From the IMG/VR virus record IMGVR_UViG_3300047551_002812, positions 15,358 through 79,357 of that record: a stretch of 64,000 nt of DNA; one strand, given 5' to 3'. Position numbers and translations under genes: made by a program. Of the stretch, positions 1 through 64,000 are shown in pieces. Within the stretch, counting starts at the first letter, position 1, and each line of letters starts with the position of its first letter. The notes beneath the pieces were generated by a model. The model did no database searches, had not been told where the DNA came from, and saw only the letters and a list, made by a program, of their open reading frames with translations. This stretch comes from a virus.

Positions 1-561
1 GGCCCCGAGCATTTTGGAGAGGGCGTCCCCGGATTCTTGGAGCTGTATGCCACTGGTCTGCCCGGTCAAGAACTTACCGAGGATGTCAGCGGCATTGCCC
101 CCCAGTCCGGCCCTGCGCGCTGCTGTCTGTAGATTCTGGATATCGGTAAGCACGCCGAGTCTGGCACCTTGGGACAGGTTCCTGGAGAGATACGGCGATA
201 CCCCCAGGGTCTTCTGGATGTCGCTTATCGTGGAACCAGTCTTCACAGCCACCTGACTGAGGGCCGAGGAGAAGTCCTCGACGATCCTGCTTGAGGCGGT
301 CTTGCTGAACCCCGCGTAGATGTTGGTCAGGATCAACGCCTGGTTCTCGGCCGCCTTTATCGCCTGAGCGGACGCGAGTCCCTGCTCGCCCATGCTTCTC
401 TGGAACTCCCTGTTGATCTGGGAGAGCGCATTACGGACCACATCGAGTTTTAGACCCGACACGAGGAACTTGTTGTCGAGCTGGGAGGAGAAGGCCTTGA
501 ACTCGCTGAGGGCCTTCTGCGTATTTGCTCTTATGTCTAGGATTACGGATGTAGTCGCCAT
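1..561 (-). CDS. Tape-measure-like protein, N-terminal part (runs off the window start)
   Basis: Not in the ORF track. My translation from ATG at 561 is open to base 1: MATTSVILDIRANTQKALSEFKAFSSQLDNKF... It is Ala/Ser/Gln-rich and helical with a typical TMP-like start, and lies directly downstream of the CIS-tube gene. Confidence 0.6.
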   Translation of the reverse strand, partial: MATTSVILDIRANTQKALSEFKAFSSQLDNKFLVSGLKLDVVRNALSQINREFQRSMGEQGLASAQAIKAAENQALILTNIYAGFSKTASSRIVEDFSSALSQVAVKTGSTISDIQKTLGVSPYLSRNLSQGARLGVLTDIQNLQTAARRAGLGGNAADILGKFLTGQTSGIQLQESGDALSKMLGA

Positions 562-567
562 GGGTTA

Positions 568-2571
568 TTACAGTGGAGTCCAGACACCGCCGGAGCATAC
601 CACCCCGCGATTGTTATTCACGAAGGGGCACTGGCCTGCTGTCCCGAACCTCTCCCCAGGAGTACTACACTTACCGGAGTACTTGGCGCATAGTTTCTGC
701 TGAGCAGGAGTTCCGTTGGTTCTCTCGTAGGTTCGTCTAGTTGTCCTCTGGCCCTCGCACTTCTTACTTGTTCTCACCCACTGATCGAGTGCTTTCTTGG
801 TAGTCTCGGTGCAAGCTCTCATGAACTGATATGCTCTAGTCTCAGGTTTCTCAGCACGGTTTATATCTCCGGGGACAAAGAGATCCTTTGACTTTAGAAT
901 ATCCTCAATAGTTTTCCTGTACGCGGACTTCTTGCACCCGGACTGAAGTTTATTATCCACGTAGGTTGATAACTCGACTGAAGAACTATATAGGTTACCT
1001 TTGATACTGTAGAATTGCGACTTTAGATCATTTATATCCCAGTGCGGGATAAACAGTGGGTTGTCCAGCTTTACGTAGAGTTGTTGAAGTTGCTTACTCT
1101 GCTTCAGTCCGAAGTCGCATAACTTCGCATCCCCGGACTTCTGACCTGCTGGCTCAGACGATTTCTGGTCGGGATTATCCCCCTCACCCGGATCAGACGA
1201 AGAAGGACCAGCAGGGGTGCTCGCACTGGTAGCTCCTTGGGATTGCTCCGTGGCATCGTAGACCATTGGGATCCTTCCCGGTCTTGCCACGTCAACGTAC
1301 CCATCGTTGATCGTCCACTCCGGTACCTGCTCGAGTGTGAAGGATAACTCGGCGTTCACGACCTCCCCCTCGTCCCACATTTTCTCCTTGATCGATATCT
1401 CCTTGATCACGCACGGGCCGAAAACCCTCTTACCCCACACGAACTCCAGCACCGGTGGACCGTCCTGTCCCTCGCCATCCCTAGCCATGAAAAGCTCGAA
1501 GATCCCCTGCTCTAACTCCTCTACCTTACGCCCGAAAACGTACCCGTTGAGAAGTACCGAATTGAACTTGAGTTGGGCGTTCTTGTTGTGACTCCAGTTC
1601 AACGGTTGGCCTGAGTTCGCCTTGTCACTTACCCCCCACGTCTCCGCGGTCTTGAACTCCGGTCCGGCGTTTACCTCAAGTTCGGACGGGTTGAAGAGGA
1701 ACTGCCACATTCCCTCGGTGAGGGTCCCGCTCTTGGCCGGAGTGAAATTACTTTTCGAGTCTGTCCTCTTACTCTGAGCTGGATTTACAAATCCATTCGG
1801 ATTAGCCGGTTTCAACTTACCGACGCCGGACGTCCTGTAGTTTGTCCCAAGAGCCGACTGCCCGTTCTTCTTCTGCGACGAGTCGGCCACAGTACCTGGT
1901 AGTGTAGTTGTGGTTGGTTTTGTGCTTGGGGATTGCGTGGCAAGTGCTACCTGCCTGATCTCCTGCTGAGCCTGATCGACCGATAGTTTCTCATTGTATC
2001 TAGCTATCCTGGTCTCCATGAATCCACTCTCTATCTCCCCGTCGTCGTTGATAACCACGTTATCCGGATCGATATTCGTCTGGACTATTCTCCCTTGGGC
2101 CGTATCTATAACCTCTGTGCTGATCCGGGTGGTCGTTCCATCCTCTCCCGTAACTACCGCCGCGGTGAAGTCGCTGGTGTACTGGATGAGTTGAGCACCC
2201 TCGCGCTCTATACCGTACCTCTCATTTATCACTCTGTTCAGTTCGGACTGAGGATCGGTACCCGGATCGAGTTGGGTGGCATCTATCGCTTGAGTGGTGG
2301 TCTCCGCCGTGGACTTACTCCCGGCTCTCTTCCATCTCCTGATGTACGCTACGGAGTTGCGAAGTGACCCGTCACCGAGCGGACCTTTCATGGAGAACTC
2401 CATGGAGTCCAGCACCGAGACAACATCGAGATTGGCTCCGAACAGACTACGGTGAGAGGAGAGCGCGGGTTTCTCTCCTCCAGTGGGAGGTTGCTGCTGA
2501 GCACTATCCACCTTAGCCTTCGTTTTGGCTCTTGAGATATTCTGCTGTATGAGATCCTCGCGGCCAGGCAT
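568..2571 (-). CDS. Tail tube-initiator/baseplate protein with a CIS_tube-like domain and long N- and C-terminal extensions
   Basis: The central segment FLFNPSEL...PPVLEFVWGKRVFGPCVIKEISIKEKMWDEGEVVNAELSFTLEQ matches the contractile-injection-system tube-initiator pattern. The C-terminus is Cys-rich. Confidence 0.65.
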   Translation of the reverse strand: MPGREDLIQQNISRAKTKAKVDSAQQQPPTGGEKPALSSHRSLFGANLDVVSVLDSMEFSMKGPLGDGSLRNSVAYIRRWKRAGSKSTAETTTQAIDATQLDPGTDPQSELNRVINERYGIEREGAQLIQYTSDFTAAVVTGEDGTTTRISTEVIDTAQGRIVQTNIDPDNVVINDDGEIESGFMETRIARYNEKLSVDQAQQEIRQVALATQSPSTKPTTTTLPGTVADSSQKKNGQSALGTNYRTSGVGKLKPANPNGFVNPAQSKRTDSKSNFTPAKSGTLTEGMWQFLFNPSELEVNAGPEFKTAETWGVSDKANSGQPLNWSHNKNAQLKFNSVLLNGYVFGRKVEELEQGIFELFMARDGEGQDGPPVLEFVWGKRVFGPCVIKEISIKEKMWDEGEVVNAELSFTLEQVPEWTINDGYVDVARPGRIPMVYDATEQSQGATSASTPAGPSSSDPGEGDNPDQKSSEPAGQKSGDAKLCDFGLKQSKQLQQLYVKLDNPLFIPHWDINDLKSQFYSIKGNLYSSSVELSTYVDNKLQSGCKKSAYRKTIEDILKSKDLFVPGDINRAEKPETRAYQFMRACTETTKKALDQWVRTSKKCEGQRTTRRTYERTNGTPAQQKLCAKYSGKCSTPGERFGTAGQCPFVNNNRGVVCSGGVWTPL

Positions 2572-2599
2572 CGGAAAGTGGACTATATCTCTATAGTTT

Positions 2600-2607
2600 C
2601 TTTAAAC
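2600..2607 (-). promoter_or_regulatory. Putative late promoter GTTTAAAG
   Basis: Exact motif about 30 bp upstream of ATG 2571; recurs before many structural genes. Confidence 0.65.
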
Positions 2608-2616
2608 CCGAATAGT

Positions 2617-3195
2617 TTATTGGTACTTCCAAATGTAAGGGCGGGTGGAGGGAGGCGTTGGTGGTGATGAGGCGGTTGTATTAGGTGAGGATCCTTGGCC
2701 GGTTGACAGTGCTGAAGTTCCTTGAAGTCCAGATCCGTCAATATTTGAGTCTACTCCAAACTCACTCTGCGGCACGTCATTAAACTCTGATCCCCAACTA
2801 TCTAGTTTATCTCCAGTATCACTACCTGTCATATCATTAACTGGTCTCCAAGCGTTTCCTCCAGAATCCCATAGTGGCTCGTCACGTAATGGAGCGTTCG
2901 CGTCTGTCTCATCTGATTCCCAAAGAGCCTCGGTTCTTAGTGGTGCGCCTCCTTCTCCAGAATCCCACAGTGGTTCTGGTCTTAATGGTGGATTATAACT
3001 ACTCTCACCTGAGTCCCATAGCGGTTCATAACCTCCAACTGCCTGAGTAGGAACCGGATCGATCCCCCAAAGTTGACCATTTGTCAAATTTGTCCTGACT
3101 GGTTCCACACTTTCTTGGAGTTCAGAGCCAAAGGAAATAGTTTGCACAGTTGCTTCTGGACTCCAGGCATCTAATTTAGGATCATTATACGCCAT
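2617..3195 (-). CDS. Acidic low-complexity protein with four (PLR)xEPLWDSG-type repeats
   Basis: 192 aa ORF with repeats EPLWDSG, EPLWDSG, EALWESD, EPLWDSG. The variant GATTAAAG lies at 3217-3224 upstream. Confidence 0.7.
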   Translation of the reverse strand: MAYNDPKLDAWSPEATVQTISFGSELQESVEPVRTNLTNGQLWGIDPVPTQAVGGYEPLWDSGESSYNPPLRPEPLWDSGEGGAPLRTEALWESDETDANAPLRDEPLWDSGGNAWRPVNDMTGSDTGDKLDSWGSEFNDVPQSEFGVDSNIDGSGLQGTSALSTGQGSSPNTTASSPPTPPSTRPYIWKYQ

Positions 3196-3223
3196 ATTAC
3201 TGCTCTATATGGATAACTTTAAT

Positions 3224-4213
3224 CTATACAGGCTCGTCAGCGTGATCAGAACTCCATTGGATAGCACTCATTACCACATTGCCGGCATCCCAGTCCCAGT
3301 CGGAGAAGTGTGGATTCTTCTCGATACTCTCCATCATCCACTGGTACACCGCGCTCCCCACGACCTCCGGCATCCTCGCCAGCCTTGAGGTATTCCTCCA
3401 CACGCACTCGTACCTCGATCCCTTCTTCCCGTCGAATGTCTCCACGTCCTTAAGAATACCCAGGACTTTCTTCTTGACGTAGGATCGTTTGGAAGCGGTG
3501 AGTTCACCGAGGATCTTACGTTGAAGCTTGGAATCGCCCCATTCCGATCCTTCTGGCTTTACAACGTTCCTCTCTGATTTGGTCAGGTATTGTTCCGCGT
3601 TGATCGCCTTAGCGATCTTCTCCAGATCATCAACCGAGGCGCAGTACTCAGCCTCAACAGAAATAACGCTATTTGCAAGTGAGCCAAAATATAACCTAGC
3701 GACATCAACACATTGCTTATCGCCATCGAAGGCGTAGGCAAGTCCGGTCGAGAGTCTTTTCGCCTGATCAAAGTCAACGACCTCCCGGTCAGCGAAGATA
3801 ATCCCGCGGTGTTTCGGATGTTCCGGGGAGGAACTGAAACTGTGGTGGATTATAGAGAACTTTAGACCTAACTCCGCGGCTCGGAGTTGGATCTCCTCCG
3901 TCGACTCTCCGTTGTCGAAGTCGATAGCGAACACCTGACACGACTTGAAGAGTCCCTCGACGCGACGGGGACGTTTCCAGTTGGGACAGACGTTGAAGAC
4001 GAACGGACTCCAGGTCTGACCACGGGAGATGAAGCGAGCGAGGGACTTCGGAGTTACCTCCTCGATAGAGGAACCGAGACGGGCGCCGATGACCCGGACC
4101 TCGGTCTTGGGGTTGCCGAACTTATCCACCTCGGAACGGTACTGAAGCTTCGAGGAGGGTTTGTGGTCCCACTGCTCGGAGTCGATGGATACACTGGCGG
4201 AGATTTTAGTCAT
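3224..4213 (-). CDS. Archaeo-eukaryotic primase (Prim-Pol type)
   Basis: AEP motifs FAIDFD (DxD), HHSFSS..HPKHR and the later D..RLY; adjacent to an SF3 helicase. Confidence 0.7.
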   Translation of the reverse strand: MTKISASVSIDSEQWDHKPSSKLQYRSEVDKFGNPKTEVRVIGARLGSSIEEVTPKSLARFISRGQTWSPFVFNVCPNWKRPRRVEGLFKSCQVFAIDFDNGESTEEIQLRAAELGLKFSIIHHSFSSSPEHPKHRGIIFADREVVDFDQAKRLSTGLAYAFDGDKQCVDVARLYFGSLANSVISVEAEYCASVDDLEKIAKAINAEQYLTKSERNVVKPEGSEWGDSKLQRKILGELTASKRSYVKKKVLGILKDVETFDGKKGSRYECVWRNTSRLARMPEVVGSAVYQWMMESIEKNPHFSDWDWDAGNVVMSAIQWSSDHADEPV

Positions 4214-4219
4214 GAGATT

Positions 4220-4228
4220 ATTCTACCA
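4220..4228 (-). promoter_or_regulatory. Extended -10 promoter TGGTAGAAT (likely leaderless primase mRNA)
   Basis: TGn-TAGAAT with only 6 nt between it and ATG 4213. Confidence 0.55.
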
Positions 4229-4278
4229 AAGGATGAGTACAGGATCTAGCCATTTCACATGTTGTCACAAACCCCCTA

Positions 4279-6120
4279 TCACACTTTTTGGGGATCGTAG
4301 GTTGGATCATAAATCCACTCCACGTTAGCTTTTGTCCTATCGGAGTAGATCGGTTCCAGTTCCTCGTCGGTCATCTGCTCGATAATCTTTTTAGCCAGTT
4401 CGTAAATCTTATTCTTCTCCCCTTTCACCATCTCCCACGTGCGGACGATATGCGTCATCTTCTTGCCCATCGAGAATCCGTCGCGGAGTCGAAGAACATC
4501 GAATACGTTCTCAGTAGTGAGAGCTACATCCTTGTCGTTCTTGTACGTGTTGAAGATCTCGTAGGCTTTATCAATGGAGGTAATGAGGAGTTTCCGTTGA
4601 GCCCAGTACGGGTGCCACTGGCTCCTATGGCGATCATTCCAGTCCTCCTTGAGCAGGTTGCGGAACTTATCGGCCCTCTTATCGATCATCAGGAACCTGG
4701 TTGCTTCGAGGATCTCCGCCAATGACCCCAAAGTAAGTTCTGGGAGCCAGTTCCCCTCGCCCTTGCGCTGGCGGATCGCGTATGCCAGAAAACCGAAGCG
4801 GATGAAGCACTCCAGTGAGTTCTTGTGGATCTGGATCCGCATGTACGGTAACAGAGACTCGGAGTAGAAGTGGACATCCTCGGAATTCCCGCACTTCTCC
4901 AAAAAGAAGTCGGTGCAGTCACGGAGAACTCGTAAGTAGAGAGACATGGGGTCCGTGTCGTACTTCTCACAGAGCCACCTGATATGGGAACCGGGGTGGA
5001 TGTCATGACCCTCCTCACCACTCATCTCCTCGATCTCGAAGAGTCGGTAGGTGGAGATGGGGGCGAGGCGACTGATGGCTCCCGAGTCGAGAGAGTAAGT
5101 GATCTCTGGTTTCCACTCGTTACAGTTGGCAAGAATGACTGTATTAGCGACAACTTCCACGGCATCTACACCTTTATTCTCAATTTTTTCTGTTCCTCCA
5201 GTGACTACCGATTTGAAACTGTGAGCCTTGAGCATCTTCTCAAGACTCTCTAGTGTGAGATCGTCATTGTACGCCAGATGGGACGTGATCACCGATCCCT
5301 GGTTGAAACGAGATCCAAAATCCCCCATCGCGGAGACATCGTATCCAACGTACTTCATAGCGTTAAGAATACCGTTTAGGGTGATTGTCTTACCTACTCC
5401 AGGTTCACCAATTACCACACCGGCCTTCCTGAACCCGTGCTCGAGGATCTCTCCGGTCCCCGGGTGAATGGAACCGCTCCGACCCACACAGGCCCGACCG
5501 ATGATCAGTTTGACCATCTGGGCCTCGTGGTAGGGAAAGATCTTCACGATATCCTCGAAGGTGAGTTCCTGGAGTTCCTCGGTAAACCAGTCCTTCTCTG
5601 GGACGTAGGCGTAGGTCTCCTCGATGGCCTTCTTGTTACCTTTATTTTTATTTGGTGAGTGAGCGATGCCAAGTTTGTACTGCCCCCCGCCCATCTTCTT
5701 GTGGCGCAGGGCCTTGAGGTTCTCCAGACCGAGAACATGGTCAGTGATCTCGCTACTTCTCCCGCTGCGGTAGACGAAGAGAGGAACGGCGAACTCCTGT
5801 TCCTCCGCGCCGATCTCCTCTACGCAAGTCTCGTCGAGGATCAGATCCTGCGCAGCCTCAAGGCGATATTCAGAAGCCGGGACCAGAAACTGGAACCACT
5901 TGGGATACCGGATACTCTTCGGTGCCATAGGATCCATAGAAGGATCATGCTCTTCGTAGAGAGAGTGGAAGCTTTGGAGTTTTGCATTGTAGTCAAAGCG
6001 AAGATGATAACCCTTATTCTCGAGCCAGGCTAGAATCGACTTGTACATTTTCGAGGGACCCTTCACCCCCAGAGTCTCCTTAGCGGAGGAGTGTCCTTGT
6101 TTCTTTGATTCTGCTGCCAT
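4279..6120 (-). CDS. SF3 (D5-like) replicative helicase
   Basis: Walker A GEPGVGKT, Walker B LAYNDD, motif C VILANCN, and the Arg-finger region GAISR. Confidence 0.8.
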   Translation of the reverse strand: MAAESKKQGHSSAKETLGVKGPSKMYKSILAWLENKGYHLRFDYNAKLQSFHSLYEEHDPSMDPMAPKSIRYPKWFQFLVPASEYRLEAAQDLILDETCVEEIGAEEQEFAVPLFVYRSGRSSEITDHVLGLENLKALRHKKMGGGQYKLGIAHSPNKNKGNKKAIEETYAYVPEKDWFTEELQELTFEDIVKIFPYHEAQMVKLIIGRACVGRSGSIHPGTGEILEHGFRKAGVVIGEPGVGKTITLNGILNAMKYVGYDVSAMGDFGSRFNQGSVITSHLAYNDDLTLESLEKMLKAHSFKSVVTGGTEKIENKGVDAVEVVANTVILANCNEWKPEITYSLDSGAISRLAPISTYRLFEIEEMSGEEGHDIHPGSHIRWLCEKYDTDPMSLYLRVLRDCTDFFLEKCGNSEDVHFYSESLLPYMRIQIHKNSLECFIRFGFLAYAIRQRKGEGNWLPELTLGSLAEILEATRFLMIDKRADKFRNLLKEDWNDRHRSQWHPYWAQRKLLITSIDKAYEIFNTYKNDKDVALTTENVFDVLRLRDGFSMGKKMTHIVRTWEMVKGEKNKIYELAKKIIEQMTDEELEPIYSDRTKANVEWIYDPTYDPQKV

Positions 6121-6149
6121 AAAGAGAAAAGTCCCAGGTTATCTGGGAC
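6121..6149 (-). terminator. Rho-independent terminator overlapping the helicase promoter (TATAAT at 6151-6156)
   Basis: Stem GTCCCAG/CTGGGAC (6131-6149) followed on the minus strand by TTTTCTCTTT. Confidence 0.6.
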
Positions 6150-6168
6150 CATTATAGGATAGAAGCGG

Positions 6169-7449
6169 TCAGTCGTCGAGGACTGATACGAGAGATTTAA
6201 GATCCTTCACGATCGAGTCCTTAAGCTCCTTTAGTCTTTTGATGGTTATTCTTAGGTCCTTGACGCATTTTTTATCGTCTTTCTCCTTGCACTTCGAGAC
6301 CTGTTCGGTTTGCTCTTTGATCTGGAGTTTCAGATCCTCCTGCTCTACGACTAACTTCTTGCATTTATCGAACATCTCGAGTTCCTCCGCGACGCTGAGG
6401 CAGAGGGTCTTATTCTTCCCGCGCAGTTCCGGGTTGGAGTTCTCCAGTCTGACTTTCCTCGCTTTGGAGAGGAAGAACTGCTTCTCGTCGTGGTGGGTCT
6501 CTCCGATCTCTGGCATGAAGAGTCCCTTTGACCGGAGGAAGTTTCTCGCGGAGAGTAGGTGGTCTTCTCGATCGGACACTAGATCCGAGTTGAGAACCTT
6601 AGAGAGCGTCTTCGTATCCTCCTTGGTGAATCTCCACTCTGTATCCTCGTTGTACAGGTCGAAGAACCTCAGCGGGGTCCCTGGGAGCAGGTTGTCCCCG
6701 GCGTCTCCTAAGTTCTCCTTGACTATGTAGCAACCGTACGCTGACTCGATGACGAACTTGTCCTTTCTGAGGTAGTAGTCGCAGACCTCACGTTCCGACC
6801 GGAGTCTAGGTAGCCACGGACCGGTATTGGCCCACACGATGCCATGTGAGTCGGACACCAGCCCCTGCCAGTCCCCGTCTACCGTGGAGAGGATGATCTG
6901 CCGCTGAGACAGTGGAGTACCCTTCCGGGCCTTACGCTTAAGCCTGCAGATATGCCCGGCTATATCATCCGCCTCGAAGAACTCTTTGGCGAAGTAGGGG
7001 AACGAGGAGCCCTTGGATAAGATGTACTCGTACCCCGCGGCCTCGGTGAGATCGAAGTGCGGGGTCTTCTCCCCTCGGCCGCCTTTGTACTCCGCCAGGT
7101 CAAGTTTGTGAGCCTCGATATGCCTCCAATATCCCACCCCAGTTGTCGAGGCTTCGGAGAACTCCGGATCGAATCGTCCCTTAAGGTCATCTACCACCAC
7201 TCCGACGAACGGGAAAGGCCGGAGCATATCCGGCCCGCGATTGAGCTTATAGGCCCACATCGCCTTCATGATGGTTCTCAGTTCTTTCTCGTCTTTTGCA
7301 ACTTCGGAGGCCAGTTGGGCGTACTTGTTGATCGCGTGGGCGTACACCTTGAAGTCGATAACAACAACCGGGCAGTACGGATCGGTAATCGGCTCGAATA
7401 CGTCCTCGAGTAGGGTGGAGGTGTGGTCGTATGAGGGAAGCGATATCAA
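6169..7449 (-). CDS. 5'-3' exonuclease / flap endonuclease (T4 RNase H-like) with C-terminal coiled coil
   Basis: FEN motifs VVVIDF, YKGGR, EADDIAG, STVDGDWQGL and GDAGDNL. Confidence 0.85.
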   Translation of the reverse strand: MISLPSYDHTSTLLEDVFEPITDPYCPVVVIDFKVYAHAINKYAQLASEVAKDEKELRTIMKAMWAYKLNRGPDMLRPFPFVGVVVDDLKGRFDPEFSEASTTGVGYWRHIEAHKLDLAEYKGGRGEKTPHFDLTEAAGYEYILSKGSSFPYFAKEFFEADDIAGHICRLKRKARKGTPLSQRQIILSTVDGDWQGLVSDSHGIVWANTGPWLPRLRSEREVCDYYLRKDKFVIESAYGCYIVKENLGDAGDNLLPGTPLRFFDLYNEDTEWRFTKEDTKTLSKVLNSDLVSDREDHLLSARNFLRSKGLFMPEIGETHHDEKQFFLSKARKVRLENSNPELRGKNKTLCLSVAEELEMFDKCKKLVVEQEDLKLQIKEQTEQVSKCKEKDDKKCVKDLRITIKRLKELKDSIVKDLKSLVSVLDD

Positions 7450-8282
7450 TTCGCCACCTCCATGCGGACGGAGGGATGGGACTCGTAATTGATGATCTCG
7501 AAGTCGGTCTCTGGATCTAGGTCGAAGATGTTCTTCTCGTTGTTGATCCAGACATCACAAGCGGACATGGGTACGTTCTTGATGATGGACTCGATCGCCA
7601 TCTCGTTCTGGGAGTAGATGTGGTTGTTGGCCGAGGCGAACATCACGAACCGAGGTACGAGATTAGCGTCTTGGGCCATCTTGGTAGTAAGAAGGCCATA
7701 GCGGAACATATCCAGAGGTACTCCGGTGGCCATGTCATTACTCCGCGCGTTGACCATCAGATCAAGATAAGTCCCATCGCTAGAAAACACGAGGTTAGGA
7801 TGACAAGGAGGGCAGTGAAGAGAATCGTAAGAAGGATTGAAAGTCTGAAGCACCAACTGGCGATTGGTCGGGTTGGTTCGGAGTTGCTCCCAGATCCACT
7901 TGAGTTGGTCGAATGGCGCATTACGAAACTTCTCCCACTGCATACTCTGCTCTGGACAGGCCTGGGGCCAGGATCGCCAGGAACGCCCGTAGGATCCCGC
8001 GAGACGGCCCTCGGTATCCGCCAGAAAGTCCCAGAAGTGCTTAGCGGGACCGAGATTCGTGACTCGGTAGTCCCCGTTGACATCCCACATGAACTCTCGG
8101 AAGAGGTTACGCACGGGCATCTTGCGGAGAGTGAGAGCGGGAAATCCCTCCCGAAGGTCGATCTTGATGGTCTGGCCGAACATCTGCTTATAGCGGAGAT
8201 TATTCCGACCGACAACCTCGGTTCCCTCGGTCAGGATCTCCTTGGCGATCTTGATGTACTGGTAGTCAAATGGCAGAGTCAT
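7446..8282 (-). CDS. thyA: Thymidylate synthase-family enzyme with Asp at the Asn177 position (candidate dCMP methylase/hydroxymethylase)
   Basis: TS motifs DLREGFP, EFMW, YGRSWRSW, DQL, PPCH (Cys160), RSND..GVPLD (Asp191), HIY and C-terminal VAN. The family call is firm; substrate specificity is inferred. Confidence 0.85.
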   Translation of the reverse strand: MTLPFDYQYIKIAKEILTEGTEVVGRNNLRYKQMFGQTIKIDLREGFPALTLRKMPVRNLFREFMWDVNGDYRVTNLGPAKHFWDFLADTEGRLAGSYGRSWRSWPQACPEQSMQWEKFRNAPFDQLKWIWEQLRTNPTNRQLVLQTFNPSYDSLHCPPCHPNLVFSSDGTYLDLMVNARSNDMATGVPLDMFRYGLLTTKMAQDANLVPRFVMFASANNHIYSQNEMAIESIIKNVPMSACDVWINNEKNIFDLDPETDFEIINYESHPSVRMEVAN

Positions 8283-8311
8283 GGTCTCCCTTGATGAATG
8301 ATTTGATTGTC

Positions 8312-8320
8312 ATTCTATCA
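8312..8320 (-). promoter_or_regulatory. Extended -10 promoter TGATAGAAT
   Basis: An identical 9-mer precedes the dUTPase-like gene, nrdA and nrdB. Confidence 0.65.
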
Positions 8321-8334
8321 TGGGTAGGAACCGA

Positions 8335-8577
8335 TCACTGAATGTCGAAATATTTTTTAACTAGTAGTTTTTGGAGCTTCACGAACTTGCGGAGGGGGTA
8401 GTCGTACTCCATCGCCCACTGGAGGAGGGAACGGCTTCCCATCTCCACGAGGTCCATGTCCGGATCTTCCGCTATAACATTCTCCTTCGCTACGAAGAAT
8501 TTTTCACCGTCGCGAGCCACGACGAGCCATGGGATCTGCTTGTCAAAGCGGATCGGTTTTGAGATTCTTTCGATCAT
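8335..8577 (-). CDS. Hypothetical protein
   Basis: 80 aa ORF filling the gap, co-oriented with its neighbours. Confidence 0.6.
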   Translation of the reverse strand: MIERISKPIRFDKQIPWLVVARDGEKFFVAKENVIAEDPDMDLVEMGSRSLLQWAMEYDYPLRKFVKLQKLLVKKYFDIQ

Positions 8578-8616
8578 TATGTATTTAAGTCGGTGTTTGG
8601 TTGCTAAGAACCACGT

Positions 8617-8913
8617 CTACGCTTCTCTAGCTTTATTCACGTCCTTAGCGGTTTTTGCTGCGTTTAGTCTCTGAATCTGTCGAGGATCTACGCCCCCAAG
8701 GTCCTGTTTCCATCTCTTCCCGGAGGAGTTCGCAGCGTTCAGGCCCGGGGATCCTTTCGGAAGGCAGGTGTTACCGGATTTTGTAGAACCCGGAGGGCAT
8801 TTTAGCATTACTTTGCCTTTGTAGAAGATACGATCGGCGTAGTCGTACGTTCCATCCTGGCGTTTCTTTCTCAGGATTTCCATGTAGTCCTGCGCCGAGA
8901 GTTTCCTTTCCAT
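8617..8913 (-). CDS. Small basic hypothetical protein (CPPG...C motif)
   Basis: 98 aa ORF with GGAGG and GTTTAAAG (8936-8943) upstream. Confidence 0.65.
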   Translation of the reverse strand: MERKLSAQDYMEILRKKRQDGTYDYADRIFYKGKVMLKCPPGSTKSGNTCLPKGSPGLNAANSSGKRWKQDLGGVDPRQIQRLNAAKTAKDVNKAREA

Positions 8914-8935
8914 CGTTAAGTTTATCCTCCAAGAT

Positions 8936-8963
8936 CTTTAAACCAGAGATTTTCGGTCTAAAG
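8936..8963. promoter_or_regulatory. Divergent late-type promoters: GTTTAAAG (-, 8936-8943) and GTCTAAAG (+, 8956-8963)
   Basis: Motif copies face the ATGs at 8913 and 8990. Confidence 0.55.
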
Positions 8964-8989
8964 AACTTCAGACTACATCATCATACCAT

Positions 8990-10207
8990 ATGACTAAGTA
9001 CACTCACGGGCACATCATCCCCTTGGTAGGGGGGAGCGTGGTGGGAACCTCCCTCGCTCTCCGCTCCGATCCCCAGTGGATCGCGTCCTGGGGAAGTGTA
9101 TTCGGAGCGAATGACCGGTACTGCCTGCAGTACATGGAGAAAGTACCGTTTTACGATTTTGAGAAGGAACAGTCTCCATCCTCCTACGTAGATATAGTAA
9201 CCTCCTTACCACCCTGTGCCGGCCTGTCGATGGCAAATACCACTTCTGGGGACGCAGTCAATAATCCGCGTGGGTGCTCCGCCCCGAGTAACATACATAT
9301 GTACAACGCGGCGGAGTTCGCTATGTCGAAGATAGGACCCAGGGCCATGATGGTCGAGAACGCCCCGACTCTCTACTCGAAGATGGGAGAGGAGTTCGCG
9401 GAGAAGATCAACACTCTGGCCCAGAGTCACGGGTACGTCATGAGTCTGGTAAAAACAACCTCCATCAACCATGGGGTCCCGCAGGAGAGGACGAGGAGCT
9501 TCTTCTTCCTGTGGAAGGGTGACAGGGTGCCGGTTCTCTCCCCGATCAAGAGGGACTTCGTTCCCTTCCACCAGTTCCTGAAGGAAGGTCGATTCGCTAA
9601 GTCGGAGTCGGTCTCTAAATCCAAGAAGTTCCCGAGCGAGGATCCGCTGTGGCAGTTCATCGAGTCGAAGTACGCTGGCTGCACCAAGCAGGATGTCCTC
9701 TCCCGGGTAGCTTCCAAACGTATGACATCCACCTGGAACGTTATATACGACTCCGGATGGCTGGAGGAGGCCGCGAGAGTTGTCAAGGACGAGAAGGCGA
9801 ACCGTTGGCTCAATTACACCCTGGAGAAGAAGAGAGCTGGTAAGAATATCATGGACGGGAGCATGAAACTCGCGTGGTTTAGGACCCAGAGCCTGATGTG
9901 GAAGAGTCTCCCGTACCTTATGCACCCCCACGAGGACAGGTGGCTCACGGTAGCGGAGGGTCTGGGACTGATGGGATTCCCCGATGACTACGCGGCCAAG
10001 GTCTCCATACCCACGAAGCATAGTAACGTGATCTGCCAGAACGTTCCAGCCTGCACCGCTGGGGATTGGGTGGGGGAGATCGTTGAGGCTCTGGATGGAA
10101 ATAGGGAATGGATCGAGCCGGAGAGGAATCCCGATGGTAGTTACAGAATCCTGAGGCAGAACAATACTGCCTCTAAGAATCCGATGGAACCACTCTGGTC
10201 AGTGTAG
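8990..10207 (+). CDS. DNA (cytosine-C5) methyltransferase
   Basis: Motif IV PPCAGLS, motif VI VENAP, motif VIII GVPQERTRSFF, motif IX RWLTVAE..LMGFPDDY and motif X QNVP. Motif I is atypical (IIPLVGG). Confidence 0.85.
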   Translation: MTKYTHGHIIPLVGGSVVGTSLALRSDPQWIASWGSVFGANDRYCLQYMEKVPFYDFEKEQSPSSYVDIVTSLPPCAGLSMANTTSGDAVNNPRGCSAPSNIHMYNAAEFAMSKIGPRAMMVENAPTLYSKMGEEFAEKINTLAQSHGYVMSLVKTTSINHGVPQERTRSFFFLWKGDRVPVLSPIKRDFVPFHQFLKEGRFAKSESVSKSKKFPSEDPLWQFIESKYAGCTKQDVLSRVASKRMTSTWNVIYDSGWLEEAARVVKDEKANRWLNYTLEKKRAGKNIMDGSMKLAWFRTQSLMWKSLPYLMHPHEDRWLTVAEGLGLMGFPDDYAAKVSIPTKHSNVICQNVPACTAGDWVGEIVEALDGNREWIEPERNPDGSYRILRQNNTASKNPMEPLWSV

Positions 10208-10690
10208 AGAGTAGTTATACTGCTGCCACTCCGGGTCGTTTGTCTGGGAGATAGTGAAGGTGATCTTACTGATCGGAGCGGCGGGTTTTCTTAGTAGTCT
10301 CATTCCGGTATGCTCCAAGAGTTTGTCGCTCTTAAGGGTGTTGCACCTGCTACAGGCTACCACTAAATTCTGCCAGGTGTCCTGCCCTCCTTTGCTTTTG
10401 GGCAGGACGTGGTCTATAGTCAGTTTTCTGGTGGCTCCGCAGTACTGGCATTTATGCCCGTCTCTTTTGTAGATCATTGATCTGGATGGTTTGGCTTCCA
10501 TCATCTTAGAGACGGGTATCCGTACGTACTCGACGAGACGTATGACCCTCTCGGAGATTATCTTGGCCTTCTCCTTGACGAGGAGAACTATAGCTCTCTT
10601 CCAGCTCGTGATGTTTATTGGTTCGTAGGTAGCGTTTAAAACTAGAACCGACGACTCCGGCCTAATCCCCCATCGAGTTTCCTGTGCCAT
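10199..10690 (-). CDS. HNH endonuclease (McrA-like, bacterial type)
   Basis: VLVLNATYEP, RDGHKCQYCG, TIDHVLPKSKGG, NLVVACSRCN. Start placed at ATG 10690 rather than the track's 10786. Confidence 0.85.
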   Translation of the reverse strand: MAQETRWGIRPESSVLVLNATYEPINITSWKRAIVLLVKEKAKIISERVIRLVEYVRIPVSKMMEAKPSRSMIYKRDGHKCQYCGATRKLTIDHVLPKSKGGQDTWQNLVVACSRCNTLKSDKLLEHTGMRLLRKPAAPISKITFTISQTNDPEWQQYNYSLH

Positions 10691-10838
10691 CGCAATACTC
10701 GCACTCCTGTACTTCGTTAGGTTCGGCGTAGCCCTCGGGAGAGGTGTGAGTGATGATCTTGAAACCCCTCCCGTCGCAGTAGGCACATCTGTTGTACTCT
10801 ATCTGCTCTATCAGTCTCTGGACTTTTTTCTTTGTCAT
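10662..10838 (-). CDS. Small DnaJ-type zinc-finger protein
   Basis: Two CxxCxGxG motifs (CAYCDGRG, CEYCDGTG). ATG 10838 overlaps the upstream stop (ATGA). Confidence 0.65.
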   Translation of the reverse strand: MTKKKVQRLIEQIEYNRCAYCDGRGFKIITHTSPEGYAEPNEVQECEYCDGTGNSMGD

Positions 10839-11296
10839 GTGGTCAGGGAGAATTTCGCGGAATCGCACTCTCCACGCAGTTCCTTCGAGGGATCGGACGG
10901 TGCTGACTCCGTACCATTGGTGATGTGGTCCTTACGTTTCGAGTTGTAGTTGAGTTTTTTGGCGGCGATCTCGGCGAATTCCTTTCCACTAACTCCGGCG
11001 TACGCTAGAGCGGCCCTGTGGAACAGGAGCACGTCGAACATCTCAGCGATAAACTCCTCCCGGTTCTCTCCGGAATCCAGGAACGAGGGCTCGTTGATCT
11101 TCCAACTACGCCGGGGAACGTACACGCGGGCCTCGATAACCTCCTCGATGAGATGTCCGAGGTGCTCGATGACCTTGGCGTGGCGTGTGTCCCTGGAGAT
11201 ATCCTCGTCGAGAGGGCCGGGTTGTCCGGCCGCCCCGGCGTACTTCTGCTGGGAGGCGTACCCGTCGTCGATAAACTGCGCGTAATCAAAACTCAT
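10835..11296 (-). CDS. All-alpha NTP pyrophosphatase (dimeric dUTPase / T4 gp56-like dCTPase-dUTPase)
   Basis: EEVIE, RRSWK, AEMFDVLLF and KKLNYNSKR motifs. Confidence 0.7.
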   Translation of the reverse strand: MSFDYAQFIDDGYASQQKYAGAAGQPGPLDEDISRDTRHAKVIEHLGHLIEEVIEARVYVPRRSWKINEPSFLDSGENREEFIAEMFDVLLFHRAALAYAGVSGKEFAEIAAKKLNYNSKRKDHITNGTESAPSDPSKELRGECDSAKFSLTT

Positions 11297-11323
11297 TGGT
11301 TCGGTGTAAGTAGATGAGATCTA

Positions 11324-11332
11324 ATTCTATCA
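11324..11332 (-). promoter_or_regulatory. Extended -10 promoter TGATAGAAT
   Basis: Exact copy upstream of ATG 11296. Confidence 0.65.
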
Positions 11333-11348
11333 CGGAGAAGGACTTACA

Positions 11349-13265
11349 TCAACCCTCGCAGGCTGCGCACTCCCCGTACTGTTTCTCCGGGGTGCCGATC
11401 CTCTCCGCCAGCTCAGTGTACCCGCCGATGTGGTGTCCGTTGATCCAGATCTGGGGCACTGTGCGGTAGGGAAACTCCTGGTCGGGTACGTTGACCCTGT
11501 CGATCTCCTCGATCGTGTAACCTTTAGACCTCAGTAGTGATTTTGCCATGGTGCAGTACGGGCACGTCTCCTTGGTGATGATTTTAGCTACCCTCGAAAT
11601 TGTCTCCAGTTTCTTACGTTTCACTAGGAGCGAACTGCTCTTAAGATAGTAAAGTGACTTTAATCCTCCCTTCCATGCACTCAGGTGGAGTCTGAAGAGG
11701 TACTCGGGAGAGGATTCGGGATCGACGAAGAGGTTGATGGATTGTCCTTGGCAGACGAATGGTTGACGATCGGAGGCCTGTTTGATTATCTCGAACTGAT
11801 CGATCTCCCTCGCCGTCTTGAATACTTCCTTGGCGTGTTCGTCTAGGAAGTCGAGATGCTGTACCGATCCTCGGAACTCCAAGATCGACTCCCAGGTCTC
11901 CTCGGTATTGCGCCCGATCCGCTCGAGATGCTCAACCAGGTACTTATTCTTGCGTACGAAGGTACCCTTGGCCTGTTTGGCGACGTAGTAGTTAGCATCG
12001 ATGGGTTCGATACCCTCACTTCCAGCACCGCAGATGACCGAGTTGGATTTGGTGGGGGCGATCGCCATCAGGTGCGTGTGGCGGAGACCGGTACCCTGGC
12101 ACCACTCCGGCTCCCCGTAGGTAGTGGCCATGTCGCGAGAAGCCTTAGTGGCCTTCTCCTTGATAAACCTGTGCATCTCTACGTTAAGTTGGCGGGCCTC
12201 CTCAGAAGCGAATGGTAGGTTTTTGGACTGATAGAGAGCGTGAAGACCCATGGTCCCGAGACCCAATGCCCTGGACTTGCGAGCGAAGCGAACAGCTCTA
12301 CCAAGCGAGGTGAGTCGTTCGGCCTTGTGGCAGAACTCCTCCACCACAGCATCGAGTAAATAGATCGCCAACTCTGGCACGGTCTTGCCAGTCGCTGGAC
12401 CCTTCCAGTCCTTCCACTCCTCCCACCGTGAGAGGTTCAATGAGGAGAGTACGCAGACAAAAGTATGACTCTCGTCGGTGTGAAGAAAGATCTCGGAACA
12501 GAGATTGCTGAGTTTAACACTGAGACCACGCTGAGTGTAGCACTCCGGATTGGCCTTATTGGCATTGTCGATGAAGATGATGTACGGTGACCCACTGATC
12601 ATCCGAGCCTTGAGCACCTCACCAAAGACCTTCTGCTTCTCCCTGTCGCCCCTGAGCATACTCTCCACCCACTCGTCGGTGACAGTCACAGCGATGTTAC
12701 TGTCGATGAAGTCCCTCGGATCGCCCTGGGAGTGGTCCTTAGAACGTAGGACTTCGGGTAGATCGGGGTGGTCGATGGGAAGATAGAGAGCGAAACTTCC
12801 GCGCCTCACGCCTCCCTGGGAGACTACGGAGGCACACTGGTCGTACTGCCTCATCCAGGGTACGACCCCGGTGCTCTTACCACCGGAGGAGATAGGGGCT
12901 CCTGAGGGACGGATATCCCCGAAGTACGTACCGACTCCACCGCCATGCTGGGACAACGCCGCGGACTCCTTCAAGTGCGAGTAGATCGATGGCACGGAGT
13001 CGTAGAGATGGTTGGAGTAGCATGAGATCGGAAGTCCGCGTGAGGTGCCGAAATTACTAGCCACCGGAGTAGCCGGCCCGAGAAACCCCCGCCAGAGAAT
13101 CTCGAATACGTCCCGTGAGAGTTCAGGGTAGTTAAGTAATTTTGCGGACTGATTCGCGATCCTCTCGTACATCCCTCTTGGGGTCTCCCCCTGATAAAGG
13201 TATCCACGAGACAACGTGTCGATGGCCTCCTTAGTCATCCATTCAGGTACTTGAAGTTCTGGCAT
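11349..13265 (-). CDS. nrdA: Class I ribonucleotide reductase alpha subunit with an inserted C-terminal glutaredoxin domain
   Basis: ISCY, NLCSE, IAPT, SLYY; then Grx CPYC...TVPQIWINGHHIGGY; terminal CAACEG; no N-terminal ATP cone. Confidence 0.95.
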   Translation of the reverse strand: MPELQVPEWMTKEAIDTLSRGYLYQGETPRGMYERIANQSAKLLNYPELSRDVFEILWRGFLGPATPVASNFGTSRGLPISCYSNHLYDSVPSIYSHLKESAALSQHGGGVGTYFGDIRPSGAPISSGGKSTGVVPWMRQYDQCASVVSQGGVRRGSFALYLPIDHPDLPEVLRSKDHSQGDPRDFIDSNIAVTVTDEWVESMLRGDREKQKVFGEVLKARMISGSPYIIFIDNANKANPECYTQRGLSVKLSNLCSEIFLHTDESHTFVCVLSSLNLSRWEEWKDWKGPATGKTVPELAIYLLDAVVEEFCHKAERLTSLGRAVRFARKSRALGLGTMGLHALYQSKNLPFASEEARQLNVEMHRFIKEKATKASRDMATTYGEPEWCQGTGLRHTHLMAIAPTKSNSVICGAGSEGIEPIDANYYVAKQAKGTFVRKNKYLVEHLERIGRNTEETWESILEFRGSVQHLDFLDEHAKEVFKTAREIDQFEIIKQASDRQPFVCQGQSINLFVDPESSPEYLFRLHLSAWKGGLKSLYYLKSSSLLVKRKKLETISRVAKIITKETCPYCTMAKSLLRSKGYTIEEIDRVNVPDQEFPYRTVPQIWINGHHIGGYTELAERIGTPEKQYGECAACEG

Positions 13266-13286
13266 CTGGTAAGAGTTGGTAGGTTA

Positions 13287-13295
13287 ATTCTATCA
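13287..13295 (-). promoter_or_regulatory. Extended -10 promoter TGATAGAAT
   Basis: Exact copy upstream of nrdA. Confidence 0.65.
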
Positions 13296-13368
13296 TTGGG
13301 TATTGCAAAGTCACCCTGTGAGTAACATAGTATTACTCCAAGGTAGGTTGGTATGGTCTGACTAAGCG

Positions 13369-13779
13369 TTAGTTACTGTTATCGATCAAGCCATCATCCC
13401 AAGCCTGTTGCACGTTCTGAGATTTAGTTCCCCACTTCAGATTTGAGATAGCGTTGTTAGTCCCATCATTGTCTTTGTGAAGAATGACAATATTCTCTCC
13501 TTTGGGTTTAGGCGGACCGAACAACTCCATCACCATTTGATGAAGTGGTGGTTCTTCACGGTTACCACTCCACGTTAGATTCACTCTCTGATGCTTACGT
13601 CCATCATCGCGAGGTTTACGGAGTTCAGAGTCACCTTTTCTTCTCACTTTGCCGGTATTACTCACTTCGTATGGAGAGTTGTGCCACTGTTTCCATACTT
13701 CTCTAGAGTCAGAGAAGTTCCTACCTCCCTGTTCTCTACCTCTCACTCTCCATCCGTCCGGAGTCCGAAAATTATTCAT
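13369..13779 (-). CDS. Free-standing NUMOD4/HNH homing endonuclease-like protein between nrdB and nrdA
   Basis: NUMOD4 EVWK..YEVSNTGKVR; HNH LHKDNDGTNNAISNLKWGTKSQN; more AT-rich than its flanks. Confidence 0.8.
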   Translation of the reverse strand: MNNFRTPDGWRVRGREQGGRNFSDSREVWKQWHNSPYEVSNTGKVRRKGDSELRKPRDDGRKHQRVNLTWSGNREEPPLHQMVMELFGPPKPKGENIVILHKDNDGTNNAISNLKWGTKSQNVQQAWDDGLIDNSN

Positions 13780-13987
13780 GCCATCTCTCCACGAAATCGT
13801 CGAAACCCCCGCGACCGCCGCAGGGTCTGGAGTACCTATCCGAAGGTGGTGTGGTTACGTTCATTCTATGAACTTTACTTAGGTACCTGTCCGCTTTTGG
13901 ATCGGTGATCAGACACACCGTTCCATGATCGAGTTCCATGAGATCGATATTTCTGTCCGGGTTGGGGTGAATTGCCATAACTATCAA
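13772..13987 (-). CDS. Small hypothetical protein
   Basis: 71 aa ORF overlapping both neighbours by a few bases (translational coupling). Confidence 0.55.
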   Translation of the reverse strand: MIVMAIHPNPDRNIDLMELDHGTVCLITDPKADRYLSKVHRMNVTTPPSDRYSRPCGGRGGFDDFVERWHE

Positions 13988-14979
13988 GTCAAAACAAGAT
14001 CCAGTGTGGAGAGATCAACTGCCATGAAGTCCTGGGAGACTTTAGCCACGTAGTTAGCCCCGTCCTTAGAGGCGGCGAAGAAATCAGTACTACTTGCTCC
14101 TTTGACCATCGGATCAAACCACGATGAGATTGACTTAGCTTTTGTTAGCTCTTCGGTGGATAGTTTGAATACCTGGTCAAGACCAAGAAGAAGCAGACGT
14201 TCGTTCGCTCTGTTCCTAATATAAGCCTTCAACTCACTAGCGTCGATCGAGGAGATATCCGCGTAGTTGAAAATGTGATCGATAAAGGAGCATTCCTTCT
14301 CCACGACCAGGCGGAAACCCTCGTAGATCGCCTTCCTCTCCGAATCTGATAATCCGACCTCCTCGGTTAATCTCTTGAAGAGTTGGCATCCAGCTTCGGA
14401 GTGAGTCTGCTCGTCGATGGCGGACCAGGAGATGATCTGGGCCAGTCCCTTATACCTTCCATCACGATTGAAACTGAGAAGTACCGCGAAAGAACTGAAC
14501 AGACTTACCCCCTCTCCGGCTCCTGAGAATACCGCTAGGGAGACCTTGTCGGGATACTTGGAGAAGAACGTGTCGATTTTGGAGCAAGCGACCGGGTCAT
14601 TGATGAACTCCTCATACTCATTAAGTCCGAGTACGTCATTCAAGTAGGAGTAGGCGGCGGCGTGGATCGTCTCAAAAAACGAGAAGGCTCTGGCCATAGC
14701 CCTGATCTCCGGTTTGGGGAAGATACGGCAGACCTCGTCGGCCCAGTAGCATCCAATACCTAGTTCCGCGCTTACAAATCCTTTGAGGATCCCGGCGATA
14801 ACTGCCCTCTCATCGGGAGTAGAGTTGAACTGCCAGTCCCGTAGATCGGACTCCATCGCCACTTCCTGGTGACGCCATACACTCGCCACGGTTTTTTCGT
14901 AGTAGTCGTAGAACTCCGGGAAATCGAATCCGGTGTCCTTCTTGAACACCATCTTGTTATGCTCTAGGATACTACTCAT
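13984..14979 (-). CDS. nrdB: Class I ribonucleotide reductase beta subunit
   Basis: W35, E72, ETIH..Y110, EGVSLFSSF, DEQTH and DFF motifs. Confidence 0.95.
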   Translation of the reverse strand: MSSILEHNKMVFKKDTGFDFPEFYDYYEKTVASVWRHQEVAMESDLRDWQFNSTPDERAVIAGILKGFVSAELGIGCYWADEVCRIFPKPEIRAMARAFSFFETIHAAAYSYLNDVLGLNEYEEFINDPVACSKIDTFFSKYPDKVSLAVFSGAGEGVSLFSSFAVLLSFNRDGRYKGLAQIISWSAIDEQTHSEAGCQLFKRLTEEVGLSDSERKAIYEGFRLVVEKECSFIDHIFNYADISSIDASELKAYIRNRANERLLLLGLDQVFKLSTEELTKAKSISSWFDPMVKGASSTDFFAASKDGANYVAKVSQDFMAVDLSTLDLVLT

Positions 14980-15009
14980 AGGACCGGGAAGTACTGCGGA
15001 AAGAGTTCT

Positions 15010-15018
15010 ATTCTATCA
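15010..15018 (-). promoter_or_regulatory. Extended -10 promoter TGATAGAAT
   Basis: Exact copy upstream of nrdB. Confidence 0.65.
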
Positions 15019-15027
15019 CAGATCACG

Positions 15028-15555
15028 TCAGATCTCACTCTCTGGGTAGGTGTAGTGCATCTGGTCGGAGATGGAGGCGGGGAGGGTGACGTTAAGAACC
15101 TTGTACGCGGCCTCTAGGGCCTCCTTGCGGGTGGATTTGTGCGGACTCTTGTAGGTTCCTTGATTGCCACGGAGCTTGGGGATGACGGAATAGAAGTACT
15201 CCTTGTCCGGGTGAGTGACCAGGTAGTAGTGGTAACCCCTCTGCCGGCCATCTTCAACCACCACCTCTTTATCCTCAAGGTGGAGTTGTCCGACGTCGTA
15301 GGGTTCGGAACCTTCCGGCTCCTGCTGGTTGGATTCCTCACCACCGTACGAGCAGTGCTCGGAACTCCCACGCGTAGTCTTTGCAGCCCCAAACTTTCCT
15401 TCCGGATCGACGTACTTGGAGTGGTAATCATCCTCACCGGTCTGAGGACCCGGTCTGACCAACTCCAGGTTTTTACTGGTTTTGCCAGTGTCGGCCCCCG
15501 GTTCGGCGTACTCGGCCAGCCCCCAACCCTCGGGGATCTTTAGTTCGTTCTTCAT
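15028..15555 (-). CDS. Hypothetical protein (late-type promoter)
   Basis: 175 aa ORF; GTTTAAAG at 15578-15585. Confidence 0.7.
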   Translation of the reverse strand: MKNELKIPEGWGLAEYAEPGADTGKTSKNLELVRPGPQTGEDDYHSKYVDPEGKFGAAKTTRGSSEHCSYGGEESNQQEPEGSEPYDVGQLHLEDKEVVVEDGRQRGYHYYLVTHPDKEYFYSVIPKLRGNQGTYKSPHKSTRKEALEAAYKVLNVTLPASISDQMHYTYPESEI

Positions 15556-15580
15556 AGTAGACCTAGTGGTAATATGTCTT

Positions 15581-15618
15581 TAAACTATAAAGCCCCAGGG
15601 AGATAAATCCCTGGGGCT
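15581..15618 (-). terminator. Rho-independent terminator
   Basis: Perfect 11-bp stem AGCCCCAGGGA/TCCCTGGGGCT (15591-15618) with a T-rich tail on the minus strand, abutting a GTTTAAAG motif. Confidence 0.8.
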
Positions 15619-15641
15619 ACAGGTATTAACCTACTTACCTA

Positions 15642-16571
15642 TCAGAAGTCCAGGTTGAGGGACGTGTCGTCACTCTCCTGCTGGGAGAGAAGGAGCGTAG
15701 AGCGGATACGGATCTTACCCGAATCCAACTCCTCCTTGCTTCGGAGGGTCAGTGTGGCAGGCTTCTCCCGATTGATCTCGGGTTTGGTCGCCAGGAGTGG
15801 TCGAATGGAGCTATGAGCCCACGCTCCGGATACCTTACCTTCCTCGGGGAGGTTATCGATGAGGATCCGGTAGGTCAGACCGTAGGAGGTCTTACACGGA
15901 TAGTACCCAACGACCTGGTAGGGAGTATTGATATCCAACTCGCGGAAATCGACTTCCTCGTCGGCTTCGATCCGGGGTCCGGACGCTGTACCCTTCGGAG
16001 TTACTGGCTGCAGAAGAGCCACTACATCCTCGGGTTTCTTCTTGAGAAGCGCGTTGAGGGCTTTCGGTTCGGTTGGATTCTCCCAGTCGGTGAATCGTAC
16101 CGCCACTGGAAGGACCGTCTGACCGTCTTCGGTGTCCACGGATACGAACAAGCAGGGATCCTCGCCGCGTCCTGAGAAGTTGAAGGAGCCGAACTCCGCC
16201 TCCATCTCGCGACCGTCGGAGGTGGTGAATCCGCCCTTAGCGATTCCCACGGGCAGGAATCGTGGTCCCCACTGGATGTAGAGTTTACCGGTCTCCGTAC
16301 CCTCGACGCCATCAGCGCCGACTTTAAGTACGGGTCCGAAGAGGCGGGAGTACACACCGTCCCGAGCCTTGATCAAGAAGGTGTTCTCGTCGAGGGGAAG
16401 ATCCTCGTTTGTGAGGAACTTGAACACGACATCGAGGTCCTTTCGCATCGCCTTAGGAAGGTTAGCATTGGGGAGCTGGGTGTACTCGGAAGTGTACTCC
16501 CGGCCACTGAGCGGTACCAACTGTGGGGAGTTGGTGCTCAGGTCGATGGTCGTGATGCTGAAATTTGCCAT
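15642..16571 (-). CDS. Putative single-stranded DNA-binding protein
   Basis: Beta-rich protein with an acidic tail ending in Phe (QQESDDTSLNLDF), its own strong terminator and both promoter classes upstream. Start taken as ATG 16571. The function is an inference. Confidence 0.45.
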   Translation of the reverse strand: MANFSITTIDLSTNSPQLVPLSGREYTSEYTQLPNANLPKAMRKDLDVVFKFLTNEDLPLDENTFLIKARDGVYSRLFGPVLKVGADGVEGTETGKLYIQWGPRFLPVGIAKGGFTTSDGREMEAEFGSFNFSGRGEDPCLFVSVDTEDGQTVLPVAVRFTDWENPTEPKALNALLKKKPEDVVALLQPVTPKGTASGPRIEADEEVDFRELDINTPYQVVGYYPCKTSYGLTYRILIDNLPEEGKVSGAWAHSSIRPLLATKPEINREKPATLTLRSKEELDSGKIRIRSTLLLSQQESDDTSLNLDF

Positions 16572-16631
16572 GTTAGGTTCTCTTTGTGTTAAGGGTCTCT
16601 TGGAGAAAGATCTCTCTTTGCTCACTTAGAA

Positions 16632-16683
16632 ATCATACCACGATTTCGGATTTCAGGTCCGGTCGTGATACACTTCTTTAAAC
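16632..16683 (-). promoter_or_regulatory. Tandem promoters: TGGTATGAT (16632-16640) and GTTTAAAG (16676-16683)
   Basis: Both motif classes upstream of one gene. Confidence 0.55.
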
Positions 16684-16995
16684 TGGATCTCCGCCTTTTC
16701 TCAGTTCTGAGAGGTAGGTCTGGGCCTCCAGGCGGATCTCGTAGAGTTGGTGGGAGAAGGGATTGAGCGGGCAGAGCGGAGGAACGTAGAGAATCAGAGT
16801 CTCTCCCCACCATATCTGCCTCTCGAAAGGGCACTTGGAGGGAACCCACCTCACCCACCTCTCGGCGAGTTGCGGGGTCCAGGATCTTGGTCCGAGCGCA
16901 CGCAAGTAGAGGCGGGGAAGACCATCCAGCAATCTCCCCCACCACTTCGGTGCCCTCGCCTTGGCCCCGGAGGACGAACGAGAGAAACTAAGCAT
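16678..16995 (-). CDS. Cyanobacterial 'Mo-dependent nitrogenase C-terminal'-like domain protein
   Basis: VPSKCPFERQI...YVPPLCPLNPF matches the IPxxCPFER...IPPLCxLNP signature of this cyanobacterial family. Confidence 0.8.
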   Translation of the reverse strand: MLSFSRSSSGAKARAPKWWGRLLDGLPRLYLRALGPRSWTPQLAERWVRWVPSKCPFERQIWWGETLILYVPPLCPLNPFSHQLYEIRLEAQTYLSELRKGGDPV

Positions 16996-16998
16996 AGA

Positions 16999-19900
16999 TC
17001 ACACTTTGGCTATAACGATCATACCGTGGTTAGCGTGCTCGTTTATCACCGAGTTACCCGACTGCTGGTAGAGGTAGTGGATGTTATGCAGTCCGGGGGT
17101 CAGTGATCTTGCCCACTGCGACCCCGCCGTGGTGTTATTGGTCTGGTTCTCGCCGTAGAACGCGTCGGACGGGGGTTTCCGTTCGGTGTCGGAGTCGACA
17201 TTGACATCGATCCCCGGAGCCACGTACGCAATAGAGGCGTCGCCCGGAGGGTTGTTGTAGATGTCCAGGAAGGCTGTGACCAGGGTCGAGGAGGCCTGGA
17301 CGAAACTCACGCGGGCGTTGGACAGGTACACAGGGGGAGTCTTCCATAACGCGTTCACCCCTACCGCCCCGCCATTCGTAATCGAGTTCCAACCATTACC
17401 GAAGAAGTAGATCGCCCTAGCATCGTACTGGTTGTGTAGGTTTGCGAGGTAGAGCTTAGGGTAGTCAGCGGCGTCTAATTGCCCGGTACCTGGGCTGGTG
17501 TAGTACGTCCCCCCGAGGTGCATTATTGACTTACCTGCAGTAGCTGTGGTTCTCACAATGCCCACCAGTCTCCTCGTCGGATCACCGCTCTTGTGAGGAA
17601 TTCCATCCTTACTCCCCCTGGTCGGCGGGGTGGTATTTCCTCCCCAGGACTGGAAGTCCATCGCCAGTACCGGAGCCTGAAGAGTACCGGAGTTGTAGAG
17701 GTACACGTCGAACGTGGTATCTGCCGTGAGGGCAACTGCAGGATTGCCGCTCTTGAGCTCAAATGATGGCAGGGTGGAGGTGGGAAACTTGAGCAGGAAC
17801 CATCTCTGTGTGGTGGAGTCGTACAGGGCGATCTCATTGCCATTCCACGGATGGACATATATCTTATCCGACTCCGGGATCGTCTCCGATGGCACATTCA
17901 GAGTGCTGCTGAGGCTCAACCTCAGGTTCACGACGTTTTTGATCGAGTCTCCTATGGCCTGGATCAGTGTGGCCGGAGTGACTGCGAGGGTGGTGGAGGT
18001 AAACTCCCTTACCTCGTCCGCAGTGGCGATCTCTATGATCCCCTTCTGGGTCTCCGAGGCCTCCTTGGCCGAGACTGTGAACCTGGTTATGTTATCATCC
18101 GGGGTGTTCGGATCGCCTCCGGGTAACTCCACCGACGCCGAGGTCACCTCGATGCCGGTTCCGCCCTCGATAGCGTTATCGAATCTGGCCTTCAGTTCGT
18201 TGGATAGAGCCGCGGCGGTAACCACCAGTTTGTCCGCGGCACCCACATTACCGGACACCTTAGACCCCCTGATAGTCGAGGTATCCGCCAACTGCACCAG
18301 ACCGGCCTTTGTCGTGGAGGCATAGACTTCCGGGAGAGGAGTCTGATTAGCGGTTATCGGCCCGGTAGTTGTATTGAAACTGGTCTTGGAGTCGAAGTAG
18401 ATCTTGGTATCAGCACCGAAGTATACGGAAGCGTCGTCGTTGAGGGCTAGACTGGACTTCACCACTACACTATTGAAGACCTGGTTAGTTACCGAGCCAG
18501 GCTCATTATCCGCCTCGAGTGGGATGGCGAACTGCTCGCCGGTTCTCAGATCGAAGACCGTGGTACCGATGTAGAAACTGCCCTCCTCGTTCATGCCGGT
18601 GGCGTAGACCTTACCGCCATTGCTCTCCACGATGATCTTGCCCAGGGCAAAGTCCTGCTCCAGAGGCTCACCCTGGAAGGTCGGGAAAGCGGTGTCGTAG
18701 TTCAGGTACCCGGTCCACTCCCAAGTGTGACCCGAGGCTCTGATGACTGACGGTCTGCGAAGTCCGATCAGGATACCGGACGAGGCCGATGTGGAGCGTA
18801 CTTTCAGAGGTACTGGATTCACCCCGGGCTCTATGACCCCAGGGATATAGACGCCGGGGCGATTGATCATCTCCGAGAGCGCGATTCTCGTGATGGATCC
18901 GACCGGATCCGCCGTCTGCTCCGGCTCGTCGTAGTTCAGAGCAGGATACAGATCTCCCGAGGAGACTTTCCGTGCTTGAGTGCCCTGCGTGAGGTAAGCG
19001 ACAAATCGACCATCCGAAGCACCCTTCTCCGCGAGTCTTCTCCTGTAGGCCTCGGGGTCGAATACCTCATCGTAGTCTCGGATCTGGGAGATGGTGAGAG
19101 GATCGTCGAGAAGCGTCGAACTTCCGTTGAGCGGATAACCATTCACCCCGAGTTGCTTCTCAAGGATGTAGTAGTTCTGAGGTCTCCTCATTCCCTCGTC
19201 TTTGATGAAGCCTTCGAGCACGATCCTGTAGATTCTCTCGTCAGACTTTCTCTTGTCGATACCTCTCACCGTGGAGATGGTGGCGCTCTGGAACAGGAAG
19301 TCTAGCGAGGAGTACGACAGTTCGGTTGGGGTGGGATTCTGGAGAATTTTGTACCTGAAGGCGTAATTGATCCGCTTGAGCAGATACCCGTCTCCGTCAA
19401 CATCCTCCAGTTCCTCTAAGATGGTTGAAGTGGAGACATTAACGTACCACTGGGATTTCTCCGTGTCCCACACGAAGATCTTGGAACTGTCATCCAGCTC
19501 GTTAAACCCAGGATAGGATGGAAGCGCTAACTGTATGTCCCCCGTGTAGAGGATGGAGTTGCCTTTCTCGTCGAAACCTTTGATATACAGTCTCTTTCTG
19601 TTGGCTCTCGAAGACCCCCCGGAGAGTTCGTAGGTACCATCGGACTTCTTGATGGTATAGGTAAATTGCCCGAAACCCATCTTCGAGCTGGATGGGACAT
19701 TACCCGTAGCGGAAAATGGAGAACTCGTGTTAGAACTCTTAACGTAGACCTTGATAAGGCTAGGGGGAACACCATTGACAGACTCGGAGATGTACTTTGT
19801 CTTGGTGAGTTCGTAGTCGAGTACCAGTCCGGTATTTATCTCCGTGTCCACAAGAGTCGGACCGGAACCGTCGGCGAGCACGGAGTAGGAGAGGGGCCGT

Positions 19901-22698
19901 GGTGGGACTATCTGCGAGATCTTCGTGCCACCGTAGGATCCTGACGGGACCCCTTCATCCTGGCTGAAAGACCTGGTCTTATACCCAACCGCGTGGAGCG
20001 AGATGTCACCAAAATCAGAGCAGGAGTTAGTGATGGATAGATCCGAACCGCTCTCGGAGACGAAGTGATCCGCATTTCCAATAACGAAGCAACTTACAAT
20101 CTGGATGGTGGCATTATTACTACCTTTGAAACCAAAGTGCCTGTACTTGAAAGGATCGGCCGGGCAGGGTCTGTACTGCTTGCCTGTGCCCTGCTCCTTG
20201 TTGGTGGGAGGATCGAGGTAGTAGGTGTTATTGGTGTAGCAAGTCGGGTCGGTCTGCAGTGAGACCTGGGTGAAGTTCGCGGTGACCATGGACCTGAATC
20301 CCGACACCAGAGCTCCGTCGGCGTGTAATCCATTCATACCGAAGATTGATCTTACCGAGCAGTTGAATACGTAAGGTGAGGAGGATCTGGTGGAGTTGAT
20401 GTCGGGAAGATCGAACACCCGCTGATCACCGGAACCCTGGTTTTTGATCTTGGAGGCTCCGGGGTAGGAGATCGGAGAGTCGACACGGGAATCACCCGCC
20501 GGGAAACCGGTCTGGTTCTCCTCGGAGTCCGTCTGGCGAAGGTTCTTGGAGTCATAGATAGGGGCAACGATCGTGGTCTCTGCCTGGATCGCTTCGAGTC
20601 CCTGCGACCCCCACCCGTCGTACTGACCGAACAGACTGTTCAGTTTGGAGTAGTAGGATGTCTCGACCGAGCTTCCAACGATCTCCGACTGCGAAGCGAA
20701 TCCGATAGCAGTCACGGTGTTGTGACTTCTGGAGATCTGAGGGTTGTCGGTAAAAGTGATAAGTGAGATATAACTACCACCCGTTACTTTGAAAATGCTA
20801 GTCCTATCGCGCTGAGGCTCCTCCTCAATCGGATTGAGTTCGGGGACATACATCGGCCTGACTCTGACCTTACGGGTATCGACGCCGTTGACCGAGATAC
20901 CGCGTGGGACAATCAGACCGCCCCCGGTAGGATTGATGAGGGAGAGGTTGTCGTAGTAAAGATTGTCGTCAAGCGGAAAATCACCTTTAACATACTCGAG
21001 AGTTATCTTCCAGATGGAAGAACTGAGACTCTCCTTCTCTACCTTGGAGATATTTCCAACACCTCCACTCTGCGAGTACAGGATCCTTCCGAGACTGAGT
21101 GTTCTCGGAGGTTGGGACAGAGTCGGGCTAAGAGAGTCTACGTAGATGACTAAAGCTCTATCCTGTTGTTCCCTATTCAGAACCTTGAACCCGGTGGGAA
21201 CTCTCTGCACAAGGCCCGTCTCCGCCGACAGTCCGGATACGCTTCCGGCCCCGGGGGAGTTATCCACGTAGTAATCGCCCGGGGCCAACTCGATGACGAT
21301 TTTGTCGTACCGGTCGTTGTACTGTCCGGCTCTGCGACTCTCCCTCACGGCCTCTACGAGGGCTCTCTCCACCGAACGGAAGGGTCTTGTTTGGGCAAAT
21401 CCGTTATTATTTACGGAGTCGTCTCCAACCGCTGGATCGACATAGATGATATTTTTTACAGTGGGATCGATGGTGGTACCGGTCCTGTCGCACCGAGGCG
21501 CGTTCTGCACCTTTATAAGACCACCCTGGCCATCGGCGTACACCGCGACCGACTGGTAGAACTCCTTGTAGCACTTGGAACTGGAGACCTCGTAGCGGTA
21601 CACCCCGTCGGGAGGGTTGGGATAGACGGCAGGGATGGTCTGCCCATCCGGGCATTCCTCGGCGAGTCGCTGTCCGACAAACTCCCTACCACCACAACTG
21701 AGGAAGGTGCCTAGAACAGGCGAGCAGTCCCCTCCGGGAGTCTCCTCAAACTTCCACTCGGAGGTAGCGCTGTGGTAAAACAGTTCGATGTGGGCATCCT
21801 TGATATTGATGATCCAGTCATCCACCGAATTGGCGATCTTGGTATCACCACCGGGCCTTATGACGATTGGGAACCGGTCGAAGGTCCCAGAGATGTCCAC
21901 AATGGCCACCCTGTCAGAGTCGGTCGGAGTGGCCGGTAGGGAGACGATCAAGGATCCATTTGACGTGTCCGCGATGACCCTCTCCCAGCTTTTTGCTGAG
22001 TACGAATCTACCTTGATACCCGTATTCTTCAGGATCCGGGGGTAGGTGTTCAGACTACCGACATAGAGGCCAGGTCTCAGGTCCACGTATCCCGTACCCA
22101 CCACCTCGCCATCGGAGTCGGTGGCTAGAGCGCTACCCGCGGAGTTCGTGACGAGTTTAGCGAGGGGGATATGCGGTACTGATACGGAGGGAAGGGCGGG
22201 TCCTATACTGAGCTGGACCGGGACACTAGCAGCGATATTCGCCTTGGCCACCGCCTCGTCAATGTAGATGTAGTTGATCTCCTCGCCGCTGATAAGCGCT
22301 ACCGACTGGATCTCCCACGAGATCGGTTGACCGTCACTAGAGATGATACTACCGGCCTCCACCCAGACGCCGTAGATGGTGGGATTGGTTCCCAGTTGTA
22401 CCAGAGTAGGAGGTCCGATCTCCTTCGCCAATGTTGTGGGATTGTAGGATTTCAGAACGATACCGTCGTGAGCCAGGCGTCCAATCGCGGTCTCTTTATC
22501 CTCACGTGGATCGGCTACCTCCCAGTCCTTAAGACTGTCCCGTTGACCGATCTTCCACCCTGCATGCTCGATGGAGGTTGGTTCGGAGTAGAAATCCGAA
22601 CGGTTAGTCCCGGCCGAGAAGCTAGAACCTTTCTGTACCTCGTTCAGGTATTCTACATTTACGATTGTTCCGTTATGGAACTGAACTTTGTCTAACAT
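16999..22698 (-). CDS. Very large virion/tail-fibre protein (1899 aa)
   Basis: gp9/10-like segment (DTSNGSLIVSLPATP..DRVAIVD), cyanophage structural blocks (IYVDP..GDD..RPFRSVERAL; SSSPYVFNCSVRS; RRPSVIRASGHTWEW) and gp34/gp12-like repeats (ASTTKAGLVQLA, ASETQKGIIEIAT). Confidence 0.75.
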   Translation of the reverse strand: MLDKVQFHNGTIVNVEYLNEVQKGSSFSAGTNRSDFYSEPTSIEHAGWKIGQRDSLKDWEVADPREDKETAIGRLAHDGIVLKSYNPTTLAKEIGPPTLVQLGTNPTIYGVWVEAGSIISSDGQPISWEIQSVALISGEEINYIYIDEAVAKANIAASVPVQLSIGPALPSVSVPHIPLAKLVTNSAGSALATDSDGEVVGTGYVDLRPGLYVGSLNTYPRILKNTGIKVDSYSAKSWERVIADTSNGSLIVSLPATPTDSDRVAIVDISGTFDRFPIVIRPGGDTKIANSVDDWIINIKDAHIELFYHSATSEWKFEETPGGDCSPVLGTFLSCGGREFVGQRLAEECPDGQTIPAVYPNPPDGVYRYEVSSSKCYKEFYQSVAVYADGQGGLIKVQNAPRCDRTGTTIDPTVKNIIYVDPAVGDDSVNNNGFAQTRPFRSVERALVEAVRESRRAGQYNDRYDKIVIELAPGDYYVDNSPGAGSVSGLSAETGLVQRVPTGFKVLNREQQDRALVIYVDSLSPTLSQPPRTLSLGRILYSQSGGVGNISKVEKESLSSSIWKITLEYVKGDFPLDDNLYYDNLSLINPTGGGLIVPRGISVNGVDTRKVRVRPMYVPELNPIEEEPQRDRTSIFKVTGGSYISLITFTDNPQISRSHNTVTAIGFASQSEIVGSSVETSYYSKLNSLFGQYDGWGSQGLEAIQAETTIVAPIYDSKNLRQTDSEENQTGFPAGDSRVDSPISYPGASKIKNQGSGDQRVFDLPDINSTRSSSPYVFNCSVRSIFGMNGLHADGALVSGFRSMVTANFTQVSLQTDPTCYTNNTYYLDPPTNKEQGTGKQYRPCPADPFKYRHFGFKGSNNATIQIVSCFVIGNADHFVSESGSDLSITNSCSDFGDISLHAVGYKTRSFSQDEGVPSGSYGGTKISQIVPPRPLSYSVLADGSGPTLVDTEINTGLVLDYELTKTKYISESVNGVPPSLIKVYVKSSNTSSPFSATGNVPSSSKMGFGQFTYTIKKSDGTYELSGGSSRANRKRLYIKGFDEKGNSILYTGDIQLALPSYPGFNELDDSSKIFVWDTEKSQWYVNVSTSTILEELEDVDGDGYLLKRINYAFRYKILQNPTPTELSYSSLDFLFQSATISTVRGIDKRKSDERIYRIVLEGFIKDEGMRRPQNYYILEKQLGVNGYPLNGSSTLLDDPLTISQIRDYDEVFDPEAYRRRLAEKGASDGRFVAYLTQGTQARKVSSGDLYPALNYDEPEQTADPVGSITRIALSEMINRPGVYIPGVIEPGVNPVPLKVRSTSASSGILIGLRRPSVIRASGHTWEWTGYLNYDTAFPTFQGEPLEQDFALGKIIVESNGGKVYATGMNEEGSFYIGTTVFDLRTGEQFAIPLEADNEPGSVTNQVFNSVVVKSSLALNDDASVYFGADTKIYFDSKTSFNTTTGPITANQTPLPEVYASTTKAGLVQLADTSTIRGSKVSGNVGAADKLVVTAAALSNELKARFDNAIEGGTGIEVTSASVELPGGDPNTPDDNITRFTVSAKEASETQKGIIEIATADEVREFTSTTLAVTPATLIQAIGDSIKNVVNLRLSLSSTLNVPSETIPESDKIYVHPWNGNEIALYDSTTQRWFLLKFPTSTLPSFELKSGNPAVALTADTTFDVYLYNSGTLQAPVLAMDFQSWGGNTTPPTRGSKDGIPHKSGDPTRRLVGIVRTTATAGKSIMHLGGTYYTSPGTGQLDAADYPKLYLANLHNQYDARAIYFFGNGWNSITNGGAVGVNALWKTPPVYLSNARVSFVQASSTLVTAFLDIYNNPPGDASIAYVAPGIDVNVDSDTERKPPSDAFYGENQTNNTTAGSQWARSLTPGLHNIHYLYQQSGNSVINEHANHGMIVIAKV

Positions 22699-22713
22699 GA
22701 TCAGGAGGATAAA

Positions 22714-23250
22714 TTAGGAGTTGGTGTTAACCCAAATGACTCTTCCCATCCAGTGAGTATTTGGACCAAAAGAGCTTAGTTCTATGAAGATGATTCGCCC
22801 GGGAGCCTTGTAGAAATCGATGGGATTATCAGCCGTTACATCACCGTCTCCTCCCCACGTAACGGGAGAAGACTTCCAGATCGCCTCACTTCCCCAATCC
22901 ACCGGATAGTCGAAGTAGGTGGTGGTGGTCTGTGGTAAAGACTCCGGGAACCTGAGTAGTATGCTATTCTGCCTGTAGTACCCCGGAGGAATATCCAGAG
23001 GATTCGTGTTGGAGATAGGCAGGTTGTCCGGCGAGGATACGTCCACGTCCAAGTAGTTACAGGTTAGAAGTGAGCCAGTGGGGTTGTTTTTAACCGCTCC
23101 TCCCAATTCAACCGGACTACCAACAGAGTCACCGGCCCAGATCCTCCCGTCCGCAACGTTGATACATACCTCACCTTCTTCAAGGTCGCCGATGAATGGC
23201 TCCTCTCCCGGTAGAAGAGTTGTGAGTTGCTGGAATGTCGCTTCGGCCAT
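22714..23250 (-). CDS. Tail-fibre-associated protein
   Basis: LEEGEVCINVADGRIW is a fibre N-terminal motif; first gene of the leftward operon. Confidence 0.55.
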   Translation of the reverse strand: MAEATFQQLTTLLPGEEPFIGDLEEGEVCINVADGRIWAGDSVGSPVELGGAVKNNPTGSLLTCNYLDVDVSSPDNLPISNTNPLDIPPGYYRQNSILLRFPESLPQTTTTYFDYPVDWGSEAIWKSSPVTWGGDGDVTADNPIDFYKAPGRIIFIELSSFGPNTHWMGRVIWVNTNS

Positions 23251-23274
23251 CAACAATACGATTTGTCTGATAAA

Positions 23275-23301
23275 CTTTAATCTACTTGTTATGGTTTAAA
23301 T
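23275..23301. promoter_or_regulatory. Divergent late-type promoters GATTAAAG (-) and GTTTAAAT (+)
   Basis: One-mismatch copies at 23275-23282 and 23294-23301 between divergent structural operons. Confidence 0.5.
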
Positions 23302-23325
23302 TCTAATATAGCAAAGAGTTTCGCC

Positions 23326-24378
23326 TTGAAGACGGGGTACATTACCGACAGATTCAGCACACTGAGCGGTCTCTCCTCCGTAGCGTACGGCGCTGCGGAC
23401 TCGTTTCGAGACGTGCAGAATCAGATTATAAGTGCGTCCCCGACAAGAATCTTTGATACTCACAGACCTTCCGACATCTTCCAAGGATCTCTGATCTCGG
23501 AAACCCACCTCGTTGAGACGGTGATAAGCGCGCTCCAGGAGGAGTACTCCTCGAATGAGATCTTCGGGGACTATATCGACGAGGTACTAGGAGCGAATTG
23601 GGTGGAGAGAATCAGGCCATTTGTGGCGAAAGATCTGTACTTAGAGGCGGATCTCTCTTCGGACTATGGAAGTAGACTGGAGGATTACGTACTAGGGAGT
23701 TTAAAACGAGTATTCCCTGGCCATAGCGAACTACTATCTCTTCGAGATAAGGTCATCTCCTCTATCCTTTCCGACCCTGCTCTAGGGACCGATGTAAGGC
23801 TTGTAGCGTTGGTAGCCTCGAATAATCCGCACAGTAAATTAAGCACTCCACCCCCGGACAGCGTTGTGGTTCTACTAGAGAGCATCGATCTGGATCGCGA
23901 TCACAGGGGGATCTCGTTTTCGACGGGGTACCTGACTCCACAAGACTACCAATCAGAAGTAGCGTATCCTGGGTTTTCAAACTCCACTTCAGTTCCGTCA
24001 ACGTTCAAAGATTCCGTACTAGATGGTTACGTCGGGTACCCTCCTGGAACATTGATGGAGCAGGTGTTCAATCCCGCCGGATCGGAGTCAGTGAGAGATA
24101 CCACGTTATCCTCAGTCGATGTTCTCTCCGACTCGGATGTATGGAATGCCTCGTCTGTACTCGGCCAGTTGGCGGATATACCTGGACTGATGAAGGGTGA
24201 CAGGGATATCTACGAGATTAGCCTTATAGGCCCAAGGATCAACAATCTTCTCTCGTTTGATCCGTCGACAATGTCGAATGGGGACTACTTTGACACTAGC
24301 TCACTACCTAAGATCCTGAACGCTGACGGGGAGGATGGGGTGCCGATGTCCTCACGTAATTTCTCCAATACATTCTAA
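23326..24378 (+). CDS. Putative baseplate protein (LysM/tail-X-like N-terminus)
   Basis: TLSGLSSVAYG resembles a LysM/gpX start; coupled to baseplate J. Confidence 0.4.
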   Translation: MKTGYITDRFSTLSGLSSVAYGAADSFRDVQNQIISASPTRIFDTHRPSDIFQGSLISETHLVETVISALQEEYSSNEIFGDYIDEVLGANWVERIRPFVAKDLYLEADLSSDYGSRLEDYVLGSLKRVFPGHSELLSLRDKVISSILSDPALGTDVRLVALVASNNPHSKLSTPPPDSVVVLLESIDLDRDHRGISFSTGYLTPQDYQSEVAYPGFSNSTSVPSTFKDSVLDGYVGYPPGTLMEQVFNPAGSESVRDTTLSSVDVLSDSDVWNASSVLGQLADIPGLMKGDRDIYEISLIGPRINNLLSFDPSTMSNGDYFDTSSLPKILNADGEDGVPMSSRNFSNTF

Positions 24379-25667
24379 TGTCAAATATCTACGGACCTAT
24401 TCTCCCGCTGCAACTTGATAGTCGTAATACCGCGGCTCTAGTTCGTGCGATACAGACCAGGATAAATCTAGAGTCGGGAGGAAAACTGAACGACTTTACT
24501 CCCGCGTCTCCTCTCTCGGCCATAAGTGAGGGTCAGGCACTCGCGCAGTCCGAACTCCTTTACTACCTTAACAACTTACCCGAGGCTTTCAGTCTCCAGT
24601 GGCTTAGACAACTTGGTATTCAGAGGAGGATCGGCTCCAGAGCGTTTGTAGATGTCACCTTCTACAAAGCACCTGGATACGGCAGAGTCGTTATCGTGCC
24701 TAAAGGAACTAGATTGTACTCAAATGCCGGACTCGAGTACGAACTTCTTGAGGAAGTGAGAATGCTGGAGACACAGGACTCCTTCACCGCGACCTGCAGA
24801 TCGAGGAAATGGGGATCGTCCTACAACGTAGGGGAGGGGGAAATAAATAAGATAGAGAAAGCCTTTGTAGGACTAGAATCACTACGTAATAACCTACCTG
24901 CCTCTGGAGGAAGCGATCTCGAATCCGTGAACGCTATGAAGAAAAGGGCATTCGAGGTACTGAGTAGGAGGAATCTCACCACCTCCACCGACTTCGAGAA
25001 TGAGATTACCAATCTTATCGGCTCCACCCCCATCATCAAGGTTCTTACATACGAGGAGAGGTATCAACTCTCCCGAATGCTATCTGGAAATGTCGTGATA
25101 TGCCTAGGGGATGAGAACGGTAAAGCACTCTCCGAGACAATCCTTCAGTACGTCATAGATTCGATGAGAAATAGGATCGCCATGGGTACTAATGTATCCC
25201 TAATAAGTCCGGAGATTGTGCCGGTAGATCTAGTACTAGAGGTATATTATGATCCAGCGGAGATAAATGGCAACACGGACCTGAAATCCAACGAGATACT
25301 ACAGGCGCTGAAAGACTACCTCAACCCGCTAAATCTCCCACTTGGAAGCGATCTTTTCTACCAGGACCTACTGAGAAAGATCTACGAGTTACCATTTATC
25401 AAAACCATTAACAACCTAGATATCAAACTGATGCTAAGGGACACCTCGATCACGGAGGGGTTCTGCGCGGGATTCAGCGGAACAGAGTCGGAGGAGCAGA
25501 AAAAATGTCTCTACAATTACCTCTCCGTAGTGAACTCCGACAATCAACTATTCTCTTCGGTGTCAGGAATCTCCTCTTACAAGCTTTATAACGCGCAGAT
25601 AACATTCACGTCGGTGAATGACTTTAGTCCACTGACATACACGTACACCGAGTTATACACACCATGA
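24378..25667 (+). CDS. Baseplate J-like wedge protein
   Basis: LNDFTPASPL, LGIQRRIGSRA.V.VTF, VPKGT, G..YNV, ASGGSDLES..KRA, TTSTDFE. Confidence 0.85.
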   Translation: MSNIYGPILPLQLDSRNTAALVRAIQTRINLESGGKLNDFTPASPLSAISEGQALAQSELLYYLNNLPEAFSLQWLRQLGIQRRIGSRAFVDVTFYKAPGYGRVVIVPKGTRLYSNAGLEYELLEEVRMLETQDSFTATCRSRKWGSSYNVGEGEINKIEKAFVGLESLRNNLPASGGSDLESVNAMKKRAFEVLSRRNLTTSTDFENEITNLIGSTPIIKVLTYEERYQLSRMLSGNVVICLGDENGKALSETILQYVIDSMRNRIAMGTNVSLISPEIVPVDLVLEVYYDPAEINGNTDLKSNEILQALKDYLNPLNLPLGSDLFYQDLLRKIYELPFIKTINNLDIKLMLRDTSITEGFCAGFSGTESEEQKKCLYNYLSVVNSDNQLFSSVSGISSYKLYNAQITFTSVNDFSPLTYTYTELYTP

Positions 25668-27799
25668 ATCTAGAGATATGGAACAGTATCAGTGTCAGAC
25701 GGAGGAACCCCTCACTCTCGTCTGGCCATATAGTCCTGGAATTTGATAGAACAAAGAAACCGAAACTATTCTCTCATAAGCTTGGAAGGATAACCTTCGA
25801 GGCAAAAAATATCAACTCCGACCGAGATAAAATCATTGAGGTGCAGAAGGGCAACCTCGGTGTAAACGGATTCGTATTCAAGAATGTCGGGCATACCTAC
25901 TCCGACAGTATTGTGATAGATAAGGATCAACTTTCTGGCTCCTACCCGGTGTACGCTCACGGGCATCCGCTTGGGGGGACGGAGCATGCCGGCATGGAGA
26001 GCTGCTCCAAGGAAGGGTTAGTATGTAAGGATGGAGAGGGCGAGGATAACCTGTGTAATCCTGGTAAGTGCATGATAGGAAAAATATCTTACGTTAGAAA
26101 CAGTAAGTGGAGATACGAGTCGAGTAATAAGTACAACTCCAACCTCCCTCTCGTCTACTACCTTAATGGCACGGAGGCAATAGAGCTCCGTTCTATACTA
26201 CGGGGAAAAGTGGTGGGGTTTAGTGACTCCGGGGCTGTTACGTTGAGCATCGATGCTCCAGCATCGAAGTACTCAAAGATCCTGCTTCCTCCAAAGTACT
26301 ACTTCTCAGAGGATTTTATAGACTCCGCCGTAAAGGTAATTGATAGTAGGCTGGGGAGCGTGCACAACCCGCCTAAACTAGATCTTATCGGAGTAGAGAA
26401 TAGAAAGAGTGAGTTTATATCGTCGTTCATGATTTCAGTATATCCCGGTACGTCCGAGGGGTACATCTCGAGTATATTGCATAGTAGTGAGGTAAACGAG
26501 AAGATTAAGTCGAATCTGTTATCCGTATTCTCCTCCCTACCACCTGAGTGGTTTGAACAGTGTTTCTCCGTTATCGAGGAGGAGTATCTGTATAGCGAAG
26601 TACGAAACTACACCAATCTCACCTTCATCTCCGCGGTTTACGACAGGGTCAAAAACTTATTTGAAAGTATCATACAGATCACCGGCAGTTCGTTTAAGAG
26701 CGGGTCTTTGGAGTACGGTAAGGACTCTATAGCTAGACCGGTGTACTCCAGACTACCGGGAGTATCAGAAGCGTACCGCTCCGACCCTCTCTTCTCCGAG
26801 AACGAGACTCCCGCAATGTGGTTGACTAGTGGCGTCGATGACTTTCTATCCAAGAAGAGGGAGCAGATCACCGCATTCTACCAGGACTATCTAGATGTAA
26901 GCACTTGTTCGCCTCTGGTTCTTGACTGGCTCGCCCAGCACGTGGGTCTATTCGGGGACCTGTGGGACCAGAGGTGGAACAGGGATATCAAGATGGCGCT
27001 CATAAAGAATGCTTTTGGGTGGTTTGATAGGCAGAAGACAAATACCATTCCCGGCGTTGGTGATGTAAACACTCCAAAAGGCGAGGCGTTAAACCAATTT
27101 CCCTTCTCCTCCGGGGTAACATGGACATCAACACTTTCCCAGGACAATAGCGACAGGGTGAAGTACGACGAGATAGGAAGAGCCACGTACAACGGGACGG
27201 AACTCGTCTCCGAGACGTTCTTCTCGCAGAGAACCTACAACCAGACCACAAACCTGGTATCTATCTCTAGTGTAAATGAGGTAAAAGTCTACGATGGTAA
27301 GTGGAATGGTCTTATAGAGGCCAAAGGTAGCCTTCTCTCGTTCGCGTTTCTAGCGTCCGTATTTGGTCTGAAGTCCCACTCGGCGCAGGAGTTGCAGGTG
27401 ACAGGCACGATTACTGAGACCTTGGACGATCAGACTCAGAGGCAGGTACTGATCAAGAGACCCAAGAGCGGACTTCGTAACGCCGAGGTGAGCGCTCCTG
27501 CACTGTGGCCATATAAATGCGATCCTCTTCAGGTGGGAGGAGAGACAGACGCGAAGATAGGTAATTATGTTAATCAGATGGTGGCCGGTGTTTCCAAGGC
27601 AACGGACCCCTTGAATTGCAAAAACGTGTTCTTCAGGGTTCCTTACTACTACAACAGGGACGGGAAGTCGTGGGACAGGGTAAAGTACATAGTGGATAAC
27701 TGGCTTCCAGACAACATGAATAAGAGAGTCCAGTACGCGTATCTCTCGGCGGGATTATGGGCCGTCGGGGACGCTTTCTTCGACCCTAACCAGGACTAA
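25664..27799 (+). CDS. Baseplate wedge protein with a P2 gpI-like domain
   Basis: YLDVSTC...LDWLAQHVG...W...K..LIKNA followed later by KGS; directly after baseplate J. Confidence 0.65.
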   Translation: MNLEIWNSISVRRRNPSLSSGHIVLEFDRTKKPKLFSHKLGRITFEAKNINSDRDKIIEVQKGNLGVNGFVFKNVGHTYSDSIVIDKDQLSGSYPVYAHGHPLGGTEHAGMESCSKEGLVCKDGEGEDNLCNPGKCMIGKISYVRNSKWRYESSNKYNSNLPLVYYLNGTEAIELRSILRGKVVGFSDSGAVTLSIDAPASKYSKILLPPKYYFSEDFIDSAVKVIDSRLGSVHNPPKLDLIGVENRKSEFISSFMISVYPGTSEGYISSILHSSEVNEKIKSNLLSVFSSLPPEWFEQCFSVIEEEYLYSEVRNYTNLTFISAVYDRVKNLFESIIQITGSSFKSGSLEYGKDSIARPVYSRLPGVSEAYRSDPLFSENETPAMWLTSGVDDFLSKKREQITAFYQDYLDVSTCSPLVLDWLAQHVGLFGDLWDQRWNRDIKMALIKNAFGWFDRQKTNTIPGVGDVNTPKGEALNQFPFSSGVTWTSTLSQDNSDRVKYDEIGRATYNGTELVSETFFSQRTYNQTTNLVSISSVNEVKVYDGKWNGLIEAKGSLLSFAFLASVFGLKSHSAQELQVTGTITETLDDQTQRQVLIKRPKSGLRNAEVSAPALWPYKCDPLQVGGETDAKIGNYVNQMVAGVSKATDPLNCKNVFFRVPYYYNRDGKSWDRVKYIVDNWLPDNMNKRVQYAYLSAGLWAVGDAFFDPNQD

Positions 27800-27811
27800 G
27801 AGAGGGCGTAC

Positions 27812-30730
27812 ATGTCATTTTTCGACGATTTACAGGCGTTCAAGGAGCTTACGATACGCACCTCGGAGAGTGTAGGTGGGCCATTTGGTGACCCGTTCAA
27901 CGAGATAGGCACTATAGTCTCCGTCTCCGATCCTAAAAGGCTGGGAAGAGTTAAAGCGCTTTATGCTGGAATGACGTCGGACTGGATGTACGTCCAAGGT
28001 AGCCATAAAGGCCATCTTAGTTCGCAGTATATTGGAGCTCCGTGTCTGATCTCGAAAGCCGGCGGGAATACGGGTGATGCCTTCGTGAGTCAGATCTTTA
28101 ATAAGGATCCTAGGGGCAGTGGGGTGGGGACTCCGATTCAACTCACAGTGATCGGGGAGCAGATGGAGGCGAGTAACTCCTCGTCCGATCCGGGAATGAA
28201 GTGCAATGAGGATAATGCGGGAAGGATATACCTGCTGGAGAACGAGATAAATCAGGACGTGGTGATATGTCTACGCCGTAGTAATACCCAGGAGGGCGGG
28301 GATCAGGTCTACGCCTGGAAATCACTGACCCATGGCAAGATGGTGGAGAAGGGTTTCGATCCCGGTGTCACCGACTCCCAGACTACAACGGACCTCTCGA
28401 AGAAGGTGGGACTGCCCAAGTGCTCTAAGGCGCTGGAGGGTGAGATAAGGGAGTTCGCCGAGGACCGGAAGTTCAGATCGACCATGCTAACCTGCCGTAG
28501 GGACGAGAATGGCGACTTTTCGTGGATGCCGGTATCCTCACCTCCGGTGGATTTCCGTACCACTCTTCCACCGTGCACCGAGAAGAATCACGGAATGCAG
28601 AAGGTTGTGGATACTGGACTGGACTCGGAGTCTGTTATGTGCCTTCGGTACCAGAAACAGATGAAGTGGGTGAGTTCCGGCTCGAGGAAACCCATACAGT
28701 TTCACAAGGAGGACCCGCCTCCTACCCGCGAGGAGTTCCTCTCGTCGAAGAAGCCGGTGGGCGCTCTGGCGCAGAATGCCTCGCCATCCTCCCAGGACTT
28801 TGTTGGTCAGGCCGGGGATAAAGTACTGGAGGCGGCTGGTAAGGCTGTAGCGCCAGTCTCACCGGACTCCAAGTTAAAACCGCCAACTCAGTCCGATGCG
28901 GGATTTGACGGGAAGCAGGTGCTCAGCGACCTCGGTAAGTTGGTCATAGCGAGTAACTCCGGCTTGTCCGTAGACGCGATCACGTCACAGATAGCATCGG
29001 CGATGAGCAAAGGTGGGGTTATAGATGAGGACCTGGAGAAGGTACTCAAGGTTCTCGGTGGAGCAGGTGATGCCATCTTTCAAGGAATCAAGAGTAACTC
29101 CTTGGAGAGCGCGTTCAACACCATAGGAAGAAATTCCTTTAACCAGGCGTTCAATGGTCTTCCGGCTCAAGTAGCCAGTGTGTACTCCGCATACATGTCC
29201 GGTGGCGCTTTGGGTGCCATAGATAGTGCTGCTATGATAGGACTTTCCAAGCTCCCACCCGAGGTGTCAAGATTTGTGGCGCCGGTGTGGGACCTCGGGC
29301 AAGACGTGATTAGCAACCAACCAGTATCTATAAAAAAAGTTCTTGGAAGTGCCCTCGGGGCTTTGGAGTCATCGCTCCCAGACTCTATCAATCAGATCAT
29401 CACTGTCGCTGGAGGAGCGGGCGGGATCTCCGAGATTCTTTCCGGAGAGATCTTTGATAAACTCTCCAAGGGTGATCTGGGGGAGATCGCTAAGATGGCC
29501 TCTAATTTTGCTAATCTTCCGGGTCTGCGGAACCTTGGCGGTCTTCAAGGAGTTCCCCAGTTAGCTACTTCCGCGCTCCAACTCGTGGGGCTGGGAGGTC
29601 AGTTCACCTCACTTCTAGGTCCCGCGGGCCTCGGGTTGAGTGGGTTCTCGGCTCTGACGGGTATAAACCCTGTCTCGGCTATACTCGGTGGGGTACCGGG
29701 ACTTGGTGGACTATTCAACAGCGGAAGTGATTGCCCGTGTGATCCGAAGTGCAGGAAGACTCAGCATGGCGAGGATTCCGATGGGAATAAGTTGCTCGAT
29801 CCGTGTGGGAGCGTTATCGCATCAAATCATAGCTCCTACGCCCCAAATGGTGATCCAACAGATAATAATAATAACCCGGTCTCGGCGGTTCTGAATCTCA
29901 TTCCTACAAAGATAGGGGAGGACCTATGCAACTCCGGAGGGAATCAGTGGGACCTTACCCAGCTCATCAAGAACGTGAAACGCCTCTCGGAGATGGCCGA
30001 CAGGCTCGAGGGAGCCAAACACGCTGACTGGCCAGAGTTGTGGTCTGAACTTACTTATACCTTCGAGGCGGTTGAGAAGGCTTTTAAGCAGACGGATAAT
30101 AACATCACGAAGGTGGAGTCCATAGAGAGAAAACTAATAGATGCTCAGTATCGTCTGATAAATAACCTGATGGTGGGTAACTCCTCGTTCCTCTCTCAGA
30201 CCTTTATGAGTATAGTAGAGACATCAAAAGCGATAAAGGATACATACGATTACGTTAAAGCGTTGGATAATGTGAAAAACGGAGGGAAGTTAGGTGTGAC
30301 TCCGACAAATAGTATGGTGAATGTCTTCGATAATATTGTTAAGATCGCCAGACTGAACGCATTGTCAAAGAAGGAAGCTAAGTTCATAACCGATAATTTT
30401 CTGAAATCAGCTCATGACGAGTGGAAGGAGCTAGAACCCGCCAAGGACCTTGTAAATATCACCGATTTTGTTCTAGGCGCGATCCCAAAATCCCTCCCAG
30501 CAACTTTTGGTAATTGTAAGACGAAACGGGATAAGGATAAAGTGCTTAAAGACTCGCTGGAGGCCAAGATAAACTCTCCGGTTCCGCCCGAACCAGATTC
30601 TCTACTCAATAGTCTATTGCCATCGAAATACTTTGATAAAGCATTTGATAAACAGAAAGAGATCTCGTCAATCCTGGACCAGATAAACTATGAACAAGGC
30701 AGAAGCAAAGAAGGAAAAGCAGACTGTTAA
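27812..30730 (+). CDS. Baseplate spike-like protein (gp5/gpV OB fold) with a large C-terminal extension
   Basis: N-terminal GTIVSVSDPKRLGRVKA...SDW, then Cys repeats, a Gly/Leu-rich segment and a coiled coil. Confidence 0.6.
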   Translation: MSFFDDLQAFKELTIRTSESVGGPFGDPFNEIGTIVSVSDPKRLGRVKALYAGMTSDWMYVQGSHKGHLSSQYIGAPCLISKAGGNTGDAFVSQIFNKDPRGSGVGTPIQLTVIGEQMEASNSSSDPGMKCNEDNAGRIYLLENEINQDVVICLRRSNTQEGGDQVYAWKSLTHGKMVEKGFDPGVTDSQTTTDLSKKVGLPKCSKALEGEIREFAEDRKFRSTMLTCRRDENGDFSWMPVSSPPVDFRTTLPPCTEKNHGMQKVVDTGLDSESVMCLRYQKQMKWVSSGSRKPIQFHKEDPPPTREEFLSSKKPVGALAQNASPSSQDFVGQAGDKVLEAAGKAVAPVSPDSKLKPPTQSDAGFDGKQVLSDLGKLVIASNSGLSVDAITSQIASAMSKGGVIDEDLEKVLKVLGGAGDAIFQGIKSNSLESAFNTIGRNSFNQAFNGLPAQVASVYSAYMSGGALGAIDSAAMIGLSKLPPEVSRFVAPVWDLGQDVISNQPVSIKKVLGSALGALESSLPDSINQIITVAGGAGGISEILSGEIFDKLSKGDLGEIAKMASNFANLPGLRNLGGLQGVPQLATSALQLVGLGGQFTSLLGPAGLGLSGFSALTGINPVSAILGGVPGLGGLFNSGSDCPCDPKCRKTQHGEDSDGNKLLDPCGSVIASNHSSYAPNGDPTDNNNNPVSAVLNLIPTKIGEDLCNSGGNQWDLTQLIKNVKRLSEMADRLEGAKHADWPELWSELTYTFEAVEKAFKQTDNNITKVESIERKLIDAQYRLINNLMVGNSSFLSQTFMSIVETSKAIKDTYDYVKALDNVKNGGKLGVTPTNSMVNVFDNIVKIARLNALSKKEAKFITDNFLKSAHDEWKELEPAKDLVNITDFVLGAIPKSLPATFGNCKTKRDKDKVLKDSLEAKINSPVPPEPDSLLNSLLPSKYFDKAFDKQKEISSILDQINYEQGRSKEGKADC

Positions 30731-32306
30731 GGAGATGGAGGAGAGTATCTCGTCTCTCTCCCCGTCTGACAAACAGGAACTACTAAGACTGAAGTGTCGA
30801 ACAGACTTTCTGACGTACGCCAGGTTCATCACGTCAGAAGTCCCTGTCGCGGGCAAATTTAAACCATTTCGTGTCCACGAGGTAATCGGAGGATTTCTTC
30901 AAATGATCGGCGATGGGGAGAAGGATTATAAGCAGAGCGCCATATCCCTTCCGCCTCGAACGGGAAAATCCCTACTTATCTCTAAGGTGTTCCCGTCGTG
31001 GCAGATGGGAAGAAGTCCAACGGCTCAGTTCATCATGAGTAGTTATGCGCTTCAACTCACCAATGAGAACTCCAGGGCGGTCATCGAGTACATTTCCCAC
31101 GAGAGTTTCAAGTGGTTATTTCCCGAGTGCGAGATAGATAGAGATAAATGCAATCTGAGCGTGATCCGGAACAATAACGGTGGGTTGATTAAGATTGCCT
31201 CAGCGGGCGGTAATGTTACCGGTTTTGGTTTTGGAGTAATCAGCGACGAGGAGTTGCCAGGAGTCGGGATACTGGATGACCTTCTCGCGGATGGTAACTC
31301 TCCGACCGTCATGGAGAGCACTTTTGCCTGGACTCAAACACAATTTTTGACAAGAGGTCTACCTAACAACTCCATTATCTCCATGGGAACGAGGTTTCAC
31401 GTGGATGATGTAATCGGCAGGCTTCTTAAGGCTGACCCGGAGGGCTGGAAGGAACTGAATGTTCCTGCATTGTGCATCGACGAGGACTCCGATGTTCTTC
31501 AGAGGAAACTGGGAGAGTCCCACTGGCCGGAGTTCTTTCCCGTTGAGAACCTCGAAGCGATCAAGAAATCCATCGGGGACAAGGACTTTAACTCACTCTA
31601 CCAGGGAAAACCCGCCGGTGAGCAGGGTGCTATCTTCAAGGAGCACTGGTTTGACTACCATGACAAGAATAGATCGAAGTACTCCTACATCTACGCCACT
31701 ATAGACACCGCCTACAAAGCCGACAGGATAAACGACTACACCGCCATCTGCGTGTGGGGGTACGACAAGAGTAACTCCAAACTCCATCTAATCCACTACA
31801 TCCTGGAGAGAATGGAGTTCCCCGATCTTGAGAAGATCTTTCCTCAGCTCGTTAAAACCTGGAAGATACGATGTATATACATCGAGGGTCGGGCTCAAGG
31901 GGTTCCGTTGATACAGACACTGAGAAGGACTATAAACATCTCGATTAAGGAACTAGTACCGAACAAGGACAAAGTGCTTAGGGCGAACGCTGTTGCTCCT
32001 CTGGCGGAAAGCGGTCTGGTGTCACTGTATGATAATCTGCCAAACCTCGCGGAGAGACTCTCCGAACTCACCTCGTTTCCGTTCATCAAGAATGATGACT
32101 TTGTCGATGCGTTCGTGTACGGTATAACGGTATACAGGGACGAGATCATGGGTGGAGGAGCAGTACACGGTGGGGATAGAAGCAAACTCCCGCGTCTTGT
32201 CCACGATCCCTTCTACAAAGGGGGTTCTAGGAGATTGTCAAGTGATCTTGGGAGGGTCGGTGTAGGCGTCTCAGGGCAGAAATCCTCGGCGACTCGGTAC
32301 CTTTAA
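30690..32306 (+). CDS. terL: Terminase large subunit
   Basis: Walker A LPPRTGKS, Walker B GILDD, motif C MGTRFH; nuclease motifs TIDTA, DYTA, DDFVDA. Confidence 0.92.
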   Translation: MNKAEAKKEKQTVKEMEESISSLSPSDKQELLRLKCRTDFLTYARFITSEVPVAGKFKPFRVHEVIGGFLQMIGDGEKDYKQSAISLPPRTGKSLLISKVFPSWQMGRSPTAQFIMSSYALQLTNENSRAVIEYISHESFKWLFPECEIDRDKCNLSVIRNNNGGLIKIASAGGNVTGFGFGVISDEELPGVGILDDLLADGNSPTVMESTFAWTQTQFLTRGLPNNSIISMGTRFHVDDVIGRLLKADPEGWKELNVPALCIDEDSDVLQRKLGESHWPEFFPVENLEAIKKSIGDKDFNSLYQGKPAGEQGAIFKEHWFDYHDKNRSKYSYIYATIDTAYKADRINDYTAICVWGYDKSNSKLHLIHYILERMEFPDLEKIFPQLVKTWKIRCIYIEGRAQGVPLIQTLRRTINISIKELVPNKDKVLRANAVAPLAESGLVSLYDNLPNLAERLSELTSFPFIKNDDFVDAFVYGITVYRDEIMGGGAVHGGDRSKLPRLVHDPFYKGGSRRLSSDLGRVGVGVSGQKSSATRYL

Positions 32307-32315
32307 TGGTATAAT
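32307..32315 (+). promoter_or_regulatory. Extended -10 promoter TGGTATAAT
   Basis: Consensus match upstream of the thioredoxin-sigma operon. Confidence 0.7.
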
Positions 32316-32347
32316 ACACGTGTATTACTTGCAAGTATACAAAAACT

Positions 32348-32662
32348 ATGACAGATCAACAGTTTAAATACAGAGTAGTCTTCTTTCACCAGCCGGGTTG
32401 CGTGGCCTGTAACACGATGAAACCCATCTGGGTCGAGACGGCTAATGAGATCGCCGAGGAGTACCCTCATTACTCGGTGGGATTTGGCGAGTGGGATGTT
32501 ACAACAGACGACTGGGCGTTCTGCGACCAAATCGAGTGCGACGGAACACCTAATTTCGCCGTGTTTAACGAGGACTCTGAATTGTTCGGACTGAATACCG
32601 ACGGAATGCTGGCAAAGTCCCAACTCAAGGAGTTTATCATCAATGCTATCGAAAAAGTATGA
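32348..32662 (+). CDS. Thioredoxin-like protein
   Basis: FFHQPGCVAC..MKP and the cis-Pro motif GTPNF; 104 aa. Confidence 0.8.
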   Translation: MTDQQFKYRVVFFHQPGCVACNTMKPIWVETANEIAEEYPHYSVGFGEWDVTTDDWAFCDQIECDGTPNFAVFNEDSELFGLNTDGMLAKSQLKEFIINAIEKV

Positions 32663-33444
32663 CAATTGAATCTGATAAGCAGGAGGGTTGCAGGTCTAGA
32701 AGGAGACTCTCCGAGAGGGACGAGCAAATTGTATCACAGATGTGGAAGGCCTCACAGGTAGCGAGGAAGATCTCCTCGTTCACAGGATTGCCCTACGAGG
32801 AACTGAGGGACGCAGCTCTTGAGTACATAGTTAAGATCTACGATTCTTGGGATCAGACGAAAGGCGCGAATTTTTCCACCTGGGTTAACAGATGCCTTCA
32901 ATTTCACATGCTGAACTACCTGCGCGATAATTCTCGGTTGGTTAAGATCCCACGTTCCTACTCGGATCTTTACCTCAAGATCCGAAAATACACTACGACT
33001 GATCCTAACATCACCGACGAACAGATCGCCGAAAAGATCCAGGTACCAGTTAAGAAGGTTAGGGCGGTTCGTCAAGCTTTTGCCATGAGTTTCTCCCCGG
33101 TAACAGAGTACTCTAACATCACCGAATCGGAGTACGAATCCGACATGACTATGGGCGATTTTATGGCCAGTCATAAGGAACTTCTACACAAGATCACTGA
33201 TCTTGACCCGAACGACGAGACGTTCCTCATGGACTACCTGGTGAAGAAAAGATCAGTTTCTACGCTGGTGCGTAAGAACCCTCATCTGAAAAATGCCGAT
33301 GATATCAGAAGATACTCGGAGCAACTTATAGAATTCATCCTATGCGACGCATCGTATCCATCCAAGGCACAGAATACACGAAAGGAAACTTCGAAAAGAA
33401 GTGGACAGAGGTCGTCAACGGAACAGAGTGTAACTACTTTGTAA
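32659..33444 (+). CDS. RNA polymerase sigma factor (SigF/SigB-like group 3), candidate late sigma
   Basis: Region 2 YEELRDAA...KGANFSTW...NYLRDNSRLVKIPR; region 3 TDEQIAEKIQV. Confidence 0.85.
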   Translation: MTIESDKQEGCRSRRRLSERDEQIVSQMWKASQVARKISSFTGLPYEELRDAALEYIVKIYDSWDQTKGANFSTWVNRCLQFHMLNYLRDNSRLVKIPRSYSDLYLKIRKYTTTDPNITDEQIAEKIQVPVKKVRAVRQAFAMSFSPVTEYSNITESEYESDMTMGDFMASHKELLHKITDLDPNDETFLMDYLVKKRSVSTLVRKNPHLKNADDIRRYSEQLIEFILCDASYPSKAQNTRKETSKRSGQRSSTEQSVTTL

Positions 33445-34040
33445 AAGGCCGTGATGAGGAGTTTCTTAGCGAGGTGGTAGATCTGATCCCCAGGTGGAAG
33501 GTTGTGAAGGACCGAGGGGACGTAAAGTACAAGATTAGAAGTAAAAAGTTTCAGGGTAGGGCAGTAAAAGGAATCGTCATGATAACTCCCAATTCTAAGA
33601 GGGAGGTCTGGATGGGGAAAGGCAAAGTCACTGACGAGCTCTTCCCGAGGGAGAAACCGGTTCCGGAGTACAAGCAGAATAAAAAGGATGCTCTGATTGC
33701 CATGAGGCAAATCGTGGAGCCTCAGATCAAGACATTCAGGATGAGTGTTAATCGTCAGCTCAAAAGGAAACCATTAAGGTGTCCCATGAGTGGGGATTTT
33801 ATCAACTCCGGAGAGTTCCATATAGACCACTCGTACCCATTTAAAAATCTCGTCGAGGAGTGGTGTAGGGATGAGAAGGTGGACTTGGAAAGGGTGGATG
33901 TTTACTGCCACGGGACAAAGTGCTACTTCAGAGACACCACTCTAGCTGAGAGTTGGTTTGACTACCACGCTATCAACGCGCGTCTTCAGGCATTGAGCGC
34001 AAAAGCCAACCTTGAGAAGGGTTCTAAGTACTACGGGTGA
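33342..34040 (+). CDS. DUF3223/DCL-like protein with an HNH-like C-terminus
   Basis: FHIDHSYPF..LVEEW and W..YH...ARLQ.L...NL.K; recognised from memory of the family only. Confidence 0.45.
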   Translation: MRRIVSIQGTEYTKGNFEKKWTEVVNGTECNYFVKGRDEEFLSEVVDLIPRWKVVKDRGDVKYKIRSKKFQGRAVKGIVMITPNSKREVWMGKGKVTDELFPREKPVPEYKQNKKDALIAMRQIVEPQIKTFRMSVNRQLKRKPLRCPMSGDFINSGEFHIDHSYPFKNLVEEWCRDEKVDLERVDVYCHGTKCYFRDTTLAESWFDYHAINARLQALSAKANLEKGSKYYG

Positions 34041-34718
34041 TCACTTCTTTTTCTTTTTCTTCTTGGGTTTGGTAGTAGATTTCGTAGTATTGTTACCAAT
34101 GGTGGGTTTGAATCCCTGTCCTGGGAACTTTAACAGAGCGAGATCGGAACTAAGATCGAGGTTCTCAAAACTCAACTCAAATATCTCCTGGGCAGCGTTT
34201 GCTAACATCTCCTCGATACCCTGAGTTGTCTTCTCACTGGACAACCAGGGTTTTCTACTATTTACCGGAGCAGCGTAGCCCATTTTATTCGCCACCTCGT
34301 AGATACCTTGGGACTTTCTACCAACGTAATGTCCAGCGTACAGTCTCCCAGTGATAATATTGATACCCTCTTCCGCGTACCTTCTCTTTAGAAACTGAAT
34401 TACCGCTCCATCCGGATTCTGATGGTCCAGGTAACTCTCTAGTTCTTGCACAGCAGACTGCGCTCTTGCTATAAGCGCTTCTCCGGGCTTGCCCTTGAAA
34501 CTTATCTCCACCTGGGCACTCTCCAGTGCTTCTATGTACCTAGTGAGATTATGCCTGGCTTCTTTGGAGTACTGAGCAGCTACTTTTGCGAGTATGTCTT
34601 TTCTCAACGACTCCTTCTGTGCTTTGATTATCTCCGCTTTCGCGACTTCTAAGATCTGTTTCTTAGCCGAGTTGAGTACCGCGGCCATTATTCCAGAGGC
34701 GATAACTTGTGGTATCAT
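34041..34718 (-). CDS. Hypothetical virion morphogenesis protein with a poly-Lys tail
   Basis: 225 aa ORF coupled to the hub gene; ITGRL..G motif like neck/tail-completion proteins. Confidence 0.5.
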   Translation of the reverse strand: MIPQVIASGIMAAVLNSAKKQILEVAKAEIIKAQKESLRKDILAKVAAQYSKEARHNLTRYIEALESAQVEISFKGKPGEALIARAQSAVQELESYLDHQNPDGAVIQFLKRRYAEEGINIITGRLYAGHYVGRKSQGIYEVANKMGYAAPVNSRKPWLSSEKTTQGIEEMLANAAQEIFELSFENLDLSSDLALLKFPGQGFKPTIGNNTTKSTTKPKKKKKKK

Positions 34719-37700
34719 CTATCGCACTTCATTGTTTTTACGATCTGCTCGGCGTACTGCTGTCTTCTCCTGCCTCCTCCACTTGCCACCTCGTACTTAC
34801 TCATCCAGAGGTCAGCGGCGGCTGATGCCGAACCCGAGGAATTCATACTTTCCACCAACCCACCACCGCGGGTCTTGATCTCCTGCACCATAAACTCGAG
34901 TTGGCACTGCAGGGTGCTGTTCTGCCCACACTTGCTTAGAACCTGGGACTTTCTCGATCCTCCCCACTGCACTATACCATAGCACTTCTCCTTCTGCCCG
35001 GAGACACTGCGGCAGGTAAGTCCCTGCCGCGAGGTGTTATGAACATTCGGATCGAATCCACTCTCCTCCTGCAGATTACCCAACGCGCCGGCAAAAGCAT
35101 TCGGAGTCTTTAACCCAGCGGCGTAGAGCGCGCTTATTATAGTGTCCTTGGTTGCGTCTCCGGTCTTGCAGTTTGCCGCCGGGAAAGAACTTGTACTCCC
35201 GCCGTTACCTCCGGTCTCCTGTCCTCCTCCGCTTCCGCTTCCGTACTTCCTGTAGAATTCTTGGGATTCTCTGCATAGTTCTTTGCACGAGCTCGTGTAC
35301 TCGCCGGTATCGGACTTCTTGACCGGGAAGCAGAGATCCCCAACGGAGCGTATGTACCCGTAGTAGTCGCGTGTGACATTGAACTCTCCGGTACTTTGCT
35401 GACCCTGCAGGTACTCGGAGAATGTTGGGGCGGAGATAACACTGTTCCCCCACGCATTATTAGCTTCTATATCCACCCTTAAATCTCCCTGCCTCCACAT
35501 AAACTGCACCTCTCCCACAAACCAGTTCCTGAATCTTGAGGGAATCCAAACTCCAGGATCGGTGGATGGGTCCTGGCCACGTGGCCCTCCGTTCTCCACC
35601 CAGTTGTCGTATTCAGTGATGAAGGACAGAATGGTCCTACCAGGAGTGATACGTAGGGCCCGAGGCACTCCCTTGAATGATGTCTCTATCGTCAGTGCTT
35701 TATTTGCTGGAGCACCGGCAATGGACGGACTGGTGTTACCTCCGGAGTCGGAACTTGTTAACCCCGGGAGGTTAGGAGGGATGGATTCTGGGGCGAGATG
35801 GGCCATTATCACGTCTCCCTCGGGGGTTCCTATCGTGACGTAATTTCCGAACCCACCACCGCACTGATCCGATAGGCTATTCTCCCTAACACACTTTGTC
35901 TCGTTTACTTGTTTTACGCTTGCTCCGTTCGTTATGTAGATATTTGACCTGTTACCGGGAAAGAAATCTATGCCCTGGTGGTTTCTACCCGCGCCATACC
36001 CTTGGTTCCGCTCAGCGTCCCCGAGAGGTTTATTTCCGGCGATCACGTACTTCCTCGCGATCTCCGTGAGTTTTGCCTCGGATCCTTGACCGGATCCTCC
36101 CGCAAACTGGAAGTGGACGTGGGGTGCGCTAGATCTTCCGGTCGATCCCACCTTCCCCACAAACACGGAGCCCTGCTGGCCGGACTGACCGGTTGTGGGT
36201 GCTGAGGTGGTGGGGGTTTTGCCCATCTCGGAGGCGATGGATCTCATGAGAGGGTCCATCAGTTGTTTGTACAGCGCCTCCTTCTGAGCAGTGGTCCCAG
36301 AACGCACTATGTTTCTGACTGGTGGGTCCATCCTCCCCACCTCCAGTATCGTACCTCCTCTTTTTGGCACTCCAAGGCCGTCCCGGTGGTTGACACTGAA
36401 CGCTCCGTAGGAAGAGGAGAGGGCTTCATCAAGAGGCCATATCCTCTTCCCTCCGGTGGGTGGGATCACACCACTTTTCCCATCAGTCTGGTCATTGTGG
36501 ATCTCTATTACCTGCTTACCTGCGGCGATAGCCTGTGTTGTCTTGCTAAACTGCGATCGAGGATCGGTGTCGGTCAGGTTCGATGACGGGGGGAGGTAAG
36601 TCTCGATAAGATCGGAGATACCGTACGCCTGGGCATTCCTTCCCGCCCACTTCACCAATTCTATGTTCAGTTTGTACTCGTCGGCTGCTCCGGAGGATGT
36701 TAGGTCAGCGTGACCGGCCATCAGCAGAATCTTAGATGGTTTGGCCGTGGTTGTCGCCTTCCAGTCCTTCAGCGATTGCTTAGGAGCGGGCTGAACGATC
36801 GCATTGGACGGACCGGTGGGAGCGTTCTTATTCTGAAAATCGGAGGTTGTCTCGGCGGGTGCGGCCCAGTTCCAGATCAACTGGGGGTCAATGGTTACCG
36901 TCTCGTTGCTATGACCATTTATGTAGAATCGTACTAGCTCCTTCTTGGCAGAGGTGGATGATCCGATCTCCTGCGAGATCTTTACCTCCTCGCGATTTTT
37001 GACCTTGACGCTGGAGAGGTTGGTCGACTCCTGGTAGATGTAGCGACCGAAGCATTTCTGCGAGTCGTCCTCCTTGCAGACCTGGAACCAGAACTCGGTT
37101 TTTATAACAACTTTCCCCTCACTCTCCGAAGCGCTCTCCACGATGCCCGGAAGATAGGAGATGGACGTGAGGCCATTGGGGGCGAGTCCGTACATGCCCG
37201 CCTTGGTGTACCGCTTGTTCTCCACCAGGGGACCCTGGCCGCTCCAACCGTACCCGTCCGCCTGGGGACCTTGGCATCGCTTCTCGCAGGGTTTGAACAG
37301 GTCCGGGAACGTGACTTTCTTGACATCCTGCAGCGCTTTGATCCTCTTCTGCTTTATAACCTCCTTTAGTGAGTACTTGCTCGCGGCAAAACTCGCGGAG
37401 AGATACGGATCACCATTGTTGATAGTAGCGCCGCTCTGCATATTCTGACCGGCGAAAGTGACTGGCGGCTCGCCATCTATCTGAAAAGTCTCGTAGAGGC
37501 CCTTGCCGAGATAGAAGACCATGCAACTCTGAGTTATCTCGCCTCGGGTGCATATACTTACTCTGTTTCCGTACTCCTTCACCGGCAGAGAGAGCATGGA
37601 ACCACCAGTAGCCGCGACAAGTTTCTTCATCGCCTCGTCCGGAGTGACTCCTTTGTAGATGATGGAGCGGGGAAGAATGTATGTTGACGCTGTGTCTTGG

Positions 37701-38383
37701 TTAGGAGGTACGCAGAAATCCGCCCTGTACCCGTTCTCCTCGGAGATCTTCTTCAAGGCCTCCTCGACGGATATTCCCTCGTCGAACTTAACGTTTATCA
37801 GGTTCTGATTGAACACCACCGCCTTTGGATCAGTGCCGCTCAGCGTTACTGACGGGAAGTTAGACCCGTGGTTTACACTGATGCGATTGACCCGGAAGTA
37901 GTAATCGGAGCCGAACGCGGTTCCGTTAACCTCGTACCAGAACGAGATGATTATGTGGGCAAAAGTATCCTGAAGTGGTCGGGAGGAACCGTCGGAGTTG
38001 ATAAGAGCGCTGTCGTCTATGGATGCGTAGCGAAAGCACTTATCCTTTACGGGGTCCTGGTTTTCCCCGCACGGCGGAAGAATTATGTTGTTGGTCTGCG
38101 CGGTGTTAGACGCGGACCACATCGAGGCAGCGTCAAAAAGTGCTGGCCAGGCGGCCCCGGTTAGGTACGGATCGGAGATAACTACCTGGCAGGTAGATTG
38201 GTTTATCCCCGACGCGTACGATTCAGCTGCACTGCTGCCTTGAGAAGCCATCGTGGGAAAAGTATTATTCCACTTTAGCTTTACGCTTGCCTCCTGGATG
38301 TGTTTTTCCTCAAAGACAATAAGCCTCTCAGATTTGAAAGGCTTATAAGCTACTCTGGTTCGGCAACGATACAGACTAGACAC
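34715..38383 (-). CDS. Baseplate hub (gp27/gpD-like) with amidase_3, M23 peptidase and phage tail lysozyme domains
   Basis: Amidase ILLMAGH..E / IEIHND / ILEVG; M23 GSTGRSSAPHVHF, HQGIDF, GFGNYV, AHL; lysozyme AGALGNLQEESGFDP, GIVQW, QLEF. Confidence 0.8.
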   Translation of the reverse strand: MSSLYRCRTRVAYKPFKSERLIVFEEKHIQEASVKLKWNNTFPTMASQGSSAAESYASGINQSTCQVVISDPYLTGAAWPALFDAASMWSASNTAQTNNIILPPCGENQDPVKDKCFRYASIDDSALINSDGSSRPLQDTFAHIIISFWYEVNGTAFGSDYYFRVNRISVNHGSNFPSVTLSGTDPKAVVFNQNLINVKFDEGISVEEALKKISEENGYRADFCVPPNQDTASTYILPRSIIYKGVTPDEAMKKLVAATGGSMLSLPVKEYGNRVSICTRGEITQSCMVFYLGKGLYETFQIDGEPPVTFAGQNMQSGATINNGDPYLSASFAASKYSLKEVIKQKRIKALQDVKKVTFPDLFKPCEKRCQGPQADGYGWSGQGPLVENKRYTKAGMYGLAPNGLTSISYLPGIVESASESEGKVVIKTEFWFQVCKEDDSQKCFGRYIYQESTNLSSVKVKNREEVKISQEIGSSTSAKKELVRFYINGHSNETVTIDPQLIWNWAAPAETTSDFQNKNAPTGPSNAIVQPAPKQSLKDWKATTTAKPSKILLMAGHADLTSSGAADEYKLNIELVKWAGRNAQAYGISDLIETYLPPSSNLTDTDPRSQFSKTTQAIAAGKQVIEIHNDQTDGKSGVIPPTGGKRIWPLDEALSSSYGAFSVNHRDGLGVPKRGGTILEVGRMDPPVRNIVRSGTTAQKEALYKQLMDPLMRSIASEMGKTPTTSAPTTGQSGQQGSVFVGKVGSTGRSSAPHVHFQFAGGSGQGSEAKLTEIARKYVIAGNKPLGDAERNQGYGAGRNHQGIDFFPGNRSNIYITNGASVKQVNETKCVRENSLSDQCGGGFGNYVTIGTPEGDVIMAHLAPESIPPNLPGLTSSDSGGNTSPSIAGAPANKALTIETSFKGVPRALRITPGRTILSFITEYDNWVENGGPRGQDPSTDPGVWIPSRFRNWFVGEVQFMWRQGDLRVDIEANNAWGNSVISAPTFSEYLQGQQSTGEFNVTRDYYGYIRSVGDLCFPVKKSDTGEYTSSCKELCRESQEFYRKYGSGSGGGQETGGNGGSTSSFPAANCKTGDATKDTIISALYAAGLKTPNAFAGALGNLQEESGFDPNVHNTSRQGLTCRSVSGQKEKCYGIVQWGGSRKSQVLSKCGQNSTLQCQLEFMVQEIKTRGGGLVESMNSSGSASAAADLWMSKYEVASGGGRRRQQYAEQIVKTMKCDR

Positions 38384-38395
38384 ATCGGGTTCTTA

Positions 38396-39127
38396 TCAGG
38401 ACACGGCAGTAACTTGCGCCAGAGCCGCAGTCTTCTGGGTAGCGCCAGTGGACACGTTGGTATTGACATTGAGGGCCACGATCTGACCGACTTTGAATCC
38501 TGCTCCGGCGGTAGTGATGGCGCCGATCGCGGTAACCTTGCCCGCTGTGAGAGTCGCTGTGGCCACACCGAAGGCGTAACCCGCTGGATTGGTGGTCTCC
38601 GTCGACTCGATCTTGATGGAGACCGTACCGGAGGTAAGGGTACCGTCGGTGGTGTATCCACTTCCAGCTTTCTGCAGAGTGAGGGTGACAAGGCCACCGG
38701 TCGGGGCCTGGGGAGCCGGGACGACCTCGGCGATGACGGAGGAGATGGCCTCCGCGATGTTGAACGTGGCTACCATGAAGTGGAAGTCCCCGTCTCCGGT
38801 TAGTCCGACGTACTTCGTGGCGTTAACGAGGAGTGCGTTGAGCGCGGTCTTGTCATCCGCGGGCACATCAGCGTTATCCGCCAGGGCTCCGATGACCATC
38901 TCAAGGGTAGCGTAGGCGAACTTTTTGGCCTCGAAGCTCATGGATGGACCACAGGCCACGAACTTATCCTTAGCGCTGGTGCGAGCAGTTGGAGTGTTAC
39001 TTCCGGAGCTGTACGAGGAGACCAACGGGGAGGCGATGGCCTCGGTCAGAAACTCTTGAAAGGAGATCTTGTATTCAAACTCCATACCGATCTTGCGATA
39101 AAGACCGGTGTTAAGTACGGTTGCCAT
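38396..39127 (-). CDS. Virion structural protein
   Basis: Ala/Thr/Gly-rich with AGSGYT and AGAGF repeats typical of cyanophage virion proteins; GTTTAAAG at 39162-39169. Confidence 0.6.
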   Translation of the reverse strand: MATVLNTGLYRKIGMEFEYKISFQEFLTEAIASPLVSSYSSGSNTPTARTSAKDKFVACGPSMSFEAKKFAYATLEMVIGALADNADVPADDKTALNALLVNATKYVGLTGDGDFHFMVATFNIAEAISSVIAEVVPAPQAPTGGLVTLTLQKAGSGYTTDGTLTSGTVSIKIESTETTNPAGYAFGVATATLTAGKVTAIGAITTAGAGFKVGQIVALNVNTNVSTGATQKTAALAQVTAVS

Positions 39128-39163
39128 AGGTGGTAATGATTCCTATATCTAATCAGTTAGTCT

Positions 39164-39724
39164 TTAAACCATGTGAGCGAGGGAGGAGTCCTTTGATGGG
39201 GAGATGACTTGGATATCGGTCAGAAGCGAACGATGGGAGAGGTAGTCGCACATATACTTGTAGTACTCTCGGTGCTCCTTCTCACGAGCTTTTAACTGCG
39301 TACTCACGAAATACTCGGAGCAGCCCGGGTGAAGATCCTTGATCTCTTCGATGTGAAATGGCCTGGACCACTCCCACGATCTGCGTACGAGGAAGACCTT
39401 TATCTTGGAGCTGTAGGCTGCGAAAAACGACTCCGCGGAGTTAGCCCACTCCTCCGAGATGCTGATGTTCCTTCTGAACCGCTCGTAGAAGCACACCTCG
39501 GAGAAACCACGATCACAGATAACCACCTCGGCTTTTTCCTCCAGAGCGGACTGGAACGGATCGATGTACTGCTGGATCGGGGAGTGGTGGTGGGGTTGGG
39601 GTCCGAAGAAGTGGAGGGAGCGTACACAGATGTCCTTGGACACTAGGTCTTTTTTTGTATTTTCCACGAGGGTGGACTTGCCGACACGATCGGCTCCGAG
39701 CACAACGATAGTCTTCGGACGCAT
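39164..39724 (-). CDS. Thymidylate-kinase-like dNMP kinase
   Basis: P-loop GADRVGKST and VICDR..SE..Y; TGGTATGAT promoter at 39753-39761. Confidence 0.75.
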   Translation of the reverse strand: MRPKTIVVLGADRVGKSTLVENTKKDLVSKDICVRSLHFFGPQPHHHSPIQQYIDPFQSALEEKAEVVICDRGFSEVCFYERFRRNISISEEWANSAESFFAAYSSKIKVFLVRRSWEWSRPFHIEEIKDLHPGCSEYFVSTQLKAREKEHREYYKYMCDYLSHRSLLTDIQVISPSKDSSLAHMV

Positions 39725-39752
39725 ACTGGAAAAACACCGACTTTACAGCCTT

Positions 39753-39795
39753 ATCATACCACGATCCTTGGCCGCGGGGGTAATAAAGTTTAAAG
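39753..39795. promoter_or_regulatory. Divergent promoters: TGGTATGAT (-, 39753-39761) and GTTTAAAG (+, 39788-39795)
   Basis: Exact motif copies facing the ATGs at 39724 and 39825. Confidence 0.6.
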
Positions 39796-39824
39796 AAGTA
39801 TATAGTCAGTAACCGAGACGTAGC

Positions 39825-40166
39825 ATGCCAGCGACTCCACAGCCTCCGTTCCACAGGTGGGGCGTTAGATTTACATCAGATACAACTCACAACCTATCCT
39901 ACATCCAGACTCAGCATAACGAAAACTCATCCAACACCTACCGGGGAGAACTCTTTCTCAACGAGGCACTAGATGAGATCTACTACGTCGATTCCACCGG
40001 AGTCGCTAGAAGATTCGGGGACAGAGCCTCCGTTCCCTTCTCTCGGATAAGTTTCACGGGGCTCAGGGAGTTTGTGGATGATGCCGCGGCCGCGGCTGCG
40101 ACTCCCCCGGTGGTGGTCGGGGGGATGTACAGGACGGGCAGCGTGCTAAAAGTGAGAATAGTTTAA
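39825..40166 (+). CDS. Small fibre-like virion protein
   Basis: GELFLN..DEIYY and C-terminal DDAAAAAA..V.VGGMYRTG..LKVR fibre motifs. Confidence 0.55.
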   Translation: MPATPQPPFHRWGVRFTSDTTHNLSYIQTQHNENSSNTYRGELFLNEALDEIYYVDSTGVARRFGDRASVPFSRISFTGLREFVDDAAAAAATPPVVVGGMYRTGSVLKVRIV

Positions 40167-40230
40167 AGTATGTCAGGATGCGAAAACATTAGCGCATGTC
40201 CAGACCACTAGCAAGCACTACATGACCCGG

Positions 40231-40266
40231 AGACCCTGGAAGTAACGCACTTCTGGGGTCTTTTTT
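40231..40266 (+). terminator. Rho-independent terminator upstream of phoH
   Basis: 13-bp stem with two G-U pairs, AGACCCTGGAAGT/ACTTCTGGGGTCT, ending in a T run (40261-40266). Confidence 0.75.
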
Positions 40267-40290
40267 CGTATCCCACACAGAAAAAACCTC

Positions 40291-41052
40291 ATGGCTAGAA
40301 AATCTACACGGAAGCAGCGCCGGCTCGAGGAGAACCAGGTGTTCGCGATGGAGAGTAACAGCAACAGTGGCGGTAATGAGTCGGGATCCAAGTTCCAAGA
40401 CAACAGGATACTGATGCCACGTAACCCGAACCAGGTCGATGCTATGAGGTACCTAAGGACCAAGGTCCTAACTCTGCTTTCCGGACCACCAGGCACAGCG
40501 AAGACCCTCTTAGCGACCTACGTAGCATGCGAGAAACTGCAGAAGAGGGAGGTGGATAAGATCTACTACGTGAAACCCGTTGTGAGTGTCCCCGGAGAGC
40601 AGGGACTCGGCTTCCTTCCGGGAAATCTCGACGAGAAGATCGCGCCCCATATCAGTCCCGTCCGTGACGCCCTTGAGGTTTTCATGTCGAAGGGCAAAGC
40701 GGAGTACCTCCTCTCGAAGAAGTACATAGAGTTTCTGCCCATAGAGCACCTGCGCGGGCGATCGTTGAATAGGTGCGTGGTTATCGCCGACGAGATGCAG
40801 AACGCAACAACCCACAGTCTCATGACTATTCTCACTCGTCTTGGAGACTCGTCGAGTGTCGCCGTTCTCGGGGACGTCGTGCAGAGAGACCTGGCTAATC
40901 GCTTTGGCGGTGACGGACTGTCGGATGCCATCAAGAGGCTGAAAGACATGCCTGATGTTGGTTCGGTGGAGTTCGGATTTGATGACATAGAACGGTCCTC
41001 ATTCGTCCAGTCCGTCATCCGGGCCTACTCGGACCTGTACTTGTCTAGATAA
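40291..41052 (+). CDS. phoH: PhoH-family ATPase
   Basis: GPPGTAKT, LGFLPGNLDEK, LRGRSL, DEMQN, LTRLG, GDVVQRD, DIERS. Confidence 0.95.
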   Translation: MARKSTRKQRRLEENQVFAMESNSNSGGNESGSKFQDNRILMPRNPNQVDAMRYLRTKVLTLLSGPPGTAKTLLATYVACEKLQKREVDKIYYVKPVVSVPGEQGLGFLPGNLDEKIAPHISPVRDALEVFMSKGKAEYLLSKKYIEFLPIEHLRGRSLNRCVVIADEMQNATTHSLMTILTRLGDSSSVAVLGDVVQRDLANRFGGDGLSDAIKRLKDMPDVGSVEFGFDDIERSSFVQSVIRAYSDLYLSR

Positions 41053-41060
41053 CTTTGCGG

Positions 41061-41068
41061 GTTTAAAG
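41061..41068 (+). promoter_or_regulatory. Putative late promoter GTTTAAAG
   Basis: Exact motif 30 bp upstream of ATG 41099. Confidence 0.65.
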
Positions 41069-41098
41069 TAAGTTATATTGACATAGTGCCCTGGAAAG

Positions 41099-44000
41099 AT
41101 GCCAAAATCAAAGAGCGGCGGGAGACTTAGAACCTCGCGAGTGGAACCACAGCCTTTTTCTCAGAGGGACAGCGCTGAGACCGAGGTAAAGTACTACGGT
41201 CTGGTTCGTGATAACGCGCTCGGTGACCTTGCATCCAAGGACAGGGCGCTGGCCGAGGTCCTCACGGATATTCAAGATTCGGCCGAGGCGTCCGTCCTAG
41301 GCAGATTCGTGCCAAACGACCTTCAGGTCTTGGACGGAGTCGTGAGGTACGACCTCAAACGTGAGGATTTTGAGATCCTAAAGGGCGCATCCATTAACGC
41401 CGAGGATGAAAGCGGAAGGACCGTTCCGCTAGTTAATCCACGCCAGCGCATCTCGGACAGGATCGCCCAGGCTGAGAGGTTCGCGGGCAGGGGAACAAAC
41501 TACCAAGGTCAGGGTACCGTGCTCTACAAGTACTACGTACCCGAGACCCAGCCAACCGACTCGGTGAGTAAGTACTCGCACACGAACCCTCCGCCATTCT
41601 TCACCGAGGCGATAACTTCCACTGCGGAGAACTCCGCGGATTTTATCCCATCGACCGTGACTCAGATATCGAACACGCATCGAATCGGGTATATCCAGAA
41701 TGGCCGGTTTGTTCCTGACTCCGAGTCGGAGTACTGGTGGAGTGGTGAGTACGACCACTATATGAACAGTGCCTCGGAGTACGGTGATCCAACACAATCC
41801 GCCCTCACCAACCCGAAGTTCCCTATAGTCCGGGACGGGAATATGAAGTTCGACCAGATTGCCCCTCGGGGGATCAGTACTCGCTACAACTGGGGGCTAA
41901 GGTTCGACGCTTGGTTCAAGCGAGGCGATTTTGCCTCCACCTCCACCATGATGAGGTGGGCAGCCCAGGTCAACGGGCATCTTCGCATAGACTATTTCGA
42001 CAAGACCGGATACAACCCCACAACTAGAGCGATCGAGGGTACCTGGAGAACGGCCCTTAACACGGCGGACTCGACCACTTACTACACCCAGGTCTCTCGG
42101 GAGAACTCAGTTCCTAACGTTCTTGGAGGTAGGTTGTACTATGTCCAAGGAGGTCCGACAATGCCCCTTGGTACCGGATCGGGATCCGTGCCGTCCCAAC
42201 GCTCCTTGGCGAATGGTGGAGCACTTGACCTAGCTAAAACTTACACCGGGTTAGAGGGAAGCGCGATCAAGAACTTCTTGGACGATTACGTCCCTGTGGT
42301 AATACGGTTCTGGTATGGTCAACCCTCCACCGACCCGGCCCAGACCGATATTGTTACGAGACGCCCGCTGGGGACTCCGAGTTTCTTTATCCAGATGCTG
42401 GATACGAATCTCAGCACCGCGGACATCTCAAAGTGGAATGACTACTCCGCGCAGTTAAGACTGACGTGGAATTCGGCGCAGAGTGCGTGGTCCGTGGACA
42501 CCTCCTCAGGTGGCAGTGCGGCCGAGGAGGCAAATTTCGCAAACTACAGTACTAACTTTGAGGTCATTGCGTACACCACCCTCGGAGCAAGTAAACCGGC
42601 GGTGCTAACCGGCTACACCATACCCTCTACGACGATCATAGGGACAAAGGGTGCTCCCGTAAGCGGAGTTACCTACGCCAGCTTTAGCGTGCCTGGAGTA
42701 AGTCCGACTAATGGCCAGACAATATGGGCGGTCGTGAAGAACCGACCTTTTAACGTTGTTCCGGGGACGGCGACATTGAACATCGTGTCGATGTGGCAGA
42801 AGTATCTTTTCAATCCTAATCCCACAGGCAAATACGGAAGTATCAGTGATCTTCTTGAGAACGTAGGTAAGAACTACGTAGAGCCTGACCCGTCGAAAAT
42901 CGCGTTCGAGGCAAACCTGGATCTGTATAGAGCTACGTTGGGAGGTCTGCCAAAACCCAGCACCTACACCTCAACAAGGTATGACGGAACCCTGACAAAC
43001 TCCGTAACAAGTTCCAACACCGAAAGAGACTACGACTACAACCACTCAAAACTGTTGATGATAGGTCGTCAAAAGAAAGGTACGGTAGCCGAGATCGGTA
43101 CCACCTCGCCGTATGCTGGGAAGAATCTGGCAACCGGTGAGACCAGAAAGAAAGGGGAGAACTATACCTTCATTGAGGTGGTGGAGAACGCTGCAGGATT
43201 CGGGGGTACTGTGACTATAAACGCCTACCCGTCAAACGACCTAGGAGTCATCTCGACAACTTCCACGACCACCTACGGGAAAGCGCTTCATATGCTCGAT
43301 AACACTACCACTTTCTCTAAGAGCAGTAGGCAGAACATCTCCACTATCGCGCTAAATAAACTGCCGTCGGATGCTAACTTTGCCTCCACATCCAGGGTTC
43401 TCTATGAGGAGGTCGATGGGGTAGGGAGGCTGAGTGTCGGAACGTGGAACGGTTCGGCCTTCACCTACGATAATACCGGGATCATCGCCCAACTGACCAT
43501 GGGCGCCACCGGATCCAGAAACCACGTCGCTAAGTCGATGTTTATCGCCGAGTTCACCAAAGGCACAACCCCCTATAGTTTTTACGGGCTCATAGGGGCT
43601 CAGAGAACATCATTCTCCGGAGTGACCCTTACCGTGAACTCAGGAGAGGTTACGATAACGTCCTCCGGTGGGGTATTTACCCCCGACTCGACCAACTCCA
43701 ATAACAATCAGTACATCGGTTCCGAGATCATCTTCCCCAACGACGCAACGGTGAGAAGAGTGACGTCATATAACGCCTCCACCGGAACAGTGACTTTCAC
43801 GCCGTCCATCGCGGCCGGTCAGTACACGAGTTGTCAGGTGTACTACAATCACCTCCAGCTTGGTAGTACTCTACCCGCGAATATCGTGAGTTCCACCGGG
43901 GCCAAAGTCGTGAGAACCACCGTTATCCCCGTGCCTAGCGGCGGTAATATATCCGATCGTCTGGTACAGATCCGATTTGTCTTCAACTCGGCGTACCAGT

Positions 44001-44632
44001 TCCTCAGGGCTGATAGCGGTTCCAGCCTGAGTTTCGGGGAGACACTGTACGTAAAGGCCGGAAGCTCACCCACCGAGATCCAGCCATTCTCCTCCGATAC
44101 CGAGCTTCCCGCCCCGCCGGCCGACATCGTAGTTCCATTCGGTTACGATAATACTTCTGGGGCATCGGATCCAGGGCTCGGAGGGCTCTGCTATCCACCC
44201 TACTCGATTCAGAATATCTCACTTCAGGCCATCACTAAGACCGACACAGCGCTGTACGCCTCCACCGAGGGGCAGTTTGACATCTGGTGGGGAGGACGGG
44301 TTAATAGTTCCGATGATATGGGGCAGAAGTACCTCTACGTTACTGACAAACTGATGTTTGACTTCAGTAGTTCTGAACGTAGCAATCTCCTTTCATCGCT
44401 GCTGACGGCACAGAAACCTGTATTTGGTGGATCGGAGTACACCCATAAACTCGAGGTGGAGTTAAATGTAGGTCTTCCTGATGGTCCCGTGCAGAATGCA
44501 AATCTGTACAAAGACGTTAGATTCTACTCCAATAACAAACCGGTGAAGGACCGGTACTACCTTTTCATCCGTAAACAGACTGGCGGAAGCCAACTCAGTG
44601 TGCTTTCCGCCAATAACCCATCGTGGACCTGA
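41099..44632 (+). CDS. Large virion structural protein (1177 aa)
   Basis: Thr/Ser/Gly-rich beta protein with a PA14-like segment (WGLRFDAWF...VPVVIRFWY). Confidence 0.6.
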   Translation: MPKSKSGGRLRTSRVEPQPFSQRDSAETEVKYYGLVRDNALGDLASKDRALAEVLTDIQDSAEASVLGRFVPNDLQVLDGVVRYDLKREDFEILKGASINAEDESGRTVPLVNPRQRISDRIAQAERFAGRGTNYQGQGTVLYKYYVPETQPTDSVSKYSHTNPPPFFTEAITSTAENSADFIPSTVTQISNTHRIGYIQNGRFVPDSESEYWWSGEYDHYMNSASEYGDPTQSALTNPKFPIVRDGNMKFDQIAPRGISTRYNWGLRFDAWFKRGDFASTSTMMRWAAQVNGHLRIDYFDKTGYNPTTRAIEGTWRTALNTADSTTYYTQVSRENSVPNVLGGRLYYVQGGPTMPLGTGSGSVPSQRSLANGGALDLAKTYTGLEGSAIKNFLDDYVPVVIRFWYGQPSTDPAQTDIVTRRPLGTPSFFIQMLDTNLSTADISKWNDYSAQLRLTWNSAQSAWSVDTSSGGSAAEEANFANYSTNFEVIAYTTLGASKPAVLTGYTIPSTTIIGTKGAPVSGVTYASFSVPGVSPTNGQTIWAVVKNRPFNVVPGTATLNIVSMWQKYLFNPNPTGKYGSISDLLENVGKNYVEPDPSKIAFEANLDLYRATLGGLPKPSTYTSTRYDGTLTNSVTSSNTERDYDYNHSKLLMIGRQKKGTVAEIGTTSPYAGKNLATGETRKKGENYTFIEVVENAAGFGGTVTINAYPSNDLGVISTTSTTTYGKALHMLDNTTTFSKSSRQNISTIALNKLPSDANFASTSRVLYEEVDGVGRLSVGTWNGSAFTYDNTGIIAQLTMGATGSRNHVAKSMFIAEFTKGTTPYSFYGLIGAQRTSFSGVTLTVNSGEVTITSSGGVFTPDSTNSNNNQYIGSEIIFPNDATVRRVTSYNASTGTVTFTPSIAAGQYTSCQVYYNHLQLGSTLPANIVSSTGAKVVRTTVIPVPSGGNISDRLVQIRFVFNSAYQFLRADSGSSLSFGETLYVKAGSSPTEIQPFSSDTELPAPPADIVVPFGYDNTSGASDPGLGGLCYPPYSIQNISLQAITKTDTALYASTEGQFDIWWGGRVNSSDDMGQKYLYVTDKLMFDFSSSERSNLLSSLLTAQKPVFGGSEYTHKLEVELNVGLPDGPVQNANLYKDVRFYSNNKPVKDRYYLFIRKQTGGSQLSVLSANNPSWT

Positions 44633-46981
44633 TCAGGATAGAGTGAAGAGTGGTACGGCGTAGATTGTCGATTGGACCCCGTTCTTCACGGTGGGGATTC
44701 CAGTAACCGCTGGGGCGGTCTGCCTGTGGAAGTAGAAAGCCCCATCGCGGCCATTGGTGTGGATTCTCTGGGCCAATTCCGAAATCGTGGTGTTATACGA
44801 GTACCAGTCCGTTGAAGCCGGATTTGTCGTCACGGAGGTGCCCTCGGCGCTAAGGACCCCGAGGTTCTGTCCTGTTATGCTCGGGTTCATGGTCACAGTC
44901 ACTCCGCCGGCATCGGTGATCTCTTGGAAGAACGGTTTATCTGTAGTGGAGAAGGCCCTGCGGTAGTCATTTCCCACCTTGATGAATAGACCTGGCACCC
45001 TTACCTGGAAGTTCGGGTCAGGGAGCATGAGATCGAGTGTACCCGACCCTGCCACTGTGGCGGATGTCTGTATGGAAAACTCGTTAGCATTGATATACTT
45101 GGCAGTGTAGGTACCCGAAGAGAACTTACTTCCAGTGTTAGCTACTACATTGGACACTTTAACACTGTCCCCGGTTTTCACCGAGTGGGAACTCAGTACG
45201 ATCGTAACGACTCCGGACGCCACTGAGGACCACTGAACAACCGGTCCGAGAACAAACTCACTCACCGAGGATCTTAGTCTATCACCTGTAATGGATCCTG
45301 CGCCAAGAGTTGTGTCAGAGGGATTCAAGACGAAATCTTGATCGCGGAGTACGACTCTCTGCCATACCACCACATCTTTACCAGAAAAGGAGTTGTAGGT
45401 GTAACCTAGAACATTCTCCGCCGAGGAGACGGGGGTTGGTCGCTTAGTGTTCTGAATAGCCAACCTCGATCTAGTCTTCAGATCGGATGCGCTGCTACTC
45501 ACGGAGTTTATCGCCGAGGAGATACTGCCGCTTACGGAGAAAACCTCCGATGTGTAACTCCTGAGATAGATCGGCGACTGAGCAAATTTGAACTGTAGGA
45601 TATTGGTGATGTTCGATCCGTCGAATCTTCGGATCTCTATGGCCTGCTCAGATGTCAGACCGGTCTCCGAGGTGTCCCTGTCAAGGTACACGTACTTACC
45701 CAGTTCCTCGTCGAAGAGGAAGAATCCATCCTCGGTAGCGTTCTTGACAGTGTACGTGAAGTTACTCGTGCGGATTATCTCGGGGGTTCCCTCGAAGTAA
45801 ACACCTCTTTGCCTCCGCACCTTCACCACCTGTCCGGTGTTGGAGTCGTTAACGCTCGCCTCGACCACCTCAAGTTCCTCGGGGATCACGTAACTGTATC
45901 CGGGATCGGTTATCCTCACGGAACTGACGTAGTATCTCGTTACGTTAGCGGTCGTGAATCTGAGTAGTTCCCTTGGATCGCATACCTCACAGTTCTTGGA
46001 TGTATTCGTGCTGGTGGACGGAAGAACAACAGTGAAAGTACTGGAACTGGTGACAGTGACCGACCCAACAAACCCGCTCTTCAGCGTGCCAGACAGGACT
46101 CTGATGTACACGCTATCTCCCGTGGAGAGTCCGTGGTTGGTGAGAGTCACCGTAGCCGAGGCAGTAGACCCGAGTTCGGTACCGAACGAGGTGTTAGTGT
46201 AAGTGGCCGGAGTACCGGGCAGGTAGTCGAATGCCATCTTGGTGAATGTAACATCGGCTCTAAGGCTTGTCGCGTTACTAGTCTTACCCCGAAGCTGGAT
46301 ATTGGAGAGTCTTACATCGTAACTAGAGACGAGTGCTTGCCCGGAACCACTTATGGAACCCCCGGAGTTGGCAACGGTGAAGGTGTTTGCCGTCACGGAC
46401 ACCACGGCGTAGTCACCGGACGTCGCGTTCGTACCACCTCCGGAGTTATTGAATCTGATACCCACGACCTGGTCCTTTACGAATCCGTGGGAGTTAAGTG
46501 TTATGGTGATGGTGGAACTAGCGTCAGCTATCCACGTGGCTGCGAAGTTCTCAAGGGAGGCGATCTGGTCTTGGGAGTTTAGAAAGTAGAACCCTCCGCC
46601 TCCGGATATCAGACGGAGAGCCGGAACGGAACCACCGACGGAATAGCGAAGAGGAGTCACATTATCTGAGTTACCCGTACCGACCTCGTACTTTGTGAAG
46701 TACACCCGATTCTCATCGGTAAAAGTAAAGTACTTAGAGCCGAACTTGGTGCGGTTTATCACGTCACCAGAAAGAGTACTTAGTTTTTCGGTCGTCAGCC
46801 TGTATATCTGAGACGTTTTATCATCGAGTACTCCGGACACGCAGAGAGACTCCACCGACGACGAGAGGGAGTACAGCTCGATGTCAGTCTCTATCCCAGG
46901 AGCGTACAATTTCTGCAGCGCGGTTTTGAGGTTGAGGTTGGACTCCGATAGGTTTTTAGATCTAGTTAGACCGATTGCCAT
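44633..46981 (-). CDS. Virion structural protein with repeated 'TITxxxHG(F/L)xxGD' modules
   Basis: Three repeats: ITITLNSHGF, ATVTLTNHGLSTGD, VTIVLSSHSVKTGD. Confidence 0.65.
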   Translation of the reverse strand: MAIGLTRSKNLSESNLNLKTALQKLYAPGIETDIELYSLSSSVESLCVSGVLDDKTSQIYRLTTEKLSTLSGDVINRTKFGSKYFTFTDENRVYFTKYEVGTGNSDNVTPLRYSVGGSVPALRLISGGGGFYFLNSQDQIASLENFAATWIADASSTITITLNSHGFVKDQVVGIRFNNSGGGTNATSGDYAVVSVTANTFTVANSGGSISGSGQALVSSYDVRLSNIQLRGKTSNATSLRADVTFTKMAFDYLPGTPATYTNTSFGTELGSTASATVTLTNHGLSTGDSVYIRVLSGTLKSGFVGSVTVTSSSTFTVVLPSTSTNTSKNCEVCDPRELLRFTTANVTRYYVSSVRITDPGYSYVIPEELEVVEASVNDSNTGQVVKVRRQRGVYFEGTPEIIRTSNFTYTVKNATEDGFFLFDEELGKYVYLDRDTSETGLTSEQAIEIRRFDGSNITNILQFKFAQSPIYLRSYTSEVFSVSGSISSAINSVSSSASDLKTRSRLAIQNTKRPTPVSSAENVLGYTYNSFSGKDVVVWQRVVLRDQDFVLNPSDTTLGAGSITGDRLRSSVSEFVLGPVVQWSSVASGVVTIVLSSHSVKTGDSVKVSNVVANTGSKFSSGTYTAKYINANEFSIQTSATVAGSGTLDLMLPDPNFQVRVPGLFIKVGNDYRRAFSTTDKPFFQEITDAGGVTVTMNPSITGQNLGVLSAEGTSVTTNPASTDWYSYNTTISELAQRIHTNGRDGAFYFHRQTAPAVTGIPTVKNGVQSTIYAVPLFTLS

Positions 46982-47002
46982 GTTCTAAGTGCTCCTGGGT
47001 GA

Positions 47003-50000
47003 TTAGAAGAGTTGTATTACGATACCCGGGTACATGCCCCCTGTCCCGAGCCTGTTGAACTTAGTCTCCAGCGGATCGGGAATCGTTATCGTCTCACCCG
47101 CGGCATTAACAGTGGTGGAGGATTGATCGAAGATCTCGGCTCTCGTCCAGTTCTGATATTCCTTGTTCACGCTGTCGTACTTGGTGGAGTACAGACCTAT
47201 GATAAAACTCGGGGAGATGTTTTTGGATCTGAAGTAGACACCTATATCGAAAGCGTCACTGATGATGTTCTTGATAGACTGCTTGGTGAGTGCGTTGCCC
47301 TCAAGACTGAATCTTCTTAACGCCGGAGTGAAGTTGGCTCCGGTTGCCATGCCGGTGATATTTTTAAGGGTGCCAGACCTGTATGTTGTGAGAAGATTGT
47401 TATTCAGGTAGGCGAATCTCAGTCCCACACAATTCTTGAACAGAGGTACGGATCCGGTCGCTCGCACACCTTGGAGATAGATCTGGTCTATCGCGATGTG
47501 ATTGTCGAAGAAGGAACTTATGTCTTGACCTGCTCTGCGGAATTTTAACGTTGCGGAGGTGACAGACACCTCACGATTAACGTACACGAATCGATTTCCC
47601 CTATCGATCTGGGTCACTCTTCCGACCTCAGTCGATCCGCTGTAGACAATATCCCCGACCATAACTTGGGAGTCGATCTGGAATCCACCAGGGTTACTCT
47701 GGTACAGTTTATCCGAGGTGGCGTTGGATGTATCATTGTTGTTCCTCGATGTCCAGGTTACACCCGGAGTTGTCTCCTCCGTCTCTCCGGTTACCAGAGG
47801 CGCGATCAATCTGCCCCTGCTCTCGGGCACAGTCCAGTTTCCCGGGTACCTCTGCGAGAGGGTCCCATCAAGGTTGACGTAGTTAAGAACTCCATTGTTC
47901 GACGAGGTGAAGAAGCTAGGCAACAGTGACCCACCCACGCCGGTGCCATTGGAAGGTCCGTAGATTGTCTGTACTCTGCTTGTTGCGGAGGATCCGAGCG
48001 AGGAGAGGTCCCTGAATCTGCAGTTATGGAACCAGGTATTGAAGTTTACGCCGGACGTGTTATTACTGGAGTATATTGTGGGGAACTTGCCAGTTATATA
48101 CGAGTCGCCGATGTAAAACGTGGAGATGCGAGGTAGGTTCTTCAGATCTGTGGATCTGAACTCGAGATCTCTCGATGAGCTATTGAACAGTGAGTGAAGG
48201 TATACTGTTTGCAGAGGATGATAGGAGGTTCCGACCGACTCGTTTACAAAGTTTGATGGGAGGAGGTACTGTAGTCCGTCGGATGTCTCATAGCCGCTCC
48301 AGTTGTTGGCTCCGAAGTTGATGAAGGAGAGACTTGTGGCTCCGGACACCGAGGGGATCTTACCGTACCAGCCCGCGTACCAGGCCTCTATCGTTCCGAG
48401 TCTGGGGGCCTGGATGATATCCACCGAGGATAACGTCCCCACATCTACCGAAGCGTTATACTTAACTTTATCGGATGTCTCCTGCGTGCCACAGTAGATG
48501 CAGTTTATACTGCTTAGTTTGTTCCAAGTAAGACTGGTTCCGGAAGCGATCCTGACCGCTATGTCCCTGTTATAGACATTGAGGCTCTGAGTCTCCGCTA
48601 ACCACCCACTCCAGGCATCCGCGGCTGTCCCAGACGCTACAAAACTGTACTTTGGAAGACTATCCACTGTGGTGGCGGGAATGCTGACTCCCAACTCGGA
48701 GTTAGTAGTGCATATTCCCCCGAACCACCCACCACCTCCACTGTTCTCTATAGAGAACGAGGAGAACTTGAACTGACCTATAAACTGCCTCTTATTGAAG
48801 ACCAGGTCGGCGGTGTTCCAGGTTAACGTATTTCCCAGGTGCCTTATAGACCCTCCCACGTCCCCGGCGTGTCCCGCAAGCGACAGGGACATGACCCCGT
48901 CGTTATTGAGCATCTTGGGGATAAGACCGTACAGAACTCTTGGGCTTCCGTCTCCGGAGTCGATAACGAGAGTCTTTAGAGCAGGAAAGAGGGTGGAGAA
49001 GTCCGGGTTGGCCAGTTTCACGGTCGGACCCAGATTGAGTTCCTCAAGAGCCGTGAAGGGTCTGAACCCGTGGGTAGCGGTTATGCTTGGTAGTAGGCCA
49101 CCATTGATCGATATGTTCCTCTGGTTCTTGTATAGCACGCCGTTCTGGTCCTGCACCGTGCCGTACGTTCCGTCGTAAGCCGTTACCGGTCCAGAATTAA
49201 ACCACCCACTATACCCGAGCGTCTGAGCCAGGGTAGTGTTAGGTCTACCACCACCGTCACTCGTTCCGGTCACTCCTGTGGGAGGTTCCTGCCAATCGAA
49301 GAAGGAGACGATCCCGTTGTTCCAGAACGCGTTGCCCCTCACATTGAGTTTCTTAAGGCTACCGTGAAGCGTTCTCAGCCACACCGGTAGAGTGGACAGA
49401 TTATTGTTGGATATATCCAACTCTTGAAGAGAGTTAAACCCTACGAGTCCTATGTCCCGGCCACCCTGCTCGGTCATCCCCAGCCCGGAGAGATTGGCGG
49501 AGGTGATCGCCGACGGATCCAGGTAGATGTATAGCAGGCTATCCACACCATTGCACACCGTCCCCGAGGTGTTAATAGTGATATTCACCGTGGTCACAGC
49601 ACCCGCCGAGGAGACTGAATCAGCTCTGGCGACTCGGAGATCTGACTGCCTCTTCAGTTCCCATCCGTAGATGAAGGCGGGAGAGCTGGACGTTGCGCTG
49701 GCTCTGGAGAACGAGATCGAGGCCGTACCGTAGATCCTGACCGGGAGGATCAGCGGTGAGTTCTTTGTCGCGTAGCACTCCAGGTTCGTTACGCTCGGCG
49801 AGGTGTTAGCCGAGGTGCGCATGTAGGTGGGGATCTTCAGCGTGTCTGTCGGCGATTCTACGATAGAACCCTTCTCGATAAGAAGTTTTGAGGAGAGGCG
49901 GAGCTCGTACAGGTGGGACCGGCGCCTTATCCTGAATAGCCCTGGGTACGATGCTGACACGTACTTACCCGCCGTGTCCTTCGACGAGTTGAAGAGACTC

Positions 50001-50449
50001 TGCCTCGATGTCGGCACGGTGGTCGTCCGTACGTCACCATTCTCGTCGAGGAAGTTGTACTCGATCTTCTTGGCGGCCAATCCGCCCTGGAACACGATGA
50101 TATTGTCTGAGAAGTCCGCCGTGGAGAACGATTGCTTACCTGGCTCGCCCACTGCCTTATCAGTTGTTATCTGCTGGCTCAACGAGTAGGCCACACTGCC
50201 TAGAGTACGGGCCGAGATTCCCAAGGAGTGAATGACGGGTTTATCGAGTCCTCCCATCGTCCTGACGTCCTCCTTTGTCAGGCCGTCATTCGCGAGGCCA
50301 TATATCTGGTCAAGGCCGTCGGGGTTAAGTAGCAGGTTAGTAAGTGCTAGACGCTCGTCGGAATCGTAGATTTCGCTCAGATCGAACCTGTCAACCAGTC
50401 CGGTATCGGGTCTGTTCTGCTGAAGAAACTTAAAGAAATCTGCCATCAC
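47003..50449 (-). CDS. Leucine-rich-repeat virion protein (1148 aa)
   Basis: LRRs such as LQELDISNNNLSTLP, LKKLNVRGNAF, LRFAYLNNNLLT and LRRFSLEGNAL; lies within the structural operon. Confidence 0.7.
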   Translation of the reverse strand: MMADFFKFLQQNRPDTGLVDRFDLSEIYDSDERLALTNLLLNPDGLDQIYGLANDGLTKEDVRTMGGLDKPVIHSLGISARTLGSVAYSLSQQITTDKAVGEPGKQSFSTADFSDNIIVFQGGLAAKKIEYNFLDENGDVRTTTVPTSRQSLFNSSKDTAGKYVSASYPGLFRIRRRSHLYELRLSSKLLIEKGSIVESPTDTLKIPTYMRTSANTSPSVTNLECYATKNSPLILPVRIYGTASISFSRASATSSSPAFIYGWELKRQSDLRVARADSVSSAGAVTTVNITINTSGTVCNGVDSLLYIYLDPSAITSANLSGLGMTEQGGRDIGLVGFNSLQELDISNNNLSTLPVWLRTLHGSLKKLNVRGNAFWNNGIVSFFDWQEPPTGVTGTSDGGGRPNTTLAQTLGYSGWFNSGPVTAYDGTYGTVQDQNGVLYKNQRNISINGGLLPSITATHGFRPFTALEELNLGPTVKLANPDFSTLFPALKTLVIDSGDGSPRVLYGLIPKMLNNDGVMSLSLAGHAGDVGGSIRHLGNTLTWNTADLVFNKRQFIGQFKFSSFSIENSGGGGWFGGICTTNSELGVSIPATTVDSLPKYSFVASGTAADAWSGWLAETQSLNVYNRDIAVRIASGTSLTWNKLSSINCIYCGTQETSDKVKYNASVDVGTLSSVDIIQAPRLGTIEAWYAGWYGKIPSVSGATSLSFINFGANNWSGYETSDGLQYLLPSNFVNESVGTSYHPLQTVYLHSLFNSSSRDLEFRSTDLKNLPRISTFYIGDSYITGKFPTIYSSNNTSGVNFNTWFHNCRFRDLSSLGSSATSRVQTIYGPSNGTGVGGSLLPSFFTSSNNGVLNYVNLDGTLSQRYPGNWTVPESRGRLIAPLVTGETEETTPGVTWTSRNNNDTSNATSDKLYQSNPGGFQIDSQVMVGDIVYSGSTEVGRVTQIDRGNRFVYVNREVSVTSATLKFRRAGQDISSFFDNHIAIDQIYLQGVRATGSVPLFKNCVGLRFAYLNNNLLTTYRSGTLKNITGMATGANFTPALRRFSLEGNALTKQSIKNIISDAFDIGVYFRSKNISPSFIIGLYSTKYDSVNKEYQNWTRAEIFDQSSTTVNAAGETITIPDPLETKFNRLGTGGMYPGIVIQLF

Positions 50450-53400
50450 TGTTCCTTATAATTGAGCGTTACTGACATCGTACCATCCACCCCCACGGAG
50501 AGATTCCGAGCTATCATGAACAGAGCTTTATTGCTCCAGAAACTTGGACCTACGGATTCTGTGTTGATGCTGAAGATATCAGACAAATCTATCTCCGTGG
50601 GCTTATTGGCGGAAACAAAGAATGATGCTATGGGCTCTCCAGAGTCTTTAAACTCCAGCCATCGGATCGGATAGTCCCCGGTGCCTGAGAATCCCGCTCC
50701 GGAGAGGATATTGCCACTTACGAAACTCGGGCACTTCTTCCTCCTATCTGCCCCCGTCGCTCCAGTGACATCGTAGTAGGAGTACTCGGCGGATGTCAAT
50801 GTTCCAGGGTGTCCATACGCGATCATCGACTTCTTCGCCGAGTTGGTCTCGTCGGATGAACCTCCATCGTGCCTATCCGGCTGACCACCGGAATTTGTCA
50901 CGCTCAGGGTGGATCCGTGGGGTGTGAAGGGGATCTGTATGACCCCGGTAGGAGTGACCTGGCCGATACTTACGCCACCGATCTTAGCCCCCTCCCGCAT
51001 TCTCACAAAAAACCTCAGGGGGAAAAGGTTCTGCCCCACGATCTTCTGCGCGAGAAGGATCCCGTCCGGACGGAGTAGGTCTGGTTTGTACAGGGCGATC
51101 GCGCGGTACTTAGCCGTTACGCGGGTCTCGTTGGAGAATGCCGACCCACTCACAACAACCACCGGAAGGAGGTAGAGTCTAACACTGGTTCCCGCGGGGA
51201 TATAAGACTGCTGTGCTACGCCGGAAGTCGTGCGGACGATTATGCTTGCACCATCCGAGTCCCTCTCGGCGAAGATCGTGTTTGACGATGCCCACAGATC
51301 CTTGGGCCACGGGGACGTCTTGGAGAGGTAGTACGTTCCCGCGGTCACGGTGCCGTTTATATCGAATGCCGTGAATGTCGATATCTCCTTGATCTCCCCG
51401 GCTCTGCCGTAGATCGCGTGGCAACTACCCCCGTCGGAGCCAGGGATGCTGGGAAGTTGGGAGTCTATCTGCCCCACCGAGTCGGTCATACCCTCGCCCA
51501 CCTCGATGCCACCGTCGCCGGTACTCAACCACGCGGACTGATTGAGTATCAGAACGTTGTCCTTAAGTGAGTCGGAGTCCAGGTTTACCGGCAAACCCTC
51601 GTAGTAGCGGTAGTTAGCACTATTAGGCACCGTCTTATCCACAACGTAGTAGTTCCCGGCATCCTCCAGCACTCTCACGTCGAAACTATTTCCACTCAGT
51701 CCCGACCTATCGTCGGAGTTCTTCGGGTCGATTATACCAAAATTAGGACCGACTCTCGCTCTGGATATGATGGATCCGGGGTAGGTGTAGGAACCCGGGT
51801 TCTCCTGGGGCCAGACAATACCGATCTGCATCTCTCCAAAGTGGTTGCCGTCGCATCCGAACTCAACATCATCCACTCCGCAGGTCAGCGAGTAGGAGTC
51901 CTTGGACTGGGCGGTTACCCTTGAGAAGAGAAGGTAGAATTCGTCGGTGGTGATGTCCACTGTGGACAGAAGGGTGGTATCTCGGCGGAACCTGGATAGT
52001 TTTAGGGAGACATTCTCCGTGAACCGGAAAAGCAATTCTGCATTTGACCAGAGTCGGTTCTTTGACTGACCTACATAGATACTCGAGGAGAGATCTCTCT
52101 GGATCACGATCTCCGGGCCACTTATACCACTAGGGGAAGAAGAGTACTCCTGGGTGGGGTTAACGTAGGAAGCAAACACCTTATCCCCGATAAGATGGGA
52201 ACCCATAAGGGATTTCTCGTACGCGGTCCATCCGATAAACGACCCTCCGCTTCTGAGATTATCGGACGCTAGTGGGAACGCTGGATCGGGTCCTACGTAC
52301 GTCAGAGTTGGGATAGGTGATTGCTTATCTCTGCCAAGAGAGACCAGCGTGGTCTCGTCCTTCTGGTATCGGTTTACGCTGAATATGCCTCTCAGCCTCT
52401 GCTCTTCCGGGATAACGCACGTGTACCCCTCCTGGAAGGTAAAACCGTTCTCCCTGCATCCGTACTGATTGACGAACTTGATCTCGGCATCCGTCGTCGA
52501 GGTGACGGACACGGACACTGGGAAGATCTCCTTCTTGTTCGGAAACGAGTTCCCTTCGGAGTTCACGATGTACTGCTTGGGTTTAAGTCCCAGCACGCTG
52601 GCCCAGTCGTAGATAGGGACTTCAGTCGTGTCGGAAGCGATAGCCGGCACGGTGCGATTTATCGCCCTCCCGCTTGCCAACGAGACTGTCCCCTCGTCTC
52701 CTCCGTCAATGTAGTACGATGCGCCGTACTTCTCCACAAATTGCGGGAGACGGAGTCTACTTGGACTGTCTACGTACACGCGGTACTTGAAGAAGAAGAA
52801 CGGGTCTTCGAGGCAGGGTTGTCCCAATTGGTTTTCTATGACAAGTGTATGAACTGCCACCCAACGAGCCTGCCCATTGCCCTGCGGTACGTAGACATAG
52901 AACCTAGCTCCAATAGCTCCGTACCACCCGAACTCGATCTTGTACATCGTGACCGTGTCCGGATTGAAGATATACCCACTCTCTCCCCGCCCATTGAGTC
53001 CGTCACCATTCATCTGGTTCTGCTGGATCACAGTCTCGTAGACCTTCGTGACGCGGTTCTTTCTCACCTCGTCCTCCAGCAGGAGGACCTCGGAGTCGGT
53101 GAGTAGGTCCTTGTACCTAATCACCCCGGTGAGTTGGGAGATGTACGCCTCGCGTTCGCGGTACTCCGCCTCGGTGAAAAGATCGGTCTGTCCGAGCGGG
53201 ATTGTCGAACGCCTCACCACGGAGAAATCAGTGCCGTCTTGGAGTCTGAAGAAGTACCCGTCGGTGTAGTTTTCGGCTCCCCACTCCAGAAGGGATCCGG
53301 GACCGGCACCCTCTTCGGACACACGGACACCGTAGGTAAAAGCGCTTATCCGTCCAGGTTGGTAGCGAAAAGCCCGAATGGATGTCAGAGTGATGACGGA

Positions 53401-54672
53401 GTAGTTCGACTCACTGCCCCCGATGATATTACCGTCGGAGATAGCACCGGAGATCTGAGGAGTGGCCGGATCGGAGTAACTCTGAGGCCAACTCTCGCCG
53501 AAGATCAGCGATTCCGACGGGACGTCGGAGGTGATGAGGAAGTATGGTAGTTTGTAATCCAGGACGTACTGGGGTACCTGGGACTGGGAGGCGTATACCT
53601 GGAACTCCCAGTTCTTGAGGTTGGTTGGTAGGGAGTTGTAATCTATACCCCAGTACTCCTGCCAGAGTTCCGGATTAGGGTTCGTTGCGATACTGTAATG
53701 CCCTCTGTTCGGCTCACGCCAGGTGTAACGAGTCGAGGCAAAGAAGAACTTATTGAAGTTAACTGAGACGTTGGCCTCCTCGGGCTGAAGATCGGAACCG
53801 AACAGTTCCGCCAGGTCGATGGTGTCGTTACCGGACTCGGGGGCGAAGTTAACGAGGGTCCCCTGAGGGATGATGGGAATATTTCCTACGGACTCGAATC
53901 TTCCCTGGTTGATATCCAACCAGATCTGATCCCAGTACAGACGATCGAACTTACCGTCCGGGGTCTTGGGGTACTTACGCTCCAAAAACCCGAGTCGGAA
54001 AGCGTTCTTCTGCTCCTGGGTGAAGTTGTTGACCATGTACTCGATGATGTACATAGCCACGAGGGACTGGAGGTAACGACCCCAACCAGGTCCGGGATTA
54101 TCCACGACCCCGTTGATCTTATTGGATACGGGTGGGTTTCCGGGATTGGTGTACGGTACGGGGTAGGATGTTAGGACAACCGAGGATCCCTCCTTGTAAT
54201 CGTAGTCCTTTACCGGGACGTGAGGTCCGGCAGGGGAGTTCTTTGAGATCCAAGACCCACCTTGGGAGGTGTCAGGGTAACCGTAGTACACCACCCAGTC
54301 CTTTCGGTTGAGACCGTAAGAGCTTACGTTATCGAATATACCCTGCTGAGTCTCCCGCCGGTCTATGCCCAGGAGCGAACGGCTCACGGCGCTCTGCTCG
54401 GCAAACTGCTCCTCTACCGGAAGAGCGGCCGGTCGGCCTTTGCTGTAGATGTTCCGGGTAGAAAGACCATCCTTCCTGTAGGATTTCGAGTCGGTCACTA
54501 CTGCCACGGACCCCCTGGAGAGGTAGTCTGGGGGATAGTACACGTCTTTCCTTGAGATCAGTACATTCCCCTCGTCGGAGAAGAGCGCACTTCCCCGGTA
54601 ACTGATCATCTGTAGCTCTTTCTCGTAGGTCCTAGCGCCGGACTTCTGCGCTTTTATGCGGTACTGGGCCAT
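50446..54672 (-). CDS. Large virion structural protein (1408 aa), paralogue A
   Basis: FRYQPGRIS, VTMYKIEFGWYGAIGA, KYGASYYIDGGD. Confidence 0.7.
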   Translation of the reverse strand: MAQYRIKAQKSGARTYEKELQMISYRGSALFSDEGNVLISRKDVYYPPDYLSRGSVAVVTDSKSYRKDGLSTRNIYSKGRPAALPVEEQFAEQSAVSRSLLGIDRRETQQGIFDNVSSYGLNRKDWVVYYGYPDTSQGGSWISKNSPAGPHVPVKDYDYKEGSSVVLTSYPVPYTNPGNPPVSNKINGVVDNPGPGWGRYLQSLVAMYIIEYMVNNFTQEQKNAFRLGFLERKYPKTPDGKFDRLYWDQIWLDINQGRFESVGNIPIIPQGTLVNFAPESGNDTIDLAELFGSDLQPEEANVSVNFNKFFFASTRYTWREPNRGHYSIATNPNPELWQEYWGIDYNSLPTNLKNWEFQVYASQSQVPQYVLDYKLPYFLITSDVPSESLIFGESWPQSYSDPATPQISGAISDGNIIGGSESNYSVITLTSIRAFRYQPGRISAFTYGVRVSEEGAGPGSLLEWGAENYTDGYFFRLQDGTDFSVVRRSTIPLGQTDLFTEAEYREREAYISQLTGVIRYKDLLTDSEVLLLEDEVRKNRVTKVYETVIQQNQMNGDGLNGRGESGYIFNPDTVTMYKIEFGWYGAIGARFYVYVPQGNGQARWVAVHTLVIENQLGQPCLEDPFFFFKYRVYVDSPSRLRLPQFVEKYGASYYIDGGDEGTVSLASGRAINRTVPAIASDTTEVPIYDWASVLGLKPKQYIVNSEGNSFPNKKEIFPVSVSVTSTTDAEIKFVNQYGCRENGFTFQEGYTCVIPEEQRLRGIFSVNRYQKDETTLVSLGRDKQSPIPTLTYVGPDPAFPLASDNLRSGGSFIGWTAYEKSLMGSHLIGDKVFASYVNPTQEYSSSPSGISGPEIVIQRDLSSSIYVGQSKNRLWSNAELLFRFTENVSLKLSRFRRDTTLLSTVDITTDEFYLLFSRVTAQSKDSYSLTCGVDDVEFGCDGNHFGEMQIGIVWPQENPGSYTYPGSIISRARVGPNFGIIDPKNSDDRSGLSGNSFDVRVLEDAGNYYVVDKTVPNSANYRYYEGLPVNLDSDSLKDNVLILNQSAWLSTGDGGIEVGEGMTDSVGQIDSQLPSIPGSDGGSCHAIYGRAGEIKEISTFTAFDINGTVTAGTYYLSKTSPWPKDLWASSNTIFAERDSDGASIIVRTTSGVAQQSYIPAGTSVRLYLLPVVVVSGSAFSNETRVTAKYRAIALYKPDLLRPDGILLAQKIVGQNLFPLRFFVRMREGAKIGGVSIGQVTPTGVIQIPFTPHGSTLSVTNSGGQPDRHDGGSSDETNSAKKSMIAYGHPGTLTSAEYSYYDVTGATGADRRKKCPSFVSGNILSGAGFSGTGDYPIRWLEFKDSGEPIASFFVSANKPTEIDLSDIFSINTESVGPSFWSNKALFMIARNLSVGVDGTMSVTLNYKEQ

Positions 54673-54678
54673 GGGTTA

Positions 54679-57600
54679 TCACTGCTCCTCCCAGGTAAGG
54701 GCATTATTGACCTTGAATGGTGAGGTGCCGGGGGTGGATGAGCCCAGAGCCTGAGTCGAGATGTCGTAATGCCCTTGGAGGTTGATGATGTCCACCTCGT
54801 CGGTGAGAGGGAAGGACAGGTACTCCTTGTTGTACGCAAAGTAATCTTGAAGGTCGAACTGATACCCACCAGCGTTAGTGTAGTACGAGAGGATCTCATT
54901 GCCGGTGTCAGGTACTGGCGTGAGATCGAGATCCTGGGCTATCTGGACCCCGGAGAGACGCGTGATATCCTCCCAGGTGGCGAATCCGTCCACCTCCAGG
55001 CGATTCCACTTGGTCTGGTCGGTTGAGGCGCTGGAACCCAAGACCCCTGAGCCGGCACTCAGAACCGCCTCAGAGAAGACTCCGGAGGAGCTGACAGTGA
55101 GGTGGCGTTCTGGGATAAACAGTCCGACAATGTAGACATCCTCCGGGTAGGAGAAGAACTTCTCGAAGAAGTATCCCGCGGAGGTTCTCGACAGTTTCCC
55201 GAGGATCGGGGTGTAGGCGGAGGGGGAGGTTGTTCCGATGGTCCAGCCTGTCGAGGCGGTTGACTGAGAGGTCGTACCCAAGAAGTACCCGTAGCGATAC
55301 TTACCAACGTCTATCGCCGGAGGAGTCGCGAACCCTATCTGGACCGGGAGGGTGGAGTTCTTGGTGTTCACGTACTGATTCGCTGTGGTCACCGGATCGC
55401 GGACTATGCTGGCCCCAGTGTAAGCCACATCGGTGCCAAGAGAGGTGGATGTGTTGGTAACGATGAACAGCGGGTTCTTGATCGCTCTCAAGGTGAGGAG
55501 CTCGCCGGAGGTACCTCCGGTCACTCCGGCTCCGTACTTGATTGGGTAGATCTGGAGGCGGTTACGTACCGGTTTACCATCTCTGTTGTAGATGAAGTCC
55601 TTGGCGCGGACCGTGAGCAGGGACCGTTGAGCCCTAGGGATGATAAGTCTTACCCCGGTGGCAGCGGAAGCCGGGAGCGACGAGCTCGTGAAATGAAGTG
55701 TGATATTATCCCCGTTCTTAGTCACCCACTTGACTTTAGCAGTCGAGTCGGAGGCGAGGTACGCTCCTATGAGTCCCACAGCCACGGATCCCGAGAGATT
55801 AGGATGGGTTGTTACGGAGTACCTAAGCGCGGCGCCCGCTATCGCCCCCTCGTCGGTGGCTCTCACCCAATTATTCGCGGTGAAGTCGTAGAAACCTTTG
55901 GGGACCTCGCGGGGGAAATCCGAGGCCTTGGAGAGTAAACGAACGGTGCCCTTGTCTCCACCATCGATGTAGTAGGAGGCACCGTATTTTACCAGCGTGT
56001 TGCCAATGTCCGTTGACTCCAGACCACTCTCCAGACCTCCATGGGTTAGGTAGGTGATGGGGAGAGTAGCGTTACCGAGGGAGGCAACGGAATGCTGGTT
56101 GGAGGCCCTGATGTGGTGAACGCGGACCCAACGGGCCTGATTGTTACCTACAGGAACGTAGCAGAGGAAGATAGCACCAACGGCTCCGTACCAGGAGAAC
56201 TCGATCTTCCACATCGTCACCTTTGTGAAATCGATGTTGTAGGCGGAGGTGGTCATCAGGTCCTCATTATCCGCCGTCTTTATCTTCTGGCCTGGTAGAT
56301 TGACCACGGAGCCCCCACCGACAGTATTATCCTCAGCAGCCGTGTTAACGTCGCTCCACCTCACAACCGACTCAGTACCATCGAGCTTATCGCCGGAGAA
56401 CATCGCCCTACACGGCCTCCACTCGTACACCATGCGGTAGGGTTTGGGAACGCAGAGATTGAACCACTCCTTCAGAGTCACGTTTCCGTCGGTGACGGTA
56501 CGAGCCTTTACATTCAGCGCGGCTCCCGACCCGGGGATATTCGGCGAGGCGGAGTGCTGCGCGTCGGTGATCCTGTAGGAGGAGTCGGTACCCTGGGTGT
56601 TAACGAGCAGGTGCCATACCTTCTTCTCTTTATTTGTCTCCGACGGAGTAACGTCCCACGTATTCGCGGCGATGGCGGAACTATAAGAGGTGATGGAGGA
56701 ACCATCAGTGCCCCACTCCGAGGACTGCAGACCGGATTTGGTGGATGGGAAGGTGTTGTAGGACGCCTTGCGATTGAGATTGGATACGATCTGGTAGAAG
56801 TTGCAGTGGGCGTCGAGTCGGATGTACCCGCGTTCGAGCGAAGTGCTCTCGGGGCTTAGTGATACCGTCTTCGATTGGTCGAATGGGAACTGGTACTTAC
56901 GGTCGGTCATCACCTCCGACCACGTGGATGTAGTGCCATTGTAGGTTGCTAGGCGCACGGCGTATCCGGAGTCCGGTCTGTAGTTCTTCAGCGCGCCGGA
57001 GGGATCGTTTGCGGTGTCGATAGAGACCACATCGGCCGGAGAGTAGACCAGCGAGGGGTCGTAGATCGCCGCGGCAGTGTAGACCAGACCATCTCTGACG
57101 ATCACGGGATCGACTCCGGCAATACCGAAGTTGGTCGCCGTGTTGAAGGTGGTATCGTCGCCATTCTGGAACCAGCTTAGCGCACCGGCATAGCCCGAGG
57201 GCTCGGAGGGAATGATGGCCTGGGTACGACGAACGCAGCGGAAATCGTTACCTTTCCCGGCATTTACCGCCTCGAAGTAGTAACCGTCGAACTTGTCAAA
57301 GATACCCCACTTCTTGATCGAGGGGGCACCTTTCATCTTGGCCTGGAGCGCTGCCGCCTGGGCCTCCGGATCGCGAGTAACGTTCATCTTCACGCCCATG
57401 GTGGAGGCCGAGACGCGCCCGGGTTGGTAACGGAAGAAACGTTTGGAGGTCAGTACGGTAGTCTTTCCGTCCGGAGCGACGAGTCTAGCTCCGGCTTCCT
57501 CGGGGATGTGCTCCACACCGTAACTGATCCCTCTGGCCCCGCCGGATGCCGGAGTGTTCTCTTGAGGGTACTGTGCCCACTCGGAGGGATTGACGTCGTA

Positions 57601-57807
57601 GGTATTGACATCCGCAAAGATTCCAAGAGCAACCTCAGCTCTCGGAATACCGAGAAGACTCAGTGCCACCTCCGACTGAATCTTATTCTGCTCCTCAACG
57701 GGGATCGGAGCCTGATCCTCCGCGAAAACAACCGGGAGGGAGTTGGCCGCGGGTTGTTGGCCTAGAGGTACCGGAGAAGTTCTTCCGACGCTGACTTTTG
57801 ATGCCAT
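54679..57807 (-). CDS. Large virion structural protein, paralogue B
   Basis: FRYQPGRVS, VTMWKIEFSWYGAVGA, KYGASYYIDGGD. Start set at ATG 57807 because GTTTAAAG occupies 57835-57842. Confidence 0.7.
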   Translation of the reverse strand: MASKVSVGRTSPVPLGQQPAANSLPVVFAEDQAPIPVEEQNKIQSEVALSLLGIPRAEVALGIFADVNTYDVNPSEWAQYPQENTPASGGARGISYGVEHIPEEAGARLVAPDGKTTVLTSKRFFRYQPGRVSASTMGVKMNVTRDPEAQAAALQAKMKGAPSIKKWGIFDKFDGYYFEAVNAGKGNDFRCVRRTQAIIPSEPSGYAGALSWFQNGDDTTFNTATNFGIAGVDPVIVRDGLVYTAAAIYDPSLVYSPADVVSIDTANDPSGALKNYRPDSGYAVRLATYNGTTSTWSEVMTDRKYQFPFDQSKTVSLSPESTSLERGYIRLDAHCNFYQIVSNLNRKASYNTFPSTKSGLQSSEWGTDGSSITSYSSAIAANTWDVTPSETNKEKKVWHLLVNTQGTDSSYRITDAQHSASPNIPGSGAALNVKARTVTDGNVTLKEWFNLCVPKPYRMVYEWRPCRAMFSGDKLDGTESVVRWSDVNTAAEDNTVGGGSVVNLPGQKIKTADNEDLMTTSAYNIDFTKVTMWKIEFSWYGAVGAIFLCYVPVGNNQARWVRVHHIRASNQHSVASLGNATLPITYLTHGGLESGLESTDIGNTLVKYGASYYIDGGDKGTVRLLSKASDFPREVPKGFYDFTANNWVRATDEGAIAGAALRYSVTTHPNLSGSVAVGLIGAYLASDSTAKVKWVTKNGDNITLHFTSSSLPASAATGVRLIIPRAQRSLLTVRAKDFIYNRDGKPVRNRLQIYPIKYGAGVTGGTSGELLTLRAIKNPLFIVTNTSTSLGTDVAYTGASIVRDPVTTANQYVNTKNSTLPVQIGFATPPAIDVGKYRYGYFLGTTSQSTASTGWTIGTTSPSAYTPILGKLSRTSAGYFFEKFFSYPEDVYIVGLFIPERHLTVSSSGVFSEAVLSAGSGVLGSSASTDQTKWNRLEVDGFATWEDITRLSGVQIAQDLDLTPVPDTGNEILSYYTNAGGYQFDLQDYFAYNKEYLSFPLTDEVDIINLQGHYDISTQALGSSTPGTSPFKVNNALTWEEQ

Positions 57808-57834
57808 TGTAAATGGATTCTCTATATACAACTA

Positions 57835-57842
57835 CTTTAAAC
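57835..57842 (-). promoter_or_regulatory. Putative late promoter GTTTAAAG
   Basis: Exact motif just downstream of a hairpin, heading the roughly 13 kb operon. Confidence 0.65.
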
Positions 57843-57857
57843 ATTACCTGTCAAACG

Positions 57858-57898
57858 GAGAAAGGCCGGGAGGAAGGGTAAGTCCTCCTCTCCCGGCC
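57858..57898 (-). terminator. Probable terminator hairpin
   Basis: GGCCGGGA...TCCCGGCC (57864-57898) followed by TTTCT on the minus strand. Confidence 0.5.
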
Positions 57899-57923
57899 AC
57901 TTTGCTAGAGGATATCTCGCGGA

Positions 57924-60263
57924 TCACTCCGAGACGTAGATGTTACCGTCGGCAATGAAATAGTTATTCTTGACTAGCCCGAGGTAACCGGTCGGGGTCG
58001 AGTAGATATCCGAACTCGAGGTGAATTTACTCGCCACCGTGGACGGCGTTGTGATGACGATCGCCGAGTTACTCGTGTCAACATCCACGATCGTCAGCGT
58101 GGTGTTATCCGCCCAGTCGGCTAATTCCGCTCCGGTAACGCCGATCCCAGTGGTGCTCACCGCGTCGTTAGAGGCGTTGCCCCCGGCGAAGAAGAGCAAG
58201 GAGAGGATATCTGAAGTGTTACGGAAGAACACCTTCACGGTTGTTGCGGAAGCGTACGCGATACGGTCGATGGCATATCGCCCGAGAGTCACGGTGGCTG
58301 TGATCCTGTAACCGTATCCGTAGTTCGCCGTGCCGGAACCATCGGGCTTTAGCAGGTCGTAGGAACTTGTTCCACGGATCGCTCTGCCTTGATTCGCTCC
58401 CCCGACGCCAGTGATGGAGGCCACGGGAGCGGTGATGCCAAATATCCCCGCTTCGAGCTGCGGGCGGTTCTCTATCACGTGGAGGTAGGTGGCACTGGCC
58501 CCTGTATTATACTGGTACGAGGAGTTGAGTGGGTAGACCCTTGCCGAGATGGATCCGGGCGAGATCGCCGCCGGGAACCCGCCGTCGGTCACAGTGAAGT
58601 ACGTCGGGGTCATCGCCACTCCGCGTTTCACGTCGAGACTTACTCTGCTGTACTCGTTCTGGTAAAGATCCACGGTGCGGATGATGGATCCCGACTCGTT
58701 GAAGGTGAGGTTTCCTTGGGCATTCCAGGTATCCGAGGCGTTAAGCCTGATTCCGGTCTCACCGCAGTTATCAATGATATTGTTATTGATCAGTGAGGCG
58801 TCGATGCCTATAAAATCCACGGCTCCGGAGCAGTTCTGGAAGAGATTGCCCTGGGCGATGATGCGACTCGATTCCCTGATCTTGAGAGGGGAGATATTGA
58901 GTTCGTAGGGTTTGGAGAGCTCGAAGACCCGGTTGTTAGTGAAGTTTATCTTATTGGAGTCCAGAGAGTACAGAGCCGCTCCGGCTCCGTTGTAGAATGA
59001 GCAGTTTGAGATGCGGATACCATCGGCGTACTCCAGCGCGAGCGCGTCGTGGTACTTGTCCCCGAGTCCGTACGTATCATTCTCTGGGAGGTTGATGGGA
59101 AACGTCTCGGTCTTATTGCCATTGAAGGCAAGATCGCGGATGGTCACACCCTCGATACGATTAGTCACTCCCGACCCGATCATGCCAATAAACCCGAAGG
59201 TTCCCTGTGGGTTTACGTGAGTCGGCATTCGCTTCAGAACCGAGGAGTCCCCGGAACCCCTCAGCACGAGTCCGCTGTACTGACTAGCCGGAATTACTGA
59301 GCTATAGAGCGAGAGGTTGCGCACTGAGTACGTTCCGGCGGGGATAAAAACGTCCCTCACCGAGCTGGAGGCGGCGAAGTCGATGGCGTCTTGGAACGGT
59401 TTTGTATCGTCAAACTTGAACTTCACCCTGATGGAGACGCTGTCCAGTCCTGTGAATACACCCGTCTGAGAAGCGGCGTCGGCGCACTCCAGGATACCGG
59501 AAAGCCCCCTGTTTACGATCTTAAGCCTCCTCTTCACGATGATGGTCTTCGCGGAGATCACTCCAGACGACACGGAGATGATACCCTCGAATAGTTCGGG
59601 GTCGAAAAGTCCGCTATTCAGACGGGTCTCGTCCCAAGACGGTACCTGAGTCGAGCCCCTGTCATTGAAGGTGATCGTGGTATTACCACCGAAGATATTG
59701 TTACTGGGGACGCCCAGGAAAGTGATCTGTCCGGTTCCCCACTGCCTGTAGATCACTGGTACCCACTCGGCAGTGGCTCTGTTCAGAGTGAAACGTACGT
59801 AGTTCTCCTCGTCGAACTGCGTCTGCGGATCACGGTAGACGTCGGGAAGGGTGAGGGTCTTGACGTAGGGGGAGAATTTTCCGGTTACGACATTGAACGG
59901 AAAGATGAAGTACCTGAGGGTCTTGCTGGTGGATGTTCCGGCCTGGACAACAGAACCTACTCCCTCGGGGGCTCCGATGTTCGTCAAGATGCCGTCGTAG
60001 TCCCCGACCGGAGGAGTGGAAGTATCAAGGTAGAAGAAGGCGTAGAGCTCCTGCCCGACCTGGAAGTAATCCTTCTCGTACTGGGAGAAGGACGGGATGT
60101 CCCCAATGCTTATGACGCTCCCGTTCCCGTTGAGGCCTCTCACCCGGCCCTCAAAGTACTGGTCCAGACCGGCGGCTCCGAACGACTTAACGTTCACGTA
60201 GGAGTTCCTGTCAGCGTCGATCTGGATAAGAGTTGATGTCTGTGTGCGACCGATGTATCTCAT
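57924..60263 (-). CDS. Right-handed beta-helix (pectate-lyase-like) tailspike protein
   Basis: VNVKSFGA, DDTKPFQDAID...VFIPAGTY, LRGSGDSSVL and repeated I.NN/IISNC rungs. Confidence 0.75.
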   Translation of the reverse strand: MRYIGRTQTSTLIQIDADRNSYVNVKSFGAAGLDQYFEGRVRGLNGNGSVISIGDIPSFSQYEKDYFQVGQELYAFFYLDTSTPPVGDYDGILTNIGAPEGVGSVVQAGTSTSKTLRYFIFPFNVVTGKFSPYVKTLTLPDVYRDPQTQFDEENYVRFTLNRATAEWVPVIYRQWGTGQITFLGVPSNNIFGGNTTITFNDRGSTQVPSWDETRLNSGLFDPELFEGIISVSSGVISAKTIIVKRRLKIVNRGLSGILECADAASQTGVFTGLDSVSIRVKFKFDDTKPFQDAIDFAASSSVRDVFIPAGTYSVRNLSLYSSVIPASQYSGLVLRGSGDSSVLKRMPTHVNPQGTFGFIGMIGSGVTNRIEGVTIRDLAFNGNKTETFPINLPENDTYGLGDKYHDALALEYADGIRISNCSFYNGAGAALYSLDSNKINFTNNRVFELSKPYELNISPLKIRESSRIIAQGNLFQNCSGAVDFIGIDASLINNNIIDNCGETGIRLNASDTWNAQGNLTFNESGSIIRTVDLYQNEYSRVSLDVKRGVAMTPTYFTVTDGGFPAAISPGSISARVYPLNSSYQYNTGASATYLHVIENRPQLEAGIFGITAPVASITGVGGANQGRAIRGTSSYDLLKPDGSGTANYGYGYRITATVTLGRYAIDRIAYASATTVKVFFRNTSDILSLLFFAGGNASNDAVSTTGIGVTGAELADWADNTTLTIVDVDTSNSAIVITTPSTVASKFTSSSDIYSTPTGYLGLVKNNYFIADGNIYVSE

Positions 60264-60271
60264 GTCTATCC

Positions 60272-60643
60272 TCAGCTGGCTGGAGTGTAGATCACGTAAG
60301 AGACCGCCATGTCCACCGAGTTAGCACCATTGGAATCAACCCACGCCTTCAGCAAGTCGTTTCTCCCGAGGACAAACTTATTACCATCCATGACCTCGAA
60401 GGAGGTCTGGGAGGGAACGGCCACATCGTAGAGCAGGTGGGCGGCGGTGGGACTACCGGACTTCTGCAGGGTCATATTGATGCCCCGGGTGGTCTGGGAC
60501 TTATTGGCAACCATGATCGACAGGATCATCGCGTAGCCATTCGCGGGGATGAGGGTGGTGTCGAACACCGTCGTGGCCGATGCCGAATTGGCGGAGACGT
60601 TGGTGTAAGCCGACGAGTAGAAATTATTTACTGGGTAAGTCAT
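60272..60643 (-). CDS. Small virion protein
   Basis: ILSIMVAN...LLYDVAVP...GNKFVL...D.LKA pattern common in cyanophage structural clusters. Confidence 0.6.
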   Translation of the reverse strand: MTYPVNNFYSSAYTNVSANSASATTVFDTTLIPANGYAMILSIMVANKSQTTRGINMTLQKSGSPTAAHLLYDVAVPSQTSFEVMDGNKFVLGRNDLLKAWVDSNGANSVDMAVSYVIYTPAS

Positions 60644-60646
60644 TGA

Positions 60647-60937
60647 TCAACCAAGGATGAGAGAGGCGGTCTGGAGGTAGGTGATACCCTCGAGTATCTC
60701 CTGCTTACGTGCGAGGGACAACGAAGACTGAGGAGCGGCGGAGCATTCCACGGCCGATACCGAAAGATACAACGGGGAGGTGTTTCCCTTGCCATCCTGT
60801 AGTCTGGCTTTCTCCCGATTAGCACTCGAGTTCAGATCGAATGGAAAACCGTCCTCGTCGGGTTGCGAGTCGAGATTAGAGAGTACGACATTCGCGAATG
60901 TCTTCGAGATCTCGAAATTTTCGATATTCGAGGCCAT
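60647..60937 (-). CDS. Small hypothetical (probably virion) protein
   Basis: 96 aa ORF; GTTTAAAG at 60981-60988. Confidence 0.6.
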   Translation of the reverse strand: MASNIENFEISKTFANVVLSNLDSQPDEDGFPFDLNSSANREKARLQDGKGNTSPLYLSVSAVECSAAPQSSLSLARKQEILEGITYLQTASLILG

Positions 60938-60999
60938 GTGATGATAAACTCCGGGAATTCAGTTTATAGAACTATGATTACTTTAAACGGGTTATAAGG

Positions 61000-61194
61000 A
61001 TGACCAAAGCTGAACTGGCAAGTATGATCGACGCCTACGCGGACGCAAAAGCCTCCGGGAACAAGTACCTCGTGCAGAAGATGATCGAGGAGCTTGAGGG
61101 AGTGCTGAACGAGATCTGCGACGGTCCGACCTCTGCTCCGCAGCCTCCCCACGAGTTACCGTCACTGACGCCACCTCAGTCCGACGAGTACTGA
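61000..61194 (+). CDS. Hypothetical protein
   Basis: 64 aa helical ORF whose stop overlaps the next start. Confidence 0.55.
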   Translation: MTKAELASMIDAYADAKASGNKYLVQKMIEELEGVLNEICDGPTSAPQPPHELPSLTPPQSDEY

Positions 61195-61553
61195 TGAGAA
61201 TCACGAGGTTGCGAGGTGGGAACGCTCAGTTCCCAGGGGATAAGGAGATCGGGGACGCCGTGGTTCTCGGCTCTGGGGACATATTCTGCTGGGATGGGAA
61301 GATATGGCAGTTGGTGGGCGGAAGGTTCATCCCCGAGAGGATGAGGGAGGAGTTCATCTCATACATCTCTACGGGGTGGCCCGGTAGGAACGACGCGGAG
61401 TTTGACCTGCCAACTCTCCTCGACCTGGCCACCTTTGCGGACTATGGTGAGAGGGACATCTCCCCAGCTGACCCGAGGATGGTGGATAAGTTCAAACACA
61501 GAGTTGCGGAGGTGGCGGGACTCTGTGAGAAGGCGATAAAGGCACAGAGATGA
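61194..61553 (+). CDS. Hypothetical protein
   Basis: 119 aa; FPG..IGD.....WDG..W motif. Confidence 0.55.
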   Translation: MRITRLRGGNAQFPGDKEIGDAVVLGSGDIFCWDGKIWQLVGGRFIPERMREEFISYISTGWPGRNDAEFDLPTLLDLATFADYGERDISPADPRMVDKFKHRVAEVAGLCEKAIKAQR

Positions 61554-61558
61554 TCAAG

Positions 61559-61602
61559 GCGGGCAAGGGAACTCGGCCGGAGGCCAAGGGTTCCCTCCCC
61601 GC
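61559..61602. terminator. GC-rich hairpin between convergent genes
   Basis: GCGGG..AGGGAAC / GTTCCCT..CCCGC arms; no U-tract. Confidence 0.4.
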
Positions 61603-61630
61603 GCGGTTCTCACCGAGTCGGAATCAGGCT

Positions 61631-61846
61631 TCAGCCTGCCACTTCCTGCTCCGTGGTATCCGTGGTAGCTTCTTCCTGAGGCGATTCGGGTTCCTCACCG
61701 AGCTGGAGTTGCATTGCCTCGATGGCCCCTTGGAGTTTCAGAGCGAGTTCCTGGCGTTGGCCTAGGGCGGCGCGGAGCTGGCCGATCTCCTTCTCCACGC
61801 GTTCTAGTTGGGAGATAAAATCCTCTTTGAGTGTTTTCGGTTCCAT
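61631..61846 (-). CDS. Small coiled-coil protein (fibre-associated)
   Basis: LKLQGAIEAMQ coiled coil; variant GTTTAAGG at 61874-61881. Confidence 0.6.
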   Translation of the reverse strand: MEPKTLKEDFISQLERVEKEIGQLRAALGQRQELALKLQGAIEAMQLQLGEEPESPQEEATTDTTEQEVAG

Positions 61847-61899
61847 GGTATGAGAGTGGTATGTACGTACCTACCTTAAACTGGAAATGCGGAATCTGT

Positions 61900-62214
61900 C
61901 TACCAGGGGAGGCCGGAAGCACTGACCGGATTGCGCTTGGACTCGATCTGGGCGGTGAGCGATGACTCGTAGGCAGCGAACTGCTCCTCTCCCATCACAT
62001 TTCTGATCCACTCTGTCACAGTCTCCGGAGACAAATCGGAGTAGGGGATGAAGTTTTCGGGGTCCGCGGGAGGGAGGCCTAGGGAGCCGTAGGCGCTGGA
62101 GGTATAACCATCCTCGGAGGTGAGGCTGACGGTCCAGTGGATCACCGTGACGATGTTATCAGGGAGAGAACGCTCGAGGGTGTTGATGGTCCAGACGGGA
62201 GTGACGGTGGTCAT
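61900..62214 (-). CDS. Tail-fibre-associated small protein
   Basis: WTINTLER...VIHW...AYGS..L...FIPYSDL...V..W, typical downstream of S74 fibres; start ATG 62214. Confidence 0.65.
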   Translation of the reverse strand: MTTVTPVWTINTLERSLPDNIVTVIHWTVSLTSEDGYTSSAYGSLGLPPADPENFIPYSDLSPETVTEWIRNVMGEEQFAAYESSLTAQIESKRNPVSASGLPW

Positions 62215-62273
62215 TGGAGGTAAAGGAGAAGGTGGAAGGGGTGCGGCACTACGGCCGCGTAGTGAGGGGGACC

Positions 62274-64000
62274 TCAAGCCTTGAGAGCTGCTACATCAGC
62301 CTCAAGTTTTTCGATGCGCTCCATGGCTTCTTGCAGCGCCTTCACCGCCTTCATGTAGAGGACGGAGTAGTTGACGCTTTTGGTGACGGTGCCAAGGTCG
62401 TTGCCTTCGGCGTCGCGGTCGGGGGATTCACTGACGAGGCCAGGGGAGACCAGTTCAACTTCTTGGGCAACCAGGCCGATTTGGGTGTGGGTCTGACCTT
62501 CCTTGAAGTTGTACTTGCGGATCTGAAGAGACTTAATATCGGACCACTGGGAGGTGGCATTAACGATGTTTTCTTTTAGTTTCAGGTCCGAAATGGATCC
62601 ATAGGAATTATTGCTGTTCTGCACATTGCCATTTGAATAGACTTGGAATGATGCTACCCCAGAAAGGGGGGAGCCTGTTGTTGCTCCATAACGACCCTGA
62701 AATGTGACATAAGTTGTTCCAGAGCCCTGAGTAGTCTCACTAATAATTCCGGCTTCTGTTGAAATCATATTGACGCGCCCCGCATTCGTAATCCTCATCC
62801 TCTCCGTCGGAGTGTCTGCCCCGTCGGCCGTGGTGTAGAAGAGCAGGCGGCCGGGCATATCGTTTGTGCCGGGCGTACCATCTACATGAGCAGTAATGCG
62901 TGCAGCCCTAAGCGCTTGAGTGCCGTCTGTTGCAATAAAATCAAGACCGCCAATCTCGTCTCCAGACTGTACGATAGTATTACTTCCAACAGACGTGCCA
63001 CGGCTCTTTCCAATAAAAATATAAGATCCGTTGATGTCATTACTATTGCCAATTACAGAAATAGTTGAGGGCGCGTAGCCAACGCCTTCCACCTGCAGTG
63101 AAGGGCTGTGCGTTAGTGGAGTACGCGCCGAACTAGTCCCCACCAGAAGGCGGCCACTAGCATCCAGCGTCATCGCCTGGGTGAAGGTGATGGGGTCGCC
63201 GGCGGTGCCGGGGAGGGCGGTGTACCATTCATGCGCGCCACCACCTTTGTTTTGAAGGTACATCAAAGAAATACCGTTTTCAATGTACCTTGGTGTACCT
63301 CCCCCAGAGCCAGATTGATACCAGTTTGTACCAAAGCGACCAGAACCGTTGTTTACATCAGCAGACACTGCTACTGTGGGAGCTATTTGCAATGCTTTAA
63401 AGTTTATACCCCAAGCACTCGGCGTCACCCCCAGGCCGAGGTTGCCGGAGGAGTCAATAACAACACGATCTGCTGTGCCGCCAGTTCGGAAAGAGATACT
63501 GGAACTGTAGGATCCAGACCCCGAGCTAATTTCAAACTTGCCGGTTGAGTATTCTTGTTTTATGTAGCCAAGCACTTCACTGTCTGTTGAGGTGGCAAAA
63601 TAAATACCACGATCACTAGTATTGTTGGAGCTATTAAGCAGCAGCTTGGCGTCACCAGATCCTTTGATGTGCAGTAATTGCGCAGGGCTACTAGTCCCCA
63701 GACCCATTCTCCCTGCTGACGTAACCACCAAGCTGTCAACCGGCGCCGAGCCTGAGAAGCTGACGGCCTGGGTGGAGCCTGCAGTGCCGGCACCTTTGAT
63801 GTTTACGTCGCCGGTAGAGGTGATGCGGAGGCGTTCGGTGTTATTGGTAGCGAACTTAATTGCACCACCTTCGTAGAGGTTGATCGTGGCATCGTAGGAG
63901 TCAAGTCCGAAGTAGACGCCCCGACTTGCTCCGCTACCTGTGCTGGAATTGGTTACCGTGAAAGCTGTATTGCCAGATGCATTGTGGGCGTGAATAAGTG
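62274..64000 (-). CDS. Tail fibre with C-terminal intramolecular chaperone (peptidase S74); 5' end beyond the window
   Basis: The frame stays open from 63998 by my translation. ERLRI/ERMRI..G.LGLGT repeats; SDLKLKENI...IGLVAQEVE...VNYS...KALQE. Confidence 0.9.
   Translation of the reverse strand, partial: LIHAHNASGNTAFTVTNSSTGSGASRGVYFGLDSYDATINLYEGGAIKFATNNTERLRITSTGDVNIKGAGTAGSTQAVSFSGSAPVDSLVVTSAGRMGLGTSSPAQLLHIKGSGDAKLLLNSSNNTSDRGIYFATSTDSEVLGYIKQEYSTGKFEISSGSGSYSSSISFRTGGTADRVVIDSSGNLGLGVTPSAWGINFKALQIAPTVAVSADVNNGSGRFGTNWYQSGSGGGTPRYIENGISLMYLQNKGGGAHEWYTALPGTAGDPITFTQAMTLDASGRLLVGTSSARTPLTHSPSLQVEGVGYAPSTISVIGNSNDINGSYIFIGKSRGTSVGSNTIVQSGDEIGGLDFIATDGTQALRAARITAHVDGTPGTNDMPGRLLFYTTADGADTPTERMRITNAGRVNMISTEAGIISETTQGSGTTYVTFQGRYGATTGSPLSGVASFQVYSNGNVQNSNNSYGSISDLKLKENIVNATSQWSDIKSLQIRKYNFKEGQTHTQIGLVAQEVELVSPGLVSESPDRDAEGNDLGTVTKSVNYSVLYMKAVKALQEAMERIEKLEADVAALKA

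Follow-up and report, generated by a model that had tools for sequence, protein, structure and literature searches.

A thymidylate synthase homologue of TIM5-like cyanophages with a predicted preference for dCMP and an active-site signature of its own

The window, a stretch of 64,000 nucleotides from an IMG/VR virus record (IMGVR_UViG_3300047551_002812) that is 49% complete, is a fragment of a TIM5-like cyanophage (Aurunvirus). It carries a thymidylate synthase (TS) homologue that most likely supplies modified cytosine for phage DNA, probably hydroxymethylated and then decorated with sugar. The Asn-to-Asp specificity rule on which this reading draws is itself already known; new here are the active-site signature of the TIM5 clade (Cys/Thr143, His147, Ala165, Asp177, and Asn205; E. 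coli ThyA numbering) and the implied hypermodification of cyanophage DNA. TS homologues are the entry to nearly all pre-replicative pyrimidine hypermodification in phages, and current prediction of what they make relies on three or four positions in the active site.

The gene and its specificity codon

The open reading frame at 7446..8282 (minus strand) encodes 278 amino acids from an ATG start; its stop and the start of the downstream gene, for a flap endonuclease (6169–7449), overlap. PF00303 was matched over its full length (E 3.4e-55, residues 8–277 against profile positions 2–265 of 266), and solved thymidylate synthases recovered by PDB search aligned end to end with the protein at ~30% identity. 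The C terminus (...VRMEVAN) has the same end point as that of E. coli ThyA (...APVAI). Based on these matches and on the diagnostic columns, the product was classed as a ThyA-fold enzyme of the Asp177 type, a predicted dCMP C5 one-carbon transferase.

Within the peptide RSNDMATGVPLDMFRY, which runs from residue 180, Asp191 (codon GAT, 7710..7712, minus strand) is the equivalent of Asn177 of E. coli ThyA, the pyrimidine specificity residue. This gap-free placement, made in the preliminary description, was confirmed by two alignments: Asp191 lies opposite the Asn of 'vpfNiasY' in solved thymidylate synthases and falls on Asn177 when the protein is aligned with E. coli ThyA by MAFFT L-INS-i. All 83 close homologues covering this position have Asp there, as do 16 IMG/VR loci, the S-TIM5 protein (AEZ65733), and the whole of the wider clade to identities as low as ~36%. 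The GAT codon is therefore neither a sequencing error nor a chance variant. Replacement of Asn177 by Asp is treated as the dCMP determinant in previous work (PMC8670742; PMC13326640; bioRxiv 10.1101/2024.12.05.627091).

The codons for Cys157-Pro-Pro-Cys160 (E. coli 143–146) lie at 7803..7814 (minus strand). Judged by alignment, Cys160 is the catalytic nucleophile, and Cys157 stands where E. coli ThyA has Leu143. Besides this Cys (Cys146), the enzyme keeps Arg21, Arg126, Arg166, Ser167, Glu58, Tyr94, Asp169, His207, and Tyr209 (E. coli numbering); the sole change in the catalytic and phosphate-binding set checked was Arg127 to Gln.

With its phosphate-binding and catalytic residues in place, and with a score above the cut-off of the NCBIfam thymidylate synthase equivalog (TIGR03284, 141.3 bits against 108.35), the protein could be taken for a functional thymidylate synthase that acts on dUMP and duplicates ThyX. 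The score accounts for the automatic annotation without establishing function, and homologues are named 'ThyA' or 'thymidylate synthase' by GenBank and JGI, just as the preliminary description had foreseen. It had also held that this is no ordinary TS, and here too the evidence agrees, making a dUMP enzyme extremely unlikely: all through the clade, other residues stand in place of both Asn177 and its partner Gln165 (Asp191 and Ala179 in the window), the phage and every host checked have ThyX, and a dedicated partner kinase and glycosylation genes would be left unexplained.

The TIM5 clade and its active-site signature

In the tree, the TIM5 clade was split from other TS homologues with support of 100/100, with canonical ThyA nearer to it than the hydroxymethylase clade. 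Conserved changes relative to canonical TS surround C5 and the folate pocket (L143C, Q165A, W83L, F176L, R127Q, and D205N), and the resulting signature (Cys/Thr143, His147, Ala165, Asn168, Asp169, Asp177, and Asn205) fits none of the four characterised classes. Of the close homologues, 74 have Cys at position 143, four have Thr, and one has Ile; across the clade the residue is Cys, Thr, Ile, or Gly, with Ile in a few members (among them P0010 and P0012), and an acidic residue was seen there in none of the TIM5-clade members aligned. When IMG/VR was scanned with a five-sequence clade profile, the single find was a TIM5-like contig; a scan with the clade member P0008 gave seven useful loci, and one with P0010, an Ile143 variant, gave no match.

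Two candidate features were considered and rejected. CPPC as a redox CxxC motif was discarded because position 143 is Thr in relatives of 88–90% identity and Ile or Gly in others, and the 168-residue N-terminal extension of P0006, a possible dihydrofolate reductase (DHFR) fusion, proved to be an HNH/NUMOD4 homing endonuclease.

A separate, well supported clade whose signature matches no characterised class might signal a different C5 product from dCMP (not methyl, hydroxymethyl, or the flavin-dependent 5-hydroxy group) that serves as a glycosyltransferase acceptor. The TS family has already yielded one unexpected chemistry, 5-hydroxylation, in RB69 gp48 and DLP3 gp80; these 5-hydroxy-dCMP synthases are Asp177-type TS homologues like the window enzyme, and their product accepts the furanose sugars with which the DNA is glycosylated (PMC13326640). 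Their diagnostic Asp169-to-Asn change and Glu143 are both missing from the window enzyme, in which the Asp is kept as Asp183 within RSND. Since there is also no positive sign of another chemistry and the inconstancy of CPPC argues against a redox role, a different product seems improbable. There is likewise a small chance that the TIM5 family is a fifth functional class of TS homologue, with either a new dCMP product or hydroxymethylation carried out without an acidic residue at 143 in a TS-like closed site.

Nucleotide supply and partner genes

A search for a second thymidylate synthase or a dCMP deaminase, as proposed in the preliminary description, found ThyX in the same record and in S-TIM5, and a dCMP deaminase of standard type in S-TIM5 (PDB 4P9C), encoded ~90 kb from the TS homologue gene. 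With ThyX in the record, dTMP synthesis is independent of the ThyA homologue, which is thus free for another role, and from this and the conserved Asp177 the dCMP specificity that we infer for the TIM5-clade enzyme is well supported. ThyX and the standard deaminase also make unnecessary the route by which 5-methyl-dCMP had been suggested to be deaminated to dTMP. The active site of the S-TIM5 deaminase probably disfavours a 5-methyl group, a point that forms no part of the evidence used here.

Among eight marine Synechococcus genomes, ThyX was found in all eight, and ThyA and FolA-type DHFR in none; DHFR was also absent from S-TIM5 and from the window's record. Dihydrofolate released by a methylase would consequently have no obvious means of recycling in either phage or host. 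Tet_JBP gave no match in S-TIM5 or the window's record, in a search whose control likewise matched nowhere, and the S-TIM5 annotation lists no 2OG oxygenase. A C5-methyltransferase acting with a TET enzyme was therefore rejected as the source of 5-hydroxymethylcytosine, which on these results would not be obtainable by oxidation of 5-methylcytosine. A conserved C5 DNA methyltransferase-like gene is present at 8990–10207, two genes from the TS homologue; full replacement of cytosine is hard to reconcile with it, which counts against the hydroxymethylase reading set out below.

The glycosyltransferase link comes from relatives, as the region concerned lies outside the window's own record. A full-length homologue of the T4 DNA alpha-glucosyltransferase (AGT; phrog_2888, E 3e-150; PDB 1Y6F, E 2e-14) was found in each of the four isolated TIM5-like phages (AEZ65590 in S-TIM5) and in the two TIM5-like IMG/VR records that span the region, one of which is the sole complete record. 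Translational coupling ties AGT to a UDP-galactopyranose mutase in the complete genome, G002. The mutase recurs in a second phage lineage with the same TS signature (the P0008 type, genomes G013–G019, 6–20% complete), where the genes run mutase, kinase, two ORFs, and TS.

The window itself encodes, at 39164..39724 (minus strand), a P-loop kinase (phrog_761 thymidylate kinase, E 2.8e-7) that is a candidate dNMP kinase for modified dCMP, analogous to T4 gp1. In five of six second-lineage loci, the gene directly upstream of the same type of TS encodes a homologue of this kinase (25–32% identity, E 1e-14 to 1e-16); kinase and TS are the sole genes that the window and these loci have in common, and are adjacent in the second lineage. 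The gene between kinase and TS in one locus (L048) had no Pfam, PHROG, or Atlas match, and the AF2 model of its 476-residue form (pLDDT 50) was too poor to use. At 10835..11296 (minus strand) lies a gene whose all-alpha, MazG-like product, an NTP pyrophosphohydrolase with invariant EExxE...ExxD motifs, is a candidate dCTPase/dUTPase (phrog_12184, E 1.6e-5; PRA-PH, E 0.018). Its AF2 model (pLDDT 88) gave as top Foldseek matches the MazG-like dUTPase DR2231 and the dCTPase DCTPP1 (probability 0.9–1.0, E ~0.1), making it a candidate supplier of dCMP that keeps dCTP out of DNA.

The predicted product and its implications

We consider it somewhat more probable than not, from sequence and gene content, that the TIM5-clade enzyme is a folate-dependent dCMP hydroxymethylase. 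The MazG-like pyrophosphatase would convert dCTP to dCMP, Cys160 would attack C6 of the dCMP selected by Asp191, and the methylene group would pass from CH2-THF to C5. Water, given room near C5 by the small residues at 143 (Cys/Thr) and 165 (Ala), would then add to the exocyclic methylene to give 5-hydroxymethyl-dCMP and THF. The conserved partner kinase may begin phosphorylation toward the triphosphate, the phage mitochondrial-like polymerase would incorporate the modified nucleotide, and the T4-type DNA alpha-glycosyltransferase, whose gene lies elsewhere in TIM5-like genomes, would decorate the base. In parallel, the phage dCMP deaminase would supply dUMP, from which ThyX would make dTMP.

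AGT in TIM5-like genomes, the lack of DHFR and TET, and hosts without FolA together point to hydroxymethyl, and not methyl, as the acceptor group. The active site gives some further support, as Leu143 and Gln165, both within 6 Å of C5 (PMC13326640), are replaced by small residues in the TIM5 clade. Among the closest parallels are T4 gp42 and phage G gp319, with which the window enzyme shares the TS fold, the catalytic Cys, RSND, Asp177, Glu58, and Tyr94; for T4 gp42, RSND and the Asp had already been pointed out, and the alignment agrees. The genomic company of the T4 enzyme is matched as well (DNA alpha-glucosyltransferase, dCMP deaminase, a separate thymidylate synthase, dNMP kinase, and a dCTPase-like enzyme). 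However, the window enzyme falls outside the gp42 clade, in its different and well supported one, and has Cys143, His147, Ala165, Asn205, and a TS-length C terminus where gp42 and gp319 have Asp143, Thr147, Met165, Ser205, and no TS C terminus.

The stated rule for hydroxymethylases is an acidic residue at 143 (PMC13326640), and this position correlates with methyl versus hydroxymethyl product. In all six experimentally characterised or T4-like hydroxymethylases and hydroxylases aligned (T4 gp42, RB69 gp48, SPO1 gp29, ViI, PhiW-14, and phage G gp319), the residue there is Asp or Glu, His147 is lost, and there is no TS C terminus. Measured against them, Cys143, the Ile143 of some clade members, and the retention of His147 (His161), Trp80, Tyr94, and a TS-length C terminus count against a hydroxymethylase, as does the closeness of the clade to canonical ThyA.

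The same features, together with Asp169 and the want of any acidic 143, would suit the methylase proposed in the preliminary description, as they preserve the apparatus of closure and hydride transfer. The TS reaction would then be finished by hydride from tetrahydrofolate to give 5-methyl-dCMP and dihydrofolate, the phage DNA would carry 5-methylcytosine as in Xp12, and the AGT homologue would have another acceptor or role. Of the features cited earlier as favouring methyl transfer, the C terminus stands as TS-like, as does His147, whereas Trp80 does not discriminate, being kept by T4 gp42. Asn-to-Asp alone makes TS a dCMP methylase (Liu & Santi 1992 and Hardy & Nalivaika 1992, as relayed in PMC8670742), which also counts against hydroxymethylation, and natural Asp177 homologues such as that of Xp12 give 5-methyl-dCMP (bioRxiv 10.1101/2024.12.05.627091). 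The engineered enzymes (E. coli ThyA Asn177Asp and L. casei TS Asn229Asp) nevertheless combine a canonical scaffold with a single switch, whereas the natural enzyme has many further changes: Trp83, Phe176, and Gln165 of the folate pocket are altered, yet all three are kept by the Asp177 variants interspersed among canonical ThyA.

The Xp12 dCMP methyltransferase (QNN97214) resembles the window enzyme in its ThyA length, Asp177, Trp80, and 'thymidylate synthase' annotation, but lies elsewhere in the tree. It has Pro147 and Leu165 where the TIM5 type has His147 and Ala165, and the Xp12-type marks, Pro147 with a hydrophobic 143 (Leu or Val), are lacking in the window enzyme (His147, Cys143). Its gene shares an operon with DHFR and dCMP deaminase, and no second thymidylate synthase was matched in the Xp12 genome; the TIM5 type has no DHFR but has ThyX and AGT. 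A methylase would also leave the conserved DNA alpha-glucosyltransferase and the mutase couplings without explanation, given that no TET-type oxidase was found. The 5-methyl-dCMP product is thus doubtful and, in our view, less likely than the hydroxymethyl product.

TIM5-like cyanophages have a global distribution and infect marine Synechococcus, and no report of hypermodified DNA in them was found in the literature searched. Should their DNA be hypermodified, this would bear on resistance to host restriction, on recovery in metagenomes, and on quantification by PCR- and enzyme-based methods. All database copies of the TIM5-type protein are at present mislabelled thymidylate synthase. If the family were a fifth class, its product would underlie glucosylated or furanosylated cytosine in TIM5-like cyanophages and in a related, largely unsampled lineage of large marine phages. 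The clade breaks the current scheme, in that it combines the dCMP switch, a T4-type DNA glycosyltransferase, and a sugar-nucleotide mutase, yet has no acidic residue at 143; the product of a single clade member would extend or correct the rules by which products are predicted from TS homologues.

Active site of the thymidylate synthase homologue

The ORF at 7446-8282 on the minus strand encodes a 278-aa protein, the full length of which is covered by a match to Pfam Thymidylat_synt (E 3.4e-55). Solved thymidylate synthases (TS) align to it end to end at ~30% identity, the best being 7TA9 (E 6e-35). Its stop codon and the start of the flap-endonuclease gene overlap, which ties the TS homologue to the replication module. 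The peptide RSNDMATGVPLDMFRY starts at residue 180, and pairwise HMMER and MAFFT alignments with E. coli ThyA (from NC_000913) place Asp191 (GAT, 7710-7712) at Asn177 without gaps; the ORF, peptide, codon and placement in the preliminary description were thus all correct. The principle behind its headline is already known, however: that Asn177-to-Asp predicts a dCMP-modifying TS homologue is an accepted rule, in routine use on phage metagenomes (PMC8670742; bioRxiv 10.1101/2024.12.05.627091), and 5mdCMP is the product of the Xp12 homologue and of five from metagenomes (bioRxiv 10.1101/2024.12.05.627091).

Further rules concern the product. Methyl products are associated with a bulky hydrophobic residue, Leu143, whose side chain is stated to exclude water, and hydroxymethyl products with Asp/Glu143, while Asp169-to-Asn marks flavin-dependent 5-hydroxy-dCMP synthases (PMC13326640). 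The sequences of reference enzymes were fetched and columns 143/147/165/169/177 scored against the window enzyme. E. coli ThyA and RB69 td are canonical (L/H/Q/D/N); T4 gp42 (D/T/M/D/D) and RB69 gp48 (E/T/M/N/D) have a truncated C-terminus; SPO1, ViI and PhiW-14 (D/N/(N or Q)/D/N) have lost Trp80 and carry a long C-terminal extension; and Xp12 (N, or Val with a one-residue deletion,/P/L/D/D) departs from TS at the C-terminus and in other features. The window enzyme has C/H/A/D/D and retains Trp80, Tyr94 and the TS C-terminus, a pattern that differs from the references and so, judged by sequence, puts it outside all four characterised classes. The dCMP methylase proposed earlier draws support here, in that the sequence taken alone is more methylase- than hydroxymethylase-like; Trp80, however, does not discriminate, because gp42 keeps it. 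A product other than methyl or hydroxymethyl seems improbable.

A discrete clade in two phage lineages

The window gene order is that of cyanophage S-TIM5 (NrdB, NrdA, small hypothetical, HNH, DNA methylase, ThyA, flap endonuclease, primase), and the 'ThyA' proteins of S-TIM5, S-TIM54, S-TIM61 and S-TIM66 are 79-80% identical to the window enzyme. The surrounding IMG/VR record spans 79 kb and is estimated to be 49% complete; the gene recurs, at 79-89% identity, in 16 more IMG/VR loci, and a 5.8-billion-protein collection holds ~90 cluster representatives, called 'thymidylate synthase' wherever a source gives a name, the plain label that had been anticipated. In the passages searched of the TIM5-like phage literature, genes are labelled 'ThyA' and 'DNA alpha-GT' and modified DNA is not mentioned (PMC10087341).

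Conservation of the Asp, the lack of which the preliminary description had counted as refuting, was found in all 83 close homologues covering the site, and also in S-TIM5 and the 16 IMG/VR loci. When 1.84 billion representatives were searched exhaustively with HMMER, a discrete family (P0001-P0016, P0020 and P0025) at 36-59% identity stood out above the ordinary-TS plateau of ~30%. Its members share Arg21, Glu58, Trp80, Tyr94, Arg126, Cys146, His147, Arg166, Ser167, Asp169, Asp177, Asn205, His207 and Tyr209 (E. coli numbering), have a small residue (Ala, Gly or Ser) at 165, and stop at the same point as TS. Position 143 is non-acidic throughout: Cys (n = 74), Thr (n = 4) or Ile (n = 1) in close relatives, Ile (P0010, P0012) or Gly (P0016) in remoter members. 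In a 51-sequence IQ-TREE phylogeny the family forms a single clade (support 100/100), apart from canonical ThyA with its scattered 'minimal-change' Asp177 variants, from Xp12, and from the clade (99/87, long branches) of T4 gp42, RB69 gp48 and phage G gp319 with the SPO1/ViI/PhiW-14 5hm-dUMP synthases. In one member, P0006 (447 aa), the gene call joins an HNH/NUMOD4 homing endonuclease to the TS domain, which suggests an endonuclease inserted at or in the TS gene, comparable to the intron in T4 td.

A second, poorly sampled lineage, represented by P0008, has a TS signature identical to that of the window enzyme. It comprises seven IMG/VR fragments only 6-20% complete, so that the genomes are probably >200 kb. 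Both lineages have a mitochondrial-like DNA polymerase (exonuclease domain), gyrase and a TS-kinase pair, but the P0008-type phages differ from TIM5-like cyanophages in having Mu-like portal and morphogenesis genes. A homologue of the window P-loop kinase (39164-39724; phrog_761, thymidylate kinase) lies directly upstream of TS in five of six P0008-type loci, and these two are the sole genes common to those loci and the 64-kb window. One such locus reads UDP-galactopyranose mutase, kinase, two ORFs, TS. A conserved gene between kinase and TS (L048:2260-3613, plus strand, on a P0008-type fragment) had no Pfam, PHROG or Atlas match; its homologues are ~460 aa, the L048 copy being apparently split or having an internal start, and its AF2 model (pLDDT 50) was unusable. 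Its product is a candidate for an additional modification-pathway step.

dTMP supply and folate economy

A second route to dTMP is present, as the preliminary description had thought worth looking for: ThyX is encoded in the window's own record, 14 kb upstream of the window, and S-TIM5 encodes ThyX and a dCMP deaminase (PDB 4P9C) besides its ThyA homologue. Supply of dTMP therefore needs neither the TS homologue nor deamination of 5mdCMP, the alternative fate suggested for the product, and a genuine TS is very unlikely.

A reductive methylase releases one dihydrofolate per cytosine made, whereas a hydroxymethylase regenerates THF. The Xp12 methylase gene adjoins a DHFR gene; in contrast, no DHFR was found in S-TIM5 or the window's record. 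All eight of the marine Synechococcus genomes searched, including four complete chromosomes, had ThyX, and in none were ThyA or FolA-type DHFR found; the control, freshwater S. elongatus, yielded DHFR. Phage and host are thus without a recognisable high-capacity reductase for the dihydrofolate of a reductive methylase, which speaks against that reading. The same searches showed no evident way for these cells to reduce the dihydrofolate that de novo folate synthesis yields.

Glycosylation genes and the predicted product

The S-TIM5 homologue (426 aa) of T4-type DNA alpha-glucosyltransferase (AGT) clears the Pfam AGT cut-off and matches PDB 1Y6F (E 2e-14) and, at full length, phrog_2888 (E 3e-150). 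Among 50,697 phage records, AGT homologues are confined to T-even phages, four TIM5-like isolates and Bacillus phage G. Both IMG/VR TIM5-like records spanning the AGT region have the gene, including the sole complete one (G002); those without it, the window's own included, stop short of the region. The G002 AGT gene shares 4 nt with the beginning of a UDP-galactopyranose mutase gene (mutase E 2e-73; L054:2407-4847), and the two independent mutase couplings, here and at the P0008-type locus, strengthen the AGT link to the clade. S-TIM5 has AGT and no mutase; the sugar may therefore differ, being glucose in some TIM5-like phages and a furanose in others. Of an oxidative route to 5hmC, Tet_JBP gave no S-TIM5 match (a weak negative, the control also matching nothing), and S-TIM5 annotations include no 2OG oxygenase.

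The AGT family is not known to use any acceptor but 5hmC in DNA. Sequence rules favour a methyl product, but genome context favours a hydroxylated, glycosylated one, and we judge context slightly the stronger because of the AGT acceptor, residues 143 and 165, and folate economy: Cys, Thr or Gly at 143 is not bulky and so does not provide the water exclusion behind the 143 rule, and Gln165-to-Ala leaves more space beside C5. We therefore predict, with modest confidence, that the window enzyme is a dCMP hydroxymethylase; a methylase is the less likely product assignment, at perhaps half that weight.

Phage G bears on the 143 rule. Two AGT genes lie beside its thymidylate kinase, dCMP deaminase and gp319, which has the full gp42 signature (D143/T147/M165/D177/S205); the acidic-143 rule thus holds in a second AGT-bearing lineage, leaving the TIM5 family, with AGT and without acidic 143, as the exception. 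From this gene grouping, the DNA of phage G would be expected to contain glycosylated 5hmC. The compact cluster (NC_023719 222965-236131) also holds a sugar-1-phosphate nucleotidyltransferase and a HAD phosphatase.

A 153-aa MazG-like protein encoded in the window (10835-11296) has weak PRA-PH and phrog_12184 matches and invariant EExxE and ExxD motifs; the best Foldseek neighbours of its AF2 model (pLDDT 88) were MazG-like DR2231 and DCTPP1 dCTP pyrophosphatases (probability 0.9-1.0, but E only ~0.1), and a dCTPase is plausible. PRA-PH domains occur among genes adjoining cytosine-modifying TS homologues (bioRxiv 10.1101/2024.12.05.627091). A C5 cytosine DNA methyltransferase-like gene (8990-10207, plus strand; PF00145 E 9e-17, with a profile match that does not begin before residue 44) sits two genes away from the TS homologue, opposite in orientation to its neighbours, and is conserved in S-TIM5. 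Full replacement of cytosine before replication would leave its enzyme without a substrate in phage DNA, and no model of full replacement explains it.

The apparent novelty is a TS-family clade, well supported and with an active-site signature of its own, that is mislabelled thymidylate synthase everywhere; with it comes the implication, apparently also new, of cytosine hypermodification in TIM5-like cyanophages and a related marine lineage.
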